A DNA stretch of 37,609 bases from Deltaproteobacteria bacterium (lineage in GTDB: Bacteria > JAEEML01), in contig JAEEML010000069.1 of the NCBI GenBank assembly GCA_016283195.1, positions 1 through 37,609 on the forward strand, in the 5' to 3' direction. Below the pieces are notes generated by a model, which worked only from the letters and a program-made list of their open reading frames with translations, searched no databases and was not told the origin of the DNA. The position numbers and the translations under genes were made by a program. Positions 1-37,609 of this stretch are shown one piece after another (position 1 is the first letter of the stretch; the number at the start of each line of letters is the position of its first letter).

Positions 1-1
1 A

Positions 2-2140
2 GCCTGGGCCGGTGCAACCGCTATGAATGCCGCCGGACATTGATTCCTGGCTGACTCTGATTTTAATGCGCCCGTCTTCTTCGGTATCAACGCAGGAGAC
101 GTTGGGATATTTTACTGTCAGATCTTCACAAAGAGCCTGGCTCACCGAGTCGCTGTGCGAGCAGGTGCCATGTATCCTGGCCCACTCTTTGCAAGTGGGG
201 AAAGTGCCTAAAAATTCAATCAAATTATCGCGCAGGGAAACGCCGGTGTTAAATTTGGTGGTGTTGCGCTTTAATACTTTAAAACCACTGCCGCCGGCGG
301 CCAGGTAATCATTGGTAGCCAGTTTATAAGTGGAGTCTTTGATAAGGGGCACGCCGTTTATCATGATATCCTCGGCCGGATCCATATAGCAGGCATGCAT
401 ATTACATTCCCATTTGCCGGCATCGCTCCAAATGCCCGGAGTAGCAGGCGCTGTTTTGCAAGTTTCTTCATTGCCGGGAGTGCAAGTGCAACCATTGTCG
501 CGATATTGGCAACAATCGGTAGGAGCATTACAGGCATAAAGGTGCTGATTGAGCTTCACCTGAGCGCAGTTTTGCACATAACTCGCGCCGGAACACATGG
601 CCTGGCTCTGGCAACCGCGGCTGGCCGAGCGCTCAGTCATGTAATTGAAGAGGTCTTGCACTTCGCGGCCGTTGACATACATAACGGTAACTGTGTTCTC
701 AAAAGGAAAGATATTAAACAGATCTTCCAAAGAAATAGGGCCGGCGTAGATGGAATCGCGCATACCTAAAGTATTGGTGACGGCAAATTCGGCTTCCACG
801 CGGCGGCGCTGACGCATTGATTCGGTGATGAGATTGCCGAGAGCCGAGTCGCCGTTGCCGTGCATGGAAGTACGGTGAATATTATGCGGGGCATAAGCAA
901 AAATGCGGGCTAGGTCGAGATCCTGGTTCATGCTGAAGAGGAAGGGCTCCATAACTTTGGCAACAGCTCTGTCCTCTTGATCCTTAAGGCGATTATCAAT
1001 CGGGAAAATTTGATATTTATGGGAGATAATATATTTACCGGGGCGTTTTATCTTGGCTACTGTGTCATCGGCAAGTTCGGCTTCGGTTAAGTCGCGGCCG
1101 TCTTCGCCCACAATATCATCGCGTAGCATCACATCGAGGCGGCCTACATATTTGGCAAAAGCGCCGGAGTGGCAGACGATAGTGGTGCGCCCGTTAGGAG
1201 CAGTAAGCACCTTGGAGGGGTTCAAAACTATGTGCAGGTGGCCACCTAAAATAACATCGATATCGTCAACACCCGGCACCCAGGCTATGCGGCGGCCATC
1301 GGCCAGTGTTTCGCGCATTTCCCAATTGGAGTGCAGGCGTTCTACAGTGTCTTTTTCTACTGATTCCGGCGGCAGGGTAGTTTCGTGGCCTAAAACCATT
1401 TCTTCGTCTTCGGTGAGGCCCAGGTGGCTCAAAACAACGATCATATCCACCGAGTCATGCAGGAGGCGCACATATTTGCGCACTGTTTCATTGGGCTCAA
1501 AGGGGGTGATGCCCATGGAGTTGCCGCCCTCGCCGATGGAAGAAAGAGAGCTGGTGTCGCCCATGCCGATGACGGCTACTTTAATGCCTTTTACATTAAA
1601 AACCTCATATTGTCCGATGAGGTCACCAAGTTCATTAGCGCCGAATTTTTTGGAATTTTCAAATTTATAATTGGCGGCTAAAATAGGAAAGTCGGCGAAA
1701 TCCTTGATTTTTTGCACAAGATTTTTTACGCCGGCATCAAACTCGTGGTTGCCGAGGGCCATGGCATCAAGGCCGAGAGCATTGAGGGAGCGAAAACCGG
1801 TTTCACCCATATCATAATTGAAAATAGGGGCGCCCTGGAAAATATCGCCAGAATCCAGATAGAGCGAACGCTCGGATCTGGCTCTTTCGCGGCGCACAAT
1901 GTGGCCCAGGCGCGCCATGCCGCCAAAGGGGCGAGCTTCGGTGGCTAGTCCTTGGCGCTTGTCGGTAGCGGTGGGAGCTAGGTCATATGGAAAGAGGCGG
2001 CCGTGGATATCCGAAGTGTGGATAAAGGTAAAACGCAAATCCACGCCCTCGGTTTTCGGCTGTTCGGCATTCCATATACACCCTGTGAGGCTTAAAAAGC
2101 CCAGAAACAGCAAAGTGTATGAACGGCTTTTGCTCATCAT
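2..2140 (-). CDS. Bifunctional metallophosphatase/5'-nucleotidase lipoprotein (UshA-like), 3' end runs off the window
   Basis: Missing from the ORF track because it has no stop in the window. Hand-translated parts: MMSKSRSYTLLFLGFLSLTGC (lipobox), FIHTSDIHG, LDSGDIFQG, ALGNHEFD, and C-terminal YKLATNDYLAAGGSGF and EDGRI. RBS AAGGAGG lies upstream. Confidence 0.9.
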   Translation of the reverse strand, partial: MMSKSRSYTLLFLGFLSLTGCIWNAEQPKTEGVDLRFTFIHTSDIHGRLFPYDLAPTATDKRQGLATEARPFGGMARLGHIVRRERARSERSLYLDSGDIFQGAPIFNYDMGETGFRSLNALGLDAMALGNHEFDAGVKNLVQKIKDFADFPILAANYKFENSKKFGANELGDLIGQYEVFNVKGIKVAVIGMGDTSSLSSIGEGGNSMGITPFEPNETVRKYVRLLHDSVDMIVVLSHLGLTEDEEMVLGHETTLPPESVEKDTVERLHSNWEMRETLADGRRIAWVPGVDDIDVILGGHLHIVLNPSKVLTAPNGRTTIVCHSGAFAKYVGRLDVMLRDDIVGEDGRDLTEAELADDTVAKIKRPGKYIISHKYQIFPIDNRLKDQEDRAVAKVMEPFLFSMNQDLDLARIFAYAPHNIHRTSMHGNGDSALGNLITESMRQRRRVEAEFAVTNTLGMRDSIYAGPISLEDLFNIFPFENTVTVMYVNGREVQDLFNYMTERSASRGCQSQAMCSGASYVQNCAQVKLNQHLYACNAPTDCCQYRDNGCTCTPGNEETCKTAPATPGIWSDAGKWECNMHACYMDPAEDIMINGVPLIKDSTYKLATNDYLAAGGSGFKVLKRNTTKFNTGVSLRDNLIEFLGTFPTCKEWARIHGTCSHSDSVSQALCEDLTVKYPNVSCVDTEEDGRIKIRVSQESMSGGIHSGCTGPG

Positions 2141-2393
2141 TAAAAACTCTCCCTCCTTATGGCTCGCAAGGTTTTAATAACGGAGATGAATTATCGAAAC
2201 AAAGAAGAGAATAAAAATGATAACCGGTTGCAGTGGGTACGAAAGAGGTTAAATTTGACGGCCGCATATCCACTCCAAGGCCCTTATGGCCGGAAGCTCG
2301 GAAGCGAGCATGTTTTATTTAACAGGTTTGCTGAAAGGGTCAACCTTTATTTTAGGTAATTTTATTAGGTAGGCCTAGGAAAAATCTACCAAA

Positions 2394-4130
2394 CTAGTAG
2401 GTTCTTGAGCAGGAGAGGTCATCGATTAAGAGGTGCTCCGGGCCTTCGGTATTGCTGGCGTAGATGATGAGCATACATTCATCGGAGCTGGGGGTGAAAG
2501 TGAAGGACTCCTGCTTCCAGTTGCTGCTTTCGTTAACCGTATTAAATTCGGTATCTTTGCCCCAGGCTTTGCAATAGGTGCGGTGGCGATATTGACCCTT
2601 GCCGCTCACATAGTAAGTGCAGGTGTAATTTACGCCCGGAGTAACTTTAAAGGCTTCACTGGTGAGGCGCTTGGCCGGCTGGCCGGGAAAATTGATTTGC
2701 AAGGAGCTGTTGCCGCCGTGCTTTCTCGCTGTATAGAGAGAAACATTGTCGGAAGAAATCTCATTCTCCGGGAAGTAATAATCATAATAAGCTCTAAGGC
2801 CAAACCAACCGGCTGGCACGTTTTGCGGGTTGGTGGGGCCGTTTTGGTTGCTATAGGTGGGCTTATTTTCTGTGTCTTCAAAAGCGCCGCTCAAGAAGGT
2901 ATTATTTTCTTCGTCGGTATAGACAAAGACATTGGAGCCAGAATCCATGGCCACGCAGGTGTGACTGCCGACGTGGCAAACCGGTTTTTCGGCATCAGCG
3001 GTGCAGTCTTTACTGGTATAACAGGATTCTGGCCTGATTTCACAAGCTTTTTTATCATCATTGCAAACGGTATATAATGGGCAGGGAGCAGATTCAGCCC
3101 GCATAGCGCAGTAGCTTTCTGCATAGCACATATTGGTCAAATCATCACAGGTGGCACCAGGGCAATCGGAACTTTTGGCGCACATACCTTCTTTTAAGAC
3201 GCAGGTGTGGTCGGCCACCATGCATTCTTCATAGACGGCGCATTCTTCATTCTTGGAGCATTTGCCAAGTTTTGGCAAACAGGTGAAGCTATTAGCGGCC
3301 ACGTTATCGGCACAGATTTGCCAATCTTCGCAAGTATTATTATCGCAAGGCATGGGGCGAGCGGTGCAGACGATATCGTCAACTTGCACATGGTCTTCCG
3401 GCTTGGTGCCGCTGGCTGCCAGAATAAGCTCAAAATCGGTAGCATCTTCGTTAATGGTGAAAGAGTGGCGAATAAGGCGCCATTCACTCGAAGCAACCAG
3501 CTGGGCCACATTGTAATAATTGGCATTTATGGCGCCATTGACATTGTAGCCAACGCGTACATAGCCGTTACCGCGCACCCAAAGAGAGCATTTATAATCA
3601 CCGGCCAAAACAGCCAGCGGTTTGGTAGAAAAACGCTCTTGATCGTTATGGGTGCGCTGCATCATGAGGGCCAGTTTGCCATCGTGAGCGCTCCCGCCGT
3701 AAGGATAAATATAAAGAGCCGATTCAAAAACCTGGGCTTTGCCGTTTTGCTGCTTGGATTTTGTGCCGTTCCAATGTTTCGGCATAGAGGCGTAATCGGT
3801 GGTAGAATCGTTATTTTTCTTAGTGACCACCGCTTCGTCGGCCCATTCTTCAAAAGAGCCGTTTAAAATAATATTGGCCGGGTGTTCTTTGGGGAGTTCC
3901 GGGGGATTATCATCCGACTTGGCATCGTTATCCGATTTAGCATCATTATCGCTTTGGGCGTCATTAGGCTTATTGTTATTATTGTTATTGTTGTTATTTT
4001 GGCCATTATTATTATTGTTATTATTTTGGCCATTCTGGCTCTTTTGTGGCGTCTCCTGAGTGACGCTGCAAGCAGCTGTTAGGCTAAGACTCAAAAGAGC
4101 TGCCAAAAACGCATAGCGGTATAACTTCAT
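2394..4130 (-). CDS. Lipoprotein with two CBM4/9-like jelly-roll domains flanking Cys-rich repeats
   Basis: Lipobox LTAAC, Asn/Asp-rich linker, domains starting NIILNGSFEEW and ending VQVDDIVC / LLIDDLSC, and central C-x5-C-x5-C-type repeats. Confidence 0.7.
   Translation of the reverse strand: MKLYRYAFLAALLSLSLTAACSVTQETPQKSQNGQNNNNNNNGQNNNNNNNNNKPNDAQSDNDAKSDNDAKSDDNPPELPKEHPANIILNGSFEEWADEAVVTKKNNDSTTDYASMPKHWNGTKSKQQNGKAQVFESALYIYPYGGSAHDGKLALMMQRTHNDQERFSTKPLAVLAGDYKCSLWVRGNGYVRVGYNVNGAINANYYNVAQLVASSEWRLIRHSFTINEDATDFELILAASGTKPEDHVQVDDIVCTARPMPCDNNTCEDWQICADNVAANSFTCLPKLGKCSKNEECAVYEECMVADHTCVLKEGMCAKSSDCPGATCDDLTNMCYAESYCAMRAESAPCPLYTVCNDDKKACEIRPESCYTSKDCTADAEKPVCHVGSHTCVAMDSGSNVFVYTDEENNTFLSGAFEDTENKPTYSNQNGPTNPQNVPAGWFGLRAYYDYYFPENEISSDNVSLYTARKHGGNSSLQINFPGQPAKRLTSEAFKVTPGVNYTCTYYVSGKGQYRHRTYCKAWGKDTEFNTVNESSNWKQESFTFTPSSDECMLIIYASNTEGPEHLLIDDLSCSRTY
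3905..4038 (-). repeat. Coding low-complexity repeats (GQN(n) x2; SDNDAK-type 18-bp repeats)
   Basis: TTA/TTG-triplet tracts with ttattttggccatt twice, plus about three degenerate 18-bp units encoding NDA(Q/K)SD. Confidence 0.8.
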
Positions 4131-4179
4131 GCCAATCTCCTTATTTCTTGGGGCAACACTCTATTGCCACCAGTTCGCT

Positions 4180-4207
4180 ATTTTATGCAAAAACTACTTT
4201 ATTGCAA
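4180..4207 (-). promoter_or_regulatory. Putative sigma-70 promoter of the CBM lipoprotein gene
   Basis: Minus strand TTGCAA-N16-TAAAAT, about 50 bp upstream of the start codon. Confidence 0.45.
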
Positions 4208-4236
4208 GCTGGGGGGAGCGCAGGGCCAAAGAGAAA

Positions 4237-5826
4237 TTATTGCAAATAATAACCGCGCCTGGTTGTAGGGCGCTGCTTCTTCTCGATTAAAGCCAGTTGC
4301 CGCTGGACAAAATTTACATTTCTGGCTTGCCCAAGCTGCTGAAAGATAGCGAGCGCTTGCAAATAATACTCTTTTGATTCCTGATAAGCCCCCATTTGAA
4401 AATAAACTGCGGCCACATTGGAAAGCTCTTGGGCGGCCTGAGCACTACTCGGCCCCATCACCTGTTTGGAGCGTTTTAAGGCCCGGCGGTAATGTTCCAA
4501 AGCTCTTTCAAAAGAGCCGCTGGCAAAATATATAGCTCCGACATCACTGGTGGTTTGAATAGTCATGGGGTGAGTTTCGCCATAAACTTTGTCAAAAATA
4601 TCAAGGGCTTTTTGCGCATATATCAGGGCCTCTGAATAGAGGCTTTTAGCCGAGAGGCAGAGAGCCAACTGGTTATAACGGTAGGCCAGTGAATCATCGT
4701 TGCCGGAGAGATTAAGTTCGGCCAGTTCTGTTGCCAGTTTGGCAAAAGAAATAGCTTTTTGATAATTGCCCTGGCTGTAATATACCATGGCTAAATTGCC
4801 ACTTAAATCAGCCACTTGCGGATGCTTGGTGCCGAGTGTGCGGTTGACTGTTAAAAGGGCGCTTTCCAGCAATTTTGTGGCTTCTGCCGTCTGGCCTTTG
4901 GCAGTGTAGGTGGCGGCCAGATTATTCATTACCGTGGCGGTATTGGGGTGGCCGGGACCAAAGATTTTTTGCGCCAGAGCTCTCGCGGCAATGAGCTCTT
5001 TTTGGGCCACATCGGTAAAGCCAAAGAGTTGCAAAATCTGGCCGTATCTGGAGCGGATAGCCGCTACCTGCGGGTGGTTTTGGCCCAAAATATTTATGGC
5101 CAGGTTGGCTGTTTCCTCAAAAGCCTGAATGGTTTCATTATAGCGCCCCAGGCAGTAAAGAATCTCGGCGCGCAAAAGGGCAGCCTCGATAAATTCGCGA
5201 TCATTCGCCGTGGCATAATTTATCAGCTCGAGAGCGCTTTGCATATCACCGCGCTGATAGGCTAAGATGGCGCGGCCGTAATCGCGAAAAGCATAAAAAG
5301 AATCGGTTGGGTGGCGCTCTAGCCAGCTGGACTCGGCCGGGGTGGGGGCGATAGCGCAAAGCCCGATGGTGAGAAAAACCACTTTGCTGGCTATTTCTCC
5401 CACATGACTGCTGGTAAATGTTTCGGATATAACTTTGCTTAGGCGCCCGCGCTGGCTATTTCTGGCTAACTGAATCTCGATTTTCAGCTGCTCTTCATAG
5501 CCTTGGTAGCGGCCGAAAATAAAAGCATCGACTCCCAAATCATTAAAAATGGGCGGTAAATCTTGCTCTTTAGCGGTAAAAGGCAGTTTTTTGCCCCATT
5601 TTTTTACATTGTTGTATTGACCGTAGCCGGTGGAAATAGCTAATTTATTTAAATAACCAAAGCGCAGGCGTGTAAGCTCATTAGTGGCGGCGGCCAGCCA
5701 GGCGTATTCTTCACCGCCGGGAACAGGCTGCAAGGGCAGGGCGCCAAAGCGCAGGAGACCCGCGGCTTCTGCCGGAGCCGATATGAATAAAAGTGTAATA
5801 ATAACAAGTAAATATTTTTTTAACAC
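4237..5826 (-). CDS. Secreted tetratricopeptide-repeat protein
   Basis: Signal peptide ending AEA, followed by about 42-aa TPR repeats with GxxHPxxA and NNLA motifs. The start overlaps the asd stop. Confidence 0.85.
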   Translation of the reverse strand: MLKKYLLVIITLLFISAPAEAAGLLRFGALPLQPVPGGEEYAWLAAATNELTRLRFGYLNKLAISTGYGQYNNVKKWGKKLPFTAKEQDLPPIFNDLGVDAFIFGRYQGYEEQLKIEIQLARNSQRGRLSKVISETFTSSHVGEIASKVVFLTIGLCAIAPTPAESSWLERHPTDSFYAFRDYGRAILAYQRGDMQSALELINYATANDREFIEAALLRAEILYCLGRYNETIQAFEETANLAINILGQNHPQVAAIRSRYGQILQLFGFTDVAQKELIAARALAQKIFGPGHPNTATVMNNLAATYTAKGQTAEATKLLESALLTVNRTLGTKHPQVADLSGNLAMVYYSQGNYQKAISFAKLATELAELNLSGNDDSLAYRYNQLALCLSAKSLYSEALIYAQKALDIFDKVYGETHPMTIQTTSDVGAIYFASGSFERALEHYRRALKRSKQVMGPSSAQAAQELSNVAAVYFQMGAYQESKEYYLQALAIFQQLGQARNVNFVQRQLALIEKKQRPTTRRGYYLQ

Positions 5827-6935
5827 TGCTCGCTCTCCAGCTGGCTGATGATGATATTCAAAACGCGCCTTAAGGGCTCTGCCGCGCCCCAGAGCAGTTG
5901 GTCGCCCACGGTAAAGGCGCCGATATAATCCTTTCCCATGGCCAAATGGTGCAAGCGGCCGATGGCAATATCGAGTGTGCCGCTGACGGCCGCCGGGGTG
6001 AGTGCAGCTCTGGTGGCTTCCGCCTCGTTGGGGATATAGCGCACCCAGGAGTTGGCATTTTTAATTAGCTCCTCCAGCTCGTTAAGCTCAGCGGGGCGGC
6101 GCAGCTTGATGGTGAGCCCCTGGCTATGGCAGCGCAAAGAGCCGACGCGCACGCAAAGGCCATCTATGGGCAGGGGATTAGCCGTGCGATCCAGTATTTT
6201 ATTGCCCTCGGCCATGGCCTTCCACTCTTCTTTGGTGCGGCCGTCCTGCCAAGGCACATCTATCCAGGGAATGAGCGAGGCGGCCAGCGGTACCTTGGTG
6301 ACAGAGCAAGGAAAAGAGGGGCTTCTTAGCTCATCGCGCACCAGGATTTCCTGACTAAGTGCAGTATCTGCCTGGGCGCCTTTTTCTCCAACTAGCTGAT
6401 ATTGTTTTAAAAGTTCGCTCATAAAAGCTGCGCCGCCCCCCGAGGCGGCTTGGTAAGTCATGGAGGAAACCCACTCGATGAGGTCGGCTTTTAAAAGGCC
6501 ATGGATGGCAAGTAGCAAAAGGCTCACCGTGCAGTTACCGCCGATAAAATCCCGGCCACCGGCTTTTAGAGCCTCTTTAATGGCCGCGCCGTTTATGGGG
6601 TCGAGCACAATGGTGCTCTCTTCTTTCATGCGCAAAGTTGAAGCGGCGTCTATCCAGTAGCCGGTCCAGCCGGCAGCTCTCAATTTGGGATAAATCTCCT
6701 CGGTGTAACTGCCCCCCTGAGTGGAGAGCAAAATATCCATCTTGCTGAGTTCGTTAATATTTTTAGCATCCAGAATGCTAGCGCCCCGGGCTGCCGCGAG
6801 AGGGCAGCTTTCCCCGGCTTTGGAGGTGGAAAAGAAAAAAGGCTGAAATCCGGCCCAGTCGTTTTCTTCATCAAAACGCCCGCACAAAACCGAGCCCACC
6901 ATTCCGCGCCAACCGATAAGCCCAACTTTTAACAT
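5820..6935 (-). CDS. asd: Aspartate-semialdehyde dehydrogenase
   Basis: GWRGMVGSV, YWIDAASTLRM, GGNCTVS (catalytic Cys), YQAASGGGA and VGDQLLWGAAEPLRR. Confidence 0.97.
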   Translation of the reverse strand: MLKVGLIGWRGMVGSVLCGRFDEENDWAGFQPFFFSTSKAGESCPLAAARGASILDAKNINELSKMDILLSTQGGSYTEEIYPKLRAAGWTGYWIDAASTLRMKEESTIVLDPINGAAIKEALKAGGRDFIGGNCTVSLLLLAIHGLLKADLIEWVSSMTYQAASGGGAAFMSELLKQYQLVGEKGAQADTALSQEILVRDELRSPSFPCSVTKVPLAASLIPWIDVPWQDGRTKEEWKAMAEGNKILDRTANPLPIDGLCVRVGSLRCHSQGLTIKLRRPAELNELEELIKNANSWVRYIPNEAEATRAALTPAAVSGTLDIAIGRLHHLAMGKDYIGAFTVGDQLLWGAAEPLRRVLNIIISQLESEQC

Positions 6936-7135
6936 AAAAGCCTCCGCGCCGGCTTCTTTGCTTTAAAAGCCGCTAAAGACATTTCTATGCTTATAGCCGC
7001 CGGGCTCATTTGTCAGCAGGAAAATAGGGAAATTTTGGCGTATTGAGATTTATTTTTCAAAGCGGCTGGCCTTTAAAGCTATTGGCTGTTTAAACGCTCT
7101 TGTAGCCGGTTAAGGACAAAGTGACCAATCTGGCC

Positions 7136-7164
7136 TTGGCTCCTTCTCTAATCTCTGCTAAAAT
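7136..7164 (+). promoter_or_regulatory. Putative sigma-70 promoter of the hydrolase gene
   Basis: TTGGCT-N17-TAAAAT with a TGn extended -10. Confidence 0.4.
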
Positions 7165-7224
7165 ACTCGGCGCCTGCGGAAGGTGCGCATGATTTCCGGC
7201 TTGGCCGCCGAAATTGAGGGCAGA

Positions 7225-9378
7225 ATGAAAGTAAAAAATTATCTGCTGGCATTAATAATCATTAACTTGCTGGTTAGTGCCTGTGAGGAGAATGTTTCAA
7301 CTCCCGGTGAGAGCTTGCCCGATACTTCCACCGACATTACTAAAGAAACTGATGAAGTTGATGATGAGGATAAATACAGCGAACTTACGGGTACAAAAGT
7401 ATTCTTTGCTGCCGATAGACAAGATTTTTATGACTTTCCGTTTCCGGCTAACAATCGCCTGACTGCCGCCGGCTATGTGGATATCAGCGATTTTCCTCAG
7501 GCGGCCACTGTTATTGATAGTTATATTGAGCTCTTTAGCTCCTATATTGCCGGTTTTTCCACTAATGGCGCTATCTATTTCCATTTTGATGGTCCATTAG
7601 ATAGTTCTGCTTTGCCCACGCCGGAACAAAGTATGGAGCCGGGAGCTACAATACAGCTTATAAATATTGACCCGGCCTCAGAAAACTATGGGCGGCAAAT
7701 ACCGATAAAAAGCCATATCTTTGCGGATAAAAACGACTATTTGCCGGAAAATACTTTGGCTTTAATGCCTTATCCCGGCTTCCCTCTGGAAGCTGAAACC
7801 ACCTATGCCGCTCTTATTTTAAGAGATTTTGCCGATAAGGACGGCCAGGATTTAGGTGTGCCGGTGCTATTGCAAATGGCTCTCGATGAGGCGCGTTCAA
7901 ACGATGCGCAAAAAGCGGCCATTATTAAAATGATGCGGCCACTAGCCACTTTTATCAAAGAAAACAATAAAATAGCCAAAGAAAGTATTGCCGCGGCCAC
8001 TGTTTTTACTACGCAAAATCCGCAAAAAGAGCTCAGAGCTGTGCGTACTTTTATCAATAAAAATAAGGCCCCCACTATTGAGGGCTTTACCTATGTGGGT
8101 TCGCGTTCCAACTATTATGCCTTTGATGCCTACTATCACGCTCCGAATTTTCAGCAGGGGGTAAAGCCTTATTTAAGTGACGGTGGTGCTTTCAGCTTTG
8201 ATGAAAACGGTGAGCCGATAGTTGCCGAAAATGAGTTTATGCGCGTGCGCTTTACGGTGCCTAAAGACACCGACAAAATGGGGCCTAATGGTTGGCCGAT
8301 AGTTATTGTTTATCATGGAACAACCGGAGATTACACATATTTTGACGATAGTAGCTCGCTTGGTGTGGCCCGGATTTTAGCTGAATACGGCCTGGCGGCC
8401 ATGGGTATTAGTCTGCCGCTGCATTATGAACGCGGTTGTAAAAATCCTACTAGCGATACAGATTATGATGAGTGTCAAATTGGTAGTGCCACTCTGATTT
8501 TGGCTTCATTTAATGTGCTTAATCCTTTGTCGGGGCGCACCAACTTTCGTCAAAGTGCCGCCGATGCCTTTACTTTAGTAAAAATTTTGCATGATAATCC
8601 GCCGGTTATTCCGCAAGAGGTGAATCCGCAAAAGCAGGATATTCATTTTGATGCGCAAAATATTTTCTTTAGAGGGCATAGCTATGGTGGCATAGCCGGA
8701 GCGGTGGCTGTTAGCCTTGAACCGCGGATTAAAGCTTCATTTCACAGCGGTGCCGGTGGTATTTTACCCAGTATTTTAGCTTATAATAAAACCTATAACC
8801 CGCTGGTGGAGACTTTTCTTAATATAAAAGGTGACGATCTGACAAATGTTTTGCATCCTTTATATACGCTTATTCAAACTATGGCCGATGTGGCCGATCC
8901 GGTAAATTATCTGGCCTATTACCACTCTGCCGAGGGAGCATCCGCGGGACGAAATATCCTCTTTACCGTGGGGAAATATGACGGATATGTTCATAAAGAG
9001 AGCAATGATTATTTAACAACCGCCGCCTCTTTACCGGTAATCGGTCCTTTGCGCTGGCAAGTGGAAGGGCATCTTTTGAAAAAACTGGCCGGCGAAAATG
9101 GGCCGGTTAGCGGCAATTGTGCGGCCCGGGACGGCACCATTTATACTTGCGGTGTCCGCCAATATGCTGAAGACGATGACAGTAATAATTGTGAATATGA
9201 TGACCCAAGCGATTTGGATTATTATTGCGGCCATGCTGTTGTAGCCGCCAAAAGCGATGCAACCCACATGTATGCGGAGTTCTTTTATAGCTATTTGCAT
9301 AGCGGCAAAGCCATTATCAATGCCGAGTGGACACCGGAGAATAGCTATCTAAACAGTCAAAAAGAGGGCGAGCCGTAA
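7225..9378 (+). CDS. Lipoprotein alpha/beta-hydrolase (extracellular lipase-like)
   Basis: Start placed at ATG 7225 (MKVKNY...LVSAC lipobox). Motifs PFPAN..GFSTNGAIYF, WPIVIVYHG, nucleophile elbow GHSYGG, and a C-terminal GH candidate for the catalytic His. Confidence 0.8.
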   Translation: MKVKNYLLALIIINLLVSACEENVSTPGESLPDTSTDITKETDEVDDEDKYSELTGTKVFFAADRQDFYDFPFPANNRLTAAGYVDISDFPQAATVIDSYIELFSSYIAGFSTNGAIYFHFDGPLDSSALPTPEQSMEPGATIQLINIDPASENYGRQIPIKSHIFADKNDYLPENTLALMPYPGFPLEAETTYAALILRDFADKDGQDLGVPVLLQMALDEARSNDAQKAAIIKMMRPLATFIKENNKIAKESIAAATVFTTQNPQKELRAVRTFINKNKAPTIEGFTYVGSRSNYYAFDAYYHAPNFQQGVKPYLSDGGAFSFDENGEPIVAENEFMRVRFTVPKDTDKMGPNGWPIVIVYHGTTGDYTYFDDSSSLGVARILAEYGLAAMGISLPLHYERGCKNPTSDTDYDECQIGSATLILASFNVLNPLSGRTNFRQSAADAFTLVKILHDNPPVIPQEVNPQKQDIHFDAQNIFFRGHSYGGIAGAVAVSLEPRIKASFHSGAGGILPSILAYNKTYNPLVETFLNIKGDDLTNVLHPLYTLIQTMADVADPVNYLAYYHSAEGASAGRNILFTVGKYDGYVHKESNDYLTTAASLPVIGPLRWQVEGHLLKKLAGENGPVSGNCAARDGTIYTCGVRQYAEDDDSNNCEYDDPSDLDYYCGHAVVAAKSDATHMYAEFFYSYLHSGKAIINAEWTPENSYLNSQKEGEP

Positions 9379-9460
9379 TTTTGCCGGCCTGGTTGACCGC
9401 TTTTCCGGTTCTGTTGTTTCGCCACTTGCCAGTCCGGAAAAATATATTAAGGAGAGGCGC

Positions 9461-10231
9461 TTAGTCTTTTATGCAACGCACCGAGCAGGAAATATTTTCT
9501 TTTTTCTCAATTTCAACACTCATCCAAGTTATTTTCAGCGGAGAACCTGTAGAGCAGAAATAGGCAAAATCACCCATTCTATCATAAAAGGGATCAACAT
9601 TATTTCTTCCAGCATAACGGTAGCCGGCTGGCAGGGCCGAAAAGCCATAAGTATTTTCGCCCTCATGAAAGCTTTTATCTCTAAGTCTTTTGGCCGGTAT
9701 CTCGCTGGAGGTAGTTATATCTCCACCGGCAAAAGCAATTAAATTTTGAAATTCTTCTTCGCTCGGCAAGTGCCACCCGGCAGGGCAAACTCTTATGGCA
9801 TCTGTCTGGTCATAAAGGCAGCCATATTGCTCAATAAATTGAGGATTTTGCTCTATATCGGCATAGCAGGTGACTGCGCTGCCGCCATTTGTCTGTTTAG
9901 TAGCTAAATTTTCGGCCATCCATTCCTTATTATTAATGACCACGGTTTTATATGTTTTGCCATCCACGGTAAGAGTGGAATAAGCGTGGCAGGCGCCATC
10001 TAGACAATAGCCAAAATTACCACAATCACTAATGGTAGCGCACACAGGTAAACATTCACCTTGGGTAAATTTTAAACTTTCTGCGCACTTAAAGCCATCT
10101 ACACATGAACGATCTTCATTACAAGGATAGGTGACTTCTCTCGAGGTGACATCGGCAAAATACATACAACCACCAGCTGTTAAAAGCGGCATTACGCTGA
10201 ATATGAATTTTAATTCTTTTAATTTCATCAC
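9461..10231 (-). CDS. Lipoprotein with Cys-rich repeats and one FISUMP (Fib_succ_major) domain
   Basis: Lipobox-like TAGGC, then YKTVVINNKEWMAENL, YGCLY, CPAGWHLPS, GFSALPAG and SVRCIKD. Confidence 0.85.
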   Translation of the reverse strand: MMKLKELKFIFSVMPLLTAGGCMYFADVTSREVTYPCNEDRSCVDGFKCAESLKFTQGECLPVCATISDCGNFGYCLDGACHAYSTLTVDGKTYKTVVINNKEWMAENLATKQTNGGSAVTCYADIEQNPQFIEQYGCLYDQTDAIRVCPAGWHLPSEEEFQNLIAFAGGDITTSSEIPAKRLRDKSFHEGENTYGFSALPAGYRYAGRNNVDPFYDRMGDFAYFCSTGSPLKITWMSVEIEKKENISCSVRCIKD

Positions 10232-10237
10232 CCACTC

Positions 10238-11776
10238 CTACCACCTGGCGCCGATGGTGAGCAGCGCTGCTTTTTTACTCACCGCTGGTGCAATGGTAAC
10301 AGACTGCTTATCAAGCTTTTTCTTACTCTTTTGGTATTTTACCCCAAAAATTATTGCGGTGGCCACGGCCGCTCCGGTTATACCAAAAGTGACATAACTG
10401 GCCACCTCCATGGAGCGGCCTCTTTGGGCTATAGCGGCCGCCTCGGTTTGGGAGAGTAGATTATTATTGGTTATTGGTTCATTACCTCTAAACTCATCTT
10501 CCGCCTCATGGGACTTAGCGGAATAAATAGCGGCCGACGAAATGAGGGCGATACCGGTAACGGCGAGAGCTCCGCCAAGAGCTCCGGCGGTAATAGAAGC
10601 GGCCAATAGCTTTGTATTGCCCTTGTTCTCTGGGGTCGCGCCGGTTTCCGGCCGGCTGGTTATGGCCGCCTCTTCGTTAGAACCCCGGATACAGCGCACT
10701 GCCAAATAACTGCTTCTTTTTCCGCTGGTTACTAAAGCTTTGCCGCTATCCACATATAATCCGTAGGCCTTGTTATTTTTATAGGCTGTACTTGACCAAA
10801 AATAGGCCTCGGTATCAAAAAATGAGCAGCCGCTCTTGTCGCAGCTACCGGCCGGCAAAGCGGAAAAGCCGGAGACATTTTTGCCTCTATCCCATTTTTT
10901 ATGGCGCAGATTATCGGAGCCTATAGCCCCCTTGCCAACCTGGTTTAAGAGGCGATCAAAATCCACTTTGCTTGGCAGGCGCCAGCCGGCCGGGCAGACT
11001 TTTTGGGCATCTTTAAAGGTGTAAAGCGCGCCATATTCTTTTTGCTTGCTGTTAATTTTATAGTCGATGTCGGCGGCAATATATTTCATGTTTTCGGCCA
11101 GCCAGGTGTGCCCGTCGATTTCCACCGTTTTGTAAACGGTGCCATCGCGCTCATCGGTAAAAGTGGCCCCCTGAATAGTCTCTTCGGCATCTTTAAGGCA
11201 GCGCACAGAGAGCCACTCAGTGGTCATATTATGGCATTTATTAGCGGAAACGCGGCCCGGAAGCAGGGTCAAAGAGTTTGCGTTAACTCCCTCATTATCA
11301 CACCAGGTTTTGGACCAAAAATAGGCGCCGGTTCCAAAATTCTCATAGCTACCCGATTCATACCTCCCGGCCGGCAGGGCGGAAAAGCCGGACTCGTTTT
11401 TGCCATCTTGCCAGCTAATATCGCGCAAATTACCCGAGCCCTCCTCACCTTCACCGACTTGGCTTAAAAGCCTGGTAAATTCCACTTTGGATGGCAAATG
11501 CCAGCCGCTGGGGCACACCTTTTGGGCATCGGCCCAGGAATATAAACAGCCATAATTTTTTATGGAACTCCCATGTTTACTATCGGTCCGGCAGCTAATT
11601 TCTTCGGCCACATATTTTATGTTTTCGGCCATCCAAGTCTTTTTGCCAATTTGCACGGTTTTATAAGTTGTGCCATCGCGCACATCGGTAAAAGTGCCCT
11701 GTTCCTGCGCCAAAGCCACGGAAGTAAAGAGTTCTATAGAGATAAAAAGAGCGGTTTTTATCCACACATTGTACAT
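10238..11776 (-). CDS. Secreted protein with two FISUMP domains and a C-terminal hydrophobic hairpin
   Basis: Start placed at ATG 11776 (RBS GAGG, signal ending ALA). Two copies of FTD.RDG.xYKTV...W(M/L)AEN...CPxGWxLPS...VRC, followed by two hydrophobic helices and a terminal LLTIGARW. Confidence 0.85.
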   Translation of the reverse strand: MYNVWIKTALFISIELFTSVALAQEQGTFTDVRDGTTYKTVQIGKKTWMAENIKYVAEEISCRTDSKHGSSIKNYGCLYSWADAQKVCPSGWHLPSKVEFTRLLSQVGEGEEGSGNLRDISWQDGKNESGFSALPAGRYESGSYENFGTGAYFWSKTWCDNEGVNANSLTLLPGRVSANKCHNMTTEWLSVRCLKDAEETIQGATFTDERDGTVYKTVEIDGHTWLAENMKYIAADIDYKINSKQKEYGALYTFKDAQKVCPAGWRLPSKVDFDRLLNQVGKGAIGSDNLRHKKWDRGKNVSGFSALPAGSCDKSGCSFFDTEAYFWSSTAYKNNKAYGLYVDSGKALVTSGKRSSYLAVRCIRGSNEEAAITSRPETGATPENKGNTKLLAASITAGALGGALAVTGIALISSAAIYSAKSHEAEDEFRGNEPITNNNLLSQTEAAAIAQRGRSMEVASYVTFGITGAAVATAIIFGVKYQKSKKKLDKQSVTIAPAVSKKAALLTIGARW

Positions 11777-11962
11777 ATAAGCCTCAAAATTATAGCCCTT
11801 TGGCGGCAAAACTATTTTTGCCCCAAAAGTGCCCAAACAGGGCGTTTTTACCAAGTGTATTAGCTTTTTTCATGCGGCAAAGAGTCTAAGGCAAGGCTTT
11901 GGGGAAAATGGTGATAAAGCCGTGGAGAGATGATGAATTATAATTAGCGAGAAGCGGCAAAA

Positions 11963-12454
11963 TTATTTCTTTTCTTTTAAGAGATCGCGAATTTCGGTTA
12001 AAAGTTGTTGCTCCGGAGTGAGCTCAGGTTCGGCCGGAGCGGCTTCGGCGGCAGCAGCGGCATCCGCTTCGGCTTTAGCTGTAGCCGCATCAGCCACTTT
12101 TTGGCGCATATTCGACATAAAGCCGAGGAATTTTTTCATAACGAGAAAGACAACTATGGCCACAATGAGGAAATCCACAACCCCGCCGATGAAGTTACCA
12201 TAAGGGATGACAACCCCGGCATCGGTGGTGTAAGCCAGTTTTTTGAGCCCCTCGCCGGCATCTTTGGCCCCGCCCATAGCGATGATGGCGGTGATGCAGG
12301 GCATGACAATATCGTTAACAAAAGAGGTGACAATTTTACCGAAAGCGCCACCGATAATAACACCGATGGCCATATCGATAATATTGCCCTTAAAGGCAAA
12401 AGTTTTGAATTCTTCGATTAAGGAAAACGCTTTTTGTTTTACAATATTTGCCAT
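11963..12454 (-). CDS. mscL: Large-conductance mechanosensitive channel
   Basis: EFKTFAFKGNIIDMAIGVIIGGAFGKIVTSFVNDIVMP, YGNFI and LLTEIRDLL. Confidence 0.97.
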   Translation of the reverse strand: MANIVKQKAFSLIEEFKTFAFKGNIIDMAIGVIIGGAFGKIVTSFVNDIVMPCITAIIAMGGAKDAGEGLKKLAYTTDAGVVIPYGNFIGGVVDFLIVAIVVFLVMKKFLGFMSNMRQKVADAATAKAEADAAAAAEAAPAEPELTPEQQLLTEIRDLLKEKK

Positions 12455-12589
12455 AACACACCTCCAACGGTTAAAGGCCCTTTACCCCTATGCTCATTTT
12501 GGAGAAAGATCAAGAGCTCTTTTAGGCTAAATGGTTTTCCCTTTTCAATTATAAAAATGGAGAGGCGCTGGGAAGAGATAGTGTAAAGG

Positions 12590-15500
12590 TTATTCGTTTG
12601 TCATATTGTGCATGACAGAGTGCAGAGAGCGCGGAACTTCCAGTTGCAAGAGCTGCTCCATGGCCTTTTGGTCGCTCACGGTGCGTTGCACTGTGGGCGT
12701 GGGGTTCTCTTTGGTGCCGGGGAGCAATATAGCGCTTTCTACCGTAGCGCCAACTTTGGTGGTAAGACGCGGATCGGCCGGCAATTCGCCGCCCAGATTT
12801 TGTACATCTTTAATTAAAGCCCCTGTTTCGGCATCCAGCATATAGAGGCGGCTATTGCCGTTGCTGCCGGTAGATTCGCCGCAGCTGGAGGCTACGCCGA
12901 CGTCACCGCGGCCGCAGGAGACAGTTGGCTCGTAGGTGGTAATAACTACCATGCCGCCATTTTGGCCGTTGTTCTTGCGATAAGTAATAACACTCGGCGG
13001 GTTGACAACTCTCTCACCCGGCCTTAATTCCAAACGCCAGCCTTTAGCTGCCTTGGCGCTGGTGGCGCCCACACCCACTCTGGCATTAGCTGCTTTTAAG
13101 GTAATGTCTATATCGCTTTCGGTGCAGGGGCCGGTGGATGAGCAAAGCCCGTCTTCTAAAACGACGGAATATATATAGCCTGGGTTTTCGCAAATGAGGT
13201 CATTCCAGGCATAGCCCTCGGCTTGCTTTAAGAGCTGATCGCGGTCGCCGGTGCCAAAGATGGCTCTAAGCTTGTTGTCACCAGTGGAAATAGTTACCGG
13301 CAGGAAGAAAATTTGTTTCTTTTGATAATTTTGCGCCCGCGGTTCGGAATATGGCTCAATTAAGGGGTATTGCGTTCTAAAGACCACTTTGGGGCTATCC
13401 CAGTTGCTGATTTTGCCGCTGCTTAACTTTGTGCCCATGGCCGGTAAATTTTGCAACCACACTTGCCCGCCGTGATCCATAGCCACAATTTTGGTGTACA
13501 TGGGAATGGTGTCGTTTTGCGCGTTTCTAAAGGATTTCGGCCAAGTGAAAACCGGCGGCGCGGCAAAACTGTATTTCATGTTTTTGAGGTTGCTGTCGCT
13601 ATTCTTATATTGAGCGGCATAGAGGAGCTCGCCGGTATAAGGGTCAACAATATAATAGCCGCGCCCTTTTTGATCCAGGCTGTCAAAACCGCCGCCCAAA
13701 AGAGCTACCCACTTGGGCACATTGGTATTAAGCTGAATGGCGCCCACAGCCGACGGACTGGCGCTCATTTCCATCCAGGTTTCGCCGAACTGTTCGGTAA
13801 TCCCCCAGGTGGTGCGGGTGGTGGCACTCTCCGGCGGAAATTCCCAGAGGAATTTGGGGCTGGTTGTATCGGTGACATCCAGAGCATAATAGCTGTGGCC
13901 ACCTTGGCGCATACCGCCTATGAGCACTGTTTTCCATTTGTCTTTATTGGATAATTTATTGAGATCATCGTTGGCGCTGCCGATCCACACATCGCGGTAA
14001 GTCGGTGAAGCGTCAATAAAGTAGGCTTTGTTATCATAGCCACAGCCGGAGCCGTTTACTTTGCACATGTCTTTAAGGCGCGGTAACACGCTGGGCGGAA
14101 TAAAGGCCCAGAGCTCTTCACCGGTGGAATCTACCAGCTCGCCTTTGTTGTTATAAGTGCCGGCATGGAAAGCGTGAATCATGCCATCGTTGGAACCCAC
14201 CACATATATAGCCGGGCGGTTTTTAATAATACCGGCAAAACCGGCATTTTCCTGGCCCACCTGGCGATAGGATTTTTGGGCAAAGCTATCGGAAAGATTG
14301 CTGATTAAAAGTGGTGAAGAGTGGAATATATCACCCAGCTTCCACCAGCCGTCAACTGCCTCGCCTTTACTGTTTAACAAAGTAGAGAGGCTGCGCTCTT
14401 CGGTGGTATCGTTATCAAAATCCAAATCGTCAACATCAATGCCGCGCAAGAATTTAATGAGCCTTATAGCCTCTTCGTTAGAGGAGTAGCCAAAAGCTGT
14501 TTTGAGCTTGGCCAGATTGGTGGTATCGGTTGATAAAAATTCTATTTGTGTATCGCTCGCATCAAATTTGCCATCGGTATTGGCGGCTACCACGGTTTGA
14601 ATATTGCGGCGCGAGCCTGCAGGCTTACTTTCGTCGGCATAGCGGTAACAGCTGCCCACGTTTAAGTGGAAAGGATCCTGAGCCAGGGAGCCGGTGTTTT
14701 TATTTTGGTAATCGCCGGAAAGGCAGAGCTGAGCATCCCAGAAGGGCTTGCTGGCTAAAAGGCCGTCTTTATATTCCACAATAGTGCCATCGGCGCCAAC
14801 AATGCACATCTCGCTGTTATTATCGGGATCGGCGCAGGTGCAGGTGCTTTCAGTATCAAGTTCATCACAGAGTTCAAACTTATACATGTGGGCTTCCCAA
14901 TAAGGGAAGCTGTTTGTTGGCACAAAAGTAGTTGAAACAACAGTATTTTCGCCGCTGCCGCGCACACCGGCGACAGATGGCGCCGTATAGGTCATGGCCC
15001 GCGGCTTGATATCTTTAATGATGGTGGTGAGAGCGTTTTTTAACGAGTCAACATCATATGCCGGAATACAAATACCATCGCCGGCTTTAGCTGTTTGCTC
15101 AAGGACATCAGGACATTTGTCAGGATCCGCGATATTAGGCAAAGCAAACGAAATTGCGTAGGTAGTAATAATATTTCGCACTCCATCCCGCTCATCCATA
15201 AGATCTTTGTTTCGTAAAATATAAGCCACTTCGTCCATACAAGCATTGTTTTTGAATGCTAGTACGCCATCATCTTTGAAAACACTTCCGTAAAGATTAT
15301 CGGCAGTTGGCAAACCTGTAGCGCTGCATGAACCACCTCTCCCGCCGCTTGGTGCATCATAGGTTCCGGTCGGTTCACCATCGGTAAGAACAATCAAAAA
15401 GGAATTAGATTGGCATTTGTCACAAAATTGAGCCTGAGTAGCATCGGTTTTTCTTGCAAAATAGCCTACGTGATCAATGGATTCGGCTATTGGTGTACCA

Positions 15501-17332
15501 GTTGCAAATTTTCCAATCATGCCATATACTTCCTCTTTCATATCTTCTCTGATGTCATCCTCAAGGCAAGGAGTATCCTTCTTATTATCTCTACATGCTG
15601 TTTTGGTTTTTACAGTTGCGCATGATGGCTGGATGTCTTTTGTTGTGCTTTTTGTGGCTGTATAATGTAGATTTTTATTGGCGTTAGATGAACTGTTTCC
15701 AGGTTTGGCTGACGGAATATCAAGATAAGTAGTAATGCCGATGCGGATATCATCTTCCAATTCGCTGCGATCAAAGAGTGAATAAAGAGCAGCCGAAACT
15801 TGGACATCGCGACGGGGGTTAAAATTCATCCAATCACCAAGGTAAGCGTGTTTTTTGGTGAAGGTACAATTGTTGGAAGCAGAGATATTAGGTTCCGAGA
15901 GATTTACTGGGCAAGAGTTACTGGTGGCTGTGCCGGGAACAGATTCAATAGTAGCTAGACCCTGGGTGTTGAAATCGCAGCGCCTTAAGCTTGAGATATC
16001 AATGGCATCAATAGCTACTCCACTACACGTTCGCTCATCGCTGTATTGCCAGAACCAAGAATCATAAACACGCTCGACATTGCCTTTACCATATTTGATG
16101 GTTAACCGTAATGTATCGCCGTTAGTTAGGTCAATAGTAATTGGCTGACTTACCCAAGCTTGATTTTGACTATCCGGCTTTAGCGAATTGTTTGTTTGCC
16201 AACTGTTTTTATAGCTACACCAAGCATTTGCAAGCGAGCCATCATCGCGATCGGTAATGGCGCCGCTGTTGAGTTCTATGACGGCGGAAGCATGTACGGT
16301 ATTGCCTCTAACACTTTCGACACGAAGTGTGGCAGAGCCATCATCTGGAGTACGGTTAAAAGTCGGGGTGATAATGTAACTGCCAGTTGCACCGGTAAAG
16401 GTTGTAGAGAGTTGGTAGGCATAAGTTCTTGAGGTACTGGTCGCTACATCGGCGCGTATATAAGTGCGCCCATTATTGCTTTCTATTCGCGGGGTTAGAC
16501 AGTTGGCATTACCTCCTCCACAAGATGAGCTACTACTTCTAGTCATATCTTCGGCTTCAATATGGATATTATCATCTGTAGAAGGTAAATTAACTTGTGA
16601 GCCAGAGGTATTTTGGCCACAATTACATGAATTATATGGGTCACCGCTACCGCTACCGCATAGTGTGGAATAGTAACCCTGAGTACGCATACTATAGACA
16701 CAGCGGTTGATTTCTTCACATGATGAATACTTTGAGCAATATCTATATACTGTAGCATCAAATGTTTCTTTTTCGTTTGATGACCCGCGTCCGCAGGAAT
16801 TAACGGTGCCTTTCATAGAAGGAGCTTCATATACGTCAGGTCGATTAGAATAAGGGGCAGCAGTGTACCAGATACTGCAGCTTTTGTAATAGTCGGTCGC
16901 TTCCGGGCCTTTGGTTACAAGTGGTTTGTAATGTGGTCCTAGCCAAGTTATGCCGTCAGTGTCATAGACACCGACATACTTATCACGCTCCCCATCGCCA
17001 TTTATATCCGGCCCTAAAAGCTCATCAAAATTGCTATTAGCGCAAATTTTTGAATTGTTTGGTGCTTGCTTTTCATACCAACCATCTTTATAGCAATCTT
17101 CGCAGTTGTGAGAGAGCATGGAACCGGAAGTATCAATAAGAAAAGTGACGGTGATAGGCCAGTTGCTGGCTGCTGCTTTGCCGCCTACCGAAAAGAGATC
17201 GATATCATCGGCTTTGGCATTGCTCGGCAGGAGCAAAAGCGCCATTAACGATAAAAACACCCATCTTCCGTTAAAGGTTGCTTTTTTCATGACTTTATCC
17301 TCAATTTGTTTGTTTACGCTTTGTTTTAACAT
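12590..17332 (-). CDS. pilY1: Type IV pilus tip adhesin PilY1/PilC with vWA domain
   Basis: Signal peptide, MIDAS elements DTSGSM / TP / TDGEP, and beta-propeller motifs LGDIFHSSP, VGSNDGMIHAF, GEELWAFIP, GGMRQGG..YYALDVT..P..LWEF, FGTGD. An alternative start exists at 17290. Confidence 0.92.
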   Translation of the reverse strand: MLKQSVNKQIEDKVMKKATFNGRWVFLSLMALLLLPSNAKADDIDLFSVGGKAAASNWPITVTFLIDTSGSMLSHNCEDCYKDGWYEKQAPNNSKICANSNFDELLGPDINGDGERDKYVGVYDTDGITWLGPHYKPLVTKGPEATDYYKSCSIWYTAAPYSNRPDVYEAPSMKGTVNSCGRGSSNEKETFDATVYRYCSKYSSCEEINRCVYSMRTQGYYSTLCGSGSGDPYNSCNCGQNTSGSQVNLPSTDDNIHIEAEDMTRSSSSSCGGGNANCLTPRIESNNGRTYIRADVATSTSRTYAYQLSTTFTGATGSYIITPTFNRTPDDGSATLRVESVRGNTVHASAVIELNSGAITDRDDGSLANAWCSYKNSWQTNNSLKPDSQNQAWVSQPITIDLTNGDTLRLTIKYGKGNVERVYDSWFWQYSDERTCSGVAIDAIDISSLRRCDFNTQGLATIESVPGTATSNSCPVNLSEPNISASNNCTFTKKHAYLGDWMNFNPRRDVQVSAALYSLFDRSELEDDIRIGITTYLDIPSAKPGNSSSNANKNLHYTATKSTTKDIQPSCATVKTKTACRDNKKDTPCLEDDIREDMKEEVYGMIGKFATGTPIAESIDHVGYFARKTDATQAQFCDKCQSNSFLIVLTDGEPTGTYDAPSGGRGGSCSATGLPTADNLYGSVFKDDGVLAFKNNACMDEVAYILRNKDLMDERDGVRNIITTYAISFALPNIADPDKCPDVLEQTAKAGDGICIPAYDVDSLKNALTTIIKDIKPRAMTYTAPSVAGVRGSGENTVVSTTFVPTNSFPYWEAHMYKFELCDELDTESTCTCADPDNNSEMCIVGADGTIVEYKDGLLASKPFWDAQLCLSGDYQNKNTGSLAQDPFHLNVGSCYRYADESKPAGSRRNIQTVVAANTDGKFDASDTQIEFLSTDTTNLAKLKTAFGYSSNEEAIRLIKFLRGIDVDDLDFDNDTTEERSLSTLLNSKGEAVDGWWKLGDIFHSSPLLISNLSDSFAQKSYRQVGQENAGFAGIIKNRPAIYVVGSNDGMIHAFHAGTYNNKGELVDSTGEELWAFIPPSVLPRLKDMCKVNGSGCGYDNKAYFIDASPTYRDVWIGSANDDLNKLSNKDKWKTVLIGGMRQGGHSYYALDVTDTTSPKFLWEFPPESATTRTTWGITEQFGETWMEMSASPSAVGAIQLNTNVPKWVALLGGGFDSLDQKGRGYYIVDPYTGELLYAAQYKNSDSNLKNMKYSFAAPPVFTWPKSFRNAQNDTIPMYTKIVAMDHGGQVWLQNLPAMGTKLSSGKISNWDSPKVVFRTQYPLIEPYSEPRAQNYQKKQIFFLPVTISTGDNKLRAIFGTGDRDQLLKQAEGYAWNDLICENPGYIYSVVLEDGLCSSTGPCTESDIDITLKAANARVGVGATSAKAAKGWRLELRPGERVVNPPSVITYRKNNGQNGGMVVITTYEPTVSCGRGDVGVASSCGESTGSNGNSRLYMLDAETGALIKDVQNLGGELPADPRLTTKVGATVESAILLPGTKENPTPTVQRTVSDQKAMEQLLQLEVPRSLHSVMHNMTNE

Positions 17333-17356
17333 AGCTACCTCTTCTTGCGGCCCGGC

Positions 17357-18394
17357 TTAAAGCTGGGTGCGGAAAATTTCGCTGCCCATCCACACAAAAT
17401 TGGTTACATCGGCTTCTGAAGCTACCACGCCTTTTTGGGTCATCATATTATTCAGAGAAATATATTCGGAAATAGAGGTAAGCTCTTTATCGCCGGTGTT
17501 TTTGTTTATTTGATAACCGGTGATGGTGATTTCAATAGCTTTAATATCGGCAACGGCAAATTCGTCGGTTGTGGGCACGCCCTCGGCGGTGAGGCCCGTA
17601 AGTTCGTCAGCTGATAAAAAGCCGTCGTGGTTGCTGTCGCTAAAATATTTTACTTTAAATTCCTGTATATCTTCGGCCAGAGGCATATAGTCATCGCCAT
17701 CGACTTTGCCATCGTTATTTAAATCTATGCCCGGTTCCACCACTAAAATATTGGAGTTCTCACCCTGGCTGTTGACTCCGGCACGCACATAAAAAACATA
17801 GCTCTCAAGCAGAGCCACTTTTAGGTGATCGTTATCTTGCGGCGGCAGAGCGAATCCCCAATGATTATCAGCCTTTACCAAAATGTTGTTGCTGCCGTCC
17901 ACGCGGGCGTTGGTGGAAACTACAGTGCCGAAACTGCCGGGATTATTAAAAACAAACAGAGCCTGTCCTTTAGGCCAATCGGGGTCTAAATCATCGGCTG
18001 TCGGCATGGTGAGCGAAAGGTTAGTGGCCGAGGTGCGGCTGGCTTGCCATTCCCCTAGAACATTGCGATAACCGATGTGCAAACGGTCGCCAAAACTTTG
18101 GCCGTCGCTATTTGTCGCGTAGTTGGAAACAGAGTAGGATGAGGTGAGCAAAGTGCGCGGTATGCCGTAACCGGCCATGGCTATTTTTGGGCGCATATAG
18201 GAAATAGCTTGTCTAAGTGAGCGATTAGATTGCATAAATTGTACTTGCTTATCGTGAAAACGCCCCTGAGAGAGCAAAATGCCGGCAGCCCCGCCCACGA
18301 CGATTACGCCGACCACGCCGGCTACCATAAGTTCCACCAGAGTAAAGCCGCGTTCAGAGCGGCGGCGATTATTACTATGCTCCGTATTCTTCAT
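17357..18394 (-). CDS. pilW: Minor pilin, PilW-like
   Basis: Prepilin site ERG/FTLVELM, MAGYG, PLAEDI. ATG 18394 overlaps the pilV stop (ATGA). Confidence 0.82.
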   Translation of the reverse strand: MKNTEHSNNRRRSERGFTLVELMVAGVVGVIVVGGAAGILLSQGRFHDKQVQFMQSNRSLRQAISYMRPKIAMAGYGIPRTLLTSSYSVSNYATNSDGQSFGDRLHIGYRNVLGEWQASRTSATNLSLTMPTADDLDPDWPKGQALFVFNNPGSFGTVVSTNARVDGSNNILVKADNHWGFALPPQDNDHLKVALLESYVFYVRAGVNSQGENSNILVVEPGIDLNNDGKVDGDDYMPLAEDIQEFKVKYFSDSNHDGFLSADELTGLTAEGVPTTDEFAVADIKAIEITITGYQINKNTGDKELTSISEYISLNNMMTQKGVVASEADVTNFVWMGSEIFRTQL

Positions 18395-18852
18395 AGCGCC
18401 CGCCCCGATTGTAAAGAATAAGTACGCCAATCACCATGAACATCGTTGCCTTGATTATCCTGGCTTGATCTCAAAGGATCCCACCAGCGCACAATGACGG
18501 TAACGGTAACATAAGGAATAAGCGCATTTACTTCATCTACTGTCCAGCTGACGGCAAAATTGCCATCTTTGGCTTCATAATTTCCGGCATTCTCGCCGGT
18601 AGCGGTGATATTTTTGAGATTATGTCCGCTCTCCAGCTCGTCATTGGGGAGTTGTAATTTGGCCGATAGAGTTGAGCTGGCAATAACATTGGCTTCAATC
18701 ATCTTTTGGCTATTATGGTTGGCTTTGGCCGAGTAGTTCATCATGGAGAGCAGCCCCAGAGAACCAACGGTAAAGACAAAAGCGCTAACCATGGCTTCAA
18801 TCAGGGTAAGACCGCGATTATATTTGTTTCTTCTTGCTGCTATTTGTACCAT
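18391..18852 (-). CDS. pilV: Minor pilin, PilV-like
   Basis: NRG/LTLIEAMVS, short length, C-terminal VTVTVIVRW. Confidence 0.82.
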   Translation of the reverse strand: MVQIAARRNKYNRGLTLIEAMVSAFVFTVGSLGLLSMMNYSAKANHNSQKMIEANVIASSTLSAKLQLPNDELESGHNLKNITATGENAGNYEAKDGNFAVSWTVDEVNALIPYVTVTVIVRWWDPLRSSQDNQGNDVHGDWRTYSLQSGRAL

Positions 18853-19451
18853 GAACGCACCTCTCCTATGGTGGTTATTACCACCAGCCTGGTACTGGGA
18901 TCATCGGCATCGTAATCATCTTCGGGCACAAGGGTTATATAAGCATATTCCACTTTGGAAAGAGAATCATTGGTTACTTTGTAGAGCTCGCGGTCGGGGC
19001 CGACGGCCAGAGTACCCTTTTGTTTTGAGGCGCTTGTTGTGCAAAAAGAGCAGGGGGTTTTGGGGATAATAAACTGGTAAGGCGCGTCGAGCGCTTTGTT
19101 TTGATAGCCGTCTGCCGGCCCCATTTTTACGTTATGCGGCAAATCGATTTGCGATATTATAGTGTCGTTATCCTCATCAAGTTGCGAATTGTTATCGGTA
19201 TCTTCAAAAAGCACGATTTTATCGTTTGCGGTATCAACATGGATAAAGTGCAGGCGGCCGCTTTTAGCTGCTTTGGTTTGCGCTGTGGCGGCCATGCTGA
19301 AGAATTGCTCGGCGCTGTGCCTGGTGTCGGCATTTTTAATCATTTTGCTAAAATTAGGAGCGGCAATGGCCGCCATAATGCCGACAATAGCCACTACAGC
19401 CATGAGCTCAAGTAGAGTAAAACCGGCGTTTTTATTGGTGCATTTAACCAT
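18840..19451 (-). CDS. fimU: Minor pilin, FimU/FimT (GspH-like)
   Basis: NAG/FTLLELMAVVAIVGIMAAIAAPNF, AQTKA, C-terminal ITTIGEVR. Confidence 0.82.
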   Translation of the reverse strand: MVKCTNKNAGFTLLELMAVVAIVGIMAAIAAPNFSKMIKNADTRHSAEQFFSMAATAQTKAAKSGRLHFIHVDTANDKIVLFEDTDNNSQLDEDNDTIISQIDLPHNVKMGPADGYQNKALDAPYQFIIPKTPCSFCTTSASKQKGTLAVGPDRELYKVTNDSLSKVEYAYITLVPEDDYDADDPSTRLVVITTIGEVRSWYK

Positions 19452-19996
19452 TATAGCCCTCTCTTTAAGAGCGTTTGTACTTCCACCTCGGCTCCGCTTG
19501 GGGCGGCGCAGGTAACCACAAAGCTGTAATATTTGGTGACGCTGTTGGCGCCGCTCCCGCTACGGCTCAACTGGTTGGTGAGATTCACGCCGACGGTGTT
19601 TAAGGCCGAAAGAGCGTCAGATTGGGCGGTGGAAGCGGCATAAACAATTTGTTGCGGCTCGTCTTTTTGGCCAAAATGGCCCAGCCAGTAATTATAAGTG
19701 GCTGTGGTGCCGGCTTTGTCCACCGGCAGTTCCATGGTACCGTGGTTATCATCGGTGCTCACGGCGACATAGTCGTTGACCATAGAGGAACTGTCGGCAA
19801 ATTTGGAGAGCATAATGGCCATGGCCTGGTCGGCACAAAAGCGGGCACCGGTGCGCTGCACATCATAAGCCGAACTTTCTATTTCGGTGCCGGCCATCAT
19901 GAGAGCGCCCATGCCTAAAGAGGTGAGAACGAGCAAAACACCCATCACCATCACTAAAACATAACCTTCTTCTTTTTTGCGAGCTTTTATCTTCAT
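19451..19996 (-). CDS. pilX: Minor pilin, PilX-like
   Basis: EEG/YVLVMVM prepilin without Glu5 (typical of PilX/GspK) and ARFCADQA. Its stop overlaps the fimU start (TAATG). Confidence 0.78.
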   Translation of the reverse strand: MKIKARKKEEGYVLVMVMGVLLVLTSLGMGALMMAGTEIESSAYDVQRTGARFCADQAMAIMLSKFADSSSMVNDYVAVSTDDNHGTMELPVDKAGTTATYNYWLGHFGQKDEPQQIVYAASTAQSDALSALNTVGVNLTNQLSRSGSGANSVTKYYSFVVTCAAPSGAEVEVQTLLKRGL

Positions 19997-20029
19997 AACC
20001 CACTCCCGGGATCGAGGCCCAGTATTTTA

Positions 20030-20045
20030 AGCAAAAAGCGTGCCA
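20030..20045 (-). promoter_or_regulatory. Sigma-54 (-24/-12) promoter of the pil operon
   Basis: Minus strand TGGCACGCTTTTTGCT matches the consensus TGGCACG-N4-TTGCW, about 35 bp upstream of the pilX ATG. Confidence 0.85.
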
Positions 20046-20089
20046 AAAGCAGAAGGGCCATTTGGCCGGTTTTAGCGCGCCGCCGGCCA

Positions 20090-20135
20090 AAAGTAGTAAC
20101 TTTTTTGCATAGCAAAGTAGGTAATTTTTGCATAG
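20090..20135. repeat. Tandem imperfect direct repeat (23/22 bp), candidate activator binding sites
   Basis: aaagtagtaacttttttgcatag (20090-20112) and aaagtaggtaatttttgcatag (20114-20135). Confidence 0.65.
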
Positions 20136-20170
20136 TAAAAATTTCTTTACCCCGGGCCTATAAATACACC

Positions 20171-20198
20171 TTGACTTTTTTTTGCCTTTTGCTACTAT
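20171..20198 (+). promoter_or_regulatory. Sigma-70 promoter of rpsT
   Basis: TTGACT-N16-TACTAT with a TGn extension. Confidence 0.6.
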
Positions 20199-20296
20199 GC
20201 GCTAGTTCTTTTGCCGGCGGATTGTCTGCCGGTGATTAAAGTGTTTTATGGCTTTGTGGAATAGGGCCTTTAAGTAAGGAATTTGAGGAGAATTTT

Positions 20297-20584
20297 ATGG
20301 CCAATCACGTACAAGCACTGAAGAGATATCGTCAAAATCAAAAGCACCAAGAGCGCAATCGGGCGCGTAAATCACAGCTCAAAACCGCTGTGCGCCGCGT
20401 TCACGATGCCATTGCCGCCGGCAATATGGAAGAAGCTGCCAAAATTTTGCCGGAAGCAGTTAAAGTTATTCGTAAAACAGCATCAGCCGGGGTTATCCAC
20501 AATAACCAGGCTTCACGGCGGGTATCACGTTTGGTAAAAGCCTTCAATAAGGCCTCTACCACTACTACCGAAGCAGCTAACTGA
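20297..20584 (+). CDS. rpsT: 30S ribosomal protein S20
   Basis: MANHVQALKRYRQ...RNRARKSQLKTAVR...GVIHNNQASRRVSRL, with RBS GAGGAG. Confidence 0.96.
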   Translation: MANHVQALKRYRQNQKHQERNRARKSQLKTAVRRVHDAIAAGNMEEAAKILPEAVKVIRKTASAGVIHNNQASRRVSRLVKAFNKASTTTTEAAN

Positions 20585-20677
20585 TTGCCAATAAGTCAGT
20601 AAACTTTTATTATAAAAGCGCGCCGCACTTTTTGCGCCGAGCGGTTTTGTGCCCAGGCGGTGCAGAGGGAGTCTTGC

Positions 20678-22504
20678 ATGGTGCCGCTGCTTCATAAATT
20701 TCGTCAGAGATACAGCCCGCTCCATATAGGCTATTTATGGCTGATTGGCCTTAGCGGTTGGATTTTACTCATCTATGAACTTTGCACCCAGGAGTTTTCT
20801 CCGCTAAGCAGCGAGAAATATGGAGTTCTCAGCGCTGCGGTTCTAGTGGCTATTTTGTGCCGTGTGCTCACTTTCAATGTTTATGATCATGTAAAAATTG
20901 CCATAGATACCGCTTATTATATGTCGGTGGCTTTTATAATCGGCCCTATTGTGGCCGCCGCCATTGCCGCTTTCGCGCTTTTTTTTGATACAATCTTTCG
21001 TTTTGTGTGGCGCCGCTTTTATAGTGACGAAGAGCCCCTGAAACTCAGCTATCTTTCCGGGCAGACTGTCTTTAACGGCGGTGTGCCGGTTATTGCCGCC
21101 GTTTTGGTAAATGCTATTGTCGGCACTGATATAACCGGCCTTGATGATTGGCATATTGCTTTTAAATTTAGCCTGTTTACCACGCTTTTTTTGCTCATCC
21201 ATTATGCTATTGCTTCTATTGCCAGTTTGGTCCAGGGGCGCACTTTAAAGGGCGTTTTTACCCATTTTTATATAGGTGTTGTCGGCTATGAGCTGGCGAT
21301 GATTCCCCTGGGTGCCGGCTTACTTTTGGGCTATGTGCACCAGGGAGTGTGGTTCTTTATTACTCTCACCGTGGCTTATCTCATTTGTAATTATCTCTGC
21401 CGCCGCCTGGCCGATCAAAATATTTTGAGCCGCCAGCGCGCCTCTCAGCTGGCCACTCTTAACGATGTAGGCCAGTATATATCCGCTAAATTGCAAATGG
21501 ATGAGCTCATTGCTATTGTAGCGGAATATAGCCAGAACTTAGTGCGCAGGACGCCTTCAAAATTCATTTTCGGCCTCTTAAATGAGCATGATCACACTTT
21601 GGTTGACTATACCCTCTTTAGTGAGAGTAATGGACAAATCAGCTCGCAATACCAGGTCGAACTTGGCGGCGATTTCCCCGCTGTGGTGATAAATAATAAG
21701 CAGCCTTTGCTGCTTAAAGACTTGCCTAATGAAGCCAAAAATTACAATATTTCCGTTGAAAAAGCCGATTTTCGCTTCCACTCTTGGCTGGGTGTGCCGC
21801 TTTTAGCCCACGAGGAAGTGCTGGGAATTATTATTTTGCAAACCGAGCAACGCGGAGCCTATGATGCCGGCACCATGACCGCCTTTTCCACCATTGCTCG
21901 TCAGACGGCCATTGCCGTGCAAAATGCCAAACTCTATCAACTGGCTACCAAAGACGGCCTCTCCAAGCTCTATGTGCGCCGCTATTTTGATCAGCGTATC
22001 AGCGACGAATGGTACCGCTCGCGCCATAACGATACTCCGCTTTCTCTGCTTATGATGGATTTGGATAATTTTAAATCTTTTAATGATAATTATGGCCACC
22101 AAGCCGGTGATATAGTGATAAAAAAGAGTGCCGAGCTGGTTATAAGGGGACTTAGATCCGATGATGTGGTGGCTCGCTACGGCGGGGAGGAGTTTGCCTT
22201 TATTTTGCCGCATACGCCGCTAAAAGCGGCTATGGGTGTGGCCGATCGCATTGTAAAGCGCATTGCTGCCGAGCGCATTGAGTATGATGGCAATGTTTTT
22301 TCCATAACAGCCTCCATCGGGGTGGCTTCCACGCCGGAAAACGCCCCAAAAGACTGTGCGGAATTGATCTCTATGGCCGATCAGGCGTTATATGCGGCCA
22401 AGGAGGCCGGTAAAAACTGTAGCAGAGTTTTTGTAAAAGGTGTAGAATCTCCGCCTGAGCAGTCGGCTGAGGTTTCTCATGCATCAGTCGCTGGGGAGAA
22501 TTAA
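20678..22504 (+). CDS. Membrane-bound GAF-GGDEF diguanylate cyclase
   Basis: Multi-TM N-terminus, GAF domain (SWLGVPL...AIAVQNAKLY), intact DLDNFKSFND and RSDD..ARYGGEEF (I-site and A-site). The start is 20678 or GTG 20660. Confidence 0.92.
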   Translation: MVPLLHKFRQRYSPLHIGYLWLIGLSGWILLIYELCTQEFSPLSSEKYGVLSAAVLVAILCRVLTFNVYDHVKIAIDTAYYMSVAFIIGPIVAAAIAAFALFFDTIFRFVWRRFYSDEEPLKLSYLSGQTVFNGGVPVIAAVLVNAIVGTDITGLDDWHIAFKFSLFTTLFLLIHYAIASIASLVQGRTLKGVFTHFYIGVVGYELAMIPLGAGLLLGYVHQGVWFFITLTVAYLICNYLCRRLADQNILSRQRASQLATLNDVGQYISAKLQMDELIAIVAEYSQNLVRRTPSKFIFGLLNEHDHTLVDYTLFSESNGQISSQYQVELGGDFPAVVINNKQPLLLKDLPNEAKNYNISVEKADFRFHSWLGVPLLAHEEVLGIIILQTEQRGAYDAGTMTAFSTIARQTAIAVQNAKLYQLATKDGLSKLYVRRYFDQRISDEWYRSRHNDTPLSLLMMDLDNFKSFNDNYGHQAGDIVIKKSAELVIRGLRSDDVVARYGGEEFAFILPHTPLKAAMGVADRIVKRIAAERIEYDGNVFSITASIGVASTPENAPKDCAELISMADQALYAAKEAGKNCSRVFVKGVESPPEQSAEVSHASVAGEN

Positions 22505-22505
22505 T

Positions 22506-23054
22506 ATGAAAAAAAGCTGCCTTTGTTGCCTGGCGTTAATTATCGGGCTTTTGGTTGCCTCCTGTAATAATAAAGAGCCTAAAAGTTATTGTACTTACAA
22601 CGGTTTTGAGCCGGAGACAAAGCTGGCTTTTTGGGACCATCCTTGGTACGACTTTATTCTTATGTCCGGAATTCCCAGTAATAGTAATAATGAAGCGGTA
22701 ACTTATCTCGATATGCAGTTTTATAAAGATTACGGTTCGCGGCCGAAACTGGGCAAAACTGGCAAATTTACTATTGATGTCGATCCCAATAATTGCGGCA
22801 CTTGTTTGGTTATTTCCACCAATTGTGTTGCCGGTATTTGCAAAGAACTTTATTTTGCCGGTGAGGGCGATTTTGAAATTGACAAGTGGGGCAATAAGGG
22901 TGAAACATTCAGCGGCTCGCTGAAAAATGCCGTCTTTTTCCAAATTGAGCCGGACGAAAACGGCTATTATCGCTATATGGATGAAGGCAAAATATGGTGT
23001 GTTGACGATTACGTTTTTGAGACCACCGTGCAATCGGTATATGATATAAATTAA
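22506..23054 (+). CDS. Hypothetical lipoprotein
   Basis: ATG 22506 directly follows the GGDEF stop (RBS GGAG). Lipobox LVASC and a CGTCL..NC motif. Confidence 0.7.
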   Translation: MKKSCLCCLALIIGLLVASCNNKEPKSYCTYNGFEPETKLAFWDHPWYDFILMSGIPSNSNNEAVTYLDMQFYKDYGSRPKLGKTGKFTIDVDPNNCGTCLVISTNCVAGICKELYFAGEGDFEIDKWGNKGETFSGSLKNAVFFQIEPDENGYYRYMDEGKIWCVDDYVFETTVQSVYDIN

Positions 23055-23092
23055 AGTATTCTTGCTTTATCTTCCTGTTTTTCCTTCGTTTT

Positions 23093-24265
23093 TTATGAAG
23101 TGGCCAGCTTCTTGGCCAAATTAACGAGTGCTGCGGGGAGCCCCTTGCTTTTGGAGACCATCTTTACGTCGTTTTTTCTAAGCTGGGTGAGTAATTTCAT
23201 AGCTAGAGGCAGAGGAGTGCGCGGATTATTGACGAGGGCTACTTTTACCGAATAGCCGCGCATCATGGAAGCCGATTTGCAAATAATGCGGATGACATCT
23301 TCATTTACCGAACGGCTGGCGGCGGCAGCGGCAATTTCCTGTTCGGTAATGCCCGGTGATTTGATAACCGAAGTAGCCACCATCTTATTGGCATCTTTGA
23401 TTAAAATGGCCCGTGCCTCTTTATTGCCTTTAGTGGCGAGAGCCACTTTCTGGGCGGTATTTAAAGTGCCGATGAGCTTCATCATAGGCATGCGCTTTTG
23501 TTCTTCTTCAGCCGGTGCCTCCTCTTTTTTGGCAAAAGTGACCGCTTCTGCCGGTTGAGCGGCCGGTGCCGGAGCTGCTTGCGCTTGAGGTGCCTGTGGT
23601 GCAACCTGGGTCGCCGCCGCCGTCTGAACCTCCGGTTTTTCCAAAAGGGCCATGGCTTCCGGCGGCAGCTCAACTTTATTGGCCATTTCCACGCGCTCAC
23701 TGGGGGAGAGGCGCTCTAAAGCCTCGGCATATTCCGGTGAATCCTCCAAAGCGGCACCGCTGCGCACCAAAAAATCAAAGAGGCGGTCAATGGAGGATTT
23801 TAACGCTTTGGGATTTTTGGCCAGAGCTTTGGCAATAGCTGGATTTTTTAAAATGCGCGCCTGATTTAAGGCAATGATTTCACAGCTATTTTCATCACCT
23901 ACACTGGCAATGGTCACAAGAATGTCATCGCCGGATTTGGGATTTAAGAGCAGGGCTTCGGCTATTTCTTTGCTCACCTTGGCGAGTGGGGCAATGGCAC
24001 TCAAAACAACGGCCGGTGTTTTTTCGTGTTTTATGGCGCTAACCATAATATTGGCCGGCATTTTGGCCAAAGTCTCTCTGGCCGCCTGAGCTACTATGGC
24101 TTCGCTATCGCTTTGTAAAAGCAGCATGGTCAGTACCAGGTTTTCCGGCGAAGTGGGCAAAAGACCTTTGGCGGCCATCAAGCGCGGCTGCACCGGCGTT
24201 GACGGAGAAAAGAGACGCTGTATTTGTTCAGGCAGTAATTTGATAAGATCTTCTCTTGTTTCCAT
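23093..24265 (-). CDS. Conserved hypothetical helical-repeat (HEAT/LRV-like) protein
   Basis: RLMAAKGLLP, QKVALATKGNKEARAILIKDANKMV and VKVALVNNPRTP resemble a deltaproteobacterial hypothetical family. Contains an Ala/Pro/Gln linker. Confidence 0.7.
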   Translation of the reverse strand: METREDLIKLLPEQIQRLFSPSTPVQPRLMAAKGLLPTSPENLVLTMLLLQSDSEAIVAQAARETLAKMPANIMVSAIKHEKTPAVVLSAIAPLAKVSKEIAEALLLNPKSGDDILVTIASVGDENSCEIIALNQARILKNPAIAKALAKNPKALKSSIDRLFDFLVRSGAALEDSPEYAEALERLSPSERVEMANKVELPPEAMALLEKPEVQTAAATQVAPQAPQAQAAPAPAAQPAEAVTFAKKEEAPAEEEQKRMPMMKLIGTLNTAQKVALATKGNKEARAILIKDANKMVATSVIKSPGITEQEIAAAAASRSVNEDVIRIICKSASMMRGYSVKVALVNNPRTPLPLAMKLLTQLRKNDVKMVSKSKGLPAALVNLAKKLATS

Positions 24266-24279
24266 ATTAAACTCCCGTT

Positions 24280-24864
24280 TTAGTGCGCAAAATGCAGACC
24301 TAAATATATTTGAGCCGTGTGGCCCAGAAGATATTTGGCAAAATAAGGATGCCTATATTCCGCCAGAATAAATAACTGCAGCTTTTTTGTTACCCAAAAA
24401 GTAAAATCAATTTGCGGAGTTATGAGCAGTGAAGCCGTGTGAGTTCTTTTTTCGGTAAAATACCCCTCACTGGTTACCTCCTGTACTTCTTCCAGCCTTA
24501 TAGCCTGGCCGCCGATAAAGAGGCCGCCGGCCAGTTCAAAAAATTTAAAACGCTGTGCAAAATGCACCAAAAGCCCGCCGCCACCTTGCTGAAAACGGTG
24601 CTCGTTTGTGCCGACTGTGCGTTTAATCACCGAACCCATCCCACCGAGGCGGAGGTGTTTATTCACATAAAAATAAAGGCGCCCGCCCAGCCCCAGGCCT
24701 AAAAAAGAATTTAGAGGGCTACTTGTCATGCTAACAGGCTCCAGGGCAAAAAACATTCCGCCGGCAAAAAGAGGCTTTTCCGTAGCGTCGGCATTTTGGG
24801 GAGTGCAAAGCAAGAGTGCCAAGAGAAAAATCACTATAATAAATACTGTTTTTTTTACTTTCAT
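24280..24864 (-). CDS. Putative small outer-membrane beta-barrel protein
   Basis: Signal peptide (NADA), Gly/aromatic amphipathic strands and a terminal IYLGLHF. Confidence 0.6.
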   Translation of the reverse strand: MKVKKTVFIIVIFLLALLLCTPQNADATEKPLFAGGMFFALEPVSMTSSPLNSFLGLGLGGRLYFYVNKHLRLGGMGSVIKRTVGTNEHRFQQGGGGLLVHFAQRFKFFELAGGLFIGGQAIRLEEVQEVTSEGYFTEKRTHTASLLITPQIDFTFWVTKKLQLFILAEYRHPYFAKYLLGHTAQIYLGLHFAH

Positions 24865-24977
24865 CGGGTAACCTGCTTAAATAAGCGTCGGTAGCACGTT
24901 CCGGCTACGAATTATAGAATGGTGATCTTAAATTGGCTAGCTATGAAATGGCTTGAAAAACAAAAATTGAGGTTAAA

Positions 24978-26489
24978 ATGCTAAAAAATAGCTGGCATAT
25001 ATTATTGATTTTTTCGTTCCTGGCGTGTTTTAGCGGCTGCAAAAAGGATAAAGAGCTCTTTGACCTAGTGGATAATTTTGTGAAATTACAGGAAAATAAG
25101 TCCAAAGATCCGCCGCCGCACAAGGTAACTCCCAAAGAACACGCTAAAACCAGCAAAGAGCGCATAAAAAGCGCCGACAAGGCTACAGGCCTGATTATGA
25201 TCACCGCCGATACTTTAAGGGCTGATTATCTTTCTTGCTATGGCAATGAGGAGATACTTACACCCTATCTCGACCGTCTGGCCGGAAGCGGGGTGCTTTT
25301 TCGCCAAGCTATAACTGCGGCTACCACTACCACGCCGTCGCATGCCTCCATGTTTACCAGCCTCTATTTGCAAGATCATAATGCTTATTCTAATTATGAA
25401 GCCATAGCCGATGATGTTATTACACTTTTTGAACAAGTGCACGGCCGGGGATTTCGCACTTTTGCCATTGTGAATATGCCTCATTTGAACCCGGAAGTTT
25501 CCAATATTGTGCAGGGAGTGGAAACTTTTTATTCCGGAAATCGCCCGCGCCGCGCTCATGATACCATGAAAATTTTTCTAAATTGGCTGGATGGTCTTAG
25601 TGCCGATGAACCTTTTTTGGCCTGGCTCCACCTGGTTGATGTCCATACGCCGTATCGCCCCCCGGCTCCGTATAACCGTTTTTACTATGCCGGCGATGAA
25701 AACGATCCGCAAAATCACTCTTTGCAAAATATCTGGCCGCTTTTGCCTACTCACATGTCGGACCATCCTTTCTTTAAAAGATGGCTGGAGGGCATAACCG
25801 ATCTTTCCTATGTTTTGGCTCAATATAAGGGAGCAGTGAGCTATCTCGATGATGAGATGGGTGAGCTTTTTAAAGAGCTGGAAGCTAGGGGACGCCTTGA
25901 TGATACAGCTATTATTTTTGCCTCCGACCACGGTGAGTCTCTAGGCGAGCATGATATGTATTTTATTCACTTTGGCCTTTATGAGCCCACTTTGAGAGTG
26001 CCGCTTATTATGTACTTGCCGGGAGCGGAGAGAAGCGGGGTGGTAGTGGACCAAGTTGTGGAAACTATTGATATCATGCCGACAATTTTGGAATATTTCG
26101 CTATTCCTAATCCTCCTAATATTCGTGGTAAAAGTCTGCTGCCGGTTATTCGCGGTGAGCTCACTGACGGAGCTGGAGTGGCTTATAGCGAACATGCCGG
26201 TGCTTCTCTCGCTATGGTGCGCGACAGCCGCTATAAATATATACGCCATTTAAAAATGAGTTCGGTTGTGCCAGCTTATAATTTAACTCGCGGCCGCGAA
26301 GAACTCTATGATTTGGAAAAAGACCCTTTGGAACGCCATGATATTATTACCGAATATCCTGAAATTGCCGAAAAGTACCGCCGTATTATGCGGGAAAAAA
26401 GGCGTCATAAACTAAATATTCACGCCGGTGAGCCGACCATCAATAAAGAGACCGAAGCCATGCTGAAAAGCCTGGGGTATATTCGCTGA
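24978..26489 (+). CDS. Sulfatase-like hydrolase/transferase lipoprotein (alkaline phosphatase superfamily)
   Basis: Lipobox FSGC, ITADTLRADYL, TTPSHASMFT, DVHTPY, SDHGESLGEH, VPLI and ELYDLEKDP.E. Confidence 0.88.
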   Translation: MLKNSWHILLIFSFLACFSGCKKDKELFDLVDNFVKLQENKSKDPPPHKVTPKEHAKTSKERIKSADKATGLIMITADTLRADYLSCYGNEEILTPYLDRLAGSGVLFRQAITAATTTTPSHASMFTSLYLQDHNAYSNYEAIADDVITLFEQVHGRGFRTFAIVNMPHLNPEVSNIVQGVETFYSGNRPRRAHDTMKIFLNWLDGLSADEPFLAWLHLVDVHTPYRPPAPYNRFYYAGDENDPQNHSLQNIWPLLPTHMSDHPFFKRWLEGITDLSYVLAQYKGAVSYLDDEMGELFKELEARGRLDDTAIIFASDHGESLGEHDMYFIHFGLYEPTLRVPLIMYLPGAERSGVVVDQVVETIDIMPTILEYFAIPNPPNIRGKSLLPVIRGELTDGAGVAYSEHAGASLAMVRDSRYKYIRHLKMSSVVPAYNLTRGREELYDLEKDPLERHDIITEYPEIAEKYRRIMREKRRHKLNIHAGEPTINKETEAMLKSLGYIR

Positions 26490-26629
26490 GGGAGCAAGGA
26501 AAGTTGTTAGCTTAGCTTAGCTTTTCCTTCTTGAGTCAACTAAAAAGTCTCTCTTATTGCTATGGCACCTCAATTTTATTAAAATATGCCTATGTTGCGC
26601 CGCGCCGCGTGCGCCGTTTGGAGAACTAT

Positions 26630-28222
26630 ATGGGCAGATGGCTTAATCCAGGAAATTTGAAATTCAGACAAGTTGTTGAAAATGCAGCATTTTATATTGA
26701 TAAAACTTCTATGCTGGCAGTGCTTAACAATTGGCTTTTTTCGCCAGAACGTTATGTTTGCGTTTCCAGAGCGCGGCGCTTTGGTAAATCCATTGCCGCC
26801 AACATGGTGGCCGCTTATTATGACAAAACCTGTGACTCGCGGGCCTTATTTGCCCCCTTTGAAATTGCCAAAGATCCCTCTTTTGAGAAGGGACTTAATA
26901 AGTTTAATGTGCTCTATTTTGATGCCCAGTCCTTTTTTTTGGGTGATGAGCGCGATAAAAATTATGTAGCCACTATTACCGAAAGTATTCAGGAAGAACT
27001 TTTGGAAAACTGGCCTTACTGCCTTAATACCAAGAATAAGACCTTATATGAATCTCTTGATGCCATTTATAAAAAAGACGGCGAGCAATTTGTCATTATT
27101 GTCGATGAGTGGGACGCACTCTTTCGCCATAAAGCTCCGGCCGGCTATCAGGAGAGTTACGTCTCTTTTTTGCGCCAGCTTTTTAAAAGCGGCAACACCG
27201 ATTCTTTTTGTGCCTTGGCCTACTTAACAGGTATTTTTCCCATCATTAAATACAATACCGAATCAGCCATGAATCTTTTTAAAGAATATACCATGGTTGA
27301 TGCCAAAACGTTGTCACGCTTTGTGGGATTTACCGAGAGCGAAGTAAAAGGGCTATGTGCCAGGTATAATGTCTCTTTTGCCGAGTGTCAGCGCTGGTAT
27401 GACGGTTATAAGCTTAGAAATTTTGGCCATATTTATAATCCAAATTCTATTTACAATTGCGTAACCAGCGGCGAGTTTGGCAGTTACTGGACAAAAACCG
27501 GTACTTATGAGCAGATTTCCGACCATATTTCCATGAATTTTGATGGACTTAAAGATAATGTCAAAGACCTTTTGGAAGGCCGGCATGTTCCGGTTGATAC
27601 ATCCAGCTTTCGCAATAGACTGGATGAAATAAATAACCGTGATGATGCGCTGACGCTTTTAATTCATTTGGGTTATTTGGCTTATGATGTAGAAAACGAA
27701 GAGTGTTATATTCCTAACCATGAGATATATTTGGAATTTATTCAGGCTACCCGCGCTTGTGGTTGGACGGGCTTTTATGATTCTTATCAGCGCTCCAAAA
27801 AGCTGATGAAAGCGCTCCTTGCCAAAGATGCACCAACTGTAGCTGATGAAGTGCAAAAGGTGCATGATGACCTCTCCTTGGTGCTCACTTATAACCGCGA
27901 GTCCGATTTGGCTCTTGTTGTTATGTATGCCTGCTCAGCCGGACGCAAAGATTATATCTTTGTGCGCGAGCTGCCTTCTGGCAGCGGTTTTGCCGATATT
28001 GTGCTGATTCCAGTTAAAGCTGGAAATCCGGCTATTATTTTTGAGCTCAAATGGGATAAATCGGCGGAGGGTGCTATTGCGCAAATTAAGTCACATCGTT
28101 ACCCCAATGTTTTTGCGGATTATAAAGGTAAAGTGCTGCTTTGCGGAGTAAATTACAATACCAGTGCCAAGGCCGATGAGCCTAAAAAGCATGAGTGTGT
28201 GATTGAAGAGTGGGAAGTATAA
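26630..28222 (+). CDS. AAA-ATPase-like domain plus C-terminal PD-(D/E)XK nuclease (DUF1703-type)
   Basis: YIDKT, SRARRFGKS (Walker A variant), IIVDEWD (Walker B), WYDGY, IYNP, and GFADIV...IIFELKWDK. The start was moved to ATG 26630 behind GGAG. Confidence 0.9.
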   Translation: MGRWLNPGNLKFRQVVENAAFYIDKTSMLAVLNNWLFSPERYVCVSRARRFGKSIAANMVAAYYDKTCDSRALFAPFEIAKDPSFEKGLNKFNVLYFDAQSFFLGDERDKNYVATITESIQEELLENWPYCLNTKNKTLYESLDAIYKKDGEQFVIIVDEWDALFRHKAPAGYQESYVSFLRQLFKSGNTDSFCALAYLTGIFPIIKYNTESAMNLFKEYTMVDAKTLSRFVGFTESEVKGLCARYNVSFAECQRWYDGYKLRNFGHIYNPNSIYNCVTSGEFGSYWTKTGTYEQISDHISMNFDGLKDNVKDLLEGRHVPVDTSSFRNRLDEINNRDDALTLLIHLGYLAYDVENEECYIPNHEIYLEFIQATRACGWTGFYDSYQRSKKLMKALLAKDAPTVADEVQKVHDDLSLVLTYNRESDLALVVMYACSAGRKDYIFVRELPSGSGFADIVLIPVKAGNPAIIFELKWDKSAEGAIAQIKSHRYPNVFADYKGKVLLCGVNYNTSAKADEPKKHECVIEEWEV

Positions 28223-28252
28223 GCCTTGTTTTGCCAGCAAAGCCGGCAGGTG

Positions 28253-29359
28253 TTATAGCCGCAGAAATCTTTTTAAAAAGAGGTAAAAAAGCATGGCGCC
28301 GAAAAAGGTAACTAAAAGTGCGCCCCAGGAAGCGGCAATGGGCGAGATAGAACCGGAAGACATCATCGATCTTGATAAATAAGTGATGCCGTAAGCCCAG
28401 GCAGCAACAATGGTGCCGCTGCCAAGCGCTCCGGAAATAGAGCGGTTTTTATCCGGCACCAGAGCCAGTGGAATGGAAATGAGTACCAGTACCAAAAGGC
28501 TTAAAGGGTACACAAAACGCTGATGATATTCGTAAAGATGATAGCGAGTGAGGCGGCCGGTGCGCTCTCTTCTGGCTATGCTCTCTTCTAATTCGCCAAG
28601 AGTCAGTTGCGACGGCCGACCGGAGCTATCCAGAAGATCGGGCAGATGTACAGATAAATCTATAGCTTCTTCCGCAAAATTATAAGCGGTTATGCTGCCG
28701 TCTGTAGCCAGCAAAAAATGGCGGCCGTCTTTTAAAAGCCATGTTTTTTGCCCGGCGGATTTTGGCAGATATTGCAAAGCGGCTGCGCTAAACCACTCTC
28801 TGATTTCGCCGGCGCTATCCTGTTTGAATACCAGGACATCTATGAGCTTTTTTTCCTCTATATTGACACCTGGCAGGTGGAGAATGTAGGGGCCGTTTTT
28901 AAACCACTGTTCCAAACTGGGACCGGCTTGTTGGCGCACGGCACTGTCAAGGCCGCGCATAGCTACCAGACGGTTGGTGGCCCAGGGGATGGATACCTGG
29001 CCGGCCCAGAGGGTAAAAAGAGCCATGAAAAGGGCAGTGCCGATAATGGGGCGGCCGATCTGCCAAGTGCTGTAGCCGCCTACATAAAGTGCTGTTAGCT
29101 CGCCCCTTTTGGCTATTAGGGCTCCAAAGACGAGAGCGCCCAGGAAGGCGGCAATTGGTAAAAGCTGATATCCATAAGTAAAAGCGCGCAGAAAGATAAC
29201 TTCCATTAGGTAGGCGAAGGAGTCATCGGTTTGGCTTAACATCTGCGCATCTTCAACCATCATGGCAATGGAAATAACAATGATGAGGGCTAAGAGCAAT
29301 ACAGCCGTGGCGGCCAAATAGCCACTTACAATGTAGCGCCTGAATACGCCGAAAAGCAT
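28253..29359 (-). CDS. lptG: LPS export permease LptG (LptF/LptG family)
   Basis: LLPIAAFLG...KRGELTALYVGGYS; 3 TM + periplasmic domain + 3 TM; immediately follows lptF. Confidence 0.85.
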   Translation of the reverse strand: MLFGVFRRYIVSGYLAATAVLLLALIIVISIAMMVEDAQMLSQTDDSFAYLMEVIFLRAFTYGYQLLPIAAFLGALVFGALIAKRGELTALYVGGYSTWQIGRPIIGTALFMALFTLWAGQVSIPWATNRLVAMRGLDSAVRQQAGPSLEQWFKNGPYILHLPGVNIEEKKLIDVLVFKQDSAGEIREWFSAAALQYLPKSAGQKTWLLKDGRHFLLATDGSITAYNFAEEAIDLSVHLPDLLDSSGRPSQLTLGELEESIARRERTGRLTRYHLYEYHQRFVYPLSLLVLVLISIPLALVPDKNRSISGALGSGTIVAAWAYGITYLSRSMMSSGSISPIAASWGALLVTFFGAMLFYLFLKRFLRL

Positions 29360-29361
29360 TT

Positions 29362-30459
29362 TTAGCCCTTTCTCAGATTCTTTACCAAGGCGTAACTGGT
29401 GGTAAAAACAATAAAAATCATATTTGGTAACCACATGGCCAGCCAAGCTGGCATATCGCCGCGAATGGCCGCCAGCTCGCCGGTGCGCATAATATAGTAG
29501 TAAATGCCGACGACGGCCACGCCGATAATGAGCCCCTTGGCCAAGCTGTTTCTTTGACGGCTACTGGCTAAAAGAGCGCCCAAAAGTGAAAAGATGATGC
29601 CAGCTAGAGGCAAGGCCAGTTTTTTATGAAAAGCGGTGAGATAGCGCTGACGCGTGCGGTTTGATAGGTTGGTATCGGCCGCCGCTTTGGTGAGTTCTCC
29701 GAGCGTCATGCCCTGACGCTCTACAAAAAGCCCTTCGCCTTTGCCGGAAAGTTTGCCCAAATCCAAGCGGTAATCATTGGTTCTGTAGGCCACTTTGGTG
29801 AGCTTTTCATCTTGCCCCAAATATACTGCTCCCTGGCTTAAATGAAAGAGTATGGCTGAGCTGTCCGAGAGGGGGAGAAGCTGGCCTTTTTGGGCGGTGA
29901 CGGCCAAAATACCTTCGCTGTTACGAGTATCGACAAAGAGTAATTTTTCTAAAGTGGAATTGGTAGAACGCCCGCCGGTATAGAGCATAATGCCCGGCAG
30001 CCAATTATAAAAAGTGTCCGGTCTTATTTCGCGGCTTAAACTCTCTTTAACCGAATCGGAAAGCAGTTTTTGCAGCGAGCGAATGCCCCATGGTTCGCCG
30101 TAAACCGAAAAGAAGAGCGAAGCTGTGCTCACCAGGAGACCAAAAAAAAGCGGAGTAAACAAAAGGCGGCTAAACGGATAGCCGGCGGCAGCGAAAGCTG
30201 TAATTTCTCCATCGGCAGCCAGGCGCCCATAAGCTAAAATGGCGGCGAGAAGTACCGCAAGCGGTAAAATCATACTCATAGCCGGGGCAAAGGAGTAACA
30301 AATGGCTTTTAAAATAGCCATAGCACTAAGGCCCATGGCCGAAAATTGCTCTGCCAGCTTGAGCATTTGGCCAAATACCATGAGTACGGTGAGAAAGAGT
30401 ATGGTGCGAAAAAAGGGCAAAAGCATTTCTTTTAAGAGATAACGATCGAGAGTTTTCAC
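29362..30459 (-). CDS. lptF: LPS export permease LptF (LptF/LptG family)
   Basis: LDRYLLKE, YGRLAADGEITAFAAAG, HKKLALP and AMWLPN. Confidence 0.9.
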   Translation of the reverse strand: MKTLDRYLLKEMLLPFFRTILFLTVLMVFGQMLKLAEQFSAMGLSAMAILKAICYSFAPAMSMILPLAVLLAAILAYGRLAADGEITAFAAAGYPFSRLLFTPLFFGLLVSTASLFFSVYGEPWGIRSLQKLLSDSVKESLSREIRPDTFYNWLPGIMLYTGGRSTNSTLEKLLFVDTRNSEGILAVTAQKGQLLPLSDSSAILFHLSQGAVYLGQDEKLTKVAYRTNDYRLDLGKLSGKGEGLFVERQGMTLGELTKAAADTNLSNRTRQRYLTAFHKKLALPLAGIIFSLLGALLASSRQRNSLAKGLIIGVAVVGIYYYIMRTGELAAIRGDMPAWLAMWLPNMIFIVFTTSYALVKNLRKG

Positions 30460-30542
30460 TAAAATACAGCCCTGAAAAAGCCAGCCACGGCTTTTTATCT
30501 ATTTATTACCTAAGAGGGAGAGTGACTTTAAACATTAGTTTT

Positions 30543-31145
30543 TTACATATAGAACATAAAAGTTATGCTGGGAAAGAGGCCAAAAGCCTGTTTGTCGTTA
30601 TAAACAATAACCCACTCGCCATCTATGGCTACTTGAATGGACATATTGCGTTTATAGACAAATTCCACGCCGGGAGTAAGGCTTAAAGAGCCAAGGTTGC
30701 GGTGTTTTAAATAAACATCGGCAGCAGCGGCTACGCTAGCTTTTTTATCATCAGTAAAGTAAAAGATACGGTTATAAGTACCGCCGAGTTGGATAAATGG
30801 CCTGATGCGGTCGGTCAAAATGACGTAGCGAATACCGAGGCCGGCGCGTAGCATCATGAGGACACCCAGTTGCTCGCGCACGAGCGGATCGCGATGAGCG
30901 GTAAAGCCAACATGCAATTTTACACCAAACCACCAGTGGTCATGGCCCATCTTAAAGAGCGACTCGCCGCCTATGGCTCCACTGGGGAAAAATTGTAAAC
31001 TGGGCACATCTTTGCTGGCGAAAATGGAGTGTGAGGCCACACCAAGGCCAAACATGGTATTTTTGTATTGGGCCTTAGCCTCGCCGGTAAAGATGAAAAA
31101 CATAGCGATAATAGTGATAACAGCGGTTAAAAAAGAGCGTTTCAT
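30543..31145 (-). CDS. Putative outer-membrane beta-barrel protein
   Basis: ATG 31145 behind AAGGAG, signal ending AKA, GLGIRY..TDRIRPF, PGVEF and terminal ITFMFYM. Confidence 0.7.
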   Translation of the reverse strand: MKRSFLTAVITIIAMFFIFTGEAKAQYKNTMFGLGVASHSIFASKDVPSLQFFPSGAIGGESLFKMGHDHWWFGVKLHVGFTAHRDPLVREQLGVLMMLRAGLGIRYVILTDRIRPFIQLGGTYNRIFYFTDDKKASVAAAADVYLKHRNLGSLSLTPGVEFVYKRNMSIQVAIDGEWVIVYNDKQAFGLFPSITFMFYM

Positions 31146-31314
31146 AGTCTTCTCCTTTGTGCGGGCCATCTTGGAGCGCCGGGTACAAGGCCGACTTTCC
31201 AGCAGCGTGAAAATGATATTACATGGTTTTATACTTTGGGTAAAGTTCAAAGGCTTTAATCTTTAACAAATATCTGCTAAGTAGGTTTTGGCTCTTAGCC
31301 GGTGAGGAGTTGAT

Positions 31315-31863
31315 ATGTCTTTTAATTTTCAGAAAACAGCCATAAAAGAGGTGATTTTGGTCACCCCGCAGCTTTTTGGCGATGACCGCGGCTTTTTTAT
31401 GGAGACATTTAAGGAATCGGCCTTTAAAGAGGCGGGAATAAGCGGCCCCTTTGTACAGGATAACCATTCGCGCTCAGCCAAAAACGTTCTTAGAGGGCTG
31501 CATTATCAAAAAGAGCCATTTGCGCAGGCCAAATTGGTGCGGGTGGCTGAGGGGGCCATTTTTGATGTGGCGGTGGATATTCGCCCGGCTTCACCCACTT
31601 TTTTGCAGTGGGTGGGGGTGGAACTGAGTGCGGAAAATCGCCGCCAACTCTATATCCCGGCCGGTTTTGCTCACGGCTTTTTAACACTTTCGGAAAGTGC
31701 CGATTTAATCTACAAGGTAACAAATGAATATCACCCGGAGGCCGATGCGGGGATAATTTGGAATGATGCTGACATTGGCATTAAGTGGCCGCTTGCCGGC
31801 CGGCCAATACTTTCGGCCAAAGATGAAAAGCAGCCTGCAGCTAAAAATGCGCTCGGATTTTAA
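31315..31863 (+). CDS. rfbC: dTDP-4-dehydrorhamnose 3,5-epimerase
   Basis: FGDDRGFFME, FVQDNHSRS, LRGLHYQ, DVAVDIR and PAGFAHGF. Confidence 0.97.
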   Translation: MSFNFQKTAIKEVILVTPQLFGDDRGFFMETFKESAFKEAGISGPFVQDNHSRSAKNVLRGLHYQKEPFAQAKLVRVAEGAIFDVAVDIRPASPTFLQWVGVELSAENRRQLYIPAGFAHGFLTLSESADLIYKVTNEYHPEADAGIIWNDADIGIKWPLAGRPILSAKDEKQPAAKNALGF

Positions 31864-31911
31864 CTTACTTCCAGCTTTTTGACATGTCCATTAAAAAAAT
31901 GTTAAAAATTG

Positions 31912-31940
31912 TTGCAAATGGTTTTTACTTGGTATATAAG
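31912..31940 (+). promoter_or_regulatory. Putative sigma-70 promoter of the Cys-rich lipoprotein gene
   Basis: TTGCAA-N17-TATAAG, followed by a 5'-UTR hairpin TTGCGGGT-N7-ACCCGCAA (31952-31974). Confidence 0.5.
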
Positions 31941-32008
31941 GCCGACAGAATTTGCGGGTACGGTTCACCCGCAATAAAATTTAACAACCTTATATAGGAG
32001 ATAAAAAA

Positions 32009-32842
32009 ATGAAAAAGAACCTTTTTTTAGTCATGGGACTCATGGCTGCCCTGAATTTAGCCGCTTGTAAACACGAAGACGAAAAACCAGAAGACAATAA
32101 CAAACCTGAGGCTATTAAAGCCTGCTCAGAAATTAGCGCAGATGACGTTAAAAACTCATGCGTGAAATGCTCTGTTGAAACGAAAAACTTCCTGGTTTGC
32201 GGTACCTGTACTGCTGCCGATGCTGCGACCGATAGCGCTAATTATGTGAAGCGTCAATGTGTGGCCTCTGTTGAAGGCGCCAAAGAGTTTGCTCAAACTC
32301 TCACCTGTGAGCTCGTGGTGAGTAACAAGTATTTTTATGTTGAATACAAGAGCACAAGCTGTACAACTACCGAAGTTTGTAACAAACAAAAAGGTATTTG
32401 CGAAGAAGATGCCAGCCTTTTGGGCCCCTGCGCCAGCCCCACTTATTCCTGTGACGGCTCTTCTATGATTATTGATTATCCTGATGCCTGCACCGATTTT
32501 GCGGATGACGCTGTTGATTGTTCCAACCTCGGCGGATGTGTCGGTACTACCGATGCCGAATGTCTCTTCTTAAAGAAAGATAACGTTTGTCAACACAAGT
32601 CTGTAAGAGCCGGTACCGCCAAATGCACCAAAACCGTTACCGGTACACAAGTGGCTTCCAACAAATACTATGATCCTGATTGCCCGGCCGATGATATTAT
32701 TTGCAAGGCTAATGAAGACTGCGTTACCGATGCTGAGAATCTCGATGCTATTTGCAAGGTAGCTGATGCTAGCAGTGATAGTGATGCCAATAGCGACGAC
32801 TCCAATTCCGATGCCGATACCGATGTTGATGACCGCACTTGA
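32009..32842 (+). CDS. Cys-rich lipoprotein of unknown function
   Basis: RBS AGGAG, lipobox LAAC, 22 further Cys and an acidic Asp/Ser tail. Confidence 0.8.
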   Translation: MKKNLFLVMGLMAALNLAACKHEDEKPEDNNKPEAIKACSEISADDVKNSCVKCSVETKNFLVCGTCTAADAATDSANYVKRQCVASVEGAKEFAQTLTCELVVSNKYFYVEYKSTSCTTTEVCNKQKGICEEDASLLGPCASPTYSCDGSSMIIDYPDACTDFADDAVDCSNLGGCVGTTDAECLFLKKDNVCQHKSVRAGTAKCTKTVTGTQVASNKYYDPDCPADDIICKANEDCVTDAENLDAICKVADASSDSDANSDDSNSDADTDVDDRT

Positions 32843-32876
32843 TAGTCAAAACTAAGCGCAGGTTATAGCCAGCTAG

Positions 32877-32906
32877 AAGGGCCCCGAAAGGGGCCCTTTT
32901 TTTTTT
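32877..32906 (+). terminator. Rho-independent terminator
   Basis: AAGGGCCCC-GAAA-GGGGCCCTT followed by a long T run. Confidence 0.92.
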
Positions 32907-32947
32907 GCCTTTTTCCAATTGTGTTGACATTTGTTCCAAAATTGTTT

Positions 32948-33016
32948 CGGGCATTGTAGCGGCGTAAAATTGCAGAAATTGTAGAGGCGTAAAATATTAC
33001 GCCTCTACAATGCCCG
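32948..33016. repeat. GTAG-type REP-like palindrome with a duplicated arm
   Basis: Perfect 15-bp inverted repeat attgtagaggcgtaa (32978-32992) / ttacgcctctacaat (32997-33011), plus a second left arm at 32948-32967. Confidence 0.7.
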
Positions 33017-34024
33017 CACAGTCACTACAGTACCATCATTTTGCGGCCTGGCTGCGACATGGCCCGGGGCAAAAGCCTCAGCCAGATTGAGGAGAACTTG
33101 ACATTCTTGAGAGAGGGGAGGAGCCAAAAATTCGCCGCCTCCAAGAGCTAACATGGGAATAATCAGCTGATAAGTGAGTTTTTCCGAAACGGGAAAAACA
33201 CTTTGCATATATTCTATAAGTTCGGCAGTGGCATCCTCGGCTACTTTTTCGGCCCGCACACCGCGCTGGCCCACTCCTGAAACCAGCATATTAAGGTTTT
33301 CATAATAGAGAGCCAGATTGATGACATTGCCTGTTGTTGGCGAATTATCAAACACAATATGGCACTCTTTGGCCGGCCAGCCCAGGCGACTATGGGCCAC
33401 GGCTAATTCACGCTCGGCGATATGGCCCGGCAAATTGGCATTAATAACTGTTAGTTTGCGCTTTATAAGAGCGCCGCGCTCCAGAAGTTTTAGCGGCTTA
33501 TGCTGTACTGCCGGGTGAATATCCAGCTGAATTTTACCGCCACCGACGGGATAAAAACCACGTTGCCCGGTATGAAAATCATAATGGCCGCCCATTTGGC
33601 TCAAAAGTGGAAAATAACATTCGGCTAAATAGTCCACTGTGGGCATACCGGCCAAATGGGTTACTCCTTGCAGTTTTAATAATGAAGGGCTTTTTTGCCG
33701 GGCCAGAGCTGGAAAAACAGTGGTGAGAGTCTGGCCTATATTATTGGAATTCTGGCTGGTGAACATAACAAGGCCGCTTTTTATTTCTCCGGGGGTAAAG
33801 GTGAGACTGTCCTGCCCGATGGCCCCACCTATTATGGCGGCATTGCTTATATCGGCCGCAGCCTTTATTAAGGCGGCATCAGCGGAGGAAAAGCCGCTTT
33901 GACCGCCGACTTTATAATCACTAAAGTTAAATGCCCGGCCGGTGACAAGTGACAAGGCTAGGGCAGAGCTTAAGCACCAGGAGTCAGCCTGAAACAAAGC
34001 GCTGTTTATAGTAATTTCGGCCAT
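33005..34024 (-). CDS. rtcA: RNA 3'-terminal phosphate cyclase (RtcA)-like protein, active site degenerate
   Basis: Full length (339 aa), with SALALS..TG, FTPG, RGFYPVGGG, LPGHIAERE, GVRAEKVA and QLIIPM..GGGEF all colinear with RtcA. The catalytic motifs are altered. Confidence 0.85.
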   Translation of the reverse strand: MAEITINSALFQADSWCLSSALALSLVTGRAFNFSDYKVGGQSGFSSADAALIKAAADISNAAIIGGAIGQDSLTFTPGEIKSGLVMFTSQNSNNIGQTLTTVFPALARQKSPSLLKLQGVTHLAGMPTVDYLAECYFPLLSQMGGHYDFHTGQRGFYPVGGGKIQLDIHPAVQHKPLKLLERGALIKRKLTVINANLPGHIAERELAVAHSRLGWPAKECHIVFDNSPTTGNVINLALYYENLNMLVSGVGQRGVRAEKVAEDATAELIEYMQSVFPVSEKLTYQLIIPMLALGGGEFLAPPLSQECQVLLNLAEAFAPGHVAARPQNDGTVVTVRAL

Positions 34025-34159
34025 TATTTGCTGTTCTCCTCATATTGTTCGGTTATTGCCTTAACCAAACAATGGCGGCTTTTATCATGCAAGGCGCGCT
34101 ATGGCTACTTAAATATGCAGAAAAATATTGGTGCCATGAAAAACAAATAATTTTTTCCC

Positions 34160-34188
34160 TTGACAAGCCCTGGCCACTATTGTAGAAG
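34160..34188 (+). promoter_or_regulatory. Sigma-70 promoter of tRNA-His
   Basis: TTGACA-N17-TAGAAG preceded by an AT-rich tract, ending 14 bp before tRNA position 1. Confidence 0.55.
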
Positions 34189-34202
34189 CTTTTTCGCTCG
34201 GT

Positions 34203-34278
34203 GCTGCCTTAGCTCAGCTGGTAGAGCGCCTGACTGTGGCTCAGGAGGTCGTAGGTTCGAAGCCTGCAGGCAGTACCA
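34203..34278 (+). tRNA. tRNA-His (GTG), non-canonical acceptor end
   Basis: Hand-folded cloverleaf: acceptor GCTGCCT/AGGCAGT, D-arm GCTC/GAGC, anticodon stem CCTGA/TCAGG with loop CT-GTG-GC, T-arm GTAGG-TTCGAAG-CCTGC, A73 and encoded CCA. Confidence 0.95.
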
Positions 34279-34348
34279 CTTCTTTTTTTCCCCTACAATT
34301 ATTTTCTTCTTTAAAAGAGGCTGCTTAGACGTGAGTGGCTTTTTCGGT

Positions 34349-36013
34349 TTAGAGCTCAAAGAAGATGTATTTTAGAGCTTCCAGCATATCGGGAGTGGAT
34401 TGGTCAAGGCTTTTAATGGTGATACTGCTGTGGACAACGGTGCCTCCATTTTCATGGGGCTTAAAACTCACGAGGAGAGCCGCATTGCTCAGATTGTTGC
34501 CGTTAGTTAAGGGCGCATCGCCTTTTATCCAGACGGTGGTTTTTGCAGGTTGGGAACTCTCCATGACTGCCCAGTTGCTATTATTATAATTCATCTTGAT
34601 GGCTTTTGTGGTTTCCCCGGCGGCTGCTCCAAGAGCTGCGGCTAAGGGTGCTTTAATAGCTTGGGCGTCGTAGCCATGGCCTGTGCCGCCTTGATTAGCA
34701 CTGTTTCCATTTTTGTCTCCGGAGGGAACATCTTCACTGCCCACCCAATCGATATAGCCCCGCAGGCTGATACGCAAGATTTCATAAGCATAGTCAGAGG
34801 CGTAAATAGAGCCGCCGCCTTGCAAGTAGAGGTTAATATTAGCGGCAACAGAGCTGTTGGCTCCATCGAGGCGCTGAAAAGCCGAGCTGTTAAAGATGAT
34901 TATATCAAAGTCTTGCATCCAAGCGAGATTGCCCAAAAATGTATCGGTAATATAATGCTGATCCTGATTTCGGCCGTCTATCACGGTAACGTTGCCGCTT
35001 GGATTAAGTATTGGCGGCAGGTTGCGGTCGTCGCCATGGTTATATTTTTGGTAAATATCGAATTTCAAAGCCGGTAATACATTTTCTTCAAATTTATCAT
35101 GGTAGCCGGTGACGACGGCAATTTTAATTTTGCTGGTATCTACACATTTTGGAGTGTCAAGTGGGGTTTCCACATTGGCGTTTACTTTGGCGGTAAAAGA
35201 GGTACTGTAGCGGTTATGCTTGGCATGGACGGTAATACTTTCGCCGACGGGAATACCTCTTAAGATGAATTTGCCCTGGGCGCCGGTTTCTGCCGATTGA
35301 TAAAAATTGCCCATTTCTACGAAAACCTGAGAGCCGGCCAGCATATAATTATCACTCTCTCCGTCGTAATATGAACAAATTTGTCCTGTAATATCGCCAT
35401 GTTGTACTGGCTCGCAGGCCTCTTCGCCAATAATAATTTCCTGGCCCTCGGCGACGGTGACATTATAATCTTTTTCGTAATCTTTGTTTTTCACATGAAT
35501 AACTCGCTCGCCTCTGGGAGCCTCAAAAGAAAATTTGCCTTCGCCATCGGTGGTGGTAGTAAGTTTGCCGGCTTTGGTGCTCACCGACACCTCTCCACCG
35601 TTGACCCAAAGGCCGGTGCGCTCATCACATAGGCGCCCTTTGACGGTGCCGGTAGGTTCTACACACTCCGGCCATTCCACGCTTTTTTTGACATTTTCGT
35701 CAACCTTGATTTCGCGGGTGTCGTTAAAACCGTCGGTGGTATAAGTTACGGTGTAATCCGAGGCGGCAATGTGTTCCACCACATAGTAGCCGGATTCAGC
35801 AGCTTTTACGGTTACCGGGGCAAAGCAGTTACCTCTGATGGTTTTTGGGGTAAATGTTACTGTGGCATTGGGTACAAAATTTTCACTGGCGGCATTGCAA
35901 ACATGGCCTCTTACCGAGCCGCTTCCCGGGCAGATGACATATTCTTCTTCTTCGCAGGCAGCAGTGCAGAGAGCCAGAGAGGCTACAAACAAAAAGCGAT
36001 GGGAAAAACGCAT
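34349..36013 (-). CDS. Lipoprotein with three carboxypeptidase-regulatory-like (Cna-B/prealbumin fold) repeats and a C-terminal GATase-like domain
   Basis: Lipobox CTAAC, three G.(V/I).G..C...T..xGxF repeats, then KIAVVTG..D, FDIIIFNS and GGSIYASDYAY. Confidence 0.7.
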   Translation of the reverse strand: MRFSHRFLFVASLALCTAACEEEEYVICPGSGSVRGHVCNAASENFVPNATVTFTPKTIRGNCFAPVTVKAAESGYYVVEHIAASDYTVTYTTDGFNDTREIKVDENVKKSVEWPECVEPTGTVKGRLCDERTGLWVNGGEVSVSTKAGKLTTTTDGEGKFSFEAPRGERVIHVKNKDYEKDYNVTVAEGQEIIIGEEACEPVQHGDITGQICSYYDGESDNYMLAGSQVFVEMGNFYQSAETGAQGKFILRGIPVGESITVHAKHNRYSTSFTAKVNANVETPLDTPKCVDTSKIKIAVVTGYHDKFEENVLPALKFDIYQKYNHGDDRNLPPILNPSGNVTVIDGRNQDQHYITDTFLGNLAWMQDFDIIIFNSSAFQRLDGANSSVAANINLYLQGGGSIYASDYAYEILRISLRGYIDWVGSEDVPSGDKNGNSANQGGTGHGYDAQAIKAPLAAALGAAAGETTKAIKMNYNNSNWAVMESSQPAKTTVWIKGDAPLTNGNNLSNAALLVSFKPHENGGTVVHSSITIKSLDQSTPDMLEALKYIFFEL

Positions 36014-36129
36014 GGCATATCCTCTTGGTAAACAGGGCAGGGCCCTAAAAGTCTGGCTGACATTATAGGAGAAAAGGCCGTAAAAAGCGATTAATATTTA
36101 TTTGTCACGTTAGGCGCTTTTTCTGACAC

Positions 36130-36158
36130 TTGCCAAGTGTCCGCGCTTTTAGTACTAT
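36130..36158 (+). promoter_or_regulatory. Sigma-70 promoter of ndk
   Basis: TTGCCA-N17-TACTAT. Confidence 0.55.
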
Positions 36159-36213
36159 GCGCCGGATTTTAGCCGACACAGCGTCGGCTCGATATAACGA
36201 TAGAGGAATAAAA

Positions 36214-36633
36214 ATGGAACGTACACTCTGCTTAGTTAAACCCAATGCCACAGCCAAAAACCACATTGGCGAGATTATCGCCCGTTTTGAAAAGAAGGGG
36301 CTTGCCGTGCGCGGGCTTAAAATGCTGCGCCTAACCAAAACCCAGGCCGAAGCCTTTTATGCCGTGCATCATGGTAAGCCATTTTTTGCCGATTTGGTTG
36401 ATTTTATGACTTCCGGTACTATTGTGGCCATGCTGCTCGAGGGGGATAACGCCGTTAAACTGGCCCGTGAGACTATGGGCGCTACCGATCCGGCCAAAGC
36501 GGCGGAAGGTACTATCCGCAAAGATTTTGCCGACAGCATGACCGCCAATGCCGTCCACGGCAGCGACAGCCCGGAAAATGCCGCTATTGAAGGCGCTTTC
36601 TTCTTCTCTAAAGCCGAAGTAACGCTGCTGTGA
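36214..36633 (+). CDS. ndk: Nucleoside-diphosphate kinase
   Basis: MERTLCLVKPNA, HHGKPFF, MGATDP..A.GTIR and NAVHGSDS. ATG 36214 lies behind GAGGA. Confidence 0.97.
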   Translation: MERTLCLVKPNATAKNHIGEIIARFEKKGLAVRGLKMLRLTKTQAEAFYAVHHGKPFFADLVDFMTSGTIVAMLLEGDNAVKLARETMGATDPAKAAEGTIRKDFADSMTANAVHGSDSPENAAIEGAFFFSKAEVTLL

Positions 36634-37044
36634 CCAATGCCTAATGGTATTTTGCTTTAGGCCATGTTACTTTAGCAACCGGTAACTTATAAATTTCTAA
36701 ACCTCAATATTTTGTGCGGCACTGCCTAAGAGCTCAAAGCGTAGGCGATTGTATTGGCAATATTGGCCGCCAATTTCCGCTAGCCACTTCCTGAAAGTTA
36801 TGCTAAAGCCAGCCCGACCTCTCCTCCTAAGTTATTGAATTTTTAGCTAAATCGCTCCTTCTTGCTGCAGAAAGTGGCCTAACTCAATGAATTTACAAAT
36901 ATTTTGCGCGGTGAGGCCAGTAAGACAAAAAAGGGGGCTTTCGCCTCGATTCCATAACAAATATGTTCCAAATTTCCCTTGCCATTTTCCATAAAGCCAT
37001 GTTAAAGGCTGGCCATAATTTAAAAAAGCCACCAGGAGATTATT

Positions 37045-37608
37045 ATGGCTAATGAAGAAGAATATTTGGCAGAAGAAGAAATTATCCACCTCACACCTGA
37101 AGAACGCGCTACTATTAAGGTAACCAATGATTATGTCTTTCGCTGCCTTTTTGGCGACAGCAAAAACGAGAGCCTTTTACTTTCGCTCATAAATGCCGTC
37201 CAGCGTGACAGTCATCAGCCGGAAGTGCGCTCGGTTAGCGTTACAACTCCTTTTAATTACAAGAAAACTTTTGATGATAAAGAATCGATAACCGATGTAA
37301 AAGCGGTGACTGCCGATGGAGAGATTTTTGACATAGAGATGCAGGTGCTCAAAGAAGGCGATTATATAAAGCGCACACTTTACTATGCCGAGCACAATAT
37401 CAGCTCGCAGCTTAAAAAAGGCGATCATTATTCCATTATTCATCCGGTAATCGGCATAAATGTGCTGGCCTTTAATCTCTTTACCGAGGATACCCGCCCG
37501 CACCATTTTGGGCAGATAATGGAAATAGAAAGCAAAAAAGTTTTGACCCATGACTTGGGCCTCCATTTTCTGGAGCTCACAAAGTTAAAAGAATATGATA
37601 AAATAGAC
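37045..37608 (+). CDS. Rpn-family recombination-promoting nuclease/putative transposase (PD-(D/E)XK_2), runs off the window
   Basis: Missing from the ORF track. Hand translation MANEEEY...TNDYVFRCLFG...LLLSLINAV...ITDVKA...DIEMQ...KRTLYY...GDHY...HFLELTK, with RBS AGGAG. Confidence 0.9.
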   Translation, partial: MANEEEYLAEEEIIHLTPEERATIKVTNDYVFRCLFGDSKNESLLLSLINAVQRDSHQPEVRSVSVTTPFNYKKTFDDKESITDVKAVTADGEIFDIEMQVLKEGDYIKRTLYYAEHNISSQLKKGDHYSIIHPVIGINVLAFNLFTEDTRPHHFGQIMEIESKKVLTHDLGLHFLELTKLKEYDKID

Positions 37609-37609
37609 A

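Follow-up and report, generated by a model that had tools for sequence, protein, structure and literature searches.

The only tRNA-His gene found in the genome of a bacterium that appears to be related to Myxococcota encodes no G at position -1 (G-1). The same genome encodes a single histidyl-tRNA synthetase (HisRS), of the kind that serves G-1-less tRNA-His in Alphaproteobacteria. Judged from both sequences, this is the known system in a new lineage. We consider it likely that the sole tRNA-His starts at G1, that a HisRS of the G-1-less clade (the delta-G-1 clade) charges it, and that the pair was acquired or inherited.

G-1 is among the most conserved identity marks of any tRNA. In bacteria, the canonical tRNA-His has an encoded G-1 opposite C73, which is retained by RNase P and read by HisRS of the E. 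coli or T. thermophilus type, according to Tian 2015 (PMC4357726). The G-1-less pair has been described in RRCH Alphaproteobacteria and most of SAR11; the model that was tested is Caulobacter crescentus (Yuan 2011, PMC3064791; Amrine 2014, PMC3937112). Wang et al. 2007 and Ardell & Andersson 2006, as cited in these two papers, also deal with the pair.

The tRNA-His gene has no encoded G-1

All positions given below, unless another contig is named, refer to a stretch of 37,609 nucleotides, on one contig of the assembly, that we call the window. ARAGORN places a tRNA-His(GTG) gene at 34203..34278, on the + strand. The Rfam model RF00005 matches 34203-34275 with 65.6 bits, against a gathering score of 29, and our own tRNA-His covariance model gives the gene 87.1 bits. 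The Rfam alignment sets the register, with G34203 as model position 1 and A34275 as the final model position. In this register, the letter at -1 (34202) is T, not G. The two strands of the acceptor stem are GCTGCCT and AGGCAGT, pairing G1 with U72 (G34203 and T34274) and C2 with G71. The discriminator, at 34275, is A73 rather than the C73 of canonical bacterial tRNA-His, and CCA is encoded at 34276-34278. The anticodon loop, CTGTGGC, places a G at position 37.

Hence, with no encoded G-1, and with G1:U72, C2:G71, A73 and G37, the gene is like tRNA-His of the Caulobacter type. Both G1:U72 and A73 are present, and the canonical mark, an encoded G-1 opposite C73, is absent. Compared with canonical tRNA-His, the gene differs by the missing G-1, by U72 in place of C72, and by A73 in place of C73. 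It shares the GUG anticodon, the cloverleaf and the encoded CCA; the cognate enzymes also share the class IIa HisRS fold family.

The letters themselves are reproducible. Contigs from three public runs, belonging to three studies, cover the gene (X1, 34086-34331; X2, 34152-34352; X3, 34183-34401), and no letter differs within 34202-34278. Differences between these contigs and the window occur only at 34171 or from 34282 onwards. Note that one of the three runs may be the source sample. Of the runs listed for this stretch, none is registered as RNA. A previous reading of this DNA, from sequence only, had described T at -1, G1:U72 and A73. That description holds for the sequence, the ARAGORN call, the Rfam register and the contigs of the three runs, which have neither C at 34275 nor G at 34202.

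The draft assembly, of 3.2 Mb in 190 contigs, contains one tRNA-His gene among the 46 tRNA genes called by ARAGORN. The runner-up to our covariance model in the genome is a tRNA-Arg, with 75.3 bits (compared with 87.1 bits for tRNA-His). Neither method found another tRNA-His, canonical or otherwise, in the assembly. In a draft of 190 contigs a second copy could sit in unassembled DNA; ARAGORN called no tRNA-Ile in the same contigs.

The gene is flanked by rtcA and a CarboxypepD_reg gene. The former, encoding an RtcA-like RNA 3'-terminal phosphate cyclase (33005..34024, - strand; matches to PF01137 and PF05189, with NF003246 and TIGR03399 below cut-off), is divergent from the tRNA gene. We treat it as context, without a functional link to tRNA-His. 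Scanning 33900-34500 for promoters gave one promoter-like site, at 34061-34088, which is no more than in shuffled sequences, and a scan of the same interval for terminators gave none. By eye only, a TTGACA at 34160 and a run of T past the CCA can be seen, for which we make no claim.

The single HisRS belongs to the delta-G-1 clade

The genome has one hisS gene (G000:C61:14308-15777, minus strand), on a separate contig from tRNA-His. The product, of 490 aa, matches TIGR00442 with 371 bits. The two other matches to this model score 34 and 21 bits and fall in open reading frames that are 616 and 596 aa long. Hence, as in the Caulobacter-type system, there is one long HisRS. The best 80 of 586 relatives (loci) are 47-59% identical to it; by title, 70 of these 80 are alphaproteobacterial, seven are non-proteobacterial and three are named only as Pseudomonadota or Proteobacteria. 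The seven comprise Polyangia, Planctomycetaceae, two Pirellulaceae, Syntrophobacteraceae and two entries titled 'bacterium'. Identity to the alphaproteobacterial enzymes is 47-54%. By blastp, it is 25-30% to the HisRS of four genomes with canonical tRNA-His, taken from the phylum sample described below (G158, G147, G108 and G110). The G110 enzyme, to which identity is about 25%, is E. coli-like and the only one of the four compared with solved structures.

In a tree of 69 rows, the HisRS falls within the delta-G-1 clade, with 100 SH-aLRT support. The root was set by six Myxococcota HisRS, five from genomes with canonical tRNA-His and one from a genome in which tRNA-His was unread. This quick tree places the HisRS outside the alphaproteobacterial subclade, which has 98 SH-aLRT support; in an AU test, a clade of the alphaproteobacterial enzymes plus this HisRS was not rejected (p 0.382). 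We therefore make no claim about the donor or the direction of transfer. The position outside the subclade, with a sister position not rejected, and the Myxococcota-related host, set the pair apart from the Caulobacter-type system.

Residue signatures agree with the tree. Four Asp of the HisRS align with Arg-Asn-Gly-Asp of the E. coli enzyme. We take this site to be Arg-Gly-Gly-Arg of T. thermophilus HisRS, using the motif given in the text of the paper and matching it by position before LRPE/LRYD. According to that paper (Tian 2015, PMC4357726), Gly72'-Gly73' make the G-1 pocket of the T. thermophilus enzyme, and Caulobacter HisRS has an aspartate pair at the site of the pocket glycines. In the motif-2 loop, the HisRS has Gly where E. 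coli has Gln118, and the alphaproteobacterial enzymes are the same; this Gln-to-Gly change is noted for them in Amrine 2014 (PMC3937112). The loop is not fully diagnostic, since the HisRS of G141, a genome with canonical tRNA-His, has an identical one. Finally, the anticodon-binding domain (PF03129, residues 378-483) contains about 18 inserted residues. The insert is common to the whole delta-G-1 clade and absent from the enzymes that accompany canonical tRNAs. Yuan 2011 (PMC3064791) proposed the anticodon-binding domain insert as the basis of anticodon discrimination. Hence, acidic residues in place of the pocket glycines, a motif-2 Gly in place of Gln and the insert are all shared with Caulobacter-type HisRS, and the lack of a glycine pocket is a difference from the canonical enzyme. 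The divergent HisRS that the sequence-only reading associated with such a tRNA is present and, by tree, identities, motif-2 loop and other signatures, of the same kind as in Alphaproteobacteria.

The genome's single HisRS would charge this tRNA-His. As a member of the G-1-less clade, it has probably lost the glycine pocket for G-1 and gained the insert in the domain that binds the anticodon. Since it is homologous to the Caulobacter enzyme, the elements that it reads are most likely the GUG anticodon, U72 and A73, rather than G-1:C73. Recognition through the anticodon and U72/A73 has been shown for Caulobacter only, where U72 ranks as a major identity element and A73 as a minor one (Yuan 2011, PMC3064791).

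The host is related to Myxococcota

Among the 120 RpoB matches listed there are 31 named organisms, all 31 non-alphaproteobacterial: 28 Myxococcota taxa, two named 'Deltaproteobacteria bacterium' and one 'Pseudomonadota bacterium'. The best GyrB matches are in genomes of the phylum to which the Polyangia MAG belongs, and nine named alphaproteobacterial genomes score lower. In 5.8 billion proteins, RpoB, GyrB and Asd have one close relative each. The nearest relative is 85% identical for RpoB, 89% for Asd and 83% for HisRS, similar distances of the sort expected from one sister organism. A search within the host genome's own phylum gave no further genome, and a search for relatives gave only kin from the same domain. 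Judged by these markers, the host, an uncultured bacterium of the gut or rumen, is a relative of Myxococcota and, as the neighbouring genes had suggested in the sequence-only reading, not an alphaproteobacterium.

TIGR02145 (Fib_succ_major) has 116 matches genome-wide. Three of these are on the tRNA-His contig, as domains in two genes (9464..11695, - strand; TIGR02145 and PF09603), and the hisS contig has some too. A Fibrobacter host was dropped despite these matches, because RpoB, GyrB and Asd have just the one close relative noted above and RpoB points to Myxococcota.

The tRNA-His contig and the hisS contig belong to the same genome. Tetranucleotide correlation with the genome is r 0.989 for the former and r 0.979 for the latter, and the genome median is 0.982. 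It is extremely improbable that either contig is alphaproteobacterial contamination of the metagenome bin. The bin is a draft with 4.18% estimated contamination, and a Syntrophobacteraceae MAG and G055, both with non-alphaproteobacterial labels, have HisRS nested in alphaproteobacterial subclades; hence, mis-binning or recent transfer does occur. Here, however, both contigs fit the tetranucleotide profile and GC content of the genome, and both carry Fib_succ_major genes. Furthermore, the HisRS is outside the alphaproteobacterial subclade, the distance to its nearest relative resembles that for RpoB and Asd, and the bin is without a second tRNA-His or a second HisRS.

Processing of the tRNA-His precursor

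The leader of the gene, at positions -3 to -1 (34200..34202, + strand), is GGT. In the precursor, this GGU is complementary to A73, C74 and C75, and in the predicted fold the acceptor helix is lengthened to 10 pairs. Across the genome, bases -1 and 73 are complementary in 29 of 42 tRNA genes that encode CCA; permutation gives a mean of 15.1, and none of 10000 permutations gets as high as 29. Similarly, 28 of the 42 have G at -2, complementary to base 74. Since the -1:73 complementarity is genome-wide, it is not a signal specific to tRNA-His. The genome also has a type-A RNase P RNA (G000:C150:1974-2353; 320.9 bits). We infer that this ordinary RNase P would cut the precursor at G1, and that mature tRNA-His would have a normal acceptor stem of 7 pairs and no residue at -1.

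RNase P might instead cut one base earlier. In that case U-1 would stay on the mature tRNA-His, giving an acceptor stem of 8 pairs with U-1:A73 as the counterpart of canonical G-1:C73. In E. coli, -1:73 pairing helps to shift RNase P toward keeping the -1 base (Yuan 2011, PMC3064791, discussion); given this, and the pairing of the leader with A73-C74-C75 in the 10-pair helix, a U-1 form is possible. Of the A73 genes in the phylum sample, 4 of 13 also have T at -1, as do 3 of 5 hisS-linked tRNA-His genes among the non-proteobacterial loci. For three tRNA-His of the same type elsewhere (L008, L017 and L127), the ARAGORN call itself takes in a 5' T. Conversely, the many other tRNAs of the genome with the same complementarity require the normal +1 cut, relatives of the same type differ at -1 (a, t, g or c), and the HisRS pocket for a -1 base is lined by acidic residues. 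Weighing these points, we regard the U-1 form as improbable, and cleavage at G1 as the preferred reading.

Even less probable is post-transcriptional addition of G-1, by a Thg1-like protein or another enzyme, followed by recognition in the usual G-1-dependent manner. Eukaryotes combine A73 with a G-1 that is added in this way, and some Myxococcota reportedly have Thg1-like proteins. In addition, C73 is accompanied by C at -1 in one sampled genome (G156), which would require such addition. However, the Thg1 family PF04446 has no match in the present genome at E values up to 1. The Thg1C family PF14413 has only one, of 12.4 bits and E 0.37, which is chance level. This is in a genome with CheckM-type completeness of 100%. 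Hence, the Thg1-like option raised by the sequence-only reading is unsupported, and the genome is, in having no Thg1 gene, like the Caulobacter-type system. Moreover, the HisRS has no glycine pocket, and belongs to a clade whose Caulobacter member has been shown to work without G-1. Certain eukaryotes also combine tRNA-His without G-1, no Thg1 and a non-canonical HisRS. Unlike these, the present host is bacterial, and we take the eukaryotic cases to have an independent origin.

A73 and HisRS class co-vary in other genomes

From the phylum of the Polyangia MAG, 47 of 121 genomes were selected on their HisRS class, 44 of which yielded a tRNA-His reading. All 13 genomes with a delta-G-1-clade HisRS have A73; 11 of the 13 have G1:U72 and three have G at -1. 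The remaining 31 all have C73, with G at -1 in 30. A73 tRNA-His and delta-G-1 HisRS thus co-occur without exception in this Myxococcota sample.

The two genes are often neighbours. In 7 of the 13 A73 genomes, tRNA-His and hisS are less than 2 kb apart. Among the best 80 of 586 relatives, the same is true at 5 of the 7 non-proteobacterial loci and at 0 of the 73 others; hence, it is often seen in non-alphaproteobacterial relatives, unlike the alphaproteobacterial-titled loci (0 of 70). In the present genome, where the two genes are on separate contigs, a tRNA-Ala(GGC) is upstream of hisS.

Members outside Alphaproteobacteria vary in ways not described in print. Planctomycete bins have C1:G72 with A73, two Myxococcota genomes have an encoded G-1 and G1:C72 with A73, and the D-loops of non-alphaproteobacterial members range from 8 to 10 bases. 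In Alphaproteobacteria, all members have a 9-base D-loop with U20a, and U20a was required to make E. coli tRNA-His a substrate for the Caulobacter enzyme (Yuan 2011, PMC3064791). The present tRNA-His differs: its D-loop has 8 bases and, hence, no base 20a. The 9-base D-loop with U20a may mark only the alphaproteobacterial subgroup.

Origin of the pair

The pair appears to be spread over several phyla beyond Alphaproteobacteria, often with tRNA-His and hisS side by side. Its most likely route into the host lineage is horizontal transfer of the two genes, or inheritance from an ancestor that had gained them, and the two would since have become unlinked. Such co-transfer fits the adjacency seen elsewhere, which would make joint transfer easy. 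The tRNA itself gives a hint in the same direction. Over the tRNA body (positions 8-65), the eight most similar tRNAs, at 81-88% identity, are all of the A73/G1:U72 type. The ranges overlap, with 72-88% for the A73 group and 66-79% for canonical tRNA-His, so the comparison only faintly suggests descent of the body from an A73-type tRNA. The sequence-only reading had proposed either independent loss of G-1 or transfer of the pair. Transfer, or inheritance within a wider non-alphaproteobacterial pool, is retained. Independent loss does not fit, because the HisRS is homologous to the alphaproteobacterial type (clade support 100 SH-aLRT).

A different route, which we think possible but rather unlikely, is that hisS alone was acquired, and that a resident canonical tRNA-His changed in place, losing G-1 and replacing C72 with U and C73 with A. 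This route was proposed for Alphaproteobacteria by Ardell & Andersson 2006 (as cited in PMC3064791 and PMC3937112). In the present genome, this would be consistent with tRNA-His and hisS being on different contigs, with ordinary chromosomal genes (rtcA, ndk and lptFG) as the neighbours of tRNA-His, and with an 8-base D-loop, as in most canonical tRNA-His. Identity of the tRNA body to canonical Myxococcota tRNA-His also reaches 79%, within the overlap of the two ranges. Against it, the eight closest bodies are all G-1-less, although a comparison of 58 bases has little power in either direction, and tRNA-His adjoins hisS in 7 of 13 phylum genomes and 5 of 7 non-proteobacterial loci. Hence, we prefer acquisition of both genes, directly or by an ancestor.

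Wider implications

Our search of the literature, covering tRNA-His in Fibrobacter, planctomycetes, myxobacteria, Acidobacteria and Deltaproteobacteria, and HisRS in work from 2012 on, found no report of the system beyond Alphaproteobacteria. A 2023 review (PMC9976931) agrees with the published picture, which the present case widens. Taken together, the Myxococcota-related case, the perfect co-variation of tRNA and enzyme, and the frequent linkage of their genes show that the trait extends further than published accounts say. It is correspondingly weakened as a phylogenetic marker, for example in the SAR11 debate.

We see an even balance for and against a broader proposal: that the system is a portable identity module of two neighbouring genes, tRNA-His and hisS, not a one-off alphaproteobacterial synapomorphy, and that it has replaced canonical G-1 repeatedly, at least in Myxococcota and Planctomycetota, and probably in Acidobacteriota and others. 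If so, Alphaproteobacteria would be one recipient among others, and possibly not the source. The present genome would then hold a fully domesticated module, with its two genes separated. The pair would be a natural example of an essential tRNA identity rule being swapped, by moving tRNA and synthetase together. It also adds further candidate HisRS/tRNA-His pairs, which may be orthogonal in E. coli.

A tRNA-His gene lacking G-1

The only tRNA gene detected in the window by ARAGORN is a tRNA-His(GTG), at 34203-34278 on the plus strand. The Rfam tRNA model matches 34203-34275 with 65.6 bits, and the alignment sets the register; G34203 is model position 1 and A34275 the last position. The acceptor stem strands read GCTGCCT (5') and AGGCAGT (3'), so that the first pairs are G1:U72 and C2:G71. 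A73 precedes an encoded CCA, and T occupies position -1 (34202). In the anticodon loop, CTGTGGC, base 37 is G. The D-loop, of 8 bases and without U20a, differs from the published alphaproteobacterial set; outside Alphaproteobacteria, we found D-loops of 8 to 10 bases. Sequence, ARAGORN and Rfam register thus all bear out the sequence-only reading, which described a tRNA-His without G-1:C73, carrying G1:U72 and A73. Contigs spanning the gene from three public runs, belonging to three studies, are identical across 34202-34278, with all mismatches in the flanks. Neither C at 34275 nor G at 34202 occurs in any of them. The window assembly may itself derive from one of these runs. The tRNA gene is flanked by rtcA and a CarboxypepD_reg gene. 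The former, at 33005-34024 on the minus strand, encodes an RtcA-like RNA 3'-phosphate cyclase that falls below NCBIfam equivalog cut-offs; it is divergent from tRNA-His and 178 bases upstream.

The genome has one tRNA-His and one hisS, which are unlinked

The window's genome is a 3.22 Mb draft in 190 contigs (completeness 100%, contamination 4.18%). ARAGORN lists 46 tRNA genes, one of which is tRNA-His. A covariance model, built from 17 tRNA-His genes, gives the window gene 87.1 bits, and the runner-up, with 75.3 bits, is a tRNA-Arg. Hence, this is the sole tRNA-His in the assembly. One further ARAGORN call, an 89-base 'tRNA-Asp(atc)' at G000:C65:39747-39835, is absent from the 45 Rfam tRNA matches and is probably false.

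A single hisS gene was identified by TIGR00442 (490 aa, 371 bits), on the minus strand of contig G000:C61, at 14308-15777; two further matches, in open frames of 616 and 596 aa, are weak. By composition, both the tRNA contig and the hisS contig are part of the bin: they correlate with the genome's tetranucleotide profile at 0.989 and 0.979, respectively, against a median of 0.982 for 106 contigs. Many relatives have tRNA-His immediately before hisS. Here, the two genes are unlinked, and that place is taken by a tRNA-Ala(GGC) on the strand of hisS, 76 bases before it (G000:C61:15853-15928; L001:2932-3007 in the extracted locus).

The host is related to Myxococcota

A search of 5.8 billion proteins gave RpoB a single close relative (85%), followed by a long list at about 70%. 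Organism names accompany 31 of the 120 listed matches: 28 are Myxococcota taxa, two are 'Deltaproteobacteria bacterium' and one is 'Pseudomonadota bacterium'. For GyrB, encoded on another contig, the best matches are genomes from the phylum of a Polyangia MAG, and nine named alphaproteobacterial genomes score lower; this placement is a comparison of scores rather than a tree. GyrB itself (G000:C31, L115:1498-4302, minus strand) has 934 aa and may contain an insert of some 75 residues, since its matches to other genomes cover residues 1-192 and 267-934 separately. Asd, encoded in the window, has relatives at 89%, 66% and then at most 60%. Searching the genome collection for the genome's own 'phylum' gave no second genome. 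The window stretch occurs in runs whose labels are sheep, bovine gut and gut metagenomes. We therefore assign the host to a Myxococcota-related lineage from gut or rumen that has been sampled poorly. It certainly lies outside the alphaproteobacterial RRCH clade, as the earlier reading had supposed from the surrounding genes. The Fibrobacter succinogenes major paralogous domain (TIGR02145) has 116 matches in the genome, three of them on the window contig (9464-11695) and one on the hisS contig, yet RpoB and GyrB point to Myxococcota, and public data hold almost no close relatives.

The HisRS carries Caulobacter-type signatures

Among 5.8 billion proteins, HisRS has one relative at 83% identity and the next at no more than 61%; the named matches (8 of the 120 listed) include Candidatus Lernaella, Blastocatellia, a Gammaproteobacteria MAG and Pikeienuella. 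With one genome taken per species, the best 80 of 586 relatives are 47-59% identical. Seventy of these have alphaproteobacterial titles (including Rhodobacterales, Hyphomicrobiales, Parvularculaceae, Parvibaculum and Robiginitomaculum), three say only Pseudomonadota or Proteobacteria, and seven are non-proteobacterial. Solved structures match far more weakly (E 1e-23 to 9e-59).

Three features liken the enzyme to those of the known G-1-less system. First, in T. thermophilus HisRS, Gly72'-Gly73' are described as forming the G-1 pocket, where Caulobacter has two aspartates (Tian 2015, PMC4357726); our HisRS has four aspartates where the E. coli enzyme aligns Arg-Asn-Gly-Asp. Second, E. coli Gln118, in the motif-2 loop, is replaced by Gly, given as a derived RRCH character (Amrine 2014, PMC3937112). 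The loop is nearly identical to that of alphaproteobacterial enzymes, but is not diagnostic by itself, since genome G141, with a canonical tRNA-His, shares it. Third, about 18 residues are inserted inside the Pfam anticodon-binding domain (residues 378-483). An insert of this sort has been named as the likely basis of anticodon reading (Yuan 2011, PMC3064791); the one here occurs in every member of the G-1-less HisRS clade and is absent from enzymes of genomes with canonical tRNA-His. Judged by these residues, the HisRS is of the G-1-less kind, with three published Caulobacter-type signatures.

A73 accompanies this HisRS outside Alphaproteobacteria

We searched 121 genomes from the Polyangia MAG's phylum with the HisRS. 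The best identity was 52-61% in eight, 45-47% in three and at most 42% in the rest. From these, 47 were chosen by HisRS class, a non-random choice, so that the counts below are not prevalences. Each tRNA-His was located by covariance model and then read; three genomes, where the top match was another tRNA, were dropped (n=44). A73 was present in all 11 genomes with at least 45% HisRS identity and in two, with 39-40%, that branch basally in the clade. G1:U72 is present in 11 of these 13 genomes; across all 13, the bases at -1 are a, t, g, g, t, t, c, c, c, g, c, t and c. The other 31 all have C73, with G at -1 in 30 and C in one. Binning errors cannot explain this pattern, because the A73 genomes include large contigs or single-contig genomes (e.g. 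G087, 6.0 Mb; G057, 5.2 Mb). The C73 exception, in an 8.6 Mb genome (L143, G156:C35:228775-228848), would require post-transcriptional addition of G-1.

In seven of the 13 A73 genomes, hisS is within 2 kb of tRNA-His, the tRNA being mostly 50-320 bases upstream. Among the best 80 of the 586 HisRS loci, five have tRNA-His in a 2 kb flank, all within the seven with non-proteobacterial titles; none was found in the 2 kb flanks, some of them shortened, of the other 73.

Two variants were also observed. Three planctomycete bins (L056:1766-1840, L068:1856-1929 and L069:1848-1922) and locus L017 (G026) have tRNA-His with C1:G72, A73 and no G-1, an acceptor end not found in the tRNA-His literature surveyed. 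In the three bins, a HisRS gene of the G-1-less clade follows directly. In two genomes of the Polyangia MAG's phylum, tRNA-His (L128, G161:C15:74147-74219; L129, G151:C1:283374-283446) has an encoded G-1, G1:C72 and A73, and a HisRS gene of that clade lies 50 bases downstream. Their G-1/A73 arrangement resembles that of eukaryote tRNA-His.

Phylogeny and origin of the pair

A quick IQ-TREE phylogeny (LG+G4, SH-aLRT support only) was made from 69 rows. Besides HisRS and its 83% relative, these comprise 34 loci of named genomes, 16 of the Polyangia MAG's phylum and 17 further database proteins. Six of the 16 formed the outgroup, five with canonical tRNA-His and one (G121) whose tRNA-His was not read. 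The G-1-less clade, which contains our enzyme, has support 100. Within it, an alphaproteobacterial subclade of 30 rows (support 98) also includes a Syntrophobacteraceae-labelled bin and a single member of the Polyangia MAG's phylum, both of them either mis-binned or recent transfers. HisRS and its 83% relative pair with support 100. The pair falls outside the subclade, in a group of 17 rows (support 92) with the Polyangia MAG, Candidatus Lernaella, the Gammaproteobacteria MAG and metagenome proteins; this group adjoins planctomycete bins. The claim we draw from the tree is that HisRS is not nested within Alphaproteobacteria. It stops short of donor or direction, because the backbone is weak and an AU test did not reject a single clade of the pair and the alphaproteobacterial subclade (log-likelihood difference 8.55, p 0.382).

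Over positions 8-65, the tRNA body is 81-88% identical to its eight nearest tRNA-His, all eight of the G-1-less type. Canonical tRNA-His of the same phylum sample reach up to 66-79%. We favour joint acquisition of tRNA and enzyme, because the nearest tRNA bodies are G-1-less and tRNA-His is often linked to hisS elsewhere. The same two observations speak against adaptation in place of a resident tRNA-His; since the comparison is short and the identity ranges overlap, we regard this alternative as less likely but still a serious one. Of the explanations first proposed (independent loss, transfer of the pair, or G-1 addition by a Thg1-like protein), transfer is the one that fits.

Predicted 5' processing and recognition

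The third proposal found no gene to rest on: Thg1 (PF04446) has no match in the genome at E up to 1, and Thg1C (PF14413) has only one, of 12.4 bits (E 0.37). A type-A RNase P RNA is encoded (320.9 bits). RNase P would cut the precursor at G1. The leader GGU (34200-34202) can pair with A73-C74-C75 (34275-34277), which might instead favour a cut one base upstream and a mature U-1 form. Yet in 29 of the 42 CCA-encoding tRNA genes, bases -1 and 73 could form a Watson-Crick pair (permutation mean 15.1, sd 2.8; 29 reached in 0 of 10000), and base -2 is G, pairing with C74, in 28. Leader pairing with the 3' NCC end is, from the gene sequences, a genome-wide habit in this one genome. Since all those tRNAs need the normal cut, such pairing cannot single out tRNA-His for cleavage at -1, and we consider the U-1 form very unlikely.

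HisRS would read the GUG anticodon and U72, with A73 a minor element, as in Caulobacter. For that enzyme, reported losses are 91- to 1000-fold for anticodon changes, 91-fold for U72C, 3-fold for A73C and 5-fold for an added G-1 (Yuan 2011, PMC3064791).

The relevant passages of a review (Giege and Eriani 2023, PMC9976931) speak of G-1-less tRNA-His only for some Alphaproteobacteria, as do those of Mukai 2017. In the literature searched, we found no report of the pair outside Alphaproteobacteria, although earlier mention elsewhere is possible. We conclude that the window tRNA-His is the known G-1-less system in a new, Myxococcota-related lineage, with its two genes unlinked. It belongs to a wider pattern, which may be that of a portable tRNA-His/hisS module shared among several phyla.
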